This document shows, one piece after another, positions 1-64,000 of a DNA stretch of 64,000 nt (position 1 is its first letter; every line of letters begins with the position of its first letter). The stretch comes from an uncultured Gemmatimonadales bacterium. GTDB lineage: Bacteria > Gemmatimonadota > Gemmatimonadetes > Gemmatimonadales > GWC2-71-9. The notes beneath the pieces are model-generated. The model did no database searches, was not told where the DNA came from, and saw only the letters and a program-made list of their open reading frames with translations. The DNA lies in assembly GCA_963695555.1 (NCBI GenBank), contig CAVOGR010000007.1, positions 160,001 through 224,000 on the forward strand, written 5' to 3'. Position numbers and translations under genes: made by a program.

Positions 1-2
1 AG

Positions 3-959
3 ACCCGCGAACTCCGTTTTTTCGATGACGCCGGCGAGCATCTCACGACGAGCGGTCGCCAAGGCGGTGGCCCAGGCGAGTTCCAGAATATCGGTCTGGT
101 GTGGCTCGGCCCGGCGGACACGCTGTGGATCTACGACTTCAACTCCCGCCGGCTCTCCACACTGGACGCGAATGGCGCGTATCTCGATGGCTACATCCTC
201 AGGCCGCCAGGCCAATTCCAAGCCGTGTTACCGGCGGGGCGGCTATCCGATGGCCGGCTCGTCGCCCCCGTGTTTGTATTTGACACCACGGCCAAGTCCG
301 GCGTCTATCGCGAACCGCGCCCCCATGTGGCCTACCAGGTTGACGGTACCGTGAGCGACACGCTGGGCATGTTCCCCGGCCCTGAGATGTACACCACCAC
401 CATGACCTTCAACGACCAAACGTTTCCACGGCCGACCCAGCGCCCGTTCGGACTGAATACCCAGATCAGCGTCTTTCGGGATGAGATCTTCGTCGGAACC
501 AACGAGAGTTATGAGATCCAGGTGTTTGACGCGACGGGAAGCCTCCAACGCCTGATTCGTGCGGCGCATCCGCGCGAGGCTGTCGGGCCAGACGACGTCG
601 CCGAGTACAAGCGGTTCATGCATGAGCTCATCCTCGACAATCAGGGCAACATCCCCGAGCAGCTTCGGGAGCAGCTCGAAGAACAATTCGAGGATGCTCC
701 CTACCCCGATGCGTTCCCCTATTACAGCGGCATTCGCACCGATACGGAGGGGAATCTCTGGGTCCAAGCCGGAACACAGCGTCACCAGCGTGACGTCTAC
801 CGTTATACCGTCTTCGATACGACCGGGCAGGAGCTGGGACGAGTCACCATGCCGGAGCGGTTCACACCCATGCAGATCGGCGGGAGCTTCGTACTTGGAG
901 TCTGGCGGGACGACGACGACGTGGAATACGTGCGGCTGTACCGCCTGATCAAGGAATAG
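3..959 (+). CDS. 6-bladed beta-propeller protein, 5'-truncated by the window edge
   Basis: Frame is open from position 3 (TRELRFFDDAGEHLTTSGRQGGGPGEFQ...). It aligns by eye with the next gene (TQELRFFAADGTHLHTAGGVGEGPGEL; shared C-terminus MPERF.P...G..VLGVW.DDDD.E.VRLY.L). Confidence 0.8.
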   Translation, partial: TRELRFFDDAGEHLTTSGRQGGGPGEFQNIGLVWLGPADTLWIYDFNSRRLSTLDANGAYLDGYILRPPGQFQAVLPAGRLSDGRLVAPVFVFDTTAKSGVYREPRPHVAYQVDGTVSDTLGMFPGPEMYTTTMTFNDQTFPRPTQRPFGLNTQISVFRDEIFVGTNESYEIQVFDATGSLQRLIRAAHPREAVGPDDVAEYKRFMHELILDNQGNIPEQLREQLEEQFEDAPYPDAFPYYSGIRTDTEGNLWVQAGTQRHQRDVYRYTVFDTTGQELGRVTMPERFTPMQIGGSFVLGVWRDDDDVEYVRLYRLIKE

Positions 960-965
960 GAAATC

Positions 966-2204
966 ATGCTCACACGGATGTTCGCGCGACGGGTGGGATC
1001 GGTGTACGCAATCGGCATGATCATCAATGCCGGGTGCAGCGGCTCGGACCGGCCCCAAGACCGGGTAATGGTCCGCGACAGCGCGGGTGTCGCCATCGTG
1101 GAGAGCACGGCACCGGCCTGGGCCGAGGGAGGGGGCTGGACGGTGGGCGAGACACCGAGTGTCGACATCGGGGGACAGGCGGACGAGTCGGCGTATGACC
1201 TCTTTCAGGTCGTCGGCGCGCTCAGGCTCGCAGATGGACGCATCGTGATCGCCGACGGCGGCACCCAGGAGCTCCGGTTCTTTGCGGCTGACGGTACCCA
1301 TCTCCATACCGCGGGCGGCGTGGGGGAGGGCCCCGGTGAGTTGACCGGCCTTGGCCTCATGGTATCCCTCCCAGGAGATACCCTTCTCACTTTCGACTTT
1401 CGCCAAGTCCGTATCTCACGTTTCGACCACAACGGGACGTTCCTTGATGCCCATTCGCTCGCCGGCATAGAGAGGGCAAGCCTCCGGATGATCGGCGCCT
1501 TAGGCGATGACGCGATCCTCTCTCGGAGCGGAGGTGCCTTTGCGCCGGGAAGCCTGCCCCCAGGAGTTGGCCGTGATACGGCGCTTTACCTGGTCCACCA
1601 GTTGCCCGTAGCACACCTCGACACGGTCGGCCGATTCCCCGATACCGAGCGATTCGTCAAGAATGAGGGACAGCTCACGACGACTCAGATGCTTCCGTTC
1701 GGACGGCAAACCGTCGTATCCACGTCCGGCGATCAGATCGTCGTCGGCATCGGCGACACCTATGAGCTACGGGTGTACAACCGGAGTGGAGCTGTGCACG
1801 CTATCATCCGATGGGACGTCGCGATCCGGCCAGTCACACCCGACCAGGTGGAGGCCTACAAGCAGGCAGAAAGAGGGCGCCTCGGTACGAGCGGCAACGT
1901 GGAGCCGAGGTTTCGAGCGATGTTCGAGCAAGCCCTCGAACAAATGCCCTACCCCTCAACTCACCGGCCGTACGATGCACTATGGGTTGATCGCGATGGA
2001 AGTCTCTGGGTACTCGACCCTATCATGCCCAGCGACACTGCCCTCCGATTCCAGGTCTTCGATTCCGGCGGCAAGTGGCTCGGCGGAGTTTCAATGCCGG
2101 AACGGTTCCGTCCCACCGATTTTGGCCGCGACTATGTCCTCGGCGTATGGGCGGACGATGACGATATCGAACACGTCCGACTCTACCCGCTCCTCAAGCG
2201 GTAG
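966..2204 (+). CDS. 6-bladed beta-propeller family lipoprotein (paralog of the upstream gene)
   Basis: RBS (AGGAAA) precedes ATG; lipobox-like INAGC; VRDSAGVAIVE and GEGPGE motifs; D.DGSLWV blade. Confidence 0.8.
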   Translation: MLTRMFARRVGSVYAIGMIINAGCSGSDRPQDRVMVRDSAGVAIVESTAPAWAEGGGWTVGETPSVDIGGQADESAYDLFQVVGALRLADGRIVIADGGTQELRFFAADGTHLHTAGGVGEGPGELTGLGLMVSLPGDTLLTFDFRQVRISRFDHNGTFLDAHSLAGIERASLRMIGALGDDAILSRSGGAFAPGSLPPGVGRDTALYLVHQLPVAHLDTVGRFPDTERFVKNEGQLTTTQMLPFGRQTVVSTSGDQIVVGIGDTYELRVYNRSGAVHAIIRWDVAIRPVTPDQVEAYKQAERGRLGTSGNVEPRFRAMFEQALEQMPYPSTHRPYDALWVDRDGSLWVLDPIMPSDTALRFQVFDSGGKWLGGVSMPERFRPTDFGRDYVLGVWADDDDIEHVRLYPLLKR

Positions 2205-3468
2205 CCCCAGCCTCAACGCCACCACCTACGACCCCCGCGAAATCACGCCCGCTCGGGTTCTGGAACACCCGGAGGTCGAACTGCGGGGCGATGGACAGGA
2301 TGTGGTCGAAGATGTCCGACTGGATGCCCTCGTACGTTACCCACCGCGTGTCGCTCGCAAAGCAATAGATCTGCATGGGCAGGCCGTGGGGCGTCGGCTC
2401 CAGTTGCCGCACGATCTGGGTCATTCCCTGATGCACCTTCGAGTGACGGCGAAGATATTCGACCAGATATGCGCGGAGCGTGCCGACATTGGTGAGCCGC
2501 TTGGTGTTCGAGATGATCTCGGGATCTTGCACGTGGGTGGCGTTGTACTCCGTCAGCTCCCGGCGTTTCGTCTTGATGTACTCCTCGAGCAGCGCGAAGC
2601 GCTCGAAATAGGCGAGGTCATCGTCGTCGAGAAAGCGGATCGAGTTGGTGTCGATGTAAAAGGTCCGCTTGATCCGACGGCCGCCCGATTCCGACATCCC
2701 ACGCCAATTCTTGAACGATTCGCTGATTAGCCGGTGGGTGGGAATCGTAGTGATGGTCTTGTCCCAATTCTGCACCTTGACCGTGTGGAGCGCGATGTCG
2801 ATCACGTCGCCATCGGCGCCGAAGGTCGGCATTTCGATCCAGTCGCCCACCCGCACCATGTCATAGCTGGCCAACTGCAGGCTGGCAACGAACGACAGAA
2901 TGGTGTCGCGGAAGATCAGGAGAACCACCGCGGTCATGGCCCCAACGCCGCTCATCAGCACCAGGGGCGATTGCCCGGTGAGCGTGGCAATGATGAGCAC
3001 CGCCCCGATCACGTAGATGAAGATCTTGGCGAGCTGGAGATGGCCCTTGATGGGCTTCCCGTCGGCGAGCGTGCTGGTCTCGTAGATGGCGTTGACGGCC
3101 GTGATGAGCGCCCCGGCCGCGAGCAACACAGCCAACACCATGAGGGCGAGCGCCATCCGCTGGATGATGAGCACCGCCGTATCCGACAGGCCCGTGATCA
3201 AGCCCAGGCCGAGATAGACGGTGACCACCGGAGCGAGATACGCAGCTCGCTCGAACACCCTCGCCTCGAGGAATTGATCGTCCCACTTGACGGTGGAAGT
3301 ACGGACGACACGGCGCACCAGCACGAGGAGCACGCGTTTCGTGACCAGGTACACCACGATCGCCAGGAGCCCCAAACCGAGGACTCCCATCCAGTCCGTG
3401 AGATAGGCCTGAGCCGTCAGCCGGTCGAGGATCGATGTCGGAGTGTTTGCTGCCTGGATCGAGAGCAT
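2194..3468 (-). CDS. ybdG: MscS-family mechanosensitive channel, YbdG/MscM type
   Basis: N-terminal TM helices; VRVGDWIEMP..GADGDVIDIALHTVKVQNWDKTITTIPT, SFKNWRGMSESGGRRIKR and YEGIQSDIFDH motifs. Confidence 0.92.
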   Translation of the reverse strand: MLSIQAANTPTSILDRLTAQAYLTDWMGVLGLGLLAIVVYLVTKRVLLVLVRRVVRTSTVKWDDQFLEARVFERAAYLAPVVTVYLGLGLITGLSDTAVLIIQRMALALMVLAVLLAAGALITAVNAIYETSTLADGKPIKGHLQLAKIFIYVIGAVLIIATLTGQSPLVLMSGVGAMTAVVLLIFRDTILSFVASLQLASYDMVRVGDWIEMPTFGADGDVIDIALHTVKVQNWDKTITTIPTHRLISESFKNWRGMSESGGRRIKRTFYIDTNSIRFLDDDDLAYFERFALLEEYIKTKRRELTEYNATHVQDPEIISNTKRLTNVGTLRAYLVEYLRRHSKVHQGMTQIVRQLEPTPHGLPMQIYCFASDTRWVTYEGIQSDIFDHILSIAPQFDLRVFQNPSGRDFAGVVGGGVEAGATA

Positions 3469-3636
3469 GTGAACTTCCCGGTCAACGTCGGGCCGTCAGC
3501 GGATCGGAGTTCCCAAATGTAGCATCGAATGGCCGCACACAGGTGAATCGAGGATGATAGGTGTCCGGCTGCCGTCTTCTGGCCTTTTCTGCCGAGCCCC
3601 TGGCATGAGACAGCGTTCGGTTCTAGGCTTCCGGGC

Positions 3637-4401
3637 ATGACTCCCTGGGTAACCCGTATTCTGTTCGCCACCGTGGGCATGTACTTCGCAAGCCGGGCCG
3701 CGCCCAGCCTGGCGTCGGCGCTGGTCCTGGTGCCTCGAGCCATCGTCCTCAGGCCCTGGACCCCGATTACCTACATGTTCCTGCATGCCGACTTCTGGCA
3801 CCTGGCCTTCAACATGCTGGGCCTCTACTTCTTCGGGCCAAGACTGGAGCTGCGCCTGGGCGGGCGGCGATTTCTGTTGCTCTACTTCCTGAGCGGTATC
3901 AGCGGCGCACTGCTCTCGCTTATCTTCACGCCGTCGGCTGCGATCATCGGCGCATCGGGCGGCGTGTTCGGCGTCTTCCTCGGGTTCGCAATGTTCTGGC
4001 CCCGCGAGCGGGTGTTCATCTTCGGCATCCTGCCGATGGAATCGTGGCTCTTGGTCACGATGATGACCGTGGTGGCCCTCTTCGGCGGCGTCACATCCTC
4101 TCGCGGTGGCATCGCTCACTTCGCCCACTTGGGCGGCTTCCTGGGCGCCCTACTCTACCTCAAGTTCCTCCAGCACACCTCACCGGCCCGCAAATTCAAG
4201 CAGCGCGTTAAGGCTCCGCCCGGGCGGACCAGCGGCAGCGACCGGACCAGCCTGGAGCGCTGGGCCACAATCCCCCGCGAATCCATGCACGAGATCAACC
4301 GCGCCGAAGTCGATCGGCTGCTCCACAAGGCCCAAACGCAAGGCGTGAGCAGCCTCACCCAGAGCGAACGGGACTGCCTCGACCGGTTCAGCCCCACGTA
4401 G
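3637..4401 (+). CDS. Rhomboid intramembrane serine protease with a C-terminal helical domain
   Basis: TYMFLH..FWHLAFNM; catalytic GASG; AHFAHLGG; soluble tail EVDRLLHK...SLTQSER (DUF6576-like). Confidence 0.92.
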   Translation: MTPWVTRILFATVGMYFASRAAPSLASALVLVPRAIVLRPWTPITYMFLHADFWHLAFNMLGLYFFGPRLELRLGGRRFLLLYFLSGISGALLSLIFTPSAAIIGASGGVFGVFLGFAMFWPRERVFIFGILPMESWLLVTMMTVVALFGGVTSSRGGIAHFAHLGGFLGALLYLKFLQHTSPARKFKQRVKAPPGRTSGSDRTSLERWATIPRESMHEINRAEVDRLLHKAQTQGVSSLTQSERDCLDRFSPT

Positions 4402-4483
4402 GAGCGTGTGTCATGCGAAAGCCCGCCTGATGTCGCTCTCCTGGCCGACCGCGGGCGGGCTCGTCTGCGGGAGAAACCCGTGG

Positions 4484-5086
4484 CTAGTGCTGATGCTCGG
4501 GTGAGCTCAGGTACTGCTCCGGAATCGGGAGGTCCGGGTATTCCGGCTGCCAGAAGATCGTCACCACCCACCAGCGGCCCTTCTCATGTAGTAGCTGGAA
4601 ACTGTTGATCCCCCGCATGAAGGGCTCCGCGTCGTCCGCCTTCCGCCGCGACTCGTAGGTACTGAACACATGCACCACGCTGCCGTAACGCTCCACGCGG
4701 CGGGCAACCTCCACCTCGAAGAAGCCACCGCCCTCCAGCTGCGGCCCGGCGAGCGAGACGTAGTCCTCGATCGTCATGATACGGTGACCCGTTTCACCAG
4801 TCTCGCGGTTCCGCCCGGTGGGAATGAGCCGTGCGCCCTCGATGAACAGCGATCGGAACCGGCCCCAGTCCCGTCTCTGGCCGGCAGGCCCTGAGATGAC
4901 GTCGTACACCGCCGCCATGATGGCGTCCACCGACGCCACGTCCGCCGGATTCGTCGCGACGGGGCCGGAAGCAGGAGCTGGCGCAGGCGCCTCTTGGGCC
5001 AAGCCGGCTGCAGGATTCGCGGCGATCAGCCCCAGCGAGACGAGGGCGGCAGGAAGGGATGGAACAATGCGCATTGCGGTCCTCAT
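4484..5086 (-). CDS. Secreted NTF2/SnoaL-fold-like conserved hypothetical protein
   Basis: Signal peptide; YDVISGPAG..RDW.RFRSLF, FSTYESR and RGINSFQL...GRWW motifs. Confidence 0.7.
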   Translation of the reverse strand: MRTAMRIVPSLPAALVSLGLIAANPAAGLAQEAPAPAPASGPVATNPADVASVDAIMAAVYDVISGPAGQRRDWGRFRSLFIEGARLIPTGRNRETGETGHRIMTIEDYVSLAGPQLEGGGFFEVEVARRVERYGSVVHVFSTYESRRKADDAEPFMRGINSFQLLHEKGRWWVVTIFWQPEYPDLPIPEQYLSSPEHQH

Positions 5087-5234
5087 CGTTCGGGAAATGT
5101 CCGGGAAGCGACGGAAACGGCCCCGCCGACATTCCCTACGGAAGGGCCGGCCTGGAGATTCGAAGTCTCAATTATCGGAGCGGGTGGCCCAGCAAACTGG
5201 ACCACCCGCTCCGAGGACGCAGGCTGCCAGCGCA

Positions 5235-6494
5235 TCAGTTCGGCGCGTGCACCGTCGGCCCGCCGTAGTTTCGGTTTCGGCCTATCGCGGGGCCGCTCTC
5301 CAACACGATATCGTTGTCGATCGTAGCGATCACTTGGCGGATGGAGCCCGGGAAGGGCTCGGTCCGGGCGTTCTTGCCGAATGGATCGGAGTACCACACC
5401 TCCGGACCGTCCGCGTTGGTGATCCGGTTACTGTTGATGTCGACGAATCGTTGGACGCCGTCGAATTCCGACCGCGGATCGTCATACGTCACGCCGAGGA
5501 GCGTGCCGTCGGCCGTCGAATTCTCGCAGAGCGAGGTCTGGGCATAATCGCCGTTCGTCTCGACTTCGTAGCAGGCATCGATGGGCCGCCCAACGAAGTT
5601 CGGCAGAGCCGGGTCGTAGAACCGGCTGGGATGGAGGACCTGGTAGTACGGATTGATGCTCGCGATGCTGTGCCCACCTTCCGTCCGGATGCTCTGGGAG
5701 ATCTGCCAACTCTCCCGGAGCGCCGTGCTGATGTTGGATGACTGTCCCGCTGGAACCAGAAAGAACTCCTCGATGCATCCGCGATCCGGCAGGATCCGCC
5801 TGCCGCCTCCGGATGGCGAGCCGGCCGGTGTGGCGGTTCCTACTTGAACATGCGCGTCGTGATCGCACGAGCGGATGAACTCACCCGGCGTCCCGATAGC
5901 CGCCATCATGGTGAGGTGCATCTCCGTTCCGTCGATGCAGCGAATGTGGTACACCAATTCGTGCAGGTTGTTGGTGAAGGCATCCTTCGAGTGGGTGCCC
6001 TGATGCAGTTTGGTCAGCACGTCGCAGGTAATACGCAGGCCGGCAGATGCGGCATCCCCGTTCAGCCGCATCTCGACGTCATTCTCCCACTCGACCTTGT
6101 GCCCAACATGGTCCTCATGGCGTGGCGTTCCCGGATCGTAGATGTCGAGCGCCTCGTTGGCGTACCCGAATGCAATGTCCCCGACCTCCTGATACAGATC
6201 CGACCCGCGGGGATCCCGGCCATGTTCGTGACCGAAGGAACATCCTGTCGCCGGATCGACCGGTGGGTGCCAGGTGGGGTAGAGCTGCCGATCCGGCCCG
6301 ACCACCGAGTAGGCGTCGTGAATGGTGGGTGAGCATTCGCCCGGGCCCGGAGTCCACTTGCCAAACGCCGTCGCCGGACCGGTCGCCGTCTCGGGCCCGG
6401 TTGACTTGTCAAACGCCGAAGAACATCCGGCGAGCATCATGGTCACCGGCAGGGTGACGGCAACCAGTAGTCGGTTCCCACAGATCGAACCCAT
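5235..6494 (-). CDS. His/Cys-rich hypothetical lipoprotein
   Basis: GAGGAGG RBS before the ATG at 6494; lipobox LAGC; motifs TWHPP, GHEHG, HEDHVGHK, LHQGTHS, NNLHE. Confidence 0.75.
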   Translation of the reverse strand: MGSICGNRLLVAVTLPVTMMLAGCSSAFDKSTGPETATGPATAFGKWTPGPGECSPTIHDAYSVVGPDRQLYPTWHPPVDPATGCSFGHEHGRDPRGSDLYQEVGDIAFGYANEALDIYDPGTPRHEDHVGHKVEWENDVEMRLNGDAASAGLRITCDVLTKLHQGTHSKDAFTNNLHELVYHIRCIDGTEMHLTMMAAIGTPGEFIRSCDHDAHVQVGTATPAGSPSGGGRRILPDRGCIEEFFLVPAGQSSNISTALRESWQISQSIRTEGGHSIASINPYYQVLHPSRFYDPALPNFVGRPIDACYEVETNGDYAQTSLCENSTADGTLLGVTYDDPRSEFDGVQRFVDINSNRITNADGPEVWYSDPFGKNARTEPFPGSIRQVIATIDNDIVLESGPAIGRNRNYGGPTVHAPN

Positions 6495-6619
6495 CGACTC
6501 CTCCTCACGAAACGGCGCGCCGGCCAACGTCGTGCGACGCTGACCGGACATAGTGCAATGCCTTGCATGCACTTACGCTTTCAGGATGTGTCAAACTGCA
6601 GGTGCGATGAATACTCCAC

Positions 6620-6635
6620 CGTGATACGTGTCACA
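6620..6635. promoter_or_regulatory. CRP/FNR-like palindrome cGTGA-N6-TCACA
   Basis: Sequence CGTGATACGTGTCACA matches 9/10 of TGTGA-N6-TCACA. It lies upstream of a minus-strand TTGACA (6589-6594) ahead of the 6494 gene. Confidence 0.4.
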
Positions 6636-6663
6636 TGGGCGTCGTCATCGCGCCCACGGCGGC

Positions 6664-7233
6664 CTAATGCCAGGTCATACCGAGACCGACTTGGAGAAAG
6701 CTGAGCGTGGCGTCCCCCGCGATGCGGGTGCCGTTGAAGTTGCGATTGCCGTGGGCCGATCCGATGGCCGTCACAAACGGCACGAGGGACATGTTGCGGC
6801 CGATCTGGAATTCGTAGCCCAGCCCGATCTGTGCCGCCAGGGCGCGGGAGGTCAGCGCGTCGGCATCATCGTCGAGCCGGTCGGCAATGACGCCGAGGCC
6901 CCCTTTGACGTACCACGACCCGCGGTTGGGATACCAGAGCGCGATGGCGCTGAGCGAGCCCATGGCCCGGTCGATGGCGTTTTCATCATGCATCCACCCG
7001 TTTGCCTCGACACCCAGCAGGAACCCGGGTGTGATAGTCCCACCCAATCTGAAGTACGCGGAATACGAGCTGTGCCGATCGCTGACGCAAATGGTACACG
7101 CGGTCTTGGCAAAGCCCACGCCGAGTCCGGCACCATACCAGAAACCTTCATTCAGACTGCTCTGCGCGGCAGCCGGCGACGCGGTCGCGCCGACGGCGAG
7201 GGCACCCATGACGGTAAGGGGGTTGAGACGCAT
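6664..7233 (-). CDS. Small outer-membrane beta-barrel protein
   Basis: Signal peptide ending AAAQ; alternating amphipathic strands (WYVKGGLGV, AQIGLGYEF); C-terminal QVGLGMTWH. Confidence 0.75.
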   Translation of the reverse strand: MRLNPLTVMGALAVGATASPAAAQSSLNEGFWYGAGLGVGFAKTACTICVSDRHSSYSAYFRLGGTITPGFLLGVEANGWMHDENAIDRAMGSLSAIALWYPNRGSWYVKGGLGVIADRLDDDADALTSRALAAQIGLGYEFQIGRNMSLVPFVTAIGSAHGNRNFNGTRIAGDATLSFLQVGLGMTWH

Positions 7234-7300
7234 CGAATCCTCGAGGCAACGGTTCACGGCTTGCCGGGCGGCCGGACGGCGCGAACAAGCCGGTGCCAAA

Positions 7301-7316
7301 AGCAGAAACCGTGCCC
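7301..7316 (-). promoter_or_regulatory. Putative sigma54 (-24/-12) promoter
   Basis: Minus strand reads GGGCACG-GTTT-CTGCT (GG-N10-GC), about 70 bp upstream of the beta-barrel start. Confidence 0.5.
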
Positions 7317-7515
7317 TCACGGCCGTGCGCCGGCGCAACACCGAGCGCATCTCATTGCCTTGAGACGGCCTATCGGTCAATCTCCTAGTCGGCGAGGCGC
7401 GAGGCCGGAGCCGTCCGGAGGACCGTAACTCTGGCGAAGTGCCCGACCGCCCAAGGTTCGGTAGCCATCGACTCGGGCGGGAAACAACCAGCAATCCCTT
7501 CGTGGAGCCTTCGAC

Positions 7516-8520
7516 ATGCACTGGCTGCTGCACCACCATCCGGTCTCGAGTTTGGGACTCTTGCTCGCCGCGGCGCTCCTCCCGCAACCAGGGCCACCCC
7601 GGGCGGACCACGCCGACGCACCGTACGTACTCGTGCTGGGTATCGCCCAGGACGGCGGCGTTCCCCAGGCAGGGGCCTCGCCCTCGAGTGCGCGTGAATC
7701 CGACGAATTTCGGCGATACGTGGTATCACTCGCGCTGGTCGATCCGGAAACCGGTAAGCGCTGGATGTTCGAGGCCACTCCGGATTTCCCGGCACAGCTC
7801 CGCGTGCTCGATCGTATCGCACCCGCCCCAGCCGCACCCGCACTCCAGGGCATCTTCCTCACGCACGCGCACATGGGCCACTACACCGGGCTGATGCATC
7901 TGGGCCATGAGGCGATGGGAGCCCGTGGGATACCGGTGTACGCCATGCCCAAGATGGCCGAATTCCTCCGGACCAACGGCCCATGGAGTCAACTCGTTCG
8001 ACTCGAGAACATCACAGTCCATCTCCTCCAAGACGCGGTGCCCGTCGAGCTGAATGAGCGGCTGTCGGTCACGCCGCTCTTGGTGCCGCACCGGCAGGAG
8101 TTTTCCGAGGTGGTCGGGTATCGCATCCAGGGACCGGAGCGTGCGGTGCTATTCATTCCGGACATCGACCGGTGGGGCGCATGGGACCGCGAGGGCCATC
8201 GCATCGAGGACGTGCTCGCCGGCGTCGACGTGGCCTACCTCGACGGCACCTTCTTCGCGGATCGTGAAGTCGGGGGACGCGACATGTCGTCCTTCCCGCA
8301 TCCGTTCATCACTACCACCATGGAACGACTCGGCGCGCTCCCAGAGGACCAGCGTGCCAAAGTGCGCTTCATTCATCTGAACCACACCAACCCGGCGCTC
8401 CATGCGTCGAGCCCCGCCCGAGCGGCCATCACCAGGGCGGGCTTCAGAGTGGCCGAGGAATTCGAACGGGTGCCACTCGGGAAGATTGGCCCAGCACAAC
8501 CAGATAGGGGTGGTAGGTGA
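7516..8520 (+). CDS. Exported MBL-fold metallo-hydrolase, PqqB-like
   Basis: VLGIAQDGGVPQ, FEATPD, LTHAHMGHY, VPHR.EFSE, FIPDID.W and FIHLNHTNP motifs. Confidence 0.85.
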   Translation: MHWLLHHHPVSSLGLLLAAALLPQPGPPRADHADAPYVLVLGIAQDGGVPQAGASPSSARESDEFRRYVVSLALVDPETGKRWMFEATPDFPAQLRVLDRIAPAPAAPALQGIFLTHAHMGHYTGLMHLGHEAMGARGIPVYAMPKMAEFLRTNGPWSQLVRLENITVHLLQDAVPVELNERLSVTPLLVPHRQEFSEVVGYRIQGPERAVLFIPDIDRWGAWDREGHRIEDVLAGVDVAYLDGTFFADREVGGRDMSSFPHPFITTTMERLGALPEDQRAKVRFIHLNHTNPALHASSPARAAITRAGFRVAEEFERVPLGKIGPAQPDRGGR

Positions 8521-8569
8521 TGATCAAGCAACGTCACACCAATCGGTTACCTGGCGTAGGTATCAAGAT

Positions 8570-8595
8570 GAAACAAGCGGGACCGGTACATCGTA
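8570..8595 (+). promoter_or_regulatory. Putative ECF promoter GAAAC-N17-CGTA
   Basis: Same spacing as the motifs at 16175, 46614 and 48798; about 25 bp upstream of the ATG at 8619. Confidence 0.45.
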
Positions 8596-8618
8596 TGGGA
8601 AGGCAAAGGAGAATCACG

Positions 8619-8882
8619 ATGACCGCTTTCGCCCTACCGCTCGACCAGGTGGTGTGCTCGGGAGCCTTCCAATCCATCACCGCGACCGCGCTCGAGTTCC
8701 TGAGCCGGACCCGTGCAGAGGCGCGCCCTCGAGTCGCCAAGGCGGAGCGCGTGATCACGCTCGAGCGCAAGAACTACGTGTTGCTGACCCAGGAGGGCGA
8801 GCGAATCGGCATCATTCCGGTTCCCGAGCGGCGCCCGGTCCTGGGCCGGCTCCAGCCGACGCTCTACTTGCGACGCTGTTAA
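8619..8882 (+). CDS. Small hypothetical protein (87 aa)
   Basis: AAGGAG RBS; ORF MTAFALPLDQVVCSG...; GC-rich third codon positions. Confidence 0.55.
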   Translation: MTAFALPLDQVVCSGAFQSITATALEFLSRTRAEARPRVAKAERVITLERKNYVLLTQEGERIGIIPVPERRPVLGRLQPTLYLRRC

Positions 8883-8991
8883 CTCAGACGAGCTTCTTTC
8901 CCATGCAGTCCTAGTGCGACGCCCGCGAAGACCGTACCTTCCTCTCCCACGTCTCAGCACAACAATCGACATTCCTGCACTGGAGCGTTGA

Positions 8992-9471
8992 ATGGCGGGC
9001 AGGTCGGAGTCTCCCGGGGCTCTCATGTTGAATTCGTGGGAGCGGCTCCGGTCGAAGCCCGGCGGAAAATGGCTGTTCAACCGATTGCTCGCGTTCCGGG
9101 TGCCCTACACCGGCACCGCCGGCCCGAGTGTCGAGGAGCTTCGACCCGGTTATGCCAAGGTGTCGATGCGCGACCGCCGCCGGGTTCGGAACCACCTCAA
9201 CTCGATCCATGCGATTGCGATCGCCAACCTCGGTGAGGTCACGAGCGGCCTGGCCATGCTGGTCGGGCTGCCTGTGAATGTGCGTGGCATCGTGCTCGGC
9301 CTGTCGGTCGAGTACCTGAAGAAGGCCCGCGGTACGCTCGTAGCGGAGTGCGCCACCGACATACCGCGGGTAGAAGAGCCGACGGAGCACACGGTCATGG
9401 CTGACATCCGCGATGCCGAGGGCGAGACGGTGGCGCGGGTCACCGCCCGATGGCGGCTGAGCCCCAGTTAG
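8992..9471 (+). CDS. Hotdog-fold / PaaI-like thioesterase (DUF4442-like)
   Basis: [24 protein letters not shown] and [11 protein letters not shown] motifs. Confidence 0.85.
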
Positions 9472-9626
9472 CACCGTCCCAGGTCCTACGATCGAGCCCA
9501 TCCCATCACTTGATCTGCATTACGTCATAGCTGGTAGCCCGCGTACGCGCAGTCGAAGGTTGCGATCAAGTGACCTCGGTAATCACGTAACCCGAGGCCG
9601 TGAACGCGCGTGACATGGCGTCCCTC

Positions 9627-10799
9627 TCACCGGGCCCAGTCCTCGACATGGACGCCATCCAGCAGGGCTGTAGGCTGCGAGCCATCCGCATTCATGATCC
9701 AGGTTCCGTACCCACCGCCCCGCCCGCTCCCGAAGGTGAGCTGAAGCCCGTCAGGCGACCATACTGGCGCCTCATCGTCCGCCGGATGCTGCGTGAGATT
9801 GACCTGGTTCGAGCCATCGGCGTTCATCACGTAGATCTCGCGGTTCCCGTCGCGCGACGACGTGAAGGCGATCTGCGTCCCGTCCGGTGACCAGCGGGGC
9901 CACGTGTCGCCGCCGGATGCGTGCGTGAGCCGGATTACGTTGCTTCCATCCGCATCCATCACGTAGATCTCGCCGACGGCGGCCCGATCCGACGCAAACA
10001 CGATCTTGGTGCCATCCGGCGACCAGTCCGGCCGGGCGCCGTCGGTCCCGACCGTGATGTCCTGTTGGCCACTCCCGTCCGCATTCATGATGTAGATCTT
10101 CGACTGGCTGGAAGGCACCCGACGTTCGAATGCGATACGCGCGCCGTCGGGTGACCAGGCGGCGTGCTCGTCCAGCTGGGCAGGGTCGTTGGTGAGGTTG
10201 GTAGCGCCCGATCCATCCGCGGCGATCGAATAGATATCGGCAACACCGCCGGACAGCCCGCGCACCAGCACGCTCAGACCGTCGGGGGACACCCTCGCAT
10301 AGTCCTCGAACCCCGGGTGCGACATCAGCCGTATGGGTCGCCCCCCATCGGGGTCGGCCGCGAACAGGTCGTACTCGTTGCCGATCCAGGCGGAATACAC
10401 GAGCTGGTTCTCCAGGTGGGTCAGCGCGCACGACACCACGAAGTTGACGGAGGCGGTGGCGCCCTCGAGGATCTGCACGGATGTGGGATTCGAGCCGCCG
10501 ACGGTACAGTTCGCGGCGAGCCCCTCGATCGAGACGGTACGGTTCCCAACCGGCACACCGGAGATGGTCGTGGTCCCATCCACAGGGAGGGTTCCGGAGG
10601 CTCCCTCGACGCGGGCGAGGTACCCATCGAAGTCCCGGTTCCACCCGGTTGTCGAGGTGGTGATCTCGACCGAACCGGTGGGCCCGGAAGGGGCAACGAG
10701 CGGACCACCGGCATCTCCACTGCAGGCCGGCGAAGCCAGTGCGACCGCCAGGACGGCAGAGAGACGCCTTGGGATAAGTGAGCTGAACACGCGCTGCAT
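9627..10799 (-). CDS. TolB-like PD40-repeat lipoprotein with an N-terminal beta-sandwich
   Basis: Five (W/V)SPDG repeats, several with EIYVMNADGS-type segments; lipobox-like SPAC; GLAANC.V.G.NP domain. Confidence 0.85.
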   Translation of the reverse strand: MQRVFSSLIPRRLSAVLAVALASPACSGDAGGPLVAPSGPTGSVEITTSTTGWNRDFDGYLARVEGASGTLPVDGTTTISGVPVGNRTVSIEGLAANCTVGGSNPTSVQILEGATASVNFVVSCALTHLENQLVYSAWIGNEYDLFAADPDGGRPIRLMSHPGFEDYARVSPDGLSVLVRGLSGGVADIYSIAADGSGATNLTNDPAQLDEHAAWSPDGARIAFERRVPSSQSKIYIMNADGSGQQDITVGTDGARPDWSPDGTKIVFASDRAAVGEIYVMDADGSNVIRLTHASGGDTWPRWSPDGTQIAFTSSRDGNREIYVMNADGSNQVNLTQHPADDEAPVWSPDGLQLTFGSGRGGGYGTWIMNADGSQPTALLDGVHVEDWAR

Positions 10800-10998
10800 C
10801 TGAGCCCCCACGAAGAAGGAATGGGCGAGATCGATCCCGCCTCCTTCCAGACGTGAAGCATTGCGATCGGGGGCCAACTCCCGCGGCCACCCCCCTCAAG
10901 TCCGCTTCATGGATCCCGGCCCTCGGAGCCGGTTGGCCCCCACCCGTCGCCTCCTGCGTCTGGGGGATAGTCGGACTCACTTCGGATGGAGGAGCACC

Positions 10999-11565
10999 AT
11001 GAGAGGGCCACTGCAATGGACCCTGACCCTGGCCCTGGCCGGGATCCTGGCCTGCGCCGACTCGTCCCCGGTCGGGCCGCGCCCGGACGACAACTCGGGC
11101 GCACCGGACGTGGCACCGAGCATCGCCAGGCTTCCGTACGAGTCGTTCACGCTCCGCATGGTGGGCTCGGAGGAGAGCCCGTCGGAGGCGTGGGGTGTGT
11201 TACAGGTTCGCACCGGCCTCGTTCCGGCACTTCCCTGCGCGCCGATCGGACTTCGGCTGGTGCGCGGGTTCGCGGTGTGCGGCGTCATGTACAACCCCGG
11301 CCTCGAGCGGTTCGACGCCATGACGTTCGAAGTCGACCTCCCCGGCGGCACCGCACCGTTCCGCGGGTTCCTGGACGCCCCACCAAATCCGTGCACGGCG
11401 GCGCTGATCCGGGGCGTGTTCCCGGCCGAGGCCTCCGGAGCCACCGCGGTCTATGCGACCCTCGAGACCGACGCCGGAATCGTGGTGACCGACGGTCCGG
11501 ATTGGCCGGGGGCCATTCCATCGGCGCCGCCGAACCCGTGCGTGATCACGGTGATGCCAGGCTGA
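10999..11565 (+). CDS. Hypothetical lipoprotein with two APPNPC motifs
   Basis: GGAGGAG RBS; lipobox ILAC; DAPPNPC and SAPPNPC. Confidence 0.65.
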   Translation: MRGPLQWTLTLALAGILACADSSPVGPRPDDNSGAPDVAPSIARLPYESFTLRMVGSEESPSEAWGVLQVRTGLVPALPCAPIGLRLVRGFAVCGVMYNPGLERFDAMTFEVDLPGGTAPFRGFLDAPPNPCTAALIRGVFPAEASGATAVYATLETDAGIVVTDGPDWPGAIPSAPPNPCVITVMPG

Positions 11566-11597
11566 AACAGCCAGCGATTCAATCGAGGAGAAATATC

Positions 11598-11816
11598 ATG
11601 CGAAGACTTGCCCTCATTGCCCTATTCCTGGGGCTGGATGTTGCCGGGCTCGCCGCACAGACCTCAAAGGTCTCATGGAACGGCCAGCGGCAACTCGTCG
11701 TGAGCACGCGTAGCGACTGGACCCTGATGCTCACCGTCAAGTCTCCCACTGGTGCCAAGATCGGGAAGGAGACCACGCTGGCAGTCGCGCGAGATCTCAT
11801 CGCGCGGCTTCCCTGA
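11598..11816 (+). CDS. 72-aa secreted peptide resembling the C-terminus of the next gene
   Basis: GAGGAG RBS; signal peptide MRRLALIALFLGLDVAGLAAQ; ends GKETTLAVARDLIARLP. Confidence 0.55.
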   Translation: MRRLALIALFLGLDVAGLAAQTSKVSWNGQRQLVVSTRSDWTLMLTVKSPTGAKIGKETTLAVARDLIARLP

Positions 11817-11860
11817 GGAAATGAACTACTCACAACGCCGAAATAGGTGGAGGTGGAAGC

Positions 11861-12457
11861 ATGAGCGAGCAAATGGTACGAGTGAGCGGCGCCAGCAGAT
11901 CCGCCAAAGCCGCGACGCTGGTTGCCCTCGGGGTGTTGGTGTGGAGCTGCACAGGAAAGGAGGCCAGCGTCAACGAAACAGGCGGCGCAAACGCAGCGGA
12001 GGTCGAGACTGGCGTGAACGCCCCCGCCCCCGCGGACGCGAAAGCCGGGCTCGCCGCCATCGACGTGTGCTCGCTGCTCACCTTCGACGAGATCGAGGAA
12101 GTAACGACCATCCGTCCGGATGCCGCCTTGAGTGAGACGATGGGTCGGACGTTGCCTGGCTGCAGCTACAACAGCGAGCGGGAACTCTACCCGGTCGCTC
12201 ACGTGGGCATCCAGGAGGGTGCGCACGACTCGTGGGACGCATGGGTCGCGGCCATGATCGCGAGCGGGTGGGGAGACCCCTCGATTGACGGGGAGCGGGT
12301 CGACATCGGGCGCTTCGGCCACTATCGCGACGGATTGCTCCAAGTCGGAACGGGGAACATGATTCTCACGGTCCTGGTCAACTCCTCGGGCCGGAAGGCG
12401 CGCGGCAAAGAGGGAGTGATTGAACTCGCTCGTCACGCCCTGACGCGGCTTCCCTAG
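11861..12457 (+). CDS. DUF3558-like lipoprotein
   Basis: GGAGG RBS; lipobox VWSC; DVCSLLT.DEI, GCSY and terminal ELARHALTRLP pattern. Confidence 0.65.
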   Translation: MSEQMVRVSGASRSAKAATLVALGVLVWSCTGKEASVNETGGANAAEVETGVNAPAPADAKAGLAAIDVCSLLTFDEIEEVTTIRPDAALSETMGRTLPGCSYNSERELYPVAHVGIQEGAHDSWDAWVAAMIASGWGDPSIDGERVDIGRFGHYRDGLLQVGTGNMILTVLVNSSGRKARGKEGVIELARHALTRLP

Positions 12458-12580
12458 CGCCACGCCCACTCTCATGCGCCCCCGTGAGGCTTGCCCGCCC
12501 GAAAAGCGAATCCTAACTTGGTTCGTCGGATCGCCCGCAGGGCGGCGGGCCGGGCAGCTCTACTGGTCGCGGGGGTCCAT

Positions 12581-13156
12581 GTGGGCGACGAACAGGAATT
12601 CACGGTACTGCTCGGTCGCATCGGATCCGGGGACCAGCGGGCGTGGGACGCGCTCTTTCGGATCGCCTACGACGAACTCCGCCGCCGCGCCCATTTTCAG
12701 CGGCGGGACGCGCCCGCCAGCGAAACCGTGGGCACCACGGTGCTGGTCCACGAGACCTTCCTCAAGCTGGCGGGCGCGGCACGGCCACAGTGGGACGACC
12801 GCCGCCATTTCTTCCGCGTCGCCGCGCGGGCGATGCGACAAATCCTCCTCGACCAGGCGCGCCGCCGCGTGGCCCAGAAGCGCGGCGGTGGTGAGTTCGC
12901 CCTGGACATCGACGAGCTTCAGGTCGGTGTCGAAACCGATCAGAATCAACTGGTCGCGCTCGACCAGGCCCTCTCACGGCTCGAAGCCGAAAACCCACGC
13001 TTGGCCGAGGTGGTTGAACTCCGGTTCTTCGCCGGCCTGTCGGTGGACGAGACCGCGGCCGCCTTGGGCGTCTCGGAGCGCACCGTGAAACGCGACTGGC
13101 GGCTGGCGCGCGCGTTCCTCCACAGCGAGCTCGACGAAGAGGTCGAGGGCGCCTAG
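12581..13156 (+). CDS. Kinase-associated ECF sigma factor (TIGR02999-type)
   Basis: YDELRRRA, TTVLVHETFLKL, RHFF.VAARAMRQILLD.AR...QKRGG, VELRFFAGLS and TVKRDWRLARAFL motifs; start uncertain. Confidence 0.92.
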   Translation: MGDEQEFTVLLGRIGSGDQRAWDALFRIAYDELRRRAHFQRRDAPASETVGTTVLVHETFLKLAGAARPQWDDRRHFFRVAARAMRQILLDQARRRVAQKRGGGEFALDIDELQVGVETDQNQLVALDQALSRLEAENPRLAEVVELRFFAGLSVDETAAALGVSERTVKRDWRLARAFLHSELDEEVEGA

Positions 13157-13172
13157 CCGTATCCCCGCCCAC

Positions 13173-16046
13173 GTGCCCCCAAACCGGACCGGCGTGCCGC
13201 CAACGCCCGATTGGACCCGCATCCAAGAAATCTTCGACGATGTGGTCGACCTCCCTCCCGACCAACGCGACCGCGCCCTCGATCGACTCTGCGGCAACGA
13301 CCGACAGCTCCGCTCCCGGATCGCCCGGCTCGTCCGTGCCGACTCGGGCGCGCACGGCGTGCTCGACACCCCTGCTGAAATCCAGGCTCGCTGGCTGTTC
13401 AACCCGCTACAGGACCCAGACATGGATACCGGCCCGCCGCCCCTGACTGAAGGAGCGCGCGTCGGTCCATACCGGATCATCGACCTCATCGCCCATGGCG
13501 GCATGGGGTCGGTCTACCGGGCCGAACGCGCCGATGGGGCGTACCAGCAACGGGTCGCTCTCAAGGTGGTGCGTGCGAGCCATCTGGTTGGCGACCTGGA
13601 GCGCCGCTTCCTCCGCGAGCGGCAGATCCTGGCGCGGCTTCAGCATCCAGGCATCGCGCGGCTGCTCGACGGAGGGGTGACCACGGAAGGCTCGCCCTAC
13701 CTCGCGATGGAACTGGTCGAGGGCTTGCCGTTCACCCGGTGGGCCGACCAACACAACATCGACATCGAAGGCCGGCTCCGGGCGTTTCTCGAGGTGTGCG
13801 ATGCCGTGCAATACGCGCATCGAAACCTCATCGTCCATCGCGACCTCAAGCCGTCGAACATTCTGGTCACCGAGCAGGGACGAGTACGCCTGCTCGACTT
13901 CGGAATCGCTCGCCTGCTCGAGGCCGACGGCCCGGCGGATGCGGCGTCCGAACCGGTGACCCGAACCGGCATGCTACTCATGACGCCGGAGTATGCCAGC
14001 CCGGAACTGATACGCGGCGAGCCGGTGACCACGGCGATGGACGTGTACGCGTTGGGCGCGATCCTGTACGAGCTCCTGACCGGAGCGCGGCCCTTCTCGG
14101 CGCGCTCCGGTTCGTTGATCGAGCTCGCCGCCCGGCTCGAGCAAGAGCCTGCGCCGCCCAGCCGGTCACCCAAACTCGACGCCAGGCGGAGCCACGCCCT
14201 GGTCGGCGACCTGGACACCATCGCACTGCACGCACTCCAGAACGACGCGGCGCGGCGGTATCCGTCGGTCGAGGCATTGGCCGACGATGTTCGCCGCCAC
14301 CTCGACGGGCTTCCCGTCGCCGCTCGACCGGACGCCTGGGGTTACCGAGCGGCCAAGTACGTAAACCGGCATCGTGCCGGAGTCGCCGCCGCGGCCGCGC
14401 TCGTGCTCACACTCCTCGGCGGCCTCGCTACCACCCTGTGGCAGGCGCGGGCGACCCGCGTGGAAGCGGCGCGCGCCCAGGCGGTGAGCGCCTTTCTCTT
14501 TAGCCTCTTCGAGAGCGCCGACCCCTATCAGAACCTCGGCGAAGTGCCGAATGCGATCACACTGCTGGATCGCGGCGCTGCCAGGATCGACTCGCTTGGC
14601 GCAGGCGCCGGACCGGAGGTGCGCGTCGACCTGCTCACCACCCTCGGCCGGCTGTATGCAAATCTCGGTGCCTTCGACCGCAGCACGGCGTTGCTGGAGC
14701 GGGCGGTCGGCGAGGCGACCGCCCGGTTTGGGGCGAACGAGCGAACCGGCGCGGCGCTGGACGCGCTGGCGGTGACCCTGATCGAGGCCGGCCAGCTCGA
14801 CAGCGCGCAGGCCGTGGCCGCCAGGGGCCTCGCGGTCCGCGAACGAGCGCATGTGGCCGATACGTTGCTCGCGGCGAGCCACAGCACGCTGGGCACGATC
14901 GCAAGCGGACTGGGCCAGTTCGACGACGCCGCCACCAACCACCGAATGGCACTCGAATTGGATCGACGTGCACTATCCGGGGACCACCCGCGCATCAAGC
15001 GCGACCTGAACAACCTCGGATTGACACTCGAAGAAATCTCGGATTTCGATGAATCCGAACGTATGCTCCGTGAGGGTCTCGACATGAGCCGTCGCCTCTT
15101 CGGCGAGACACACCCGGACGTGGCCACGGCATACCAGTCCCTGGCGCATACCCTGGGGAACAAAGGCGAACTCGCGGCGGCCGAAGACCTCTACCGCCGG
15201 GGACTGGCGGTGAACCGGGCCGTCTACGGCGAATCCCACCCCGAAGTGGCACGGAGCCTCGATCAGCTCGGCTTGTGGATCGACCGCCAGGGCCGCCACG
15301 CCGAGGCGGACAGCCTGTACCAGGTCGCCCTCGCCATTCGCATCGCGACCCTGGGGGAAGACCATTTGGACGTGGGGGCGACCCTCAACAACATCGCCAC
15401 GCTACGTTACCGCGAGGGCGACTATGCCGGAGCGGTCGAGGCGCAGGAACGCGCGCTGGCCATCTGGCTTCGGGCCTATGGTCCGAACCACTCGCGCGTC
15501 GCGGTCGCGATCAACAACCTGGGGGCCATGCAGCTCCGATCGGGCGACCTCGACGGCGCCGAGACCAACCTGTCGCGCGCACTCGAGATCCGACTGGCAC
15601 TGGTCCCACAGGACCTTGACGCCGTCGGGGCGTCCTACCGAAATCTCGGCGACCTGCGCCGGCAGCAGGGTCGGTTCGGTGATGCGGCCGCTCTCTATGA
15701 CAAGGCGATTACGGTATTCACTGAGCTGGTTGGGCCCGACTACTGGCGGGTGGCCGATGCCCAGCTAGGCCGCGGAGCGGCGCTGGTCGAGCTGGACCGG
15801 CCCGCCGAGGCCCTGCCGGCACTGGAGGACGCCCTACGGATTCGATCCAAGACCTTCGTGGCCAACGACCTCCGCATCCAGGAAGCGAGGCTCTGGCTCG
15901 GCGCGGCCCTCGCCCGGCTGGGCCGGACATCTGAGGCTCGCCCACTCCTGGAGAGTGCCCGGAACGCCTTCGCGGCCGCGATGGGCGACGGCGATCCGAA
16001 CGCTGAGAGAGCGGTCTTGGAGCTCCGCCTGATTCAGGCCCGCTGA
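13173..16046 (+). CDS. Membrane Ser/Thr protein kinase with C-terminal TPR repeats
   Basis: GGMGSVY, VALK, HRDLKPSN, LDFG, TPEYASPE, DVYALG; one TM helix; multiple ~42-aa TPR repeats (HPDVA...NNL). Confidence 0.95.
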   Translation: MPPNRTGVPPTPDWTRIQEIFDDVVDLPPDQRDRALDRLCGNDRQLRSRIARLVRADSGAHGVLDTPAEIQARWLFNPLQDPDMDTGPPPLTEGARVGPYRIIDLIAHGGMGSVYRAERADGAYQQRVALKVVRASHLVGDLERRFLRERQILARLQHPGIARLLDGGVTTEGSPYLAMELVEGLPFTRWADQHNIDIEGRLRAFLEVCDAVQYAHRNLIVHRDLKPSNILVTEQGRVRLLDFGIARLLEADGPADAASEPVTRTGMLLMTPEYASPELIRGEPVTTAMDVYALGAILYELLTGARPFSARSGSLIELAARLEQEPAPPSRSPKLDARRSHALVGDLDTIALHALQNDAARRYPSVEALADDVRRHLDGLPVAARPDAWGYRAAKYVNRHRAGVAAAAALVLTLLGGLATTLWQARATRVEAARAQAVSAFLFSLFESADPYQNLGEVPNAITLLDRGAARIDSLGAGAGPEVRVDLLTTLGRLYANLGAFDRSTALLERAVGEATARFGANERTGAALDALAVTLIEAGQLDSAQAVAARGLAVRERAHVADTLLAASHSTLGTIASGLGQFDDAATNHRMALELDRRALSGDHPRIKRDLNNLGLTLEEISDFDESERMLREGLDMSRRLFGETHPDVATAYQSLAHTLGNKGELAAAEDLYRRGLAVNRAVYGESHPEVARSLDQLGLWIDRQGRHAEADSLYQVALAIRIATLGEDHLDVGATLNNIATLRYREGDYAGAVEAQERALAIWLRAYGPNHSRVAVAINNLGAMQLRSGDLDGAETNLSRALEIRLALVPQDLDAVGASYRNLGDLRRQQGRFGDAAALYDKAITVFTELVGPDYWRVADAQLGRGAALVELDRPAEALPALEDALRIRSKTFVANDLRIQEARLWLGAALARLGRTSEARPLLESARNAFAAAMGDGDPNAERAVLELRLIQAR

Positions 16047-16174
16047 TAGCCAGCCGCGCCAAACCGCGCTCCGCTGCCTCAAGGTCTTCGCCCTTCGGCC
16101 TGGGCTCGCTACCTCTGGTGAGCCTGGATGGCGGCTGCCTACCAAACCACCCCTCCTTCCTCGGCCCCACACTG

Positions 16175-16201
16175 GTAAACGCATTGCCCCCCAGCAGCGT
16201 A
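16175..16201 (+). promoter_or_regulatory. Putative autoregulatory ECF promoter GTAAAC-N17-CGTA
   Basis: AAC/CGT ECF-type boxes end 7 bp before an in-frame GTG at 16208. Confidence 0.5.
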
Positions 16202-16207
16202 TCATCA

Positions 16208-16834
16208 GTGCATGAACGAGCGACCGGATCCATCGTGAGCGCGCTCCGGAACCTCAACGAATCGGTTGCGCTGCTGATCGTGCGGGCCCAGCATGGCGAC
16301 ACGGCGGCCTTTGCCGACCTCGTGCGGGCCTGCCGGCCCCTGGTCTACCGCTGGTCGGTGGTGGCCACGGGAGATCCGGACGAGGCCGAAGACGTGACCC
16401 AGGAGGTGCTGGTGCGGCTCTATCTCTCGCTCGACCGGTACCGAACCGATGCCACCTTCACGACCTGGCTCTATCGCATGACGCGCAATGCCGCGACCGA
16501 CCGGTTCCGCAGGTACCAGAGCCGGCTCCGGCTCCTCCGATCGAACGAGGCAGAGCCAGGCACCGCGGAGAGTGATCCGGCTGCGAGTCCATCGGCCCGG
16601 GTGCTCGCAGCCGAGGCGCGCGGTATCGTCTGGAGATTCCTGGCCTGGCTCCCCGCGCGGCAGCGGGAAGTGCTGGACCTGGTCGACCTGCAGGACTTCA
16701 CCCCGGCGGAAGTGGCCGAACTGCTCGGCCTCGACGGCGGCACCGTCCGGGCCCACCTGCACCGGGCCAGGCGGACCCTGCGGTTGAAGATCACCGAGCG
16801 CTATCCAGAATACGGAAAAGGAGAAGGCGAGTGA
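16208..16834 (+). CDS. ECF RNA polymerase sigma factor
   Basis: DEAEDVTQEV, FTTWLYR.TRN, LPARQREV and TVRAHLHRAR motifs; start uncertain (16208 or 16235). Confidence 0.92.
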   Translation: MHERATGSIVSALRNLNESVALLIVRAQHGDTAAFADLVRACRPLVYRWSVVATGDPDEAEDVTQEVLVRLYLSLDRYRTDATFTTWLYRMTRNAATDRFRRYQSRLRLLRSNEAEPGTAESDPAASPSARVLAAEARGIVWRFLAWLPARQREVLDLVDLQDFTPAEVAELLGLDGGTVRAHLHRARRTLRLKITERYPEYGKGEGE

Positions 16835-17280
16835 CCTGTCCCGAGATCCACGACCAACTGCTCGAGGCCGCTCCATCGGAGTTACGGGGCGAGGGCGAGT
16901 CGGCGGTGGCGCACCACATGCGAAGCTGCCCGCGTTGCCGCGAGTTGGCTGAGCGGATCGTGGCGGAAGAGCGTCGCCTCCAGAGTGCCCTGGCCGCGCT
17001 CGAGCCACAGCAACCGGTCGATGACGCCGTACGCGCCGCCGTCGGTCAGGCGCGGCAGCGCCGTCGACGACGCTGGGTCGTGGCGTCGGGCCTGGCCGCG
17101 GCTGCCGTCGCGGCATTCGCCCTCTGGCAGAGCGGTCGGTCGGCGCTCCCGCTCGCTGCGCCACCAACTGCCATGGCCCAACCGTTCGTCCAAACCAGTG
17201 CGGACCAGAATGTCATCGTGTACCAAACGGCCAACCCCGACATCGTCGTGGTCTGGCTGTATCAACGGAACGGGAGCTGA
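16831..17280 (+). CDS. Zinc-finger (ZAS) anti-sigma factor
   Basis: HMRSCPRC (HxxxCxxC); one TM helix; short extracytoplasmic tail; GTGA overlap with the sigma gene. Confidence 0.85.
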   Translation: MTCPEIHDQLLEAAPSELRGEGESAVAHHMRSCPRCRELAERIVAEERRLQSALAALEPQQPVDDAVRAAVGQARQRRRRRWVVASGLAAAAVAAFALWQSGRSALPLAAPPTAMAQPFVQTSADQNVIVYQTANPDIVVVWLYQRNGS

Positions 17281-17283
17281 TTT

Positions 17284-17952
17284 ATGCGTCTACTCACCCT
17301 CGTCCTCGTGGCTGCGATCGCGGCCGCCTGCGGGACCGCGCCCTCACTCGACACCGAGACCTTCACCCTCGACCACATCGGCGGGGGCCAAGCCGCCACC
17401 CTCGTCGAGCCGTATGTATTTACCGACCGTCCGAATGCGCCGGGATCGATCAGTCACTCGGGCAACATGCTGACCGTGAGGGAGACGCGCGACAACCTCG
17501 ACAAGATCCGCCGCGTCCTCGGCGAGATCGACCTACCCCGACCAACCGTCCGGCTCCACTTCCAGCTGATCGAGGCCGACGGCGCCGGGAAGTCCGACCC
17601 CGCCATCGCCGAGGTCGAGACCGAGCTACGCAAGCTGTTCCGCTATCAAGGTTATCGGCTGTTGCACGACGCGGTGGTTGGGGGGACCGAGGGCAGCCAC
17701 ATCGAGCAGGTCGTCGGGCGGGAGGACGATGCCAATGCCGGATACATGCTCATCGCGAACATCGGCGCGGTCCGGGCGTCGGGAGACTCCGGTACGGTGC
17801 AACTGGATGTCGGCGTCCGGAACCCCATGCGCGGCGCGCTCATGACCAGCGTCAATGCTCGAGCCGGTCAGACGCTGGTGGTGGGCAACGCCCAGCTCAT
17901 CCAAGGCGGCGGGACACTGATCCTCACCGTGCGGCCGGAGTTCATGCGCTAG
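17284..17952 (+). CDS. Lipoprotein with a secretin N-domain-like region and no full secretin barrel
   Basis: Lipobox AAAC; TFTLDH...NMLTVRETRDNLDKIRRVLGEIDLPRPTVRLHFQLIEA; ends LILTVRPE; only 222 aa. Confidence 0.7.
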   Translation: MRLLTLVLVAAIAAACGTAPSLDTETFTLDHIGGGQAATLVEPYVFTDRPNAPGSISHSGNMLTVRETRDNLDKIRRVLGEIDLPRPTVRLHFQLIEADGAGKSDPAIAEVETELRKLFRYQGYRLLHDAVVGGTEGSHIEQVVGREDDANAGYMLIANIGAVRASGDSGTVQLDVGVRNPMRGALMTSVNARAGQTLVVGNAQLIQGGGTLILTVRPEFMR

Positions 17953-18048
17953 GTAGCATGCGCGTCGTACCACATGGGGCTGCTACGGTCTAGATTTCCG
18001 CCGTCAGAGGTCGGCGGCGGACCTGTCGGACCGTGAGGAGGCACACCC

Positions 18049-18339
18049 ATGTACCCAGCCAGCGCAGCGGCAGGCGGAGCGGCCGCGGCCGCGGCCATCG
18101 CCCAGGCCATCAAGGCATCGGGCGTCATCGTCGGACTGGAACCCGATGAGTTCCAGAAGATCCTCCGCCGCCAGGAGGCTCCACTCGTGGTGGAGGCCCT
18201 CGGCGGATTCCGGAACAAGACCAGACATTACTTGACGAGCTACAAGGGGCTCGCCTTCCACACCAAGACCAAGGACCGCATCATCCTGCCGTCGCGGGCC
18301 GAAGTGGTGCTCGCTAAGAAGATCTGGCTGCCTGCGTAG
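18049..18339 (+). CDS. Small conserved-looking hypothetical protein
   Basis: GAGGAGG RBS; AAAIAQAIKASG.IV, YLTSYKGLAF.TK and AKKIW.P motifs. Confidence 0.75.
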   Translation: MYPASAAAGGAAAAAAIAQAIKASGVIVGLEPDEFQKILRRQEAPLVVEALGGFRNKTRHYLTSYKGLAFHTKTKDRIILPSRAEVVLAKKIWLPA

Positions 18340-19033
18340 CGCTCTCGGGCACCGGCACGTCCCCCGGGACCACCTCGAAGTGCGTGATCGATAGCTCGAG
18401 TCCGTGGTTGACCCGTAACCCAACGATCCCGTCCACATCGATGTCCGACCTCGGGATACGGGTTACTTCCTCACCGTTGATGCTGAACGTCACCGCGTCA
18501 GGCCCCGCATCGATCCGCAGGGCGTTCTCGGGAGCATCGCCACCCTCCGGTTGGCGCGCGATCGCAGCATGGTCGGTCCAGTCCTCGATGGTCGAGGTCT
18601 CGGCACCGATCCGGCGCTTGATGAGAAACTTCCCGTCCTGCCGTATCATGAAATACACGTACGACTGCACCACCGACTGTAAATCCTTGCCGCCGACGAA
18701 CAGCCCGTAGGCCTCGCCATGGGGCGTGGGTTTCAGCTGAACGAAGCGCGCCTCGGCAGAGAAGTCCGCCGAGACGGTCAGCACCGGGTTGAACAGAATG
18801 GCGGCGGGGCCGGTACGCACCGTGTAGCCGGGATCTGCGCTCCGGAACTCGACGCCCGCTGGGTCCTCGCCCGGCCGATCGAGCCGGACCTCCCAGCCCG
18901 TAGGGAGCCCGGTGGTGGTCTCCGGAACTGCCGCGTCGGGGGTAGTGTTCGACCGACGGTCACTCTGACACGCAACGGCCGCCAGGAGGAGCAACACGGC
19001 GCCAGCTGTTCGGAAGCGTGGGTGAGAGCTCAT
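18314..19033 (-). CDS. Hypothetical lipoprotein, ConA/DUF1080-like beta-sandwich
   Basis: Lipobox AVAC; TGPAAI, EAYGLFVGG.DL, YFMIRQDGKFLIK.R and G.VGLRVNH motifs. Confidence 0.7.
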   Translation of the reverse strand: MSSHPRFRTAGAVLLLLAAVACQSDRRSNTTPDAAVPETTTGLPTGWEVRLDRPGEDPAGVEFRSADPGYTVRTGPAAILFNPVLTVSADFSAEARFVQLKPTPHGEAYGLFVGGKDLQSVVQSYVYFMIRQDGKFLIKRRIGAETSTIEDWTDHAAIARQPEGGDAPENALRIDAGPDAVTFSINGEEVTRIPRSDIDVDGIVGLRVNHGLELSITHFEVVPGDVPVPESATQAARSS

Positions 19034-19137
19034 TGGGTACTCCGCAAACGATGTTAGGTTAGGACACATGGGCCGGCACGAATGTAGTCCGCCGCCCTGG
19101 CCTGAGCCAGCACCGCCTGCGTACGGAGGCTGACAGC

Positions 19138-19713
19138 ATGACGCGCAATCCGGCTCGCATCCAGGTCACCCTCCCGTCCTGGGTCGACGAGGTGGTGGAG
19201 TGGACGACGCGATACCCCACGGACGAAGACCGCATGCGGCTCGCCATCACGCTCGCGCGCGAGAACGTGACCCGCAATACTGGTGGGCCGTTCGGGGCGG
19301 CGATCTTCGCGGAAGAGACCGGCGAGCTGGTGGGCGTTGGGATGAACAGCGTGCAGCGCCTTACCAACGCCACGCTTCATGCCGAGATGATGGCCTTCAT
19401 GATGGCCCAGCACGCAGTGGGTGCCTATTCCCTGAGCGCACCGGGCCTCCCCCACCACACGCTGGTCACGTCCTGCGATCCCTGCGCAATGTGTCTGGGT
19501 GCCGTGTTGTGGAGCGGGGTACAGCGGGTGGTGTGCGGCGCCAGCCGGGACGACGCGACCCGGCTCGGCTTCGACGAGGGCCCGGTCTTCCCACAGTCCT
19601 ATCACTACCTCGAAGATCGCGGCATTACGATTGTGCGCGGGGTGTTACATCTCGAAGCGCGGAACGTACTCGAATCGTATCGCAAGCGCGGCGGGATCAT
19701 CTACAACGGCTGA
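19138..19713 (+). CDS. Zn-dependent nucleoside/nucleobase deaminase
   Basis: GGPFGA, HAE, PCAMC and GFDEG motifs. Confidence 0.92.
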   Translation: MTRNPARIQVTLPSWVDEVVEWTTRYPTDEDRMRLAITLARENVTRNTGGPFGAAIFAEETGELVGVGMNSVQRLTNATLHAEMMAFMMAQHAVGAYSLSAPGLPHHTLVTSCDPCAMCLGAVLWSGVQRVVCGASRDDATRLGFDEGPVFPQSYHYLEDRGITIVRGVLHLEARNVLESYRKRGGIIYNG

Positions 19714-19729
19714 TGCTGGATGGGTGCGC

Positions 19730-20254
19730 TCAGCCGCCAGTCTTCCTCCGCCCGGTCCACCGATCTGAACCGACCACATCATCGATCAGGCGTTCGAGCG
19801 CGGTGAGCGCCCGAGGAACATCGGCGCAGCCGTAATCGTGTTCGACCCGCTTGGTCGCGCCGCTTTGGGTGAGTGACGTGATTGCGGTGGGTGAGTCGGG
19901 CGCGTACAAAGAGCAGCTGGGTTGGCCGGCGGTGTACTGATTCGCTAGCTGGTCAAAGCCCGCGCGATCAAATTCCGCGAGCAGGCGCCTCACCTCGCTT
20001 TGGGGGATGACCGCAGAGTCCCTGCCAACCACCGACACGTGCGCCCTGCCCTCGTACCGAACCCGGCCTGCTCCGTCCACCGTGAGTCGATAAACCGGGC
20101 AAGTGCCGAAACACGATCCACGCTCCAATGTGATCGAGACATCCTCGAGCGACGCCGGCGTCTGGACGGCCGGCCGCGGCGCGCACGCAAGCAGAGCGAT
20201 CGCGGCGCACCACGGAGCCCATGCCGCGGCGCGCGAGATAGTCGGATTCCTCAT
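19730..20254 (-). CDS. DUF6438-like lipoprotein
   Basis: Lipobox LLAC; ITLERGSCFGTCPVY; ATGA overlap with the upstream peptidase gene. Confidence 0.75.
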   Translation of the reverse strand: MRNPTISRAAAWAPWCAAIALLACAPRPAVQTPASLEDVSITLERGSCFGTCPVYRLTVDGAGRVRYEGRAHVSVVGRDSAVIPQSEVRRLLAEFDRAGFDQLANQYTAGQPSCSLYAPDSPTAITSLTQSGATKRVEHDYGCADVPRALTALERLIDDVVGSDRWTGRRKTGG

Positions 20255-22737
20255 CGACCGGAGACGGGCACTCTAGCGGGAGTGCTCCGAACGCCGTCCG
20301 AGTAGAGCAACTCGACTTCCCGCTCCGCGGTCCACACGGTGGCGGTGCCGCCGCGGGCAAAGGAAAGGATCTCTCGGGTCCGGGGATCACGAACGAGGAG
20401 CATCGGGTATTGCGCGCGATCCCACCGAAGCTCGATGCGGTCGGCGGCCACGGACTGAACCGACGCAGCCGGCGACTGTTGCAGCGCTTGCGCACCGGGC
20501 GCCACGCCGCGCGCCATCGCGACCGCCTGCCCTCCTGGGCCCGTCACCCGGAGACTCGCGGGCCGGCTCCGGATCGGTAGAGTGAAGGCAAAGTGGCCTT
20601 CCCACTGCGGCGCATCGGCCACCGTTTGAGGCGAGAACGCATAGCGGAAGACCCGGCTGCCATCGGCGGCCAGCCCCTCGAGCGTGTAGGCCCCCGTGCC
20701 GGACGGGGTCACGGGCGTGGCATCGAGTTCGAAGGCCGGCTCGAGTTCAATGGTCCCGCCGCGCACCCGTCCCCAGACGAGGAGTACCGGTTGCTGGGCC
20801 GCGCCGGGTTGTGACACCGAGAAGCTCGCCTGGACATGGTTGACCACGCCGGTATAGGTGTAGTCGCTGACCCAGTCGTTGGAGCAGTATCCCATGATGT
20901 CCGGGCGGGTCGGTGGTATCAGAGTCGCCGAGCCGACATCGTAACCCCAGACCCCGATCACGCCGCCGGAGTACGGGTAATTCGGGTCGGGGTTCCCCGC
21001 CCCGCCGCACGGCGCATGCTGTCGGCCCCAGTTGTGGCCCCACTCGTGCGCCGCGACCCCGCTCGCGCTTGGCAGCTTGTCCCAGCCCACGGCCGCTTTC
21101 CCGGGCACGTAGCCGATGCCGGCGATGCCGCTCGAATAGGTCGTGTTCACCACGCCGAAATAGTACCGCGTGCTGGCATCCGCGGTCCGCAGGGCGTTGA
21201 TCTCACTCAGCACCCGGCTCCAGGTCCCGGTCGCGTTGTCGCTCTCGATGGGGATGGCGTCGGTGAAGGTATAGGGCGACCGGATGTCGGCGTTGTACGA
21301 CTCGACGGGGAAGAGCTGTTGTGTCACGGTCAGGAACTGGTTTTGGTTGCCGGCCGTGACATTGCCGGTCAGGCCGTTCACACTCTGGAGCACCGGCACG
21401 AAACGCACGGAAAAGGGATTGATCGCGCGCACGTCCATCGCCTGCGGCGTGCCTGAGGCCGGGAAGTTGTTGTCGCCTTCGTCCTGCTCGACGATGGCAT
21501 TAGTCGGATCGACGTCCGCCACGAGTTCGAGCCCCGGGCCGATGGCCGAGGCGGGAAGGGCCAGGTTCCATGATTTGTTCAGGTCGCCTTCATCAACAAC
21601 GGTCGGGACCCCGATTGTCGGTGCCGGAATCGTCGAGGTGCTGACCAGCGAACCATTGTCGTAAACCCTAAGCCGGACGTCCGGCTGCTCGACGTTGGTT
21701 TGGTTGGCCCGGACGAAGATCCGCACGAATCCGTCACGCCCGGCCACCAGGGGCACATTACCGCCATAGTCCTGGACGCTCTGCGTGACGTACATCCCGT
21801 CGATGACCAGATTGAGCGTGGCGGGCGATGCCACCTGGTAGGTGACCGAGGCGGAGGCCGTGGCCCCCGCCGTGACCGACACGGCCTGGGTCGATGGGTT
21901 GGGAACATAGGCCACCGCACCGTCCGACACGTTGCTCGCATCGACGGTGTAGCCACCGGCCGCGATGTTCGACAGGGTCGTCGTCTGCGTGACCGCCGTG
22001 CTGTACGCTGGTCCGGTCACCGTGACGTCTGCGTCCACATCATTGGGCAGACCCGTTATCGTGATCGCGAGGGATCCCGAGGAGAGGGCGTAGGTTACGC
22101 TGCTCGTGGCCGGCGTGGGCGTGGCGGTGACCGCAACCGTTTGCATGGGCACGGTGGCATCGTACGTCGAGCTGCCGGATTGGACCCTTGCCGCGGCCAC
22201 CGTGTAGGTGCCCGGTGTCAGGTTCGACAACGTGGTCGTGGCCGCGAGTGCGACCGAATAGCCTCCCGCACGCGTGACGGTGACCCCGGCGGTCGCGCCG
22301 CCCGGGAGTCCCATGACCGTGACCACTAGGCTCCCCGTGGCGAGCGCGTAGGTCACGGTCACTGCCACCGGGGCGTCAGCTGCAACGATGCTCACCGGCT
22401 GCGACGCCAAGGTGGGCGAGTAGGTCGCCGAGCCGGTGCTGACATCGGTGGCGCTGACGAGGTACTGCCCGGGAACCAGGTCGGTGAGTGTCTCTGGTCC
22501 GGTCAAGGAGCGGCTGAAGCCGCCCGGACCACTAATGGTGATGGCGGCGGCCGTTCCCTGGCCCAGGCCACCAACCGTAACGGCTAGGCTGCCGGTCGTC
22601 GGGCCGGCGACCTTCTCCCCGCCCCCGCAGGACACCGCGAGAACGGCCACGGCAGCCACGAAGGCTACCCGCGCCCGCGCCCGAACCGAGTGCCAGATCG
22701 GGACCGATAGGCTGTGAGGGCGAAACAGAACAGACAT
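20251..22737 (-). CDS. M66-like zinc metallopeptidase lipoprotein with three N-terminal beta-sandwich repeats
   Basis: Lipobox AVSC; three GSL.VT..GL repeats; AHEWGHNWGRQHAPCG; DIMGYC...WVSDY. Confidence 0.85.
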   Translation of the reverse strand: MSVLFRPHSLSVPIWHSVRARARVAFVAAVAVLAVSCGGGEKVAGPTTGSLAVTVGGLGQGTAAAITISGPGGFSRSLTGPETLTDLVPGQYLVSATDVSTGSATYSPTLASQPVSIVAADAPVAVTVTYALATGSLVVTVMGLPGGATAGVTVTRAGGYSVALAATTTLSNLTPGTYTVAAARVQSGSSTYDATVPMQTVAVTATPTPATSSVTYALSSGSLAITITGLPNDVDADVTVTGPAYSTAVTQTTTLSNIAAGGYTVDASNVSDGAVAYVPNPSTQAVSVTAGATASASVTYQVASPATLNLVIDGMYVTQSVQDYGGNVPLVAGRDGFVRIFVRANQTNVEQPDVRLRVYDNGSLVSTSTIPAPTIGVPTVVDEGDLNKSWNLALPASAIGPGLELVADVDPTNAIVEQDEGDNNFPASGTPQAMDVRAINPFSVRFVPVLQSVNGLTGNVTAGNQNQFLTVTQQLFPVESYNADIRSPYTFTDAIPIESDNATGTWSRVLSEINALRTADASTRYYFGVVNTTYSSGIAGIGYVPGKAAVGWDKLPSASGVAAHEWGHNWGRQHAPCGGAGNPDPNYPYSGGVIGVWGYDVGSATLIPPTRPDIMGYCSNDWVSDYTYTGVVNHVQASFSVSQPGAAQQPVLLVWGRVRGGTIELEPAFELDATPVTPSGTGAYTLEGLAADGSRVFRYAFSPQTVADAPQWEGHFAFTLPIRSRPASLRVTGPGGQAVAMARGVAPGAQALQQSPAASVQSVAADRIELRWDRAQYPMLLVRDPRTREILSFARGGTATVWTAEREVELLYSDGVRSTPARVPVSGR

Positions 22738-22800
22738 GCGTACCCTTCCCGATGAGTCATCGCGGGACGTGCCGAAGCCTAAGCTAATCCCGATCCGGGG

Positions 22801-22816
22801 AGCAACAGGTGTGCCA
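22801..22816 (-). promoter_or_regulatory. Putative sigma54 promoter
   Basis: Minus strand reads TGGCACA-CCTG-TTGCT, about 65 bp upstream of the peptidase start. Confidence 0.7.
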
Positions 22817-23043
22817 GGGAAGGCCCAGGCCGGCACTTCAGCCCTAAGATATTGGTGCCGCAACACCTCAGGGGTGAGCAACGGCATCGCGCCGCGCCGC
22901 CCGGGTGTCCACCATCAGAATCTGCATTGGATATGTCCAGACAGCAAAGGTATCGTGGCAGGCCTGCGGGCGCTTCCGCCCCCCGGAGACTCGCCGTATC
23001 TTCTCTCCGTCAATACTCGCTCTCTCGACCCGGGCCGCTTGCG

Positions 23044-23196
23044 ATGGAACCGATCATCTTCGTGGTATTGCTCGCTCTTGGCGTTTACCTTGCCATCAAG
23101 GTCATGAAGGTGATCGTGCGACTCGCCATCGCGACCGGCCTGGCCCTGGCGTTCTACTTCTTGCTCTATCCTCGGATCGCCGACTTCCTGCAGTAG
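23044..23196 (+). CDS. 50-aa two-helix membrane protein
   Basis: MEPIIFVVLLALGVYLAIKVMKVIVRLAIATGLALAFYFLLYPRIADFLQ; followed by a hairpin. Confidence 0.6.
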   Translation: MEPIIFVVLLALGVYLAIKVMKVIVRLAIATGLALAFYFLLYPRIADFLQ

Positions 23197-23242
23197 CCTG
23201 GCCCTCCCCATGGGAAAGGCCGTAGCACACCAGCAAAGCGCA

Positions 23243-23271
23243 GGCCCGGCTTCCGCAAGGGAGGCCGGGCC
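23243..23271. terminator. Hairpin between convergent genes
   Basis: GGCCCGGCTTCC-GCAA-GGGAGGCCGGGCC. Confidence 0.65.
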
Positions 23272-23297
23272 CATTTCGTGTGTGGCACAGCGTCGGT

Positions 23298-23810
23298 CTA
23301 GGTGAACACGATGTGACCGCCGCCGGCCATGTCGTAGAATTCCCCGACGGTGATGACACTCTCAACCTGTGGAATGAAGTCCTCCATCGACCAGCCGAAC
23401 ATGTCGACCGAGGCCTTGCAGGCAAACAGCTTGCCACCGGAATCGGAGATCATCTCGAGGAACTCGGGAATCGGTGGGATGTCGAGCTTCTCCATGGTCT
23501 TCGACATTTGCCGGGTCACCATGGCCGACATTCCCGGCACGCCGCCGAGCCAGGTCATGAGATGGAGCCCGGGATTGCCCACGGTCGCCACCTTCACGCG
23601 GTGGGTCCGATCCTTGTGGATCGCGTCCATTCCGAAGAAGGTGAAGAACACGTTTGCCTCGATACCCTCCATCCGGGCTCCATTCGCCATGATCAGGCCG
23701 GGGTAGATCCCTTCGAGCGAGCCTTTGGAAACAATGATCGAGACCTTCTTGATTGCCTCATCCACCGGTGTGGGCACCGCCGTGGATTCGGGCATGATCG
23801 TACTGGTCAT
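23298..23810 (-). CDS. dsrE: DsrE/DsrF/DrsH-like (DsrE2-type) sulfur carrier
   Basis: IIVSKGSL, VFFTFFG and KLFACKASVDMF with a single conserved Cys. Confidence 0.88.
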   Translation of the reverse strand: MTSTIMPESTAVPTPVDEAIKKVSIIVSKGSLEGIYPGLIMANGARMEGIEANVFFTFFGMDAIHKDRTHRVKVATVGNPGLHLMTWLGGVPGMSAMVTRQMSKTMEKLDIPPIPEFLEMISDSGGKLFACKASVDMFGWSMEDFIPQVESVITVGEFYDMAGGGHIVFT

Positions 23811-23825
23811 GGACTTCTCCTCCTC

Positions 23826-24152
23826 TTAGATACACCCGCGCGGCTTGGGAATCCCGGCGATCCTGGCGGCCAATTTGGCCGGTCCTTTGGGAAACAACTG
23901 GTAGAGTTCTTTGATCGGCACGCCCGATTCCTTTCCGAGGGCTCGGATCGAGGGTGCACTGCCGGCCTCGAGAAACCGCTTTCGCATGAATTCGATGACC
24001 ATCCAATGCTTCGGGGTGAGGTCGCCAATCCCAATGTCGTCAGCGATTTCCTCGGCAATCGACTTGTTCCACTGCTCTGGCTTTTGCATGTACCCTTCGC
24101 CATCGACGTCGACGGTCTGTCCGGCAATTGTGGTTTGGCTCGTCGCGGTCAC
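23826..24152 (-). CDS. tusE: TusE/DsrC-family sulfur relay protein with a single C-terminal Cys
   Basis: D.EGY...EQW, LT.KHW.VIEFMR and LYQLFPKGPAK.AARIAG.PKPRGCI motifs. Confidence 0.92.
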   Translation of the reverse strand: MTATSQTTIAGQTVDVDGEGYMQKPEQWNKSIAEEIADDIGIGDLTPKHWMVIEFMRKRFLEAGSAPSIRALGKESGVPIKELYQLFPKGPAKLAARIAGIPKPRGCI

Positions 24153-24173
24153 AGGCTTGACTCCTTCTCGTAA

Positions 24174-25487
24174 CTAGGCAACCTGACTGGGGATTTCTTC
24201 GGGTGATACCTCTGGTACCGGCTCCTGGGGTGTATGCGGGAGCGGTCGCTTGCCGCGCATCGACATGTGGGTCGACGTGCCTGGAATGTGCCGACCAGGC
24301 AACAGCATGTTCCAATAAATCCACCGAAACGCCAACTTGCCGATGTGGTTGAGGCGGCTCTCCTTGAGAAGCGGCAACGGACCGAGCACGGGAATGGGGA
24401 ACTTCCCCGGCAGCGGCTCGACATTGTAGTTGAAATCGATCAGCAGCGCCTTGTTGAATCCGGTTTCGATGAAACAATTGGCATGGCCGTCGAAGCCATG
24501 CTCGAGCGGGCTGTCCTGCAGGTAGAGTCGGACATTGTGCTCGAGGATTTCCGCCTGAAAATGCGCCACCGATCCGGCCTTGGAGGCCGGTACGTTGGTG
24601 GCGTCGCCGATGGCGAAGATGTTCGGCGTGACCTCGGCCTGCAGGGTCCGCTGATCCACTATCACAAAGCGCTGATCGTCGCCGAGCCCATCCGTCTGCG
24701 CAACGAACTCCGCGCCCATATGCAGCGGGACGCTCACCAGGAGATCAAAGTCTACCACGCGGTCGTCCCACGACACCAACCGGCCGTTGGGACCGTCGAC
24801 CTCACCCGCGTTGAATTCCGTCACGAGACGGACACCCTTCTCGGCCAGGAGATGGGTTAGGGCCTTGGCACATGTCGGCTTGGTAAACGCGCTGTCCAGC
24901 GGTGTCACATAGGTGATGTCGACCTTGTCCCGAATCCCGCGTTCGGTGAAGTACCAGTCCGCGAGAAAGGCGAACTCGAGCGGGGCCACCGGACACTTGA
25001 TCGGCATATCTACGATGTCCACCACGAGGCGCCCGCCCTCCCACCGCTCGAGGGCTTCCGCCAAGGCCACCGCGCCCTCCAGGGTGTAGAACTCGAACAT
25101 GCGTTCACCCCATCCGGCACCGGTCAGCCCAACCGTCTCTTCGGGAGCGATCTGCGTGCCCGTTGCGATGATGAGCACGTCATAGGGCAGCTTCCGCCCG
25201 TCTGCCAGCACGACCTCATTGGTGTCCGTCAGGACACGACGGATCCCGCTCTCGATCCGGTTCACTTGGCTCGGAAGACAATCCACCTGACGACGGACAA
25301 GATCCTCCGGCTGGTAGATCCCGAAGGGAATGAACAGCAATCCCGGCTGATACAGGTGATTCCTATCCTGATCGACGATGGTGATGCTCAGGGCCTCGCA
25401 CTTGATCTCGTTCCGGTAGAGCCGTGAGAGGCGATTAGCCATGATGGTCCCGGCAGTTCCCGCTCCCAAGATCACAATTTGCTTCAT
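24174..25487 (-). CDS. sqr: Sulfide:quinone oxidoreductase, type III-like
   Basis: ILGAGTAG, YQPG.LF, KCPVAPLEF, FAIGDA, SKAGSVAH and FDGHANCFIETG motifs. Confidence 0.85.
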   Translation of the reverse strand: MKQIVILGAGTAGTIMANRLSRLYRNEIKCEALSITIVDQDRNHLYQPGLLFIPFGIYQPEDLVRRQVDCLPSQVNRIESGIRRVLTDTNEVVLADGRKLPYDVLIIATGTQIAPEETVGLTGAGWGERMFEFYTLEGAVALAEALERWEGGRLVVDIVDMPIKCPVAPLEFAFLADWYFTERGIRDKVDITYVTPLDSAFTKPTCAKALTHLLAEKGVRLVTEFNAGEVDGPNGRLVSWDDRVVDFDLLVSVPLHMGAEFVAQTDGLGDDQRFVIVDQRTLQAEVTPNIFAIGDATNVPASKAGSVAHFQAEILEHNVRLYLQDSPLEHGFDGHANCFIETGFNKALLIDFNYNVEPLPGKFPIPVLGPLPLLKESRLNHIGKLAFRWIYWNMLLPGRHIPGTSTHMSMRGKRPLPHTPQEPVPEVSPEEIPSQVA

Positions 25488-25774
25488 AGATGCGGCACTC
25501 CAGGGTGGAGTTGGGCGAATCGCCAAACCCAATTGCGATTCAGGTTGCCGGAAATTGCCATGGGACCCATAAAAGCAGCCCCAACGCTCTCTGAAGGTAC
25601 CTTCATGTCTTGAGCCTGAGCCCCTCCCCACCGTTGCCGCTTCGGGCGTTCCGGACGGCTCCAAGGGGGCCTGGGGCATGGACATTGCGCGGCTCCTGGC
25701 CAGCCCCGCGTGCAAGAATGAGAGGCCCCGGCATCTCCCCCTCGAGCACGCTCGACCCGAACCCGGGAGCCCTC

Positions 25775-26362
25775 ATGCTACGAGTCCACTACATCCTGGG
25801 CGCCGCCTACCTGGCCCTCTGCATCATGCTGCTCCGGGCCACCGGCACGGCTCCTCGCCCGGAGTTCCTCCCGCACCCGACGGGCACGACCCAAATCGCC
25901 CCCGCAACCGGCGAGGCCGGCGCATGGTTCGCCAGCATGAAGCCATACTGCAACGCGGTCGAAGTGGAGACCCGGCAACGGGCCACGCCCCCGCCCGAGA
26001 CGCTGGAAGGATTGGGCTACAGCGCCGGCTGCTACGCGTTGGGCGGGAAGATCGACCTCGCGCGCGAAACGATCCGACGCGCCCCCGCTGATCAGCAGTA
26101 CAAGGCAGCCGGCATTGTGTTCGCTCTGGCGCATCCCGTGGCAGACGCCGGTGATGACAAGTCGGCCGGACCGATCATGGAGCTGGTCCTCGAGTTCTGG
26201 CCCAACCACTACCAGGCACGCTATCACGCCGGGATGTCGTCCTACATCCTCGGCGACGCCGGACGGGCCCGCCTGCATCTCACGCAGTTCGTCGACGAGT
26301 ACCGGCAGAACGATGGCTGGCGGCGGAATGCAGAGGCCGTGCTGCAACGCCTCGACAACTGA
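25775..26362 (+). CDS. Exported or membrane-anchored TPR-like protein
   Basis: N-terminal hydrophobic helix; KPYCN.VEV; WPNHYQARYHAG; 4 bp upstream of the kinase gene. Confidence 0.7.
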   Translation: MLRVHYILGAAYLALCIMLLRATGTAPRPEFLPHPTGTTQIAPATGEAGAWFASMKPYCNAVEVETRQRATPPPETLEGLGYSAGCYALGGKIDLARETIRRAPADQQYKAAGIVFALAHPVADAGDDKSAGPIMELVLEFWPNHYQARYHAGMSSYILGDAGRARLHLTQFVDEYRQNDGWRRNAEAVLQRLDN

Positions 26363-26366
26363 CGGC

Positions 26367-28223
26367 ATGGCTACTCCGGCGGCGTATCTCCCCATCGGGA
26401 CCGTGCTCACCGATCGCTATGAGATCCTGCGAGAGATCGGTCGCGGGGGGTACTCGGTCGTGTTCGCGGCCCGGGATCGCGATCTGGGTGCCGACGTCGC
26501 CATCAAACTTCTGGTGCCGCCTCCCGCGGTCGCCCACATCGCGCGGGAGCGCATGCGGCGCGAGGTCCAGGCCGTCCGGGCGCTGTCGCACCACCATATC
26601 GTCGCAGTCCACGATTTCGTGGAGGACGGCCCGCACAGCTTCATCGTCATGGAGCTGGTCGATGGATCCGATCTCGGCGTCCGCGTGGCGCAGCGCCAGC
26701 CACTCGGTCTCGACGAGGTCGCCCGAATCGGAGAGGAGGTGGCGGAGGCTTTGGCCTTCGCCCATGCACGCGGCGTCCTCCACCGCGACGTCAAACCGCA
26801 AAACATCTTGATCGACTCCGGGGGCCACGCTCGCCTCACCGACTTCGGCTCCGCCAAACTCGATGGCCAGATGACGGTGACGCAGACCGGCGGACTTGTC
26901 GGAACGATCCCGTACAGCGCTCCCGAGGTACTGAGCGGGCATCGCGGCGACGCCCGCGCTGACATCTACGCCCTCGGCCTGACACTGTTCTACGCCGTGA
27001 CCGGACGGCTGCCTGGAAGCCCAGGCTCTCGCCTCCCGCCACCCGCCACGCCGGGCGGACACCATCCCGGCGAGTGCCGTGACGGGGTCCCGAGCTGGCT
27101 GGATCAGATCATCGCGCGGGCAACGGAGGCGGAACCCGGCCTTCGATTCCCCGCCGCCTCCGATCTCCACGCAGCACTCAGAGCCCGCGCCGGAGACCAC
27201 GTTGCGCTTTCCGCGGCGGGACATCAGATGGTCGAGTTCTGCCTGAGCTGCGGCAGCAGTGACACGTTCGGGATGAGTCCCTGCCCGGAGTGCGGGGGCA
27301 CGAGACCGAAGAAGGCCGACACGTTAGTCTTCGTAGTCCCTCCCGCCAGGCGGAAGGATCGGCTCGCAGTTGCCCTCAATCTTGCGGGGTTATCCCCGCA
27401 CCCCGTCTCCCAAGTCGAACTCCGGCACGCCACCCGCGGACGCAGGGCCCTGGTGCGTATTCCGGCGCACCACGCGGCGTCCGTGATCAGGCACCTCACT
27501 GCCCGAGACATCCCGGTGCAAGCAGTCCCCAAGGCCCACGCCTGGGCGGCGGTTCCCCTCCCGCTCTACGCGCTGGCGGGCGCCATCGTCGTGGTCGGAA
27601 GCCTGGCGGGAATACTCGCATTGCCTGCAATGCTCTGGACCTCTCCGGTGGTCGCCGGGCTCCTGGTCATCGGAGGGCACCGAACCGCCCACACCCCGAT
27701 TCTTCACGCCGCTCAGAACGGCACCCGGACGCTCCCGCACGACCTCGCGTCCCGCGTGACTCGCACCATGGCGGTGCTCGGCCCCGGCACGACGCGCCGC
27801 ATGGTGGCGGACATTGTGACAGTGGGCCAGGCCGTCCTCGCCGATATTGCCGCGGCGGATGGACCGGGCGATCAGCGTGCCGATATCGTCGCGCTCCTTG
27901 CTGGCGTCAGCGACGTTGCCGATGACCTGGCAAATCTCGAACGGGCCCTGGCCACGCTCGAAACCCATCGCGATCGCTTTGCCGCCAACCCCGAGCGATG
28001 GCTCGACGCCTTGTCGCAATGCGAGCGTGCCCACGATCGCCAGGTACAGCAGCTGCTCGACGTGCTCTCGATCCTGGCTCGGCTCAAAGCCCAGGGAACG
28101 ATGTCCGACGCGACGGCGCAGGAGGAATTCGCCGAGCTGACCCGGCGGCTGGAACGAGACGCCGACGCACGGGCACTTGCGGAGGCGGAAATCGAGGAAC
28201 TGCTTGCACCGGACGATGCGTGA
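26367..28223 (+). CDS. Ser/Thr protein kinase with Zn-ribbon, two TM helices and a helical C-terminus
   Basis: GRGGYSVV, VAIK, HRDVKPQN, TDFG, YSAPE, DIYALG; CLSC...CPEC; two hydrophobic segments. Confidence 0.9.
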   Translation: MATPAAYLPIGTVLTDRYEILREIGRGGYSVVFAARDRDLGADVAIKLLVPPPAVAHIARERMRREVQAVRALSHHHIVAVHDFVEDGPHSFIVMELVDGSDLGVRVAQRQPLGLDEVARIGEEVAEALAFAHARGVLHRDVKPQNILIDSGGHARLTDFGSAKLDGQMTVTQTGGLVGTIPYSAPEVLSGHRGDARADIYALGLTLFYAVTGRLPGSPGSRLPPPATPGGHHPGECRDGVPSWLDQIIARATEAEPGLRFPAASDLHAALRARAGDHVALSAAGHQMVEFCLSCGSSDTFGMSPCPECGGTRPKKADTLVFVVPPARRKDRLAVALNLAGLSPHPVSQVELRHATRGRRALVRIPAHHAASVIRHLTARDIPVQAVPKAHAWAAVPLPLYALAGAIVVVGSLAGILALPAMLWTSPVVAGLLVIGGHRTAHTPILHAAQNGTRTLPHDLASRVTRTMAVLGPGTTRRMVADIVTVGQAVLADIAAADGPGDQRADIVALLAGVSDVADDLANLERALATLETHRDRFAANPERWLDALSQCERAHDRQVQQLLDVLSILARLKAQGTMSDATAQEEFAELTRRLERDADARALAEAEIEELLAPDDA

Positions 28224-28322
28224 GGAGAAGAGCTGCGCGACTTCTCTTGACATCCCTACCGACTTTGCGTTCTAGTTCTCCTGCCAGCCCGGCCTTCCAC
28301 CACCACCGCACCGGTTCGACTC

Positions 28323-29057
28323 GTGACTGCTGATCACCCACTGCTTGCCGTCATTTGGGACTTCGACGGGACTCTCGTCGACACGCACGCGAAGAACCTG
28401 AACGTCACGCGGACAATCTTCGCGCTCCTCACCGGAAGGGATCCCGACGGCGTTCCAGCACTTGCATCCGTCGAAACGTACGGTCGGCTGATTCGAAAGA
28501 CCTCGAACTGGCGGACGCTGTACATGGACGAGTTCGGGTTTACCGCCGAGCAGACCGATCAGGCCGGTGCCCTCTGGGCCGAGTATCAGTTGAGGGATGG
28601 CACCCCCGCCCTCCTCTATCCGGGTATTCCGGAGGTGGTGCAGGCACTCGCCCATACCCCGCAAGGCATCTTCTCCCAAAACAGCCGCGAGACCATTTCA
28701 GGGGTGTTGAAGCGAGAGCGCCTCGCCGGGCATTTTCGGATGATCGTGGGGTACGAAGAAGTGTCCTGGGAGAAGCAGAAGCCGGAGCCGGACGGGCTGC
28801 TCGCATGTATCGAGGCACTCACCGACCGTACCGCCGGCTATGTGTTGTACGTCGGCGACCACGAAACCGACGCTCGCTGCGGACAGAACGGCAATCGCGC
28901 ATTGGCATTACAGGGCGTGGATATCCGAGTCCGGGTGGTCGGTGCGGCGTATGGGGGCGGAGCCCCCGAAGATTGGACCTCGGGTGTGGACCATACCGCG
29001 ACGACGGCCCGCGACGTCCTCGCGATCGCGCACCACTACGCGGGCGCCAATCGGTAG
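28323..29057 (+). CDS. HAD-superfamily hydrolase
   Basis: DFDGTLVD, KPEPD and YVGD motifs. Confidence 0.9.
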   Translation: MTADHPLLAVIWDFDGTLVDTHAKNLNVTRTIFALLTGRDPDGVPALASVETYGRLIRKTSNWRTLYMDEFGFTAEQTDQAGALWAEYQLRDGTPALLYPGIPEVVQALAHTPQGIFSQNSRETISGVLKRERLAGHFRMIVGYEEVSWEKQKPEPDGLLACIEALTDRTAGYVLYVGDHETDARCGQNGNRALALQGVDIRVRVVGAAYGGGAPEDWTSGVDHTATTARDVLAIAHHYAGANR

Positions 29058-29079
29058 CGCCCGGGCGAGCTCTGGAATG

Positions 29080-29111
29080 ACGAAAGCCCCGTCCAGAGAC
29101 GGGGCCTTCGT
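29080..29111. terminator. Likely bidirectional terminator
   Basis: ACGAAAGCCCCGTC-CAGA-GACGGGGCCTTCGT between convergent genes. Confidence 0.7.
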
Positions 29112-29142
29112 TCATCCTCGGACCCACGAATCATGTCCGAAT

Positions 29143-29589
29143 CTATAGAGGGAATTCACGCCGCGCCGTGTTGCCGCGGGCGTCCTTGTAGCTCATGATA
29201 CCGCGCCGCATGCCGGCCTGGAACACGGCGACGATGCCCGACCCGCACGTGACTCGGGCAATCACGGATTCCTGGGAGCTGGTCGAGCGGCGGCGCAGCG
29301 CCTCCCGAACCGCCACCGCCCGGCACACTTCATCCGAGTCGGTATGGAAGCGAAGCTCGCACACGGTGGCTGCCGCGCCTGGCTGGCAGTCCACCCTGAG
29401 TCCCTGCTCGGGGATCTCCGCCAGACGTGTGGCGGGAATGCCCAGGCGCCTGAGGACATCGGGTGCGTCAGGGCCACCGGCCTGGCCAACCAGCGGCCGG
29501 GGTGTCCCCAGGGCGATACAGATGAGCGACAGCGCGACGGCCTTCAGGGCCATCGAGCCTTGTTTTTGCCCGTTCGGTATGCAGAACAT
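29143..29589 (-). CDS. Secreted hypothetical protein (148 aa, Cys-containing)
   Basis: GGAGGAG RBS before ATG 29589 (alternative start 29553); hydrophobic signal-like segment. Confidence 0.5.
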   Translation of the reverse strand: MFCIPNGQKQGSMALKAVALSLICIALGTPRPLVGQAGGPDAPDVLRRLGIPATRLAEIPEQGLRVDCQPGAAATVCELRFHTDSDEVCRAVAVREALRRRSTSSQESVIARVTCGSGIVAVFQAGMRRGIMSYKDARGNTARREFPL

Positions 29590-29631
29590 TGCACTCCTCC
29601 CTTCCAGGGCGGTCCTACACCATGGGGTAGG

Positions 29632-29647
29632 GGCAAGGGGCATACCG
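29632..29647 (-). promoter_or_regulatory. Possible sigma54 promoter
   Basis: Minus strand reads CGGTATG-CCCC-TTGCC (GG-N10-GC), about 45 bp upstream of the start. Confidence 0.4.
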
Positions 29648-30128
29648 TGACCGCGATTACTTCGGGATATCTTCGGGGCTTCAGAGTGCGCCGGGCTCGG
29701 CCGGCAAGGGAGGTAGTGAAACGGGACCTTCTTCCCCATATTTGCAGTGCGCCGTCCGTTGGCGCACCGGTGTCCGTGCCCAATGTGTTCCCGAACCAAG
29801 GAGGTGATCCATTGTCTAGTCCGTGTACCGTCTGCGTCCCGGCATGGGCAAGCGATCGCCGTCTCGGTAGCTAACGGGTAGCAATCGCGAATCTCCGCGA
29901 CGTTCGGTGCCGATCGGCATCGTGCCGGGTCGCAGAGGTGAAGAAGCGCCGTGGCCACTCGAGGCCACGGCGCTTCTTGTGTTGGCGGGCCGGCCTCGCG
30001 GGGGACTGGCGAAGGGCCAGAACCATGTTATTCCTTCATCCGCTCACGAACGATCATGCCGGCCACGTGGGAGCGGGGGCCGACGTCATACATCATCTCC
30101 CTACAATTCAGTGTGTCTTGGAGGCAGT

Positions 30129-30710
30129 ATGTTTTCGAAGTCGCTGCATGCCGTAGCGGCGGTAGGTGCCCTCGTGTTCATGGCAGGCTGCACCAATGAC
30201 CGAGTTCCGGCCGAGGCCGCCCTCCAGGCAGCCGAGCAGGCCGTGGCGGCGGTACGCCCCGAGGCCGAGCAATATGCTTCGGACGGCCTGAAGGCGGTAG
30301 ACGACGAGCTCGCGTTCATCAAGGAGAGCATGCAAGAGAAGAAGTACGGAGCCGCCATGAGCGCGGCCAAGGACTTGACCGACAAGGTCAAAGAGCTGGA
30401 GCAGGCGGTGACGGCCAAGAAAGACGAATTGTCCAAGGGTTGGGGCCCGCTTGCCGACAGCATTACCACCATGGTCGGTCAGCTGGAGACCCGGGTAGCC
30501 GAGCTATCTTCGTCTCGTCGCTTGCCGGCCGGGATGACCAAGAGTCAGGTGTCCGAGGCCAAGGCGTCCGTTCAACAGCTCAAGGATTCGTGGACCCAGG
30601 CCGCGGAGAGCTTCAAGGGCGGGAAGATTGCCGAGGCCATGACCGTGGCCGCGAGTGTCAAGTCGAAGGCGACGGAGTTAATGAAGATGCTCGGGTCGAC
30701 GGGCGCCTAA
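30129..30710 (+). CDS. Ala/Lys-rich helical lipoprotein
   Basis: GGAGG RBS; lipobox MAGC; amphipathic helical pattern. Confidence 0.8.
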   Translation: MFSKSLHAVAAVGALVFMAGCTNDRVPAEAALQAAEQAVAAVRPEAEQYASDGLKAVDDELAFIKESMQEKKYGAAMSAAKDLTDKVKELEQAVTAKKDELSKGWGPLADSITTMVGQLETRVAELSSSRRLPAGMTKSQVSEAKASVQQLKDSWTQAAESFKGGKIAEAMTVAASVKSKATELMKMLGSTGA

Positions 30711-30734
30711 CCTAGACCGAACATCACCAGACGG

Positions 30735-30773
30735 GGACGCGGGGCCCGGCCTACCAGGCTGGGCCCCGCGTCC
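30735..30773. terminator. Long hairpin between convergent genes
   Basis: GGACGCGGGGCCCGGCCT-ACC-AGGCTGGGCCCCGCGTCC. Confidence 0.7.
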
Positions 30774-30777
30774 GTCA

Positions 30778-31047
30778 CTACCCCTGCCGCAGCAGCGCCA
30801 GCTTACGTGCGCGGGAGAGCCGCTTGATCTCCGCCTCGCGTTTGAGCGCCGCGGAACGGCTCGGGCTGTGTTCCCGAAATACCACCGAGACCGGGGTGCG
30901 GGCTCGGGTATACTTGGACGCGGTTCCGTCGCGGTGTGCCGCGAGCCGCTGGGCGACGTCCCGAGCGATCCCGGTGTACAGCGAACCGTCGCGGCACTCG
31001 AGCATGTAGACCCACCAGCCGTCGGCCTTGACCCTGCGGGTGGTCAC
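30778..31047 (-). CDS. GIY-YIG nuclease family protein (UPF0213-like)
   Basis: WVYMLECRDGSLYTGIA, RL.AH..G.ASKYTR and ALKRE..IK.L motifs. Confidence 0.9.
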   Translation of the reverse strand: MTTRRVKADGWWVYMLECRDGSLYTGIARDVAQRLAAHRDGTASKYTRARTPVSVVFREHSPSRSAALKREAEIKRLSRARKLALLRQG

Positions 31048-31058
31048 CGGCTTCCGGA

Positions 31059-31820
31059 TCACTCCGGCTGGGTGAGCGCCCGGACTTCCTCGGGCAACGC
31101 GAACACCGAGTCCGGCACTTCCCCGCTCTCCATACTGGTAAAGGTCATGATCTGCTCCATGCCCATGACCCGCTGCACCGTCTTGTGCGGCAGCAGTACC
31201 CCACCAACCGGCTGCCAATCCGACACGAGTGACGTGGCCTCCATATCGCCCATCGCGGTCGAGCGGGTGCGGACAGAGCCTACGAGAAGACCGGTCGTGC
31301 GATCGAAGAAGTCGAAATATTCCTCGCCATTCGCGGTGGTTACCTTCACGCGGTAACAGGGCGTGCCCTCGAACTCCTCCTCGCCGATGGTTTCGACCGC
31401 CGCGAAGAGCCGCTTGGGATAGAGCATGCTGTAGAAATCCGCGCTTTGCTGCATCTGCTGGAGGGACAACCCATCGAGAAGCATGGGTCCTTCCATCGGA
31501 TTGAGCGTCCACCCGACCGTTCCGTCAAAGCCATTCTTGACAGTTACCATCCCGGGGATCACGACCGTAACGGCCAGCTTGTTCGGTGCCTTCGCATAAA
31601 CCTCGAGATCTCCCTCGACGCCTTGGGCCGGCACCTCGAGGCGACCCGTCACATGGCGGCCGGTCTGGCGCATGACGGCCGCTTCGCCGCCAACGGCCTC
31701 GACGAAACGGCGGACGACGGCGGGCCCGTCTGGCAACGTTCCGCCCTGGGCTACACCCGTCGTGGGAAGCAGGGCAAGGAACAGGGCGCCGGGTACGAAC
31801 TGCATGCGAAGCTTCATCAT
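31059..31820 (-). CDS. Secreted LolA-like / DUF620-like protein
   Basis: AAGGAG RBS; signal peptide; FVEAVGG, GFDGTVGW, FFD..TGLL and SDW..VGGVLLP motifs. Confidence 0.7.
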   Translation of the reverse strand: MMKLRMQFVPGALFLALLPTTGVAQGGTLPDGPAVVRRFVEAVGGEAAVMRQTGRHVTGRLEVPAQGVEGDLEVYAKAPNKLAVTVVIPGMVTVKNGFDGTVGWTLNPMEGPMLLDGLSLQQMQQSADFYSMLYPKRLFAAVETIGEEEFEGTPCYRVKVTTANGEEYFDFFDRTTGLLVGSVRTRSTAMGDMEATSLVSDWQPVGGVLLPHKTVQRVMGMEQIMTFTSMESGEVPDSVFALPEEVRALTQPE

Positions 31821-32112
31821 AAGTAAAGACTCCTTCATAGTCTCTCCGGACGTCGTCGGGTAATCCAAACAGCCGTTCCACAGATACGCTGAAAACACCG
31901 ACAAGTTTCAACGTCGAGAACCTCGGGATCTCGAGCCCACCCAGAACGAGACCATCGGAGCTGCCGCCAATCCCGACGGAAGGGTAATGAACCCCTGTGG
32001 TGCCGCCAAGGAACACGGGAGTGGTGCCGGTACGGCCCACGACTATCTTCCGCACTGCGGCCGATTCGGAGTTCGATCGCGCCGGCATCCGTACATGTCA
32101 GGAGGAGTGGCA

Positions 32113-32898
32113 ATGGTACAGCGCACAACACTGGTGAGCGCCGGGTTTGTGTTCAGTCTTCTCGCAATCCCTGGTGTCGCGTCGAGCCAGGCTCCGCCCA
32201 CCCAGGTCATGGTCCGTGTCACCTCCCACGATGCGAAGATCATCGGGTCGGGCGTCGGCGGGGCGACGGTGACGATTCGCGACGCCGTGACCGGACAGGT
32301 TCTCGCCCTCGGCAAACAGGAGGGCTCGACCGGTGACACCCGCCGCATCATGACCGAGCCGCACGTGCGGGGCGGCACCGTCTACGATACCGAGGGCGCT
32401 GCGGGGTTCCTCGCCACCCTCGAACTCGACGAGCCGACCCTGGTGGAGATCAGCGCGGAAGGCCCCCTCGGCACTCCGCATGCCAGTCAGCGGGCCTCGA
32501 AGACGATGCTCCTCGTACCCGGCAAGGACGTGTTGGGCGAAGGCGTCATCCTGGAACTCATGGGCTTTACGGTGGTCCTGGAGGCGCCGAGCGACACAGG
32601 ATCGGTGAAGGCGGGCCAGACATTCGAGGTGCGCGCGAGCGTAACGATGCTGTGCGGCTGCCCCACCGAGCCTGGCGGACTGTGGGACGCGGACGATATC
32701 GAGATCGTGGCGGTCATCAAGCGTGCGACGCACGTCTTGACGACGGTGCCGCTCGCGTACGCGGGGAAGCGGAATACCTACCGTGCAACGGTCGTGGTGG
32801 ACCAGCCGGGGCCACTACTGATTCAGGTGTTGGCGATGGATCCGGGCACGGCCAATTTCGGCATGGCCACAGGCACCCTCGACGTGCTGCCGCGTTGA
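32113..32898 (+). CDS. Secreted conserved hypothetical protein with a CGCP motif
   Basis: GGAGGAG RBS; signal peptide; DAKIIGSGVGGA; TMLCGCPTEPGGLWD. Confidence 0.75.
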   Translation: MVQRTTLVSAGFVFSLLAIPGVASSQAPPTQVMVRVTSHDAKIIGSGVGGATVTIRDAVTGQVLALGKQEGSTGDTRRIMTEPHVRGGTVYDTEGAAGFLATLELDEPTLVEISAEGPLGTPHASQRASKTMLLVPGKDVLGEGVILELMGFTVVLEAPSDTGSVKAGQTFEVRASVTMLCGCPTEPGGLWDADDIEIVAVIKRATHVLTTVPLAYAGKRNTYRATVVVDQPGPLLIQVLAMDPGTANFGMATGTLDVLPR

Positions 32899-35694
32899 TC
32901 ACCGGCCACTAGACGCCAGATCGCTTTCGAGCACGATCTCGACGGTAACGATGCGATGCGGCGCGAGCGTCACCCGGAGCACCCTGCCCTCCGCAACGAG
33001 TTCCTCCTGGCGCGCCTCGAGGACATCTACCATCCACGCTCCCACGATGTTCTGTCCAAGCGTGAGCATTTCCTCGACAGGGTCTGCCGTGAGATTGTAG
33101 AGCCGGACGACCAACGAGTCGCGGTCCGCATGCTGTTTCACGGCACTGATGGCCGTCGACGCGGATGCTTTCCGCAGGAAGCTCGCACCGCCCGCGACGG
33201 CGTTGTCGGCAACGCCCTGCACCACGAGCACCGGGGTGCGCCAGCCGGCGGCCATGCCTTTGATATCCGCCGAGATGCAGTCACCGGCAAAGGGCACCAC
33301 TGCGTAGCGGAAACGGTGTCGACCCAGACACTGCGCATCCGGCGTCGCGAGCGTGGGGCCGGCGTTCGCAAAGTTTCGCGTAGGGAAGTCGTCCCTCGAA
33401 AGCCACCCGACAGCCCGAAGCAGTGTCAATGACAGGACGACCCCCGAAGCCGGTGGCGTTGCCTCAGCTGCCTGAATCTCCGGGAGGCCTCGGTTGAGCA
33501 CCGCCAAGCCGCGTCCTTGCCCCTCCACCAACGAGAAGTCCTGCTGAGGGTAGGTGCCCGGTGGCGGCTGGGCCCAACCGGCTCCGTCGGGCTGCTCAAC
33601 CGGGCGTCGGTTCAGATAGAAGTGGCCGTCCGAGACAACCGTGTCGCTTTCGATTCCGGTGGGAAAGGCGACTCGAAGCCGGTGGTCTTCGGCTCGATTC
33701 TCAATGGTCGTCTCGATGTCGACGAGCGGACTGCCGCGTGTCAGCCGCACGCGAGTGGTGGCCGTACAGGCGACGCGTTCCTCGCTTCTCCGGCGGCGAT
33801 CTTTCTGGATGCGCGCCGGCAGCATCCATTCGAAACGGGTCTCGACGGCCCCAGCGAGGCCGGTGGCCTCTACGATCGTCGTCTGCCCGCTCAGGCTTTC
33901 CGCGGTGACCGTTTCCGACTGCTCGGATGGCGAATAATCGTACTCGTCGCCGATATCCTCGGTGTCCTCTAGGAGGTTGAGCCCGCTGTAGCGATGCCCG
34001 GTGACCTTGTCGACCAGATCGAACGTCCCGTTCGGATAGAGGCGGAGCGCGCAGAATTCGTTTTCGATCGTCTCGTTGGTGACGGTCACGCCACCCGCGA
34101 GCGGCGCGGGTCTATCCGCGCTCGTGGTCTCCCGCAAGGCGAAGGTGGCGTGCCCCAGGGCCGGAAGATCCTCTGCCAGGAACTGGATCGTCAGGAAGCA
34201 ATCGGTGGCGGGGGTTTGCTGTGGCTCCGTCCGCATACGGTCGGGAAACCGGTCACGATAGACCCGGAATTGCTCCCGCTGGTCACCGTACCAGAGCTGG
34301 GTGCGATAGTCGATGCCCCAAAACCGTTCCATGAAATGTGTTTCGACCACCACGAACGGAACCCGTCGTCCGGCTTCATCGAACAGGCCGAGCCGGTCGA
34401 GGTCGTAGCCCAGCGGCTGCAACACGACGAGCCGGTCGACGACCTCCGTCCGGTCCGCTGGCAGTGGATTGGCCGCGCAAAGGACCGTATCCCGATCCGC
34501 TGCGGCATGGCGCCCGAACGAGGGGGCCAACCGTGTCAACTGGGTTCTGAGCTCCTGCTCCGCAGTCTGTATGACGCCGTCGAACCGCGGGCCCATGTCA
34601 CGATGGACTTCGTCGGTGCTGCAGCCACAAATGGAATCGTGCGGGTGGTTCTCGAGCAGGAGCTTCCAGGCGTACCCGGCCAGCCCCGCGGGATATGGCA
34701 GGCCATGGACGAAGTGCGAATAGGACGACCACGGCTCCAGGTATTGGGTCAGCATGGCCTGGGCGGCGTCGTTCTGCTGCTTCAAGTACATCCGGGCGGA
34801 CCAGACTCCGGACAGGATGAAGTGGAGCCTGCCCTGAACCAGCTCGCCCGTGTACCGGTGGGTTACGAAACCAGCGGACCGGACGGCCGCGAGGTAATCG
34901 GCCAAGCTCGCATGCCGGAACGCCGTACCCGGAAAGGCCTGGCGCAACGCGTCGAGTATCGGCCCGAGCTTCCGCTGCGGCGGATAGTGATCGCAGCCGT
35001 TGCTCACGAGGTAGATATCACCCGCGGAACGCACGGCGAGCGCGTCGAACAACTTCCGGACTTGGTGCACCGCCAGGGCCGGATCCACCTCGCGCTCTGT
35101 GTGGGCGTGCCATCCCTCTTCGAGGCCGAGTGCTCCGGCATTGCAGTAGCCGCCACACTGGTTGATGGCCAGCACCTCGCTTCCGTCCGGCGCTTCCCAC
35201 CAATACTCGTGTCCCAGGTCGTCGATCTCCGCCCCGTTGCCCCGCGTGTAAATGAAGGAATCGATACCAGCCTGCCTCAGGATCTGGGGCATCTGCGCGA
35301 TATGGCCGAAGGAGTCCGGCATATAGCCGACCTTCTGCACCGGCCCGACCCTCCCGCCGGCAGCGTGGCCCAACATGAGATTCCGGACCGTCGCTTCAGC
35401 GCTCACCAAGAACTCGTCGGGCAGGATGTACCACGGACCGATGGAGAGGGATCCCCGGCGCACGAGAGCCGCAATTCGCGACTCGTCCTCTGGGCGAACT
35501 TGGAGATAGTCATCGAGAATGATCGATTGCCCGTCCAGCAGGAAATGCTCGAAGGCATCGTCACCTTCCAGCCGCTCCAGCACCTCCTGGACGACGTTCA
35601 CCAGCATGCCGCGGAATCGGTGAAAGGTCAGGTACCACTCGCGGTCCCAATGGGTGTGGGACACCACGTAGGCGGCCTTCGGGGCGGGACTCAC
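32899..35694 (-). CDS. GH38 alpha-mannosidase (MngB-like)
   Basis: SHTHWDREW, LDGQ, GPWY.LPDE, PDSFGH, NGCDH, HPHDSICGCS.DEVH and LTLLRAVGWLSR motifs. Confidence 0.93.
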   Translation of the reverse strand: MSPAPKAAYVVSHTHWDREWYLTFHRFRGMLVNVVQEVLERLEGDDAFEHFLLDGQSIILDDYLQVRPEDESRIAALVRRGSLSIGPWYILPDEFLVSAEATVRNLMLGHAAGGRVGPVQKVGYMPDSFGHIAQMPQILRQAGIDSFIYTRGNGAEIDDLGHEYWWEAPDGSEVLAINQCGGYCNAGALGLEEGWHAHTEREVDPALAVHQVRKLFDALAVRSAGDIYLVSNGCDHYPPQRKLGPILDALRQAFPGTAFRHASLADYLAAVRSAGFVTHRYTGELVQGRLHFILSGVWSARMYLKQQNDAAQAMLTQYLEPWSSYSHFVHGLPYPAGLAGYAWKLLLENHPHDSICGCSTDEVHRDMGPRFDGVIQTAEQELRTQLTRLAPSFGRHAAADRDTVLCAANPLPADRTEVVDRLVVLQPLGYDLDRLGLFDEAGRRVPFVVVETHFMERFWGIDYRTQLWYGDQREQFRVYRDRFPDRMRTEPQQTPATDCFLTIQFLAEDLPALGHATFALRETTSADRPAPLAGGVTVTNETIENEFCALRLYPNGTFDLVDKVTGHRYSGLNLLEDTEDIGDEYDYSPSEQSETVTAESLSGQTTIVEATGLAGAVETRFEWMLPARIQKDRRRRSEERVACTATTRVRLTRGSPLVDIETTIENRAEDHRLRVAFPTGIESDTVVSDGHFYLNRRPVEQPDGAGWAQPPPGTYPQQDFSLVEGQGRGLAVLNRGLPEIQAAEATPPASGVVLSLTLLRAVGWLSRDDFPTRNFANAGPTLATPDAQCLGRHRFRYAVVPFAGDCISADIKGMAAGWRTPVLVVQGVADNAVAGGASFLRKASASTAISAVKQHADRDSLVVRLYNLTADPVEEMLTLGQNIVGAWMVDVLEARQEELVAEGRVLRVTLAPHRIVTVEIVLESDLASSGR

Positions 35695-35701
35695 GGGTTC
35701 C

Positions 35702-36667
35702 TCACGCATGGCAGGACGCGAGCAGGTCGCGAATGGTCGTGGTGGCAAGCCCGACACAGGTATCGGCCGCGCCATAGTACACCAACACCCGACTGTCAGG
35801 CTCGGCGAAGCCTGCCTCGTCGTATCGCTCGACGATCATGCCGCTGGGGAAGACGACGTTGGGCACCTGCCCCACCAGCTCATAGAGCTCCCGCGGCTCC
35901 AGGATGTTGTTCCGGCTCCGCGCAAGCACCCGCGACGGATCGACGAGATCCAAGAGAGCGACGCCGGCCTGGTAGATGTTACAGCTTCCGAAATGCGTGG
36001 CGATCCCGTGGTAGAGATGGAGCCAGCCCTGTTTGGTCTTGACCGGCGGAGGACCCGATCCGATGCGCTCGTCCCAGTAATGCGGGCGCCCTCGCATCAC
36101 GCCACGGACCACGGTCCAGTCCACCAAGTCGGTCGACTCGGACAGCCGGATCTCGTCTCCCGACGTCGGCCCGCCCGGGAGGGACACCAAGTTGGGACGG
36201 TCTAGTCGTACATACTTACCACCGATGCGCTCCGGAAACAGCACGCCGTTTCGAATGTCCGGCTCGGCGCCGAAGCCCAGGAATTCGAACCGCTCGAACG
36301 TCTCCGTGCGCGCCACGCCGAGCCGGCATCCGTCGTCGGTGTCGGCCGCGAACATCACGACGTAGGCGCCGTCGATTTCTGTGAGCCGGGGATCATAGAC
36401 GTGATGGATGGTTTCGGGGACCCGCTCGAGGCCCTCGAAACGAACGAGCGCCGGTGCCACGTCGAACTCCACCCCGTCATGGCTATCCGCGAGGAGCAGG
36501 AAGGTCTTCCGTCCACGGCTCTGGACCCGCAGCATGAGCCGATAGCGACCACGGTAGCGAACCGCCCCCGGATTGAACACCGACGTAACATCGTGGAGGG
36601 CCGGCTCGACCTCGGGGATGTCTCGCCGCGTGAGGATCGGGTTCTTCGGGCTCCGGGTCAACACCAC
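35702..36667 (-). CDS. GH130 beta-mannoside phosphorylase
   Basis: NPIL, VFNPGA, YDPR, RNGVLFPE.IGGKY..LDRP, LYHG, VPNVVFP and YYGAADT motifs. Confidence 0.92.
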   Translation of the reverse strand: MVLTRSPKNPILTRRDIPEVEPALHDVTSVFNPGAVRYRGRYRLMLRVQSRGRKTFLLLADSHDGVEFDVAPALVRFEGLERVPETIHHVYDPRLTEIDGAYVVMFAADTDDGCRLGVARTETFERFEFLGFGAEPDIRNGVLFPERIGGKYVRLDRPNLVSLPGGPTSGDEIRLSESTDLVDWTVVRGVMRGRPHYWDERIGSGPPPVKTKQGWLHLYHGIATHFGSCNIYQAGVALLDLVDPSRVLARSRNNILEPRELYELVGQVPNVVFPSGMIVERYDEAGFAEPDSRVLVYYGAADTCVGLATTTIRDLLASCHA

Positions 36668-36669
36668 GA

Positions 36670-38592
36670 CTATTCTCCCGCCTCGACGTAACCGTCGTCC
36701 TTCACGTCGCGTTGCGTGATGCGCAGCTGCGTCAACATGGCCCGCAAGTCCGCGATTCCCCCAATGGCAAACCACACCAGGACGATAATCGAGAGGACCA
36801 CCTGGACGTAGAGATAGAGTCGCCAAAACTCCGCCCATCGCATGTTGTCCACGTGGTGGGTCAGGCTGTACACCGTGCCGGCAATGAATACAGCCACCCA
36901 GAAGAAAGTGTGGGCGTAGGTCACGATGTACAGGATCTTGTCCCGTATCGTGAATTCCTTCCCCATGCCCAGGACCTTCCAGCCGCGGGTCGGCACCTCG
37001 GTCACGACTTGGGTCTCCGACGTTGCATGGGCACCTCGATGCAGCAAGCGGTCCAGATCAAAGGCCTCTCTTCCAAGGAGCGAGACGACGATGTACACCA
37101 CGACCGACACCCCGATGGCAATGGCCGCGAAGACCTGCCCGTTGATGAAGAAGTCCTCGATGATGCGATGGATGATGATGCCGCCTACCGAGATCCCCGA
37201 GCCCACGATCATGGCGGCCCATGCCGCGGCCGTCGTCCCGCGTTTCCAGTAGAGCCCGCCGATGATGACGGAGCCCGCCCCACCGAAGAAGATTGCGCCG
37301 GTGATCGCGAAGAACAGGAAGATGTACTCGCTCTGCTGGAACAAGAGACTGAAGCAGAAGATGAAGCATGCGACACCCAGGATGCTCCAGCGGAGCGCGC
37401 GGAAATGCTGTTCCGGGGTAAACGGGGTCGTTCGGAACGGCATGATGACGTCCTGAATGAAGATGCTCCCCCACGAATGTAGGTAGGTATCGTGCGTACT
37501 GATGAACGCCGCCAGCATGACCGCGGCGAAGGCCCCGAGCAAGCCGACGGGGAGCATGACCTTCAGCACGAGGGGCACGCGCATCTGGTTCTGGAGCGCT
37601 TCCGTCCCCACCGAACTCAACATCGCATTGACCTGCCCCGCCTGCACGGCAAAATCCGGATGATGCATGACGGTATAGGCGATGATCGGGACGAAGAGGA
37701 TCAGGAGATTCTGCGGGTAGTTCCGCCAATTGGTCAGCACGCTGCCCATCTTGGCCTCGTGGGCGCTCTTGGCGGACGCGTTATAGGCCTGGGTTCCCTG
37801 CCACGACATGGTCCCGTACACGTAGATCAGCACACCGATCAGGAAGTACCAGAAGTTGAAGTCTTCCACGTAGCCCGTTTCGAACGGATTGATCAGCGAC
37901 TTGTTTTCCGGCGCCATCGCCAGGGCTTCGACGACCTGCCCCCAATTGACAACGAACATGAGGTAGAGGGGCACGGCAATGAACACCACGTTCATGAACA
38001 GGCCCTGGATGAAGTCCGCGATGATCACCGCGACCTGCCCGCCCCAGAAGACGAAGAAGAGCGCAATGCTCAACAGGACGAGCATCGTGAGCGGGAAGGT
38101 CGAGACGGCGACGCCGAAGATAGTGACGGCCGGCGGCAACCCGGTAAAGGAAATGAAGAATCGGGCCCCGACCGCGGGGAAGATGCCAAAGTTGACCACA
38201 CCGGACGTGAAGGCGATAAGCCCGGCGAAAATCCGAAATCGGCGGCTATAGCGTCGTTCGAAGAATTCGGCCAACGTGAGCGCGCGCGTCTGGCGGTAGC
38301 GATAGATGACCCATCCCGACACCGTCACGATCAGCACCACGACGCTCATAGTGAAGCCCCACCACGTCATGGCAAAGCCGGCCACGTAGTTCATCTCCAG
38401 CAAGCCCACCACGGTGATCGCGCCGAGGGCGGCCGCACCCTGTGAGAGGCTCAGGAGGTAACGACCGGCCGTGCGGCCGGCGGCCAGAAAGTCGGCCACG
38501 CTCCGCATGTAGCTGCGGCTGAGGACCACGCCCACGACCATGACCGCGAGGACCGACAGTACGATGGCCCAATCGAGGGCGGTAAACGTCAT
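36670..38592 (-). CDS. Sodium:solute symporter family transporter
   Basis: DFLAAGR, TLAEFFERRYS, LPVGLLG...AVMLAAFIST and GGLYWKR motifs; many TM helices. Confidence 0.93.
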   Translation of the reverse strand: MTFTALDWAIVLSVLAVMVVGVVLSRSYMRSVADFLAAGRTAGRYLLSLSQGAAALGAITVVGLLEMNYVAGFAMTWWGFTMSVVVLIVTVSGWVIYRYRQTRALTLAEFFERRYSRRFRIFAGLIAFTSGVVNFGIFPAVGARFFISFTGLPPAVTIFGVAVSTFPLTMLVLLSIALFFVFWGGQVAVIIADFIQGLFMNVVFIAVPLYLMFVVNWGQVVEALAMAPENKSLINPFETGYVEDFNFWYFLIGVLIYVYGTMSWQGTQAYNASAKSAHEAKMGSVLTNWRNYPQNLLILFVPIIAYTVMHHPDFAVQAGQVNAMLSSVGTEALQNQMRVPLVLKVMLPVGLLGAFAAVMLAAFISTHDTYLHSWGSIFIQDVIMPFRTTPFTPEQHFRALRWSILGVACFIFCFSLLFQQSEYIFLFFAITGAIFFGGAGSVIIGGLYWKRGTTAAAWAAMIVGSGISVGGIIIHRIIEDFFINGQVFAAIAIGVSVVVYIVVSLLGREAFDLDRLLHRGAHATSETQVVTEVPTRGWKVLGMGKEFTIRDKILYIVTYAHTFFWVAVFIAGTVYSLTHHVDNMRWAEFWRLYLYVQVVLSIIVLVWFAIGGIADLRAMLTQLRITQRDVKDDGYVEAGE

Positions 38593-38614
38593 GGGGTGGA
38601 GCCAGGCCGTGGAA

Positions 38615-39742
38615 TCACCAGACGCGTCCGTCTTGTGCGATGTGCAGAGCCCCGCCGAGTCGATCGCGCAGGCTCGCCTCGAAGAGATGGGCGGTTGCCT
38701 CGAGCACTACCGTTCCCTCGAACCCCTCGAGCACCGGGGTCTCGAGTCCCAACGCCTGGAGATCATCGGTAAAGCGTCCATGTCGAGCGTGCCAGCGACG
38801 TTCGGCGTAGTACACCTGCCGGAGGAACCAGCGGGCACGATCTTCGGGGCGGTCGACAAACGCATCACCGCCATCCCCGACATCGGCCGCGGAGAACTGC
38901 ACCAGCCCCCACATTTCGGGATAGTGCATGTTGATCAGGCCCTGCGGCGACCACACCCAATTGTCCTCCGGGCGCGTGCGGCCTGGCATCGTATCGATGC
39001 GCACCACGTATCCATCGCTCACGGTGTCGGCGCGCCATTCGACGCGCGAAAAATTCACTCGCCATTGGTCGCCCGGCTCGGGGGGCGACGGTCGATGGGC
39101 CGCCTCCGCCAGGGCCGGCCACGGCAGCGCGATCTCAACCGTCCAGCCGCGATCGATATCGGAAGGCTGGTTGAGTGTCCCATCCACATGGACTGCGGCC
39201 TGGAGATTTCGGATGTACCACCCATTGATGGCGGGGCCCCCATCGCGGTAGGGCTTGACCAGAAACAAATCCCACAGCGTGCCGAGCGCATTGATCTCGA
39301 GTTCGTAATAGTGATGGGTATCACCGTCGGGATCGATGAACACCTCGAAGTCGTTGTCCCGGTAGATCACCGCATCCCGCTCAACCAAGGTGGCCCATAC
39401 CTGCGGCTCCTCCAGGAACGCCCCGATGTAGAGGGTGGCGTCGTCCCAGAGCAGTTTGGCTCGCGTTCGGAAGCGCGGCACCGGCCCAAGCGGCCCTTCG
39501 ATGTCCACGAAGTCGGCGGTCCACGCGGCGGCTTCCCAGGCCGGCTCATCCAGCCGGCCGTCGATCTGGAGCGGGGCCGGCGTCCGGTATGCGACGTAGC
39601 GCTCCGGGTTCCAGTCGATCGCGGGAACCGGGAGGTCATCTCCAGGAGGATTCCCGGCCCGAGTCTCCGCTCGGTCGTTGCACGCGACCACGCATGCCGC
39701 CGCGGCGAGGAGCCAGGCCATGCGCATGACCCGAGTCGTCAC
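38615..39742 (-). CDS. CBM9-like domain lipoprotein
   Basis: Lipobox VVAC; IDGRLDE.AW, DNDFEVFIDP, YYELEINA, WRVNFSRVEW and NWVWSPQG motifs; start 39742 (GTGA overlap) or 39727. Confidence 0.85.
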   Translation of the reverse strand: MTTRVMRMAWLLAAAACVVACNDRAETRAGNPPGDDLPVPAIDWNPERYVAYRTPAPLQIDGRLDEPAWEAAAWTADFVDIEGPLGPVPRFRTRAKLLWDDATLYIGAFLEEPQVWATLVERDAVIYRDNDFEVFIDPDGDTHHYYELEINALGTLWDLFLVKPYRDGGPAINGWYIRNLQAAVHVDGTLNQPSDIDRGWTVEIALPWPALAEAAHRPSPPEPGDQWRVNFSRVEWRADTVSDGYVVRIDTMPGRTRPEDNWVWSPQGLINMHYPEMWGLVQFSAADVGDGGDAFVDRPEDRARWFLRQVYYAERRWHARHGRFTDDLQALGLETPVLEGFEGTVVLEATAHLFEASLRDRLGGALHIAQDGRVW

Positions 39743-42126
39743 GGCTCCCCAGCTCCGACACGAACCACGACCGGCGCCGTGTTCATCATCCGACAGGCTT
39801 CGAGTGCCCGCGGAGCGTCTGCCAGCTCGGGCCCCCACGAAACGGCGTACCGGAATTCATAGAATCCTCCAAGGCTCGCCGCGAAGTTGGTCTCCCAGTA
39901 ATTGGTCATGACCCACGCGTACATCTCCGGTTGAAGGTCCTCCAGCTCGGGCGCGCCAGCCAAGTGCCTCGGCCCGGGCTCGAGCGCGCCCAGCTGAATC
40001 AGATTGGTGTCGGGCGTTGCAATGGCAATACCGCCCTTCGCCGACGTGAGCGCGACCCCCGCCTGGATGCTGTAGAAGTCGGTCAGGGTACCGGGCACCT
40101 GATCCACCCAAGGCCGGAATGTTGCCCCCGCCTTGTCGATCCACAGCTCGGAGGGGCCGTCGACGCCGAATGGCAGGGCCACATAGAGATTCTCCGGCTC
40201 CCACACGCTCTCTTTGTGGAGGCGAATCGTCACATCTACACGCGGCGCGTCCATCGATGCCCGAAGCAGCACATCGTACAGGGTCATTCCGTCGACCGCA
40301 TAGCGCAACTCCGCCACGGCGAACACGTTCCCGCAGGAGAGCAGCCGACCGTGCACCAGGTGGCCGACGCTGCGCCGGACGTTGGAGCCCTTCCGGTTCA
40401 GCTGCATGGCGCCGCGAACCGCACACATCTCACTCCGGTCGGCCACCGGGGTCACCTCGTACACGGGAGCAAACGGCGTGTGATGTCGGCCGGGACGGAG
40501 CAGGCTCCGGTCGGCGCGGCGATCGTGCCATGCGGTGATGCCGTCCGGCCCCCACGCGATCCGGACGAAGGGCGTCTCGAGCATCGGAGCGTCGTGCGAT
40601 CCGGACTCGTCGGACATGACCGGGTCGGTTGCCGTGGCGGGGCGAAGCTCGAGCACGCACTCGGACCTGGGGGCGAGCACGAGGTGCGCGCAGAAGTCAC
40701 AACCGCCCGGGACGAAGTCCCGCTCCACCGCGATCTCACGGTTCGCGGCGGTGTCCCACACGATCGTCGGCCGGTCGAGTCCCAATTCCCGATACTCGAA
40801 GTGGCCCACATGGAGCCGCGCAACGCCAGTCAGGGGCGTCGTTGAGGCATTGAGGACACGGTAGCGGAGCGGCCGGCCGACGGCGAGGTCGGCTCCACCC
40901 AGGGTCGTCAGGGCGCGATCGGTCAGCCGCTCAACCGCCTCGAGGGCCTCGCTGGCATAGGCATTCTTCCGCCCCGCGATCGCGTGCACCGAGGGATGCC
41001 ACGGCTCGGACATCGCGACGGCATGGCTGAACGTGTGCTCGGCGTAGCGGGCAAGGTCGTACTCGACGTGGTCGGTGGCTTCCCGGATCAGTCGCGGAAA
41101 GCAGTCGAGCAGCTGGTGATAGGCGCGGAGATTCCGTTGTGCTTGGCGAAAGAGCTTGGTCGCCGCCGGGGTGCCGGCACAGCCGTCAGACCACCAATCG
41201 GGCCAATCGCCACGATACGTTGGGATGTCGACATCCTCGCTCCGCAGGCGCCGGAAGAATTCACTCAGGGTGGTCATCTCGACCCGGCAGACATCGCTGT
41301 GGTGTCGATTCCACCGCGCGCAGAACTCGGCGATAGCAGGATTTGGCGGGGCGTTGTCGGTTCGCAAACCGGAGACCATCACCGGCACGAACGGATAGGG
41401 GTATCCGGCGCGCGCGAGCCGGTCGAGGTACCTGGGGATGCGCAGCTCCGCGACGCTCCAGTGATCGCCGAATATCATTTCGGCGTCGCATTCGTCCTTG
41501 GTGAGGTAGCTCGATACCGCCCCTGGGACGACACCGAGTTCATTGCCGAAGTGGTAGTGTTCCCCGCTCCATACCAGGATGCGCTGCCCGGACGGTGTTT
41601 CCCACCAAAATGGGACCTGGGTACGGCCGAGCGGGAACATGCCGTGATGGGTGTGAATGCAGGTGAAGAGGTGCTCGATTCCTGCGTCGCAGAGCGCCTG
41701 AGAGAATCCCCAGCTGTAGCCGTTGATGTCCGCCGTCATTGCGGAGTCGATCGGATAGCCGATGGACTTCCCAAAACTAGCCGCGCGCTTGGTCAGTGCC
41801 GTCAGGAGGTCATAGTCGGGCAGCTCGTTCAGGTTGAGATAGCTGCCCGACAACCCGAGGTGCCCTGAACCGACGGCGCCCACGAACGCGGCCCGATGGC
41901 CGGCGGATGCAGCCTCCCAGAACCGTTCCACCGCCCAGAACGTCTCACACTGCCACTTCCAGCCGCCGGGTGCCCGACCGCCAGAGCGTGCGATGATGTC
42001 CAGCGCTTGGTGAATGAACCCCACATGCCACCGCTCCACCCGGCTCTGTGTTTCAGTGTAGCCGAGATCGGTGTGGCTGTGATGGATGAGGAAGAGAGTC
42101 CTGGGACTAGGTTCGGCGGCCGTCAC
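39739..42126 (-). CDS. Divergent GH38-like glycoside hydrolase
   Basis: HHSHTDLGYT, DINGYSWG, PFWWE.P.G, DNAPP, GDWPDWW.DG and MTNYWETNF motifs. Confidence 0.8.
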   Translation of the reverse strand: MTAAEPSPRTLFLIHHSHTDLGYTETQSRVERWHVGFIHQALDIIARSGGRAPGGWKWQCETFWAVERFWEAASAGHRAAFVGAVGSGHLGLSGSYLNLNELPDYDLLTALTKRAASFGKSIGYPIDSAMTADINGYSWGFSQALCDAGIEHLFTCIHTHHGMFPLGRTQVPFWWETPSGQRILVWSGEHYHFGNELGVVPGAVSSYLTKDECDAEMIFGDHWSVAELRIPRYLDRLARAGYPYPFVPVMVSGLRTDNAPPNPAIAEFCARWNRHHSDVCRVEMTTLSEFFRRLRSEDVDIPTYRGDWPDWWSDGCAGTPAATKLFRQAQRNLRAYHQLLDCFPRLIREATDHVEYDLARYAEHTFSHAVAMSEPWHPSVHAIAGRKNAYASEALEAVERLTDRALTTLGGADLAVGRPLRYRVLNASTTPLTGVARLHVGHFEYRELGLDRPTIVWDTAANREIAVERDFVPGGCDFCAHLVLAPRSECVLELRPATATDPVMSDESGSHDAPMLETPFVRIAWGPDGITAWHDRRADRSLLRPGRHHTPFAPVYEVTPVADRSEMCAVRGAMQLNRKGSNVRRSVGHLVHGRLLSCGNVFAVAELRYAVDGMTLYDVLLRASMDAPRVDVTIRLHKESVWEPENLYVALPFGVDGPSELWIDKAGATFRPWVDQVPGTLTDFYSIQAGVALTSAKGGIAIATPDTNLIQLGALEPGPRHLAGAPELEDLQPEMYAWVMTNYWETNFAASLGGFYEFRYAVSWGPELADAPRALEACRMMNTAPVVVRVGAGEP

Positions 42127-42153
42127 CGGTAGCCCGGGGGAACGGCTCGCCGT

Positions 42154-43818
42154 TCAGACATGTTCGCGATAGTTCGGGTCATACATCAGGGACGTGATAT
42201 GCGCCTTCAGGTCGGCCGGCGGCGGCCCGGCCGCCTGGCCGTGCTCGAACGCCACGTGGGCCACGCTCAACGCCACAGCCGCGGACACCTCCCGGATCGA
42301 CTCGAGCGGCGGATAGATCGACCCCTGCTTCAACAGATCTTCATCGACGCTTTCCGCGAGCGTCTTGGCGGCCGCATGGAACATGGCATCGGTCACCCGA
42401 GTTGCGCCCGAGGCAATGACGCCCAAGCCCACGCCCGGAAAGATGTAGGCATTGTTGCCTTGGCCCGGAACGAATGTCTGGTCTCGGTAGGTGACCTCGT
42501 CAAACGGGCTCCCGCTGGCAAAGACCGCCCGGCCCTCGGTCCAGCCGTAGGCCTCCTCCGCCGTGCACTCCGACTTCGAGGTCGGGTTCGACAGCGCCAA
42601 GACAATGGGTCGGTCGTTCAACCGCGCCATGGCGCGCAGAATCGGCTCGGTGAACGTCTTCGGCTGCGCTGACACTCCCACTAACGCCGTCGGCCCGAGC
42701 GCCTCGACCGCGCCGAGGAGATCGGGAATGAAGGCATGGTCATGCGCGAATGGGAGCTTATGCTCCGCGAGATCGCGACGCGATGCCACGACCAACCCCT
42801 TGGAGTCCACGAACCAGCAGCGCCGCATCGCTTCGGCCTCGTCCATGCCCTGGCCCATCATGGCGGAGGCGATGAGGTGGGCGATGCCGGTGGCCGCGGA
42901 TCCCGCGCCCAGGAATAGCACGGTTTGATCGGTGAGCTTCAAGTCGACGATACGGCCGGCCGAGAAGAGCCCGGCCAGGGTGACCGCGGCCGTGCCCTGG
43001 ATATCGTCGTTGAACATGCAGGCCCGATCTCGATAGACCTCGAGCAGATGCACCGCATTTTGCGTGGCGAAGTCTTCGAACTGGATGAGGACCCCGGGGA
43101 AGACGTCTTGAACGGCCTCGACGAATTCCTCGATGAGCGCGTCGTACTCCTCGCCCCGCTGCCGGTGCTGGGTGAGGCCGATGTAGAGCGGATCTTTGAG
43201 CAGCTCTTCGTTGTTAGTCCCGACATCGAGTGTGATTGGAAGGCAACGCGCGGGATCGATCCCGGCGCAAGCGGAGTAGAGCGAGAGTTTCCCGATCGGG
43301 ATGCCCATGCCCTGCGCTCCGAGGTCGCCAAGGCCCAAAATGCGCTCCCCGTCCGTCACCACGATGATGTCGACCTTGCCTTCGGGCCAATTCCGAAGCA
43401 CGTCGCGAATCCTGCCTCGGTCGTTGATCGTGATGTAGAGGCCTCGGGGGCGCCGGAAGATGTGCCCAAACTTCCGACATGCCTCACCCACCGTGGGCGT
43501 GTAGATGATTGGCATCATCTCGCGGATGTTGTCGATCACGGCACGATAGAACAGGGTCTCGTTCCGATCCTGGAGCGACGTGAGGAAGATGTACTTCTCC
43601 AGCTCGGACTCTTTGCGGCGCAGGTTCTCCAAGACGCGCCATTGCTGCTCGGCGAGCGTGAAGATGCGCGGCGGGAGGAGTCCGCGGATCTTCAGCGTGT
43701 CGCGCTCGGCGTCAGTGAATGCCGTGCCCTTGTTGAGCCTGGGGTCATGCAAGAGTTCCTCGCCCATCGGGATCTTGCTCTTCGCGGGTCGCGATGCGAC
43801 CGTCTTGTTCGCCGCCAC
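42154..43818 (-). CDS. maeA: NAD-dependent malic enzyme
   Basis: NKGTAF, YTPTVG, VTDGERILGLGDLG, QFEDF, FNDDIQGT, GAGSA, LSNPT and GQGNN motifs. Confidence 0.95.
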   Translation of the reverse strand: MAANKTVASRPAKSKIPMGEELLHDPRLNKGTAFTDAERDTLKIRGLLPPRIFTLAEQQWRVLENLRRKESELEKYIFLTSLQDRNETLFYRAVIDNIREMMPIIYTPTVGEACRKFGHIFRRPRGLYITINDRGRIRDVLRNWPEGKVDIIVVTDGERILGLGDLGAQGMGIPIGKLSLYSACAGIDPARCLPITLDVGTNNEELLKDPLYIGLTQHRQRGEEYDALIEEFVEAVQDVFPGVLIQFEDFATQNAVHLLEVYRDRACMFNDDIQGTAAVTLAGLFSAGRIVDLKLTDQTVLFLGAGSAATGIAHLIASAMMGQGMDEAEAMRRCWFVDSKGLVVASRRDLAEHKLPFAHDHAFIPDLLGAVEALGPTALVGVSAQPKTFTEPILRAMARLNDRPIVLALSNPTSKSECTAEEAYGWTEGRAVFASGSPFDEVTYRDQTFVPGQGNNAYIFPGVGLGVIASGATRVTDAMFHAAAKTLAESVDEDLLKQGSIYPPLESIREVSAAVALSVAHVAFEHGQAAGPPPADLKAHITSLMYDPNYREHV

Positions 43819-43995
43819 GGCGTTTGTCCTCAGGTAATGGATGAAACCGGTGCGCGCCCTCCGGGCGCGCTCGATCGAGCCGGTCTAAGTTCGCCTTCCC
43901 AGTTTGTCGCTCCGGGGGCCGCCCGGCAAGACCAGCAAAACCCCGCCCAGAGCCTGAGGCGCCGGGCGGGGTCATGCCGGTTCGGCGCCCCTCGT

Positions 43996-46146
43996 TCAGC
44001 GGGTTGCAGGCTGAGCCACCCCCTGCAGCTCGTCGGCGATCCGATCGGCGTCATACACCTTCCGGAGCGCCTCGACAATGCCTGCCGAGTGGACGCTGAC
44101 CGACCGGGACACCTCGTCGGTGAAAATGAACCGGTTAGGCAACATCTCGATGTTCCCGTCGAAGATGAGGCCGACCACCTCCGCATTGCGATTGATCACC
44201 GGGCTGCCCGAATTCCCACCGATGATGTCGTTGGTCGACACGAAGTTGATGGGCGTCGTCAGGTCGAGCCGGTCTTTACGGTCCAGCCACCGCTGCGGCA
44301 GGTCCCACGGGGGCTGGTAATCGAATTCGGCGGCTCGGCCGAACAACCCATAGAGGCTCGTCTTGTAGGGCGCGACCGTTCCGTTCATCGGGTAGCGCTT
44401 GACAACGCCGTCACTGATGCGAAGGGTAAACGTCGCATCGGGCGGCAGCGCCTTTCCGTACGCTGCGAAGATCGCCTGCCCCACGAGCTCGGCGTTGGCC
44501 GAGATCACGTCATTGAGGGCCGTGGCCCGGTCTGCTTGCGCGCGGGCGAGCGGCTCGAGCTTCCGAGCGAGCACGATCATGGGATCGTTGGAGGCCGCAA
44601 TGGCCTTGGTACCGCCGTCGAGCAAGGCCTTTCGGGCACCCGCATCGGTCAGCGTGCTGGCGTTGATCAGCGCCTCGGCCGCAACTTCGGGGCTCCGACC
44701 GCCGAGAATCGCTACCAGGAACGGGTCATTGGCCGGGAGGTCTCGCTGGGCTTCACTCAGGAAGGCCGCGAAGGCGAGCTTGTCGGCCTCGGTATCGATG
44801 GGCTGATCGCGCAGGATGAAGCCCTTGATCCGGTCGAGCCCTTCGCCGCGATACTGCGGCAGCCTGAGCTCATCGGCCATCGCCGCTTGCGCCGGCCAAC
44901 GGACGATGCCGCCGGCCAAATTCAGCAGTTGCGAGCCGCCGAAGCCGTAATACCGCGCCTCGGTAGCAAAGCTGGCCAGTTCCGTCTGGGCCTTGGCGAT
45001 GTTGTCCCAGGCTGGGCCGTACTTCTGCTTGAGTGCCGGGTCGGCATCGATGCGCCCACGGAAGTCGGCTTCGAAGCGCTGCTTCTTCGCCATGATGCCG
45101 GGATCGAGGAGTCCGGTCAGGTATCCCGTGATCGCCTTGTGGGCGTTCTCGAGACCAAAGATTTGATTCTCATACTGACGGCGAGCTTCCTCGCTTGCCT
45201 GTGCCAGCTCCCGAGTAACGTCGAGCTGCCGCTCGATGGCGCGGAGCTGCGCTGGATACTGGATATCCCGCAAGTACTCCATCTGCGCCATGGTGAGGAG
45301 CCGCCCCGTCGAGCCCGGGTTGCCGGTGACGAAAACCAGTTCGCCTTCGGCCGCGCCGTTCTTGCTCCACGGGAAGTAATGCGCTGGCTTGTACGGCTGG
45401 CCACCTTCATACGCGCGCAGCAGCGTCAGGTCGAGATCGTATCGTGGGTAGGTGAAGTTGTCGGGATCGCCGCCAAAGAAGCTCGTCCGACCCTCTGGAG
45501 CAAACACCAACCGGATGTCGCTGAAGCGCTTGTAGCGATACAGCGAGTACATACCGCCCTGGTAAAATCGAACTACCTGGCAGTTGAAGCCGGTGCCGCT
45601 CTGGCATTGGTTCTCGATGGCCTCGATGATCGAGTCGCGCTGGGCGACTTGCTTGGCCGGTGTGGTAGCGGTGACAGCCCCGCGTACCCTGGTCGTGACG
45701 TCCTCGATGGACTGCAGCTGGTCCACCCACAGGCCCGGGCAGGCACGCTCTTCCTCCTGCGTCCGCGCGCTGAAGCCGGTATCCTGGTAGTTGGTGTCCG
45801 CCGGCGAGACCGCGGTAATGCAGCCGCGGGAACAGTGGTGATTGGTCATCACGAGCCCGTTATCGGACACGAACGAGGAGGAGCAATTCGGCAGCCGAAC
45901 CGACGCAAGCCGAACCCTGTCCAGCCAGGCCTGATCCGGAGCGAAGTCGTACGTCGCCTTCCAATAGTCGAGTGGAGGGGCGTCGAACGTCCACATCGTC
46001 CCGAATTCTTTGATGAATGTCGATTGTGCGGCCGGCTTGGCCTTTGCCTCTGCCTTTGGCGCCTGTGCGGCTGAGGTGGTCACGGCTCCCAGGAGCCCTC
46101 CAACAGCAAGCAGCATGATGGAACCCAACGACTGAATGCGACTCAT
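43996..46146 (-). CDS. S46 family dipeptidyl peptidase
   Basis: Signal peptide; TNHHC, FGGD.DNF.YPR, PDAT.TLR.S.G and DIIGGNSGSP motifs. Confidence 0.93.
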   Translation of the reverse strand: MSRIQSLGSIMLLAVGGLLGAVTTSAAQAPKAEAKAKPAAQSTFIKEFGTMWTFDAPPLDYWKATYDFAPDQAWLDRVRLASVRLPNCSSSFVSDNGLVMTNHHCSRGCITAVSPADTNYQDTGFSARTQEEERACPGLWVDQLQSIEDVTTRVRGAVTATTPAKQVAQRDSIIEAIENQCQSGTGFNCQVVRFYQGGMYSLYRYKRFSDIRLVFAPEGRTSFFGGDPDNFTYPRYDLDLTLLRAYEGGQPYKPAHYFPWSKNGAAEGELVFVTGNPGSTGRLLTMAQMEYLRDIQYPAQLRAIERQLDVTRELAQASEEARRQYENQIFGLENAHKAITGYLTGLLDPGIMAKKQRFEADFRGRIDADPALKQKYGPAWDNIAKAQTELASFATEARYYGFGGSQLLNLAGGIVRWPAQAAMADELRLPQYRGEGLDRIKGFILRDQPIDTEADKLAFAAFLSEAQRDLPANDPFLVAILGGRSPEVAAEALINASTLTDAGARKALLDGGTKAIAASNDPMIVLARKLEPLARAQADRATALNDVISANAELVGQAIFAAYGKALPPDATFTLRISDGVVKRYPMNGTVAPYKTSLYGLFGRAAEFDYQPPWDLPQRWLDRKDRLDLTTPINFVSTNDIIGGNSGSPVINRNAEVVGLIFDGNIEMLPNRFIFTDEVSRSVSVHSAGIVEALRKVYDADRIADELQGVAQPATR

Positions 46147-46613
46147 GATGAATCTCCACACGAGGAAGCGGTGCACGCGGCGGGGCCCGCCGAGCGGGTC
46201 ACCCTCCAATCCGAGAAGGAATGCACTGGATACGATGAAAGAACCATGAAGCAGCGGTGAATCCACTCAGAGAATTCGCCCCTTAGCAAGAACCTGACGG
46301 ACGAAGGAGAGGCGCGAACTCGTTGACGCGAGGACACAAGTCACCGCGCCGAGAACCGGGCACAAAGGCGGGCTCGGCGGGCGGCTCCGGCGACAGGATC
46401 ATAACTTAACCGGGTCGGGGCCGGCATAGGCCGGGACCCAGGCGGATCCATGGCCTCCGGGCTGCCAAACCAGGCAGCTCACCGGCGCCCGCTTGCGACT
46501 ACCCCCGCTAGTTAAGCATACGTCTGCCTCTACTCGTCCGTTTCAGCACGAAATGTTGCGTTGGAAGTGGCCCACGTAAGCAATGAGGCATGAGGGCATT
46601 CGCTTTATGCGCT

Positions 46614-46640
46614 CTAAACGCTGGCCCCACGGCCGACATC
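46614..46640 (+). promoter_or_regulatory. Putative ECF promoter CTAAAC-N17-CATC
   Basis: Ends 10 bp before the sigma ATG; identical boxes and spacing recur at 48798-48824. Confidence 0.55.
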
Positions 46641-46650
46641 CAATGGGTAG

Positions 46651-47232
46651 ATGCCCGTGAGCGCGAGATCCAGGGATTCCAAGCCCGAGGCCGGCAGGGC
46701 CGCCTCATCGACCCCCGACGTCCCTGCCCTGGTGGCGCGGGTGCAGGCGGGGGAGATCGAGGCATTTGAGCCGCTCTACCGACATCATGTCGATCGGGTC
46801 TACGCCCTCTGCCTGCGCATGACCGGGCACACAGGTCGGGCGAAGGAACTGACTCAAGATGTGTTCGTGCGATGCTGGGAGCGAATCGGAAGTTTCCGCG
46901 GCGACAGTGCATTCGGAACCTGGCTCCATCGAGTTGCAGTCAACCTCGTCCTCGAGCAGCACCGGGCCACGGCACGCCGCGAAAGGCGGGTGGAGCCGCG
47001 AGCCGACCTGGAGAACTTGCCGCATGTGGCGCTCTCCGGAACAGAGGACCAGCGACTGGATCTGGAGGCCGCCATCCAGACCCTGCCGCCGAAGGCCAGA
47101 CAGGTCTTCGTGCTCCACGACATCGAGGGCTACACCCATGATGAGATTGCCCGCTTCACAGGCTCGGCGCCGGGAACGATGCGGGCGCATCTCCACCGCG
47201 CACGCCAGCTGCTAATGAAGAGGCTATCATGA
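46651..47232 (+). CDS. ECF RNA polymerase sigma factor
   Basis: AKELTQDVF, FGTWLHRVAVN, VFVLHDIEGY.H.EIA and HLHRAR motifs. Confidence 0.93.
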   Translation: MPVSARSRDSKPEAGRAASSTPDVPALVARVQAGEIEAFEPLYRHHVDRVYALCLRMTGHTGRAKELTQDVFVRCWERIGSFRGDSAFGTWLHRVAVNLVLEQHRATARRERRVEPRADLENLPHVALSGTEDQRLDLEAAIQTLPPKARQVFVLHDIEGYTHDEIARFTGSAPGTMRAHLHRARQLLMKRLS

Positions 47233-47903
47233 CGCCCCACCTGCGGGACGAAGAACTCCACGACCTGGTCGATGGAGTACTGCCAGAGGCCGGACGGCAG
47301 ACTGTCGACGCGCACATAGCTTCCTGCCTGGAGTGCAGCGAGCGGGTCGAGCGGCTGAGACGGCTCCTGGCCATGGCGCGGGAGGCACCGCGCGGAGTCG
47401 CCCCGCCAGACGACTGGTGGCCGGCCATCCGCAGCACGATCAACCAGCGGAAGATCGTCCCGCTCGGGGCTGTTCCGAACCAGCCTTCCCGGCCATGGTG
47501 GACGAGGCCGTGGGCCTTGGCCGCCGCCGCCATGCTGTTGGTCGCGGTGTCGGCCGCCGTCACCGCAATCGTGCTCCGGCCGCCGCCGCAGGTCCCGATT
47601 GCACGTGCGTCGGATTCCGGGTTCAGCGTACCATCGGTCTCCCCTCGCTTGGCCACCATGACTGCCAACTATGAGGGACTGACCCGGCAACTCTTAATCG
47701 ACTTCGACAGCCGGCGCGCCGCACTCCCCCCCGCGGCCGTGGCCCAGGTCGAGCAGAACCTGCGAGTCATCGACATAGCTATCAGTGAGATCGTGACCGT
47801 GCTCCAAGCCGAGCCGGACAATGACGTTCTGCTCGAATTGCTGGACACATCCTATCGACAGAAGGTGGCGGTATTGGAACACGCCACGGAGTCGGTGTCA
47901 TGA
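47229..47903 (+). CDS. zf-HC2 (ZAS) anti-sigma factor
   Basis: HIASCLEC; one TM helix; helical C-terminus (NLRVID.AI.E...EPDN); ATGA overlap. Confidence 0.88.
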   Translation: MTPHLRDEELHDLVDGVLPEAGRQTVDAHIASCLECSERVERLRRLLAMAREAPRGVAPPDDWWPAIRSTINQRKIVPLGAVPNQPSRPWWTRPWALAAAAMLLVAVSAAVTAIVLRPPPQVPIARASDSGFSVPSVSPRLATMTANYEGLTRQLLIDFDSRRAALPPAAVAQVEQNLRVIDIAISEIVTVLQAEPDNDVLLELLDTSYRQKVAVLEHATESVS

Positions 47904-48784
47904 ATCTGTCCCGGGCAGCCATCGGCGTGACGGTCGCGGGCATCGCGTTCGGGGGTGGGCCGACCCTGACGCGCGCGCAGGAACGCATCGATCGCGGGCA
48001 TCCTGCGGCGCATGATGTCCGGCTCAAGGTCTGGGCCCCGGCCGGCTCGGTCCGACTCGAGGCCTGGGACCGTGACTCCCTCCAGATTCGAGGCACCGTC
48101 GACCAGGGGAAGCTGTTCGCGGGCGGCGGGCGCGACGCGATGAAGGTGGCGGTTGAGGACCCCACAGGGGCGAATCTCTCGCCTGTGGCCGACCTGGTGA
48201 TTCGAGTTCCACGCGGCGCCCAAGTCTCCGTCAAGACCGTGACCGGCGCGATCGAAGCCGTCGATGTGACCGGCTGGTATAACTCAGTGAGCGGGAGTAT
48301 CCGGCTCCGCGGCGCGGCACGGCGGCTCGAAGCCGAGAGCCTGGACGGCGACATCACGCTTCAGGCCGAAGCCCCATGGGTGCGGGTACGCACCGGGAGC
48401 GGTACCCTCACCATCGAGGGACGGTACCGCGATCTCCTGGCGTCCAGCGTCAGCGGACCGATCCGTGTCGTGAACAAGGAAGTCGAACGGGGCCGTCTCG
48501 AATCGGTTACTGGAGACATCCACTATTTCGGCCGGTTTCGGGCCGGTGGATCGGTGGATTTCGACAGTCACAGCGGCACGATTACGCTCGAGCTGCCGGC
48601 GGAGATGGCCGGCCGGCTCGACCTCACCTCGGTGAGCGGCTCCATCGACAATCAGTTCACCGCGGATCGGCCGTCCAAGACTGCCACGGGAGCGGGCCAG
48701 CGGCTGGACCTCACCCGCGGATCGGGCGGTGTAACCATCACGGTCCGATCGTTCAAGGGCACGATCCGCCTGTTGCGAATGTGA
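47900..48784 (+). CDS. DUF4097-type beta-strand repeat protein
   Basis: Repeated TVTG.I / SVSG.I / SFKG.I motifs; signal peptide. Confidence 0.85.
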   Translation: MNLSRAAIGVTVAGIAFGGGPTLTRAQERIDRGHPAAHDVRLKVWAPAGSVRLEAWDRDSLQIRGTVDQGKLFAGGGRDAMKVAVEDPTGANLSPVADLVIRVPRGAQVSVKTVTGAIEAVDVTGWYNSVSGSIRLRGAARRLEAESLDGDITLQAEAPWVRVRTGSGTLTIEGRYRDLLASSVSGPIRVVNKEVERGRLESVTGDIHYFGRFRAGGSVDFDSHSGTITLELPAEMAGRLDLTSVSGSIDNQFTADRPSKTATGAGQRLDLTRGSGGVTITVRSFKGTIRLLRM

Positions 48785-48797
48785 GAAAGCGTCGCGG

Positions 48798-48824
48798 CTA
48801 AACACCGGAGCATCCGGCGGCATC
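48798..48824 (+). promoter_or_regulatory. Second copy of the ECF promoter CTAAAC-N17-CATC
   Basis: CTAAAC-accggagcatccggcgg-CATC, upstream of the ATG at 48854. Confidence 0.55.
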
Positions 48825-48853
48825 TCATTGACGACACCCACTCAGGAGCTTCC

Positions 48854-49372
48854 ATGTCACGCACCACAATTGCTGCACTCAGTATCGCCGGGTTGCTGCT
48901 TGCGCTGCCTCTCATCGGGGCGGCGGCTACCAAGCCCTACGGACCGCCCTGGATCGCCGTCGAGTTGCCCGCCAACCCGCTGAACCCCGCAACCCGCGGT
49001 GCGGCGCTCGTGGTCCGCACCTACCGCCACGCTACACCCGAGCCAATGCCCTTGCGCGGCACGGCCGAGGGCCTCGTCCGGACCGAGCGGCGCTCGATCC
49101 CGCTCGAATTTGAATCCACCACCCAGCCCGGCGTGTACCGGGTCGATCAGAGCTGGCCGGCCGAGGGCAGCTGGATCATCGCTATTTCCGCGGGTGATGA
49201 TGCGAATATGGTGATCGAATTGGGGGGCAGCGATGGTGGGGTGAGCCGGGCCTCGTATTACGGCCAGTCAGCGACCGGCCTCGCCATCCGCTCGATTCGG
49301 ACCAACCAGGGCCGGCTTTCGATGCAGGGCATCGACCGGGGTCTCAAGGCACTCGCGCTCGCAGGCGAGTAG
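48854..49372 (+). CDS. Secreted hypothetical protein
   Basis: AGGAG RBS; signal peptide; GPPWI..E.PANP, GTAEGLV and PGVY motifs. Confidence 0.75.
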   Translation: MSRTTIAALSIAGLLLALPLIGAAATKPYGPPWIAVELPANPLNPATRGAALVVRTYRHATPEPMPLRGTAEGLVRTERRSIPLEFESTTQPGVYRVDQSWPAEGSWIIAISAGDDANMVIELGGSDGGVSRASYYGQSATGLAIRSIRTNQGRLSMQGIDRGLKALALAGE

Positions 49373-49394
49373 CAGGCGCGCCGGTCCGACGACA

Positions 49395-49427
49395 GTGAGG
49401 CGAATCCGCTTGATGGGTTCGCCTCAC
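49395..49427. terminator. Hairpin between convergent genes
   Basis: GTGAGGCGAATCC-N7-GGGTTCGCCTCAC. Confidence 0.55.
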
Positions 49428-49936
49428 TTGTTGATCCTCACGTAGTAATAGACCGCGACATTGCGGGGCCGGGTCTCGGCAGCGCCGTAGGTCGCTGACG
49501 CGACGTCGATGCCGGCCGTGCCAGCCGGCCCTGATTTTCGGGACGAAATACCGCCCGCTCCGCGGCCGCGTGCCGCATGCACGGGGTGAGCGTGGGCCTT
49601 GAGTCCGTCGGGTTGCCAACTGCCGGCCACTCGTCCGGCGCCGTTCGGATCGCCCTCGCCCTCGTGACGCTGCCCCATCGCTTCATCGAAGCGGTTGAGG
49701 CCTCGTAGGAAGACACCACGGAGGTCAACCGCCACCGGCTCGTCGCGGCCATTGCGCGGCAGCGTCCAGTTGCGCTGCTCGGCTTTGCGGGCCAGATCCG
49801 ACTCCTCGATGCTTCGAGAATCGGCCGGTGCCCACCGGCTGCGCGCCGGCTCGAAGGGGAACGGATCGCCCACTTCCCGGGCGTAGGCCTCGGGGTCGAG
49901 CATCGAGGCAATGATGGTTCCGAGGGGAACGGCCAT
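49424..49936 (-). CDS. Stand-alone phage tail-collar-like protein
   Basis: GGAGG RBS; VPLGTII, DLRGVFLRG, GRVAGSWQ.D..KAHAH and ETRPRNVAVYYY.RI motifs. Confidence 0.75.
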   Translation of the reverse strand: MAVPLGTIIASMLDPEAYAREVGDPFPFEPARSRWAPADSRSIEESDLARKAEQRNWTLPRNGRDEPVAVDLRGVFLRGLNRFDEAMGQRHEGEGDPNGAGRVAGSWQPDGLKAHAHPVHAARGRGAGGISSRKSGPAGTAGIDVASATYGAAETRPRNVAVYYYVRINK

Positions 49937-50093
49937 GAATGTCCTCCACCTGATTCTTGATGACGCAGCGCGGCCTCGTCACAGCCCCGCAACTGGCATA
50001 ATGGACGGGATTCCTCCGGAACGCTACATTCACACCGGGCTCACGGGCGGTCCCGAGGCCGCGCAGTTTCGATTGCACGTTAAGGAGGAACGC

Positions 50094-50345
50094 ATGGCAG
50101 GATCGATCACGGTCGAGCGTTTGGTCCAGGAGCTCGAGAAACTCAAGACCCAGATGGATGCCGGGGAGCTCAAGCACAGCGAGTACGACCAGCGCTTGTC
50201 GCGGGTCATCTCTGAGCTGCGCGAGCGCGGCATCGATGCGGACCGGGCTGCGATCACGGCGGCGCTGGATGGGCTGCTTCAGAAGGGCACTATTGTCCCA
50301 TCGGTCAAGCAACACCTCGAGAAGCGGCTGGGCTTGACGTCGTAG
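50094..50345 (+). CDS. Small helical hypothetical protein (83 aa)
   Basis: AAGGAGG RBS; MAGSITVERLVQELEKLK...EYDQRLSRVISELRERG. Confidence 0.75.
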   Translation: MAGSITVERLVQELEKLKTQMDAGELKHSEYDQRLSRVISELRERGIDADRAAITAALDGLLQKGTIVPSVKQHLEKRLGLTS

Positions 50346-50356
50346 ACGACGCGACG

Positions 50357-50563
50357 ATGAACGACGAGACGTTCAACGTGACCCTCCGGCCATTCCTCAA
50401 GCAGTTCGGCATTACCGGCCAGCGCGAGATCGAGAAGGCGGTGGACCGGGCGCTCGCGTCCAGGTAGCTCACCGGGTCCGAGACGCTCCGGGCCCGGGCT
50501 CGCCTCGAAATCGGGGGACTTGCGCTCGAGACGGTGGTGGAGGGAGACATCAGTCTGTCCTAG
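50357..50563 (+). pseudogene. DUF6494-like small gene interrupted by an in-frame TAG
   Basis: Reads MNDETFNVTLRPFLKQFGITGQREIEKAVDRALASR*LTGSETLRARARLEIGGLALETVVEGDISLS*; TAG at 50465-50467. Confidence 0.7.
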
Positions 50564-50812
50564 GCCACTGGGCAGACGCCGGTGCCTCGCTGGACGCCGT
50601 ACACACCACAAAGCGGCGCGAGGCGCCCAGAATCGACCAGTTTCCGGTCGCTATCGACTAGCCTGTCGACAACGCGCGCGAAGTGCAACATTCCGCATAG
50701 CCTTGCGGGGGCACTTGCCGTGTTGCACAACAGCAGCACTGCCCCCTTTGCTCACCAGTCCGAGCGTTACCTCTAAACCACCAGTGCAGTAGGGTTAGCT
50801 GGACTGAGACCC

Positions 50813-50828
50813 TGGCACGCCCGTTGCT
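50813..50828 (+). promoter_or_regulatory. Sigma54 promoter of the pilin cluster
   Basis: TGGCACG-CCCG-TTGCT matches the -24/-12 consensus, 41 bp before the ATG at 50870. Confidence 0.8.
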
Positions 50829-50869
50829 CTACCTACTGCCGAGGATTCTCTCGCCGGCAGAGGGTGTGA

Positions 50870-52669
50870 ATGACGGATTCCCGAACACTCAGGAAACGAA
50901 CCGGGGCGCTGGGGCTCGACCAGGGCGGATTCGCTCTGGAGGCCACCATCTTCGTGCTGGTGCTCATGTCCGCCCTGACGATGGTGGCGGTGGTGGGGGT
51001 AGTCACCGCGACCCGGACGGCCAATTACGACTACCGCTATACGCAAGTCTCCTTTGCAGCCGAGGCGGGCGCGGACGCCATTATGGCCCAATTAGAGGAC
51101 GCCATCCACGACGGGGCCATTACCGACGCGGAGCTGGCCGCCATCGTCCCGCCGAGCATCCCCGGCTTCACCTTCAGCGCGGTGAACGCCAACCGCCTGG
51201 GAGGGGTCCAAGTCCAGTCGATCACGGACGGCCCGTTCGCAGGTCTGTACGCGCTCACCCAATTCATCGACATCTTCTCCGAGGTCCGGGATCCGATCGA
51301 CAACTCGGCTGCCGCGATCGTAACGGCCAAAGCCCAGTCGATTCCCATCTTCCAATTCGGCGTGTTCTACGAAAAGGACCTGGAAATCACCAACGGACCG
51401 CCGCTCGACTTCGAGGGATGGGTCCACTCCAACGGCAACATCTACCTGAGCTCTAACAACGCGTGGTATCGCGAAGTCATCACCACGCCGAACAAGGTGT
51501 TTCACGACCGGAAGGATTTCCACAACATCCTGAACGGTGTCTTCATCAACGACGCCGTCGGCACCGAGGTACCGCTCGATTTCGACAGCCGGAGCCATCC
51601 GACTCCGGCCGGGTTCATGACCGAGAGCCATGCCAAGTTCGACGACCGGCTGAAGACCGGTGCGTACGGGGTGGACACGCTCCGCGTACCGCTGCCGAAC
51701 GGCTTCCCGCCGGCGGAAATCGTGGCGCCCCGGCGGGTCACCGATGGGGCGATCGAGCGGCGAGCCAAGTTTTCGTGGAAAGCCGACTGGGCAATTACCA
51801 TCGATCTCGCCGGCCTCAACAACCCAGCGGACAACCTGTGCGCGGTCCTGGCGTCGATCCGGGACGGTGGCGAGCAAGTTCCGTCCGGGATCGACTGCGA
51901 CACCATCTTCCGCTTCACGTGGGATGCCTGGTTCGAGGGCCGTGAGAAGCGCTACGTCGACGTGCTGAACATCGATCTGCAGCAGCTGTTCAACTGGGTG
52001 GGCGGCAACCCGAGCCGTATGACCCAGATTCTGCACGTCACCTTTACCGGAACGGGCTACGATCCGAAGGGCGACGGGAACTTCCCGGTGGTCCGGCTGG
52101 TGAACGGCGACCAGATCGGCAACCCGTTCACATTCTCCACCGACTACCCGCTCTACGTCCAGGGACACTACAACCGCACCAACTGGAAGCCGTCGGCCCT
52201 GACCGGCGACGCCATCACGATGCTCTCGAACGCCTGGAACGACGCCCAGCACCAGTGCACCACCTACACTCCTGCGGCGCTCACCCCGGCGACCATCTGC
52301 GGCGGCTTCGTCCAGCGCCCGGCGGCCGCCACCCAAGTGTGGGCCGCGGTGCTGGCCGGCCATACCCCGACCCCGTGCGACCACGAGCTTCCGGGGTGCC
52401 CCGGCGGATACGCGGATTTCTACGGCGGCGGCGTCGAGAACTTCCCGCGCTTCCTGGAGAACTGGAGCGGGGTCACGCTGACCTACCGCGGCTCGCTGGT
52501 GTCGCTCCACTTCTCGGCCAAGGCGGTCGGCACCTGGAACGGCACCTACTATACCCCGCCGACCCGGGACTGGCGGTTCGAGACCCGGTTCCACGACCCC
52601 GCCAACCTCCCGCCGGGCACCCCGGTGGTCGGGAACGTCATTCACACGGCCTTCCGGCCGGTGTACTGA
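50870..52669 (+). CDS. Large PilX/GspK-like minor pilin (599 aa)
   Basis: G|FALEATIFVLVLM pilin-like N-terminus; FAAEAG PilX motif; G.VHSNG; GGVENFPRFLENW; YYTPPTRDW.F. Confidence 0.8.
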   Translation: MTDSRTLRKRTGALGLDQGGFALEATIFVLVLMSALTMVAVVGVVTATRTANYDYRYTQVSFAAEAGADAIMAQLEDAIHDGAITDAELAAIVPPSIPGFTFSAVNANRLGGVQVQSITDGPFAGLYALTQFIDIFSEVRDPIDNSAAAIVTAKAQSIPIFQFGVFYEKDLEITNGPPLDFEGWVHSNGNIYLSSNNAWYREVITTPNKVFHDRKDFHNILNGVFINDAVGTEVPLDFDSRSHPTPAGFMTESHAKFDDRLKTGAYGVDTLRVPLPNGFPPAEIVAPRRVTDGAIERRAKFSWKADWAITIDLAGLNNPADNLCAVLASIRDGGEQVPSGIDCDTIFRFTWDAWFEGREKRYVDVLNIDLQQLFNWVGGNPSRMTQILHVTFTGTGYDPKGDGNFPVVRLVNGDQIGNPFTFSTDYPLYVQGHYNRTNWKPSALTGDAITMLSNAWNDAQHQCTTYTPAALTPATICGGFVQRPAAATQVWAAVLAGHTPTPCDHELPGCPGGYADFYGGGVENFPRFLENWSGVTLTYRGSLVSLHFSAKAVGTWNGTYYTPPTRDWRFETRFHDPANLPPGTPVVGNVIHTAFRPVY

Positions 52670-52672
52670 GGC

Positions 52673-53242
52673 GTGGCACTCGTGACCGAATCGCGGAGGG
52701 GCTTCACCCTGGTCGAAGCGGTGACCGTGATGGTGGTGATGGGCCTCATGCTGGCCATCGGCATCCCCTACCTTCGGGTCAGCCCGTACCAGGAGGTGCG
52801 GAGCGCCGGGCTGCAACTGGCGCGTGACCTCGAGGCGGTCCGCACCCGCGCCCTCGCCACTCGCAGCACCGCCCGGATCGTGTTCGATGCTGCGGGCGGG
52901 AGCTACACCGGGTTCCTCGACGACGACCGGGACGGAGTGCTCACCGAGAGCTCGGTGGAACAGAGCGCGCTGCGCGCCTTTGCCGGCAATCGTGCGCTGG
53001 GAAGCAGCGTCACCTTCGGAAGCGGCGTCGCCGGGCCGGTGCCGACCGACACTGCGACGGGCCCGATCACCTTCATCAATGACCGGGTGGAATTCGACGG
53101 CCGCGGGGTGACCACACCGTTCGGCACGCGTGGGGTGGTCTACTTGGTCAATCAGCGCGAGCCGACCGCGGTCGCGGCCGTTGCCGTATCGGGCGCCGGG
53201 TCGCTCAAGCTCTGGGTCTACCGGGAGGGAGCATGGCAGTGA
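52673..53242 (+). CDS. FimT/GspH-like minor pilin
   Basis: RRG|FTLVE prepilin site; L..DL...R..A; V.FDGRG; VSGAG motifs. Confidence 0.88.
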   Translation: MALVTESRRGFTLVEAVTVMVVMGLMLAIGIPYLRVSPYQEVRSAGLQLARDLEAVRTRALATRSTARIVFDAAGGSYTGFLDDDRDGVLTESSVEQSALRAFAGNRALGSSVTFGSGVAGPVPTDTATGPITFINDRVEFDGRGVTTPFGTRGVVYLVNQREPTAVAAVAVSGAGSLKLWVYREGAWQ

Positions 53243-53616
53243 GGAAGGATGCCGGTTTCAGCTTGATCGCGGTACTGGTCGCGATCGTGTTGCTCTCTAT
53301 CGGGCTGCTCGCGATCTCGCGCGCAAGCACCCAAGTCCTGGCCATGCATACGTCCGCGGCCTCGCGCTCGGCAGGGCTCGCGGTGGCCCGAACCCACATG
53401 GAGACCCTCCGGAGCCAAGATCCGGCCACCATCGTCTCGCAGAGCGAGGTGGCCGTGGACGCCGAGGGGCAACTGGATGCCTCCGGTCCGTTTCATCGGA
53501 CCGTCGTGGTCGACAGCGTCTCCCACAACCTGAAGGCCATCCGCGTTCGGGTGACGTGGCCGCGCGCCAGCGCCCCCGTCGAGCTCGTCACGATGGCCTT
53601 CTTCAGCATCGAGTAG
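53233..53616 (+). CDS. PilV/GspI-like minor pilin
   Basis: AG|FSLIAVLVAIVLLSIGLLA; A...ME.LR; V.VTW; start 53233 or 53239. Confidence 0.82.
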   Translation: MAVRKDAGFSLIAVLVAIVLLSIGLLAISRASTQVLAMHTSAASRSAGLAVARTHMETLRSQDPATIVSQSEVAVDAEGQLDASGPFHRTVVVDSVSHNLKAIRVRVTWPRASAPVELVTMAFFSIE

Positions 53617-53624
53617 TGACCCTC

Positions 53625-54554
53625 ATGCCGTCACCCGTCGCGGGTCGCCGCGGATTTACCCTGGTGGAGATTCTGATCTCCCTGGTCATCGGGTTGATCG
53701 TGATCGGCGCCGCGATGACCTTTGCCGTCAACACGGTGCGCAGCGTCGAAGCCACCGGACTCCGCGAGGGCGTCACGCGCAACTCGCGCTTCATGGCGAT
53801 GTCGCTCGAGCGCGATTTCACTGGAACGGGTGTCGGAATCGAAAGCACCATCGCCTACGGGTCGGTGCGGGTGCGGGGCGACACGCTGCTGGTCCTCGGG
53901 GTGCCGTTCGACAGCGTGATGTCGCCGCCGTATGACCTGATTCCACCGCCAGCCGCCACCAATCCCCTGCCGGCCGGCGGCACCTGTGGCGCCACGTGCC
54001 TCGACCTGATGAAGGCCGCCGACAGCACGTTCGACCTTCAGGTCGGGGACATCGGCCGACTGCAGGTCGGCGGAGAGCGGCGGCTGCTCCGCGTCGAGAG
54101 CATGACGTCGAACGATACAGCAGTCCAGCTCGCCTTCACGCCGCTTCCCGAGATCTTCCTTCACCCGGCGAGCCTCTCGGGTGGCCTCTTGCTCGATCCC
54201 TACAACACCTACGTGCAGAAGCTCGAGCCGGTGGCCTATTGGGTGGAGTCCGGAAACCTCATGCGGGCGACCAGGGTCGAGGGCAGTGGTTCATTCAAGG
54301 GCGAGGTCGTAGCGGACGGAATCCAGTCGTGGGAGGTCAGTCTCATCTTCCAGGACGGGGACGAGCTGGACAACGCCGACCCGACGGACGGCGACCCGAC
54401 CAATGATTACGACGATATCCTGTCGATCAGAATCCGTGCCGTCGTGGCCGCCAATCGGGTGGATCGCCACGTGAATGCGGGTACGCTGTTTACCCGGTCG
54501 TACGATTGGCGCTTCACGCCGCGAAACCTCATGTACGAGCGTAACCGGCGCTAA
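53625..54554 (+). CDS. PilW/GspJ-like minor pilin
   Basis: RRG|FTLVEILISLVIGLIV; LERD...G; VADGI; terminal PRNL. Confidence 0.88.
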   Translation: MPSPVAGRRGFTLVEILISLVIGLIVIGAAMTFAVNTVRSVEATGLREGVTRNSRFMAMSLERDFTGTGVGIESTIAYGSVRVRGDTLLVLGVPFDSVMSPPYDLIPPPAATNPLPAGGTCGATCLDLMKAADSTFDLQVGDIGRLQVGGERRLLRVESMTSNDTAVQLAFTPLPEIFLHPASLSGGLLLDPYNTYVQKLEPVAYWVESGNLMRATRVEGSGSFKGEVVADGIQSWEVSLIFQDGDELDNADPTDGDPTNDYDDILSIRIRAVVAANRVDRHVNAGTLFTRSYDWRFTPRNLMYERNRR

Positions 54555-54682
54555 GGGGCGCTGAGCGCCGGTTGCAGGGTTGGCTCCGCGACGTCGCCTC
54601 GAGTCCTGGGGCTTCCGAGGAGCGGACGCTCCGATCGAGGCGGTGGCCTCGTGTTGCGTCACGAGCCGAATCGCGGTTCGGC

Positions 54683-54712
54683 TATTGCGCAACCCGGCCG
54701 GGGCATTACCTT
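54683..54712 (+). promoter_or_regulatory. Sigma70-type promoter of csp copy 1
   Basis: TTGCGC-N16-TACCTT; near-identical to 55265-55294. Confidence 0.65.
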
Positions 54713-54721
54713 TTAGAGGCT

Positions 54722-54934
54722 TGATGCACCCAAGGGGTGCGCGCTGAGAACCGGAGATATCTGTTACAGAGGGATCTGGCTCGGAGCTGGATCCCTCGTT
54801 CTGTTTCAAGTGTTAGGCCGATCGTTTCACAAGTGGATCGGCAGCCTGCTACGAGGCCTTATCGTGGCGAATATGTCTCGGTGGTGCGGAATCTCCGAAC
54901 TCCGACGACAGCTTTTATCAAGAGGAGTACGAGT
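54722..54934 (+). ncRNA. Candidate structured csp 5' leader, copy 1
   Basis: Hairpins shared with copy 2, including GAGGGATCTGGC/GCTGGATCCCTC (54769-54797). Confidence 0.6.
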
Positions 54935-55144
54935 ATGCGTACCACCGGAACCGTCAAGTGGTTCAACGACGCCAAGGGATTTGGCTTCATCACCCCCGAG
55001 AATGGCGAGAAGGACTGCTTCGTGCACCACTCGGCGATTCAGGCAGAGGGCTTCAAGTCTCTGTCCGAGGGCGACAAGGTCGAGTTCGACGTGACCCAGG
55101 GCCAAAAGGGCCCGGCCGCGGAAAACGTCGTCAAGATCAGCTAA
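54935..55144 (+). CDS. cspA: Cold-shock protein (69 aa)
   Basis: [15 protein letters not shown] (RNP1); FVHHSAI (RNP2); GAGGAG RBS. Confidence 0.97.
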
Positions 55145-55182
55145 CGACTGATTGAGCGTCCCCGAACAGGGGAAGCAAAGGG

Positions 55183-55214
55183 AAGGCCGTCCCGAAGTTC
55201 GGGGCGGCCTTTTC
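55183..55214 (+). terminator. Intrinsic terminator after csp copy 1
   Basis: AAGGCCGTCCCGAA-G-TTCGGGGCGGCCTTTT. Confidence 0.8.
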
Positions 55215-55264
55215 CGCGTCCGGATCTGCCGGTGGTTCACACCGACCTGAACCCCGGGCCGAGG

Positions 55265-55294
55265 TATTGCGAAAACAGGCCAGGTCATTAGCTT
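55265..55294 (+). promoter_or_regulatory. Sigma70-type promoter of csp copy 2
   Basis: TTGCGA-N16-TAGCTT. Confidence 0.65.
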
Positions 55295-55303
55295 AGTGCA
55301 GCT

Positions 55304-55516
55304 TACCGCGCACCCGGGTACTGTGCGCCTGAGGACCGAGATACCGCACGAGGGATCTGGCTCAGCGCTGGATCCCTCGTCGCGTAGAGACGTTCCGCCG
55401 ACCGCGCACTAACGCCGGCTGGCAGCCTGCCGCGGGGCGTGTCCGCGGCAATGTCGACGGATGGTACGGCAACGCCGGACTCCGAAGACACAGATTCCAC
55501 CAAGAGGAGTACGGCA
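55304..55516 (+). ncRNA. Candidate structured csp 5' leader, copy 2
   Basis: GAGGGATCTGGC/GCTGGATCCCTC (55350-55378) plus covarying downstream stems. Confidence 0.6.
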
Positions 55517-55726
55517 ATGCGCACCACCGGAACCGTCAAGTGGTTCAACGATGCCAAGGGCTTCGGCTTCATCACCCCCGAGAACGGAGGCAAGGACTGC
55601 TTCGTGCATCACTCGGCGATTCAGGCCGAAGGCTTCAAGTCGCTGTCCGAAGGCGATAAGGTCGAATTCGACGTCGTCCAAGGGCAGAAGGGCCCGGCGG
55701 CGGAGAACGTGGTCAAGGTCAGCTAA
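55517..55726 (+). CDS. cspA: Cold-shock protein (69 aa), tandem paralog
   Basis: Differs from copy 1 at 3 residues; GAGGAG RBS. Confidence 0.97.
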
Positions 55727-55766
55727 CCGCTGACCGCGATCCCCTCTCACGAGGGGCAACACACCA

Positions 55767-55802
55767 GGAGCCGCCCTGCACCAGCAGGGCGGCTCCGTGT
55801 TT
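55767..55802 (+). terminator. Intrinsic terminator after csp copy 2
   Basis: GGAGCCGCCCTGC-ACCA-GCAGGGCGGCTCC followed by GTGTTT. Confidence 0.8.
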
Positions 55803-55938
55803 ACGGCTGAGAGCACGACAAAATCGAAGCTCCCGCGAAGGAAGAGGCCCGCCTTGCGAAGGGCCGCGCCATGGGGTATATCGAAATCTGGCCCGCACCG
55901 ATGGTACGGGCACGGCTCCTTCTTACCACGGAGGCTGG

Positions 55939-56139
55939 ATGGGCAAGGGACACGAAGACCTGCACACGCTGCACGAGGCGCTGGCCACATTCGAGGAGGC
56001 CATTCGGCAGCGCGAGCGCCGAAGCCCCCTCTCGAGCAAGGTGTCGGCAAAACAGACCGCCGACGAAGCTCGCCAGAATGTCGTTGAGGTAGTCGTCAAG
56101 ATGGTCACGGCCGCGCGGATGGGCCGCGAATCCTCCTGA
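55939..56139 (+). CDS. Small helical hypothetical protein (66 aa)
   Basis: GGAGG RBS; MGKGHEDLHTLHEALATFEEAIR... Confidence 0.65.
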   Translation: MGKGHEDLHTLHEALATFEEAIRQRERRSPLSSKVSAKQTADEARQNVVEVVVKMVTAARMGRESS

Positions 56140-56172
56140 ACCACCTCACCCCTTGACCCTGTAGCGTAAACA

Positions 56173-56204
56173 AGGCCCCGGGCACCGATCGGCGCCCGGG
56201 GCCT
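56173..56204 (-). terminator. Terminator hairpin after the ALDH gene
   Basis: Minus strand AGGCCCCGGGCGCCG-AT-CGGTGCCCGGGGCCT followed by TGTTT. Confidence 0.7.
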
Positions 56205-56224
56205 CCATCGCCTTCACTCCGTAG

Positions 56225-57811
56225 CTACCCGCCGAACTTGATGCCCTGCGCCAGCGGCAGCTCGGTGCTCCAGTTGACGGTGTTGGTCTGGCGGCGCATG
56301 TAGACCTTCCACGCATCGGAGCCCGACTCGCGGCCGCCGCCGGTTTCCTTCTCGCCGCCGAAGGCGCCGCCGATCTCGGCGCCGCTGGTGCCGATGTTCA
56401 CGTTGGCGATGCCGCAGTCGCTGCCGCGGTGCGACAGGAAGTACTCCGCCTCGCGCACGTGCTCGGTGAAGATCGCCGACGACAGCCCCTGCGGCACGCC
56501 GTTGTGGAGTCGCCATGGCCTCCTCGATCTCGGCCACCGCCTGCTGCGGCGAGGCGTCGCTTGCTGCCGTAGCCGATGATGTAGAGGATCGGCGCGAACG
56601 TCTCCTCCTGCACGATCTCGAACTCGTTCTTCGCCGCCGCGATGCACGGCTTCACGTAGTGGCCGCCCGGGTAGTCCGGGCCGTCGAGCGCTTCGCCGCC
56701 GTACAGGATCTCGCCGCCCTCCTGCCTGCACCCGCTCGATCGCATTCTGCAGATCCTCGACGGCCGCCGTGGTGACCAGCGGTCCCATCAGCGTCGTCCG
56801 GCTTCCGCGGGTCGCCGATCGCGGATGCCCTCGTAGGCCCGCGCGAGCCGCGCCGACGAGCTCGTCTCGTGATCGACTCGTGCACGATGATCCGCCGCGT
56901 GACGGTGCAGCGCTGGCCGGCCGTGCCCACCGCGCCGAACAGGATCGCCGGCAGCGCCAGGTCCAGGTTGGCGTGCGGCGTGACGATGATCGCGTTGTTG
57001 CCGCCGAGCTCGAGGATGGTGCGGCCGAGGCGCTTCCCACGACCTCGCCGACGCGGTACCCGACCTGGCAGCTGCCGGTGGCCGAGACCAGCGGGACGCG
57101 CCGGTCGTGCAGCATCCGGTCGCCGACGGTCGAGCCCTTGCCGATCGATGAGCGAGAAGATGGCCGGGTCGACGTCGTTCTCCTCGGCACACCTGCTGCC
57201 GCGATCTTGGTGCACGCGATCGCGGTGAGCGGCGTCTTGCTGGCCGGCTTCCAGAGCACGCTGTCGCCGCAGACCGCGGCGATGGCCGTGTTCCAGCTCC
57301 AGACGGCGACCGGAAAGTTGAACGCGCTGATCACGCCGACCACGCCGAGCGGATGCCACTGCTCGAACATGCGGTGGTCCGGCCGCTCCGACTGCATGGT
57401 GAGCCCGTAGAGCTGGCGCGAGAGGCCGATGGCGAAGTCGCAGATGTCGATCATCTCCTGCACTTCGCCCTCGCCCTCGGCCAGGATCTTGCCCATCTCG
57501 AGCGTGACGAGCTGACCCAGCTCGTGCTTCACCTCGCGCAGCCGGTTGCCGAGCTGCCGGACGAGCTCGCCGCGGCTCGGGGCCGGCACGCGGCGCCAGG
57601 CGAGGAAGGCCTCGTGGGCGCGGTCCACGATCCGGTCGTACTCCTCTTCGGTGACCTGCTGCACGGTCGCGATCCGCGAGCCGTCGATGGGGGTGATGAC
57701 CTCGAGCTCGGGACCGGAGCCGATCCACTCGCCGTCGAAGCCGCCCGCGTTGGTCTCCGTAATTCGCAGGCTCGCCAGGAAATCGCTCAGGACTGGGGCC
57801 GTCGTTGCCAT
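56225..57811 (-). CDS. ALDH7/antiquitin-type aldehyde dehydrogenase with multiple apparent frameshifts
   Basis: [30 protein letters not shown] and [22 protein letters not shown] are in one frame. ELGGNN, GQRCT and EETFAPILY are in other frames. Confidence 0.9.
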
Positions 57812-58047
57812 GGTTCTACCCACCGTATGTCTCGCTGGAAAGAAAGTGCTGTGTGGAGTTCTAGTACTGACGTCGGATTCTAGCATGGTCCGGCGGGCGA
57901 GGCCACTCCGCACTCAATGGGCGCTAATAGCGAACAACCCATGAAATCTGGAGATCCACGACCCGTGCCGTTACGTCGAAGTACCCGCCATCCTGGCGGC
58001 GTCGAGCCGGCTACCGTAGTTTGCCGCAGACTCCGGAGGCAATCACC

Positions 58048-59985
58048 ATGCACATGCTTGCTCGTCGACCACGTTTCCGATACCCTGCCCTCACCGCCCT
58101 GGCACTGGGACTGATCACGTGGCCCATGGCCGGCGCCGCGGCACAAGGCACCACCCGATGGTCGGGCCCGTCCCCGTTCCGGCCCCTCGACCTCCCGGCC
58201 GCCACCACCATCCGCACCGGCGCGGGACGCCCGGGCCCGGATTACTGGCAGCAACAGGTCGACTACAATCTCCAGGCGGCGGTCGACACCGCCACCCGGC
58301 TCCTCACGGGCTCGGGAACCATGACGTACCGGAACAACTCCCCCGAAAGCCTGTCTTTCCTCTGGCTCAAACTCGACGCCAACCGCTGCGGCGACGAGAG
58401 CGAGGCCGCAGTGCTCAACGTGCCACCGCTCCTCTTCGGCGACGCGGTGTTCGACTTCTCGTGCCGCGGCGGCAGCGGCATGACGCTCGAGCGGGTGACT
58501 TCTTCGCGGCGGGCCCTGCCTTACCAGGTGTCCGGGACGGTAGCCCGCGTGGAGTTACCCCATCCGATCCAGCCTGGCGGAACGATCGATATCGAGCTCG
58601 CCTGGCGGTGGACCCTGCCGGATTACGGCTACGGCCGCATGGGGCGTGACGGGACCCTCTATCAGATCGCGCAGTGGTATCCACGGGCTGCGGTGTATGA
58701 CGATGTGAGCGGCTGGAACATCGCGCCGTTCCTGGGCGCCGGTGAGTTCTACCAGGAATACGGCAACTTCAAGGCGGCGGTGAGCGTACCGGCCGGCTAC
58801 GTCGTCACGGCCACGGGTACCATCGACAACCCGGAGACGGTCCTGACAAGCGACCAGCGCGAGCGGCTCGCGCGAGCGCGGGCGTCGGAAACGGCCGTTG
58901 CGATCGTCACACGAGCGGAGGCGCTTCGCGCGCGACGGACAGCCGTCGCGGGGACCAAGACCTGGCACTTCTCTGCCCAGAACGTGCGGGACTTTGCCTT
59001 TGCCATGGCGCCCGATTTCCGCTGGGACGCGAGCAGCTGGGACGGTACACTGATCCAGACCTTCTATCGGCCTGAGGCGACGCTCTGGGAGGAAGCCAAC
59101 CGAATGTCGTGGGTCACGATCAAGCACTTCTCCGAGCGGCTGGCCCGCTATCCCTACCCGCACGCGACGACGGTGGAGGGCCCGAACGAGGGCATGGAAT
59201 ACCCCATGCTGACGTTCGTGCCGCGCGGCGCCTCGCGCGAAGAGCTTTACTGGGTGCTGACCCACGAATTCGGCCACGAGTGGTACCCGATGTTGGTCAA
59301 CTCCAACGAGCGGCTCCATCCGTGGATGGATGAGGGGTTCAATACCTTCATCGACATCGGATCGGTCGAAGAGTACTTCGCGGGGCAGGCCTACGCCGAC
59401 ACTATCGATCTGCAACCGCTGCATCTCTTTCCATTGCATGCGATCGAAGGACAGGAGCAGCCCATGGCGCTGCCGCCCGACGAGCAGCACGATCTCTACT
59501 GGGCCGCGTACTTCAAGCCGGCGCTCATGCTGCACCTCCTGCGAACGGAGGTCCTGGGCGCCGAGCGATTCGACCGCGCGTTTTCGGAGTACACCAAGGC
59601 GTGGAGCTTCAAGCACCCAACGCCGGCCGATTTCTTCCGGTTCATGGAGAATGCCTCAGGCAAGCAGATCGACTGGTTCTGGCGGGAGTGGATCTACTCG
59701 ACCGCCCGGCTCGACCAGGCCATCGATCGGGTGACCCCGGGAGCCGACGGCGTCGCAACGACGGTCTATCTGCACAGCCGTGGCGACATGCTGATGCCCG
59801 CCGAGCTGGCGCTGACCTTCATCGACGGCAGCAAAGAGACCGTCCGCCTTCCGGTCGAGATGTGGAAGCTCGGCCCGGAGTTCGCCTATCGCGTGCGCGG
59901 CGGCCGGCACCTCGCCCGCGCCGAGCTGGACCCGCGGGGCGTGTATCCGGACGTGGATCGCGGCAACAACGTGTGGCAACGGTAG
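58048..59985 (+). CDS. M1 family metallopeptidase
   Basis: GGAGG RBS; signal peptide; YWQQ..DY, GMEYP and HEFGH.W...WMDEG motifs. Confidence 0.92.
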   Translation: MHMLARRPRFRYPALTALALGLITWPMAGAAAQGTTRWSGPSPFRPLDLPAATTIRTGAGRPGPDYWQQQVDYNLQAAVDTATRLLTGSGTMTYRNNSPESLSFLWLKLDANRCGDESEAAVLNVPPLLFGDAVFDFSCRGGSGMTLERVTSSRRALPYQVSGTVARVELPHPIQPGGTIDIELAWRWTLPDYGYGRMGRDGTLYQIAQWYPRAAVYDDVSGWNIAPFLGAGEFYQEYGNFKAAVSVPAGYVVTATGTIDNPETVLTSDQRERLARARASETAVAIVTRAEALRARRTAVAGTKTWHFSAQNVRDFAFAMAPDFRWDASSWDGTLIQTFYRPEATLWEEANRMSWVTIKHFSERLARYPYPHATTVEGPNEGMEYPMLTFVPRGASREELYWVLTHEFGHEWYPMLVNSNERLHPWMDEGFNTFIDIGSVEEYFAGQAYADTIDLQPLHLFPLHAIEGQEQPMALPPDEQHDLYWAAYFKPALMLHLLRTEVLGAERFDRAFSEYTKAWSFKHPTPADFFRFMENASGKQIDWFWREWIYSTARLDQAIDRVTPGADGVATTVYLHSRGDMLMPAELALTFIDGSKETVRLPVEMWKLGPEFAYRVRGGRHLARAELDPRGVYPDVDRGNNVWQR

Positions 59986-60024
59986 CGGCGACATCGACTA
60001 GACAACCAGACAGGGAGAGGCGTG

Positions 60025-61185
60025 ATGGGGCAGAGCGGAAACAAGACGTTCGACATGGCCGCCGTGCAACGAGGCGCCCGGCTCCGGCGCTCGCCATTCT
60101 TCGAGGCGACGCTGGCGGCAGGGTGCCGGGGCTACACGGTCTACAACCACATGTTCCTCCCGATCGCCTATGCCGACCTGGAAGAGGAGTATTGGCGGCT
60201 GCTCAACGACGTGACCGTGTGGGATGTGTCGGTCGAGCGCCAGGTCGAGATCACCGGTCCGGACGCTTTTCGGCTGACCAACCTCCTGACCCCGCGCGAC
60301 CTGACCAAGTGCCAGGTCGGGCAGGGCAAATACGTCGTGATCACGGCGGAAGACGGGTGCATCATCAACGACCCGGTACTACTGCGCCTGGGCGAGAGCC
60401 ATTTCTGGCTGGCCCTCGCCGATAGCGACGTGCTCCTCTGGGCGCGCGGCGTGGCCTACAACTCGGGAATGGATGTCGAGATCACCGAGCCGGACGTCTC
60501 ACCGCTCCAGATTCAAGGGCCCAAGTCGAAGCCGGTAGTGCAGGCGCTGTTCGGGAACCGGGTGCTCGAGCTGCCGTACTACTACTTCATCGAGACCGAG
60601 TTGGACGGGATCCCGGTGGTGGTGACCCGCACGGGATGGAGCGGAGAGGTCGGGTACGAGATCTACCTGCGCGACGGAAGCCGCGGGACCGAGCTGTGGG
60701 ACCGGGTCATGGCGGCCGGCAAGCCGCACAACATAGCCCCGACCGGACCGTCGGACATCCGACGGATCGAGGCCGGCATCCTGAACCACGGCGTCGATAT
60801 CACGCTGGACGACACGCCCTACCATGTGGGACTCGAGTGGTTGGTGAACTTGGGCCAGAAAGCCGACTTCATCGGGAAGGACGCGCTTCGCCGATTGGAA
60901 GCGAAAGGGGTGAGCCGGAAACTGGCTGGAGTCGAGATCGCCGGCGACCCGCTGGACCTCAACATCACCCGCTGGCCGGTCCATGCCCGAGGCACGCAGG
61001 TGGGATCGGTCACGTCGGCGGTCTACTCGCCCCGCCTGGAGCGGAACATCGGCTACGTTATGGTGCCGACCAAGTACGCAAAGCTCGGCACCGAGCTCAC
61101 CGTCCATACGCCGGCGGGCGAACGGGAGGCCACCGTGGTCGTCAAGCCGTTTGTCGATCCGAAGAAGGACGTGCCAAAGTCCTAA
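60025..61185 (+). CDS. GcvT-family aminomethyltransferase, DmdA-related
   Basis: YTVYNHM.LP, WDV..ERQV.I.GPDA, NDPV, EPDVSPL..QGP and PF.DP.K motifs. Confidence 0.88.
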   Translation: MGQSGNKTFDMAAVQRGARLRRSPFFEATLAAGCRGYTVYNHMFLPIAYADLEEEYWRLLNDVTVWDVSVERQVEITGPDAFRLTNLLTPRDLTKCQVGQGKYVVITAEDGCIINDPVLLRLGESHFWLALADSDVLLWARGVAYNSGMDVEITEPDVSPLQIQGPKSKPVVQALFGNRVLELPYYYFIETELDGIPVVVTRTGWSGEVGYEIYLRDGSRGTELWDRVMAAGKPHNIAPTGPSDIRRIEAGILNHGVDITLDDTPYHVGLEWLVNLGQKADFIGKDALRRLEAKGVSRKLAGVEIAGDPLDLNITRWPVHARGTQVGSVTSAVYSPRLERNIGYVMVPTKYAKLGTELTVHTPAGEREATVVVKPFVDPKKDVPKS

Positions 61186-61226
61186 GCGGTTCGATCATGG
61201 TGTATCTGCCCGCATCGGTGGCGTGG

Positions 61227-63281
61227 TTACTTCCACGCCACCGCACCCACCTCCACGAGGTCTTCCAGGTAGCGTCCCACGAGTAACGTGGACACAGGGC
61301 CGTACTCGGCACTCAGCGCGTTTCGAATGTCGGTGACGGTCCGTGCCCCATCGATGAAGTTGACCAGCTCGAAGCGCTGATTTCCGTTCAGGGTGAATAC
61401 GGGTGAGGCGTACCAGGCTGCGCGATCCGGATCCAATCCGCTTTCGGGAAGGCCGAAGTCCAACGGTCCACGGGTCAGCCGGATCGGGACCCGTGAATCG
61501 GTGGCGGTCGTCGGTCGACCGGCGGGCAGACCCGCGGTCCGCGCCTCATCGCCGAGCGCCGTTCGTAGGGCGGCGGCAACCTGATCGAGCCTATTCCCTG
61601 CGGCGCGGACCGCACGCCGGGCTTCCTCGCCTTCATTGAAGAGTCCAACCGACGCGACTGCCGCCTGTTCCCACGCCGCCGTGTGGGTCAGCGCGTTCCG
61701 GCCTTCGAACCAGGCCGATGCGCGATTCTCACCCGACGCCGCCAGCATCGCCGACCGGATCTCGCGCGCCGCAGCACCCAGCCGCGCCATGCCGTTCTGC
61801 CCGACCAGGTAGGCCAGATCGGCCGCCTCGGTCGGACTCAGGTCTGACAGATAGACGGCTGTTGCCGCGGCGATGATCTCGCTCCGCTCGAGTTCCACCG
61901 GATCCACTTTGTCCGGCGTGTCCTCCGAAGTGTGGTGGGTGTAGTCGGGGCCGTGGCCCAGCATGATGCCCGGCACCTTCCGGTCGATGAACATCATGTG
62001 GTCGCTGCCGCCGGAATACGGCGTGACCCGGTAGTTCATGGCGGACAGGCTGCCACGCGGGGTGCGCACATCCATCCGCGATACCATCTCCGCCATGTTG
62101 GCCACCACGTCGTTCAGCGCCGATGGGATCGAGGCCGGTGTCATGGTCAATCCCATTTTGGAGTGAATGATCTCGAGGTTCTCCCCCACCATGTCGAGGT
62201 TCAAGTTGGCCAGCACCCGCCCACCGAGTGTGGGGCCTCGGAGTTCGGGGTGGCGGTCGATGTAGGCCATGGTGCCGTACCACTCGGGCACCCAGAGGAA
62301 CCGGAGGGTGCGCTTGGGCCGCGGCAGCCGACCGGACTCGATCAGCTGATGCAGTGTCGCTGCGATGTCGACCAGCGCGGCCGAGCCCGACGCGTTGTCG
62401 TTCGCCGACTCCTTGGGGTGATCGAGGTGGGCGCTGAAGACGATCTCTTCGTCGGGACGCTCCGAGCCCCGGATGACGGCCACCGGCACGTCCATGAAGT
62501 AGGGCTCGAGCCCGATGCCGGTGACCCGCCCATGGAGCACCACCTTGGTGCCGCGTTCGAGCAGAGATCGAAGCCCCGCGCCCTGCCGGTTGGTCAGGTT
62601 GAACCCGAAGGTGACCCGTCCCAGCTCCTCGGTCAGGGGCCACATACCGGTATACGCGAGCATGTCGGGGTATTCCCGGGCCCGGTCGTCCTCGAGATAG
62701 CACACAACCGCGGCTGCGCCGTACTTGAGCACGGCGAGCCGGTGCACCGACCCGCCGTAGCCGGTCGCCAGGACGAACTTGCCCGCAACATCCTTTCCTT
62801 CATAGTCCGCGTCGCTGGTCCCACTTCCCACCCAAACCAACTCGGCTGTGACGTCGCCGGGATTGGAGTAGGTGATGACGCTCATCGCGATCTCGGGATA
62901 CCCGACGATCCGCTCCTCCCGGGGCTCGACCATGCGAAGCTCGCCGGACGTGATGTCCCAGCCCGAGGGCGACTGCCAGGTCTGGTAGTCGATCCGGCCG
63001 TCCGACGGGAACGACTCGGTCAAGGCGTCGGATTCGGCAAACCCCGCCGCCCGAAGCGCCGCCTCGACGTACTCGGCCGCGTGGCGGTAGCCGCGCGATC
63101 CCTGGATCCGGTGGTGGCGGCTGATCTGGATCACGTGATCCTTGGCGCGCTCACCGGACAGGGTCTCGTGCAGCAGGTCGCGGCGATTGGAGTCGAGCAA
63201 CGGGGCAAAGTCTTGGGCCGGGAGTGGCGGCGGGAAGGCGGTCAGTAGAAAGGCGGTCAGGATGGCAATCGACGTTTTCAT
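61227..63281 (-). CDS. M28-family peptidase with a PA domain (DUF4910-like)
   Basis: Signal peptide; SAHLDH...ANDNASG, VPE, NLDMVG, GGSDH and HHTSEDT motifs. Confidence 0.88.
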   Translation of the reverse strand: MKTSIAILTAFLLTAFPPPLPAQDFAPLLDSNRRDLLHETLSGERAKDHVIQISRHHRIQGSRGYRHAAEYVEAALRAAGFAESDALTESFPSDGRIDYQTWQSPSGWDITSGELRMVEPREERIVGYPEIAMSVITYSNPGDVTAELVWVGSGTSDADYEGKDVAGKFVLATGYGGSVHRLAVLKYGAAAVVCYLEDDRAREYPDMLAYTGMWPLTEELGRVTFGFNLTNRQGAGLRSLLERGTKVVLHGRVTGIGLEPYFMDVPVAVIRGSERPDEEIVFSAHLDHPKESANDNASGSAALVDIAATLHQLIESGRLPRPKRTLRFLWVPEWYGTMAYIDRHPELRGPTLGGRVLANLNLDMVGENLEIIHSKMGLTMTPASIPSALNDVVANMAEMVSRMDVRTPRGSLSAMNYRVTPYSGGSDHMMFIDRKVPGIMLGHGPDYTHHTSEDTPDKVDPVELERSEIIAAATAVYLSDLSPTEAADLAYLVGQNGMARLGAAAREIRSAMLAASGENRASAWFEGRNALTHTAAWEQAAVASVGLFNEGEEARRAVRAAGNRLDQVAAALRTALGDEARTAGLPAGRPTTATDSRVPIRLTRGPLDFGLPESGLDPDRAAWYASPVFTLNGNQRFELVNFIDGARTVTDIRNALSAEYGPVSTLLVGRYLEDLVEVGAVAWK

Positions 63282-63469
63282 GACGGCTAAACTCCCTCAG
63301 TGGAACTGCCCCTTGGGCACACTCTCGATCGTCAACAACGATGGTTCGACGGAATCTCGCAAAACGATGTCATCCCCTGAGCATACCGCTCGACCGCCAA
63401 ACCCGCCATCTTCGTAGCGTTCGGCAAACGACATGTGCCGCCATCCATGACCAGCAACACCGAGCGATC

Positions 63470-64000
63470 ATGAACGAACTCAATGGAAAGCGCGCCCTGG
63501 TGACCGGCGCCACCAGCGGCATCGGCCGGGCCACGGCCAGGCTCCTGCTGGAGCGCGGGGCGACCGTGGTCGGCACCGCCAGGCGGAAGGAAGCGCTCGA
63601 TCAGGCCGCGACCGACCTCGGCGCAGGGAAACGGTGGATCCCAATCGCAGGAGACTTAACATCGGCCGATTTCCGGACCTCGCTGGTCGGGGCGGCGCAG
63701 AAACAGGCCGGCGGCCTCGACCTCCTGGTCAACGCCGCGGGTATCCTGACCACGGGGACCTGGGAGACGACCAGCCTGGACGACTGGGACCGGATGCTCG
63801 ACATCAATCTCCGGAGCGTGTTCGGCCTCACCCGGCTCGCGATTCCGTTATTGAAGGAAAGCCGAGGCGCGATCGTCAACGTGAGCAGCGTGACCGGAAC
63901 ACGAGCGTTCCCGGGGTGCTGGCCTACTGCGTGAGCAAGGCGGGGGTCGATCAGCTGACCCGTTGCTTGGCACTCGAGCTGGCAGCCGACGGGGTCCGGG
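63470..64000 (+). CDS. SDR oxidoreductase, runs off the window; one apparent frameshift
   Basis: TGATSGIG, VNAAG, VNVSS. Adding one G to GGGG at 63913-63916 restores VLAYCVSKAGVDQLTRCLALELA (YxxxK). Confidence 0.9.

Follow-up and report, generated by a model that had tools for sequence, protein, structure and literature searches.

An uncatalogued, modular RNA leader upstream of cold-shock protein genes in Gemmatimonadota

Two tandem cold-shock genes and their leaders

The window, a 64,000-nt stretch of DNA from an uncultured Gemmatimonadales bacterium, harbors two tandem cold-shock protein (csp) genes, each of which is preceded by a promoter-like site and a leader of ~215 nt (Table 1). The original prediction had described five ordered elements common to the two leaders, and we recovered each of them at its predicted position. 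The stems of hairpin 2 are indeed identical over 12 bp, including tandem U-G/G-U pairs, and enclose different loops (TCGGA in copy 1, TCAGC in copy 2). As had been proposed, hairpin 3 is the weaker of its pair in copy 2, stem 4 keeps its pairing through changes on both sides, and the inner stem of hairpin 5 passes from CGGA/TCCG to CGGC/GCCG. In both copies, hairpin 5 is followed by AAGAGGAGTACG and then by the start codon ATG (54935; 55517).

Table 1. Positions of the features of the two csp copies in the window.
Feature	Copy 1	Copy 2	Strand	Details, copy 1	Details, copy 2
Promoter-like site	54685..54712	55267..55294	+	-35 TTGCGC, 16-nt spacer, -10 TACCTT; predicted start ~54719	-35 TTGCGA, 16-nt spacer, -10 TAGCTT; predicted start ~55301
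Hairpin 1	54726..54740	55308..55328	+	GCACCC AAG GGGTGC	GCGCAC ... GTGCGC
Single-stranded linker	54741..54768		+	CTGAGAACCGGAGATA...; relatives: GGACAAGTTCCGA or ACCAGCGAACAC	
Hairpin 2	54769..54797	55350..55378	+	12-bp stem, conserved C-G / U-G / G-U core; flagged terminator-like	stem same as copy 1; loop TCAGC; no terminator called
Tail of hairpin 2	54798..54807	55379-55388	+	U-rich; GTTCTGTTTC, 6 T of 10	GTCGCGTAGA, not U-rich
Hairpin 3	54817..54842	55397..55423	+	7-bp GCCGATC/GATCGGC; stem length varies in relatives	weaker, bulged; -13.1 kcal/mol (55395-55430)
Stem 4	54849-54867 (part 54843..54867)	55430-55448 (part 55424..55448)	+	CTACGA/TCGTGG	CCGCGG/CCGCGG
Probable pseudoknot	GCC 54844-54846 with GGC 54855-57	GCC 55425-55427 with GGC 55436-55438	+	predicted pairing; GGC in stem-4 loop	predicted pairing
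Hairpin 5	54874..54910	55452..55490	+	3' arm with ACTCC (54899-54903), complementary to Shine-Dalgarno	ACTCC at 55479-55483
Shine-Dalgarno AGGAGT	54923-54928 (within part 54923..55144)	55505-55510 (within part 55505..55726)	+		
csp coding sequence	54935-55144	55517-55726	+	69 aa; Pfam CSD PF00313, E 6.7e-32	69 aa; 96% identical to copy 1
Terminator-like hairpin and T run, 3' of csp	55181..55215	55767..55802	+	aligned to terminator part of RF01766	read in sequence; RF01766 alignment

The two leaders share ~70% identity. Leader 1 folds at -87.8 kcal/mol (z -2.61), with 2 of 200 shuffles equally good, and leader 2 at -101.8 kcal/mol (z -2.69), with 1 of 200. An open frame at 54737-55144 runs through leader 1 in phase with csp. 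We rejected it as coding because copy 2 lacks such a frame and the indels between the copies are not multiples of three. The third csp gene of the same genome does not carry this leader.

In both copies the promoter-like site precedes hairpin 1, which predicts that the hairpins are transcribed. A TTGNNN-N16-18-TANNNT pattern is found at the equivalent place in 62 of 93 related leaders, compared with 4 in reverse complement and 9 in shuffles. A generic sigma-70 scan found none at the copy 1 site. RNA-library contigs overlap the leaders (X1 record 3, 54980-55551; X2 record 10, 54956-55564; X4 record 25, 54775-55178); these are assembled contigs, from which starts, ends and strand cannot be read, in which DNA carry-over is possible, and whose uncovered stretches mean nothing.

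Distribution and gene partners of the leader

The leader does not correspond to a known RNA family. The original prediction had not recognized it as one, and Rfam 15 likewise returned nothing that reached gathering score, either in the window or among the loci of 20 relatives. The cspA thermoregulator (RF01766), whose gathering score is 78, gave only 48.2 and 45.8 bits; the spans it aligned (55428-55798 and 54861-55214) are mostly coding sequence and 3' terminator, not leader. Other sub-threshold matches (sX14, CC2171, snoRNAs) were regarded as noise. The literature searched contained no account of a csp leader from Gemmatimonadota.

Covariance models place the leader in many Gemmatimonadota genomes. 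Model R1 represents the 3' half (stem 4, hairpin 5 and Shine-Dalgarno), while models R2 and R3 represent the 5' module (hairpin 1, linker and hairpin 2). R1 has matches in 79 of 151 Gemmatimonadota genomes, and csp lies directly downstream of all 50 matches inspected (30/30 and 20/20). The window copies score 81.2 and 59.3 bits with R1, and 51.4 and 41.6 bits with the 5' module model; as seed members, they match by construction. It is the non-seed members in these 79 of 151 genomes that lend support to the candidate family. An R2 match (E<=0.002) stands just upstream, 1-55 nt from the 3' module, in 38 of the 81 R1 matches. The original prediction that the leader is lineage-specific is consistent with csp loci L092-L133: 40 of these 42 are labelled as other phyla, and those 40 gave no leader match (E<=1). 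The leader is a phylum-wide Gemmatimonadota element and not a local duplication.

Simpler searches recovered far less. BLAST of leader 1 against 61 relatives matched only three other genomes of the genus, because the leader is too diverged for sequence search. The exact hairpin-2 pattern occurred at 14 places in 401 genomes, 8 of them before csp and 6 in coding-like sequence, the latter attributed to chance; a degenerate version found nothing in 80 csp loci. Such patterns fail because the stem covaries.

The structure is conserved among related leaders. Covariation had been claimed from the two copies, between which the informative positions are few and the evidence thin, and the larger alignments bear it out. 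Across 81 leaders aligned to R1, 90.2% of modelled pair cells are paired, compared with 26-49% once partners are slid, and 14 of the 18 pairs vary on both sides. Compensated cells number 122 against 42.8 +/- 5 in shuffles, although the shuffle counts overstate independence, because covariance-model alignments lean towards the model structure and the genomes are related. For the 5' module, 80.2% of cells are paired in 68 leaders versus 33-56% with partners slid, and both sides change at 13 of 17 pairs.

The leader is modular. Its 5' module also stands alone before rpsU (S21) and infA (IF-1), while the 3' module is found only at csp. In the window's own genome, the region upstream of rpsU has both an R2 and an R3 match (41.7 and 57.5 bits). 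Overall, R3 has 70 matches, spread over 55 of the 151 genomes of the order: 59 before csp, 4 before rpsU, 2 before infA and 5 before another gene or nothing. Two R2 matches (L048:320-412 and L237) resemble ordinary terminators and were treated as false positives.

Architecture of the two modules

The 5' module runs from the promoter-like site through hairpin 1 and a single-stranded linker to a GC-rich hairpin 2 with a conserved C-G/U-G core. Helix 1 changes on both sides at 6 of 6 pairs (68 leaders). The linker is conserved in related leaders, as are the first nucleotides (AGCGAT-like). At the core of hairpin 2 in the same 68 leaders, the C-G pair is present in 66/67 and the U-G pair in 60/67. 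Of 78 related leaders, 56 have a terminator-like hairpin 2 followed by a U tract, compared with 5 in reverse complement and 4 in shuffles. Because most relatives have this U tract, the 5' module looks like an intrinsic-terminator attenuator.

The window copies depart from this arrangement. The U tract of copy 1 is weak: it passes terminator flagging and fails the stricter hairpin and U-tract test applied to the 78 leaders. With a weak tract in copy 1 and none in copy 2, hairpin 2 may not terminate at all in its own genome. That its stem is nevertheless perfectly kept points to a possible role beyond termination. Neither of two candidate antiterminators stood out from controls: the 5' end could form at least 5 bp with upper hairpin 2 in 25 of 68 leaders (permuted mean 22.5, max 32), and pairing of the linker with the hairpin-2 arms was no better than in shuffles.

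A complete promoter-to-terminator unit with a conserved single-stranded linker could also be the gene of a trans-acting small RNA (~85 nt, spanning promoter through hairpin-2 terminator), its placement before genes reflecting shared promoters or read-through. One copy fits this description, since L225 (R2, 44.1 bits) adjoins a convergent tRNA-like sequence and has no plausible gene behind it. We nonetheless find a small RNA quite unlikely. Of the 70 R3 matches, 65 are immediately followed by csp, rpsU or infA in the same orientation, no second promoter-like site is seen in the window between hairpin 2 and the csp genes, and some copies have lost the U tract while keeping the hairpin.

Processing or stability of the mRNA could be the main function, if the hairpins shield the 5' end or serve as substrates for an RNase, with cleavage modulated by Csp binding. 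The model would be what is reported for the S. aureus cspA 5' UTR and RNase III. Stable hairpins close behind the conserved first nucleotides suit such a function, and the strict hairpin-2 core, with its U-G wobble, suggests possible recognition by a protein. However, stems of 6-12 bp are short substrates for RNase III, and neither the U tract nor the anti-Shine-Dalgarno arrangement described below would be explained. We therefore regard a mainly stabilizing or processing element as very unlikely.

The 3' module comprises hairpin 3, stem 4 and hairpin 5. Hairpin 3 is variable: where its spacer is at least 20 nt (n=44), the mean z is -1.49, with z < -1 in 28, and 12 of 56 leaders have too short a spacer to form the hairpin. 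Stem 4 is paired in 94% of cells in the alignment of 81 leaders and changes on both sides at 6 of 6 pairs. Its loop probably pairs with the GCC/CCC just upstream to form a pseudoknot; a helix of at least 3 bp is possible in 71 of 74 leaders, compared with a mean of 60.9 (max 68) in permuted controls.

Hairpin 5 carries a potential anti-Shine-Dalgarno sequence. ACTCC is present in 52 of 81 leaders, and the 3' arm could form at least 5 bp with the Shine-Dalgarno region in 59 of 77 (shuffled arms: mean 18.6, max 27). ACUCC and the Shine-Dalgarno are both conserved, so covariation carries no information on their putative pairing. ACCCC variants occur with a GGGAG Shine-Dalgarno in 6 of 7 cases; these are close kin and were set aside as evidence. 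No conserved helix enclosing the Shine-Dalgarno itself was found among related leaders. The small Shine-Dalgarno hairpins in the MFE folds of the window (CUUUU/AGGAG, AUUCC/GGAGU) are not kept in relatives, many of which have CA-rich spacers of about 15-25 nt there.

An anti-Shine-Dalgarno hidden in hairpin 5 would suit a pure translational thermoswitch. In that case, as in E. coli cspA mRNA, the whole leader would refold with temperature to expose or hide the ribosome-binding site, and hairpin 2 would be structural or stabilizing only. The probable pseudoknot would also agree with the E. coli cold form, said to be pseudoknot-stabilized (PMC4496569), and hairpin 2 persists in window copy 2, where the U tract is absent. 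Against this, a merely structural hairpin leaves unexplained a U tract found in 56/78 leaders against 4-5 in controls, the 5' module occurs without the 3' module before rpsU and infA, and the Shine-Dalgarno lies in no conserved helix, the relatives having CA-rich spacers in place of the window's MFE hairpins. We consider such a thermoswitch unlikely.

The CA-rich spacer before the Shine-Dalgarno also bears on a switch that, as in E. coli cspA/B/G, would depend on Rho, with the hairpins only masking or unmasking a rut site. This mechanism is established for csp leaders of E. coli and Salmonella (PMC12360218). However, the spacer is short, and in neither window leader is C in excess over G (GC skew from 0.04 to 0.22 for leader 1 and about 0 for leader 2), so that no long C-rich, G-poor tract is visible. 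The leaders have an intrinsic terminator signature instead, and Rho dependence appears highly improbable.

Some of these features lie outside the original prediction, namely the terminator-like hairpin 2 of most relatives, the stem-4 pseudoknot and the sharing of the 5' half with rpsU and infA.

Possible mode of action and relation to known csp leaders

The best explanation, and one we think fairly probable, is an uncatalogued modular csp leader of Gemmatimonadota that joins a 5' attenuator to a translation-tuning 3' domain and responds to temperature and/or Csp. The hairpin-2 attenuator would set the fraction of transcripts that reach the gene. The 3' module, with its variable hairpin 3, stem 4 and probable pseudoknot, and long hairpin 5, would tune translation and perhaps stability; hairpin 5 would sequester an ACUCC which, if free, could pair with the Shine-Dalgarno. 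As we find no conserved competing antiterminator helix, read-through would most likely be set by temperature and/or Csp RNA chaperones, as in the cold-shock circuits of E. coli. A point against this explanation is that melting of hairpin 2 by Csp would amount to positive feedback, whereas the feedback known in E. coli is negative. Since the 5' half also precedes rpsU and infA, the leader probably tunes a small set of cold-adaptation genes.

More specifically, the 5' module may be a dedicated sensor-terminator, in which controlled read-through of a hairpin bearing the conserved C-G/U-G signature would co-regulate Csp, IF-1 and S21 according to temperature or free Csp. We advance this tentatively, as a possibility that is open to real doubt. 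A sensor-terminator of this kind would be a factor-independent counterpart of the Rho-dependent cold-shock switches of E. coli, with a small regulon made up of translation start factors and proteins that bind single-stranded RNA.

Cold-shock protein genes are a classic example of control by RNA, yet its mechanisms have, to our knowledge, been described almost exclusively in E. coli and a few Firmicutes. The Gemmatimonadota leader belongs to a known class, the csp leader switch. What is new is a phylum-wide, well-supported and uncatalogued RNA structure of about 200 nt that contains five helices and probably a pseudoknot. In its architecture, a module that would act on transcription, which rpsU and infA also have, is distinct from one that would act on translation and is confined to csp. 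The leader yields testable predictions on the sensing of cold or of RNA-chaperone supply in bacteria outside the model groups, and its alignment is a ready seed for an Rfam family.

Like the E. coli cspA 5' UTR (RF01766), the Gemmatimonadota element is a long, folded leader that precedes a csp gene. In E. coli, alternative folds gate the ribosome-binding site, with a pseudoknot proposed in the active form (PMC4496569). The cspA 5' UTR, a thermosensor with a cold box, also has a 5'-proximal element tied to Csp feedback. Unlike it, the Gemmatimonadota leader is modular and contains an intrinsic-terminator-like hairpin, and the two have no homology in sequence or structure.

Among the targets of Csp antitermination in E. 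coli is the initiation factor operon metY-nusA-infB. We know of no Csp-responsive intrinsic terminator of E. coli or B. subtilis within a csp gene's own leader. Csp proteins do alter read-through at intrinsic terminators, which provides a known route by which Csp level can change read-through of a hairpin terminator (PMC7858274 and PMC8307031). CspE, CspA and CspC of E. coli antiterminate, CspB and CspD of B. subtilis favor termination, and the cspB and cspC UTRs contain cold shock boxes.

The csp leaders of E. coli are described, in the review PMC12360218, as termination and translation switches driven by temperature and Csp; those of cspA, cspB and cspG are Rho-dependent (Delaleau et al. 2024, via that review). 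Premature termination in these leaders is coupled to exposure of the ribosome-binding site, with temperature and Csp feedback, and the switch is common to several cold-shock genes, as is the Gemmatimonadota leader (PMC12360218 for E. coli). Unlike the Rho switches, the stop signal in Gemmatimonadota looks factor-independent, being a hairpin with a U tract and no C-rich, G-poor tract. The partner genes also differ: rpsU and infA in Gemmatimonadota, and rnr or deaD for the Rho switches of E. coli.

Two tandem csp leaders with the same ordered elements

The two tandem csp genes are preceded by a conserved multi-helix leader of modular build. Their products, both 69-residue cold-shock proteins (Pfam CSD, E 6.7e-32), are 96% identical between copies, and each gene ends in a hairpin and T run. 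The ~250 nt upstream of each gene contain no conserved reading frame and align end to end at ~70% identity between copies. All five leader elements named in the original prediction were found where it placed them in both copies. The 12-bp stem of hairpin 2 is the same in both, with tandem U-G/G-U pairs and differing loops, and in both copies AAGAGGAGTACG stands between hairpin 5 and the start codon.

Against dinucleotide shuffles, the predicted leader folds score z -2.61 for copy 1 (2/200 shuffles as good) and z -2.69 for copy 2 (1/200). The minimum-free-energy structures of both copies contain hairpin 2, stem 4, and hairpin 5; hairpins 1 and 3 as drawn occur in that of copy 1 only. A promoter-like site lies upstream of hairpin 1 in each leader, and the predicted transcription starts are upstream of every hairpin. 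A generic sigma-70 scan did not call the sites in either leader. TTGNNN-N16-18-TANNNT is found at the corresponding position in 62/93 related leaders, compared with 4 for the reverse complement and 9 for shuffles. Leader 2, and leader 1 in part, are covered by metatranscriptome contigs from four runs; these show no starts, ends, or strand and could originate from DNA, and are evidence neither for nor against any mechanism.

Just 5' of csp copy 1 lie genes whose products carry N-terminal motifs of the prepilin type (GFTLVE..., FSLIAVLVAI...), like those of minor pilins (type IV pili) or pseudopilins (type II secretion). The final gene of the group stops ~130 nt 5' of the csp promoter-like site. 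On the other side lies a long reading frame that is aldehyde dehydrogenase-like at both ends, with an Arg/Ser/Pro-rich middle resembling out-of-frame text, and that is overlapped by a second frame; it may reflect a frameshift or assembly error.

Coordinates of the csp leaders and associated features (window positions unless a contig of the window's own genome, G000, is named)
Feature	Copy 1 or single location	Copy 2	Strand
Prepilin-motif genes (last stop at 54554)	52673-54554		+
Promoter-like TTGCG(C/A)-N16-TA(C/G)CTT	54685-54712	55267-55294	
Predicted transcription start	near 54719	near 55301	
Hairpin 1	54726-54740	55308-55328	
Hairpin 2	54769-54797	55350-55378	
Near-invariant hairpin 2 pairs (alignment A8)	54775-54777 with 54789-54791	55356-55358 with 55370-55372	
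Hairpin 3	54817-54842	55397-55423 (weaker)	
Stem 4	54849-54867	55430-55448	
Hairpin 5	54874-54910	55452-55490	
ATG	54935	55517	
csp	54935-55144	55517-55726	+
Hairpin and T run ending csp	55181-55215	55767-55802	
Metatranscriptome contig X1 record 3	54980-55551		
Metatranscriptome contig X2 record 10	54956-55564		
Metatranscriptome contig X4 record 25	54775-55178		
Long reading frame	56225-57913		-
Overlapping second frame	56652-57728		
5' module before rpsU	G000:C2:49644-49737 (locus L190:1501-1594)		-
Third csp leader	G000:C12:19250-19450 (locus L138:1180-1500)		

A 3' module across Gemmatimonadota

The 3' module is distributed across the phylum. A sequence search retrieves the leader within the genus only; the same element order nevertheless recurs 5' of the closest csp genes. 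R1, a covariance model of stem 4, hairpin 5, and the Shine-Dalgarno region built from 19 leaders, matches nearly all csp loci labeled Gemmatimonadota, which bears out the proposal of a lineage-specific RNA. At E<=1, R1 matched none of 40 loci labeled as other phyla (of 42, L092-L133); one locus from a metagenome-assembled genome labeled Thermoanaerobaculia, L058, was matched at 31 bits. Across an evenly drawn sample of the phylum, R1 matches 79/151 genomes at 1-4 copies per genome (78/150 without the unpublished genome G105). A csp gene lies directly downstream on the same strand in 30/30 loci returned and in 20/20 further matches fetched, a result toward which the model is slightly biased, since it takes in the Shine-Dalgarno sequence and six gene bases.

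Within the window's own genome, R1 matches the two window leaders and no others. The leader of the third csp gene, which is 76% identical, is shorter and unrelated to these two; it lacks the 3' module, R1 scoring at most 7 bits. Thus, only a subset of csp paralogues carries the structured leader. In E. coli, too, csp genes differ, some being cold-inducible and others constitutive.

The covariation that had been proposed from the two copies holds in the wider alignment. Among 81 aligned R1 matches, 90.2% of pair cells are standard, versus 26-49% with partners displaced by 1-3 columns. Both sides change at 14/18 pairs, and 122 cells are compensated versus 42.8 +/- 5.0 after shuffling (observed value reached by 0/500), although these pair figures overstate independence, since the genomes are related and the model shaped the alignment. 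Stem 4 covaries most clearly, with one pair being CG 47, UA 25, AU 1 and another GC 46, AU 24, CG 1. The seed alignment made by MAFFT alone has the same pattern (81.8% paired versus 36-45% slid; 12/20 pairs).

Stem 4 probably also takes part in a pseudoknot. The first bases of its loop (GGC or GGG(C)) are complementary to the 3-4 bases just 5' of the stem, which read GCC in the window and CCC or GCCC in most relatives. Such a helix, of at least 3 bp, is possible in 71/74 leaders, compared with a mean of 34 and maximum of 46 when upstream bases are shuffled (500 trials), and a mean of 60.9 and maximum of 68 when upstream segments are swapped between leaders. Compensatory variants include UCC:GGA, CUC:GAG, ACC:GGU, and GCU:AGU. 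Because the register shifts by one base, we regard the pseudoknot as a well-supported suggestion and not as proven.

A 5' module in front of csp and other genes

The 5' module also precedes genes other than csp. It was modeled from 24 leaders as hairpin 1, linker, and hairpin 2 (R2), and then refined (R3). In 68 leaders, 80.2% of cells are paired versus 33-56% when slid, with both-side changes at 13/17 pairs. An R2 match lies 1-55 nt 5' of the R1 match in 38/81. Between the two modules sits hairpin 3, of variable length: the 44 spacers of at least 20 nt have a mean z of -1.49, and in 12/56 leaders the spacer is too short for a hairpin.

Hairpin 2 of relatives is GC-rich with changing sequence (GGGACCUGG..., GGGGCCUGC..., GAGGGCUGGC...), followed by a U tract. 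Under strict terminator criteria (dG at or below -12 kcal/mol, plus at least 5 T in the 9 nt 3' of the stem), it is terminator-like in 56/78 leaders, compared with 5 for the reverse complement and 4 for shuffles. The tail is weak in window copy 1 (GTTCTGTTTC), where hairpin 2 was flagged as terminator-like, and absent from copy 2; a few relatives also retain hairpin 2 without a U tract. Two neighboring pairs in mid-stem are near-invariant (C-G in 66/67; U-G in 60/67, with C-G in 6), in contrast to the covarying remainder of the stem. A plain terminator stem would not be expected to conserve a wobble, and its presence suggests that a protein recognizes the site or that it makes some other contact.

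A third R2 match in the window's own genome (41.7 bits) lies outside the window on contig C2, immediately upstream of rpsU (Pfam Ribosomal_S21, E 1.2e-18), with no 3' module. Its R3 score of 57.5 bits is the top score of the genome, above both csp leaders, and it has an ortholog in genome G002 (L224). Over 151 genomes of the order, R3 gives 70 matches in 55 genomes (E<=1e-5), the surveyed genomes being mostly metagenome-assembled and the E-values of R1, R2, and R3 rough. Downstream is csp in 59/70 (55 by translation of the downstream frame, 4 inferred from an R1 match directly downstream), rpsU in 4, infA in 2 (Pfam eIF-1a, E 8.7e-25), and a protein family without Pfam match in 2. The other three matches precede a 55-residue Lys/Glu-rich reading frame, an unassigned reading frame, and no gene, the last adjoining a convergent tRNA-like sequence. 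The shared module thus connects genes for three small proteins with roles in RNA binding and translation initiation. In some relatives, csp has immediately after it on the same strand rpsU (L048, L205, L209, and L243) or infA (L211 and L214); where their own 5' module is absent, rpsU and infA may be under the csp leader.

Non-csp loci in other Gemmatimonadales are L236 and L244 (infA, IF-1), L235 and L251 (rpsU), and further L226; L227, L239; L246; and L225. The family without Pfam match (motif ...VQLGPVALT[IV]AWL...) is also encoded downstream of csp in L216.

Proposed mode of action and known systems

We infer the leader's entire mode of action from its architecture. The 5' module is built like an attenuator, in which promoter, short structured RNA, and intrinsic terminator precede the gene. 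No conserved competing (antiterminator) helix was found in the 5' module, so temperature and Csp proteins are the likely modulators. Csp proteins are known to change read-through at intrinsic terminators: E. coli CspE melts terminator hairpins (PMC7858274), and B. subtilis CspB and CspD favor termination at some terminators (PMC8307031). Two features weigh against a simple attenuator in the window genome: the U tract is weak in copy 1 and lost in copy 2, and the hairpin 2 stem is identical in both copies and the genus. Retention of this stem despite the weakened or lost tail again points to a sequence-specific role for hairpin 2.

The 3' module appears to be the part that acts on translation. 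ACUCC occurs in the 3' arm of hairpin 5 in 52/81 leaders, and this arm could form at least 5 bp with the Shine-Dalgarno region in 59/77 (shuffled mean 18.6, maximum 27). With hairpin 5 folded, the ribosome site would therefore stay accessible; once melted, the hairpin could mask that site.

E. coli and Salmonella csp leaders combine temperature-dependent refolding and Rho-dependent premature termination with Shine-Dalgarno exposure and Csp feedback (Delaleau et al. 2024, via PMC12360218). A Rho-type switch is unlikely at the window leaders, since neither contains a C-rich, G-poor tract.

As the original prediction held, the leader matches no known Rfam family: an Rfam 15 search of the whole window returned nothing at gathering score. 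Neither did 20 loci of relatives, and at 10 loci where the 5' module precedes other genes the only hit was a tRNA. In permissive mode, RF01766 (cspA thermoregulator) stays below its gathering score of 78 bits, with 48.2 and 45.8, and its alignment spans the coding sequence and 3' terminator, not the leader. A full-text literature search found no description of such a leader. Functionally, the nearest known systems are the E. coli cspA thermosensor with its cold box and the Rho-dependent cold-shock switches, but judged by Rfam score and base composition the leader belongs to neither. Switches in csp leaders are already known; the present RNA family, with its terminator-like module and putative small regulon, is new.
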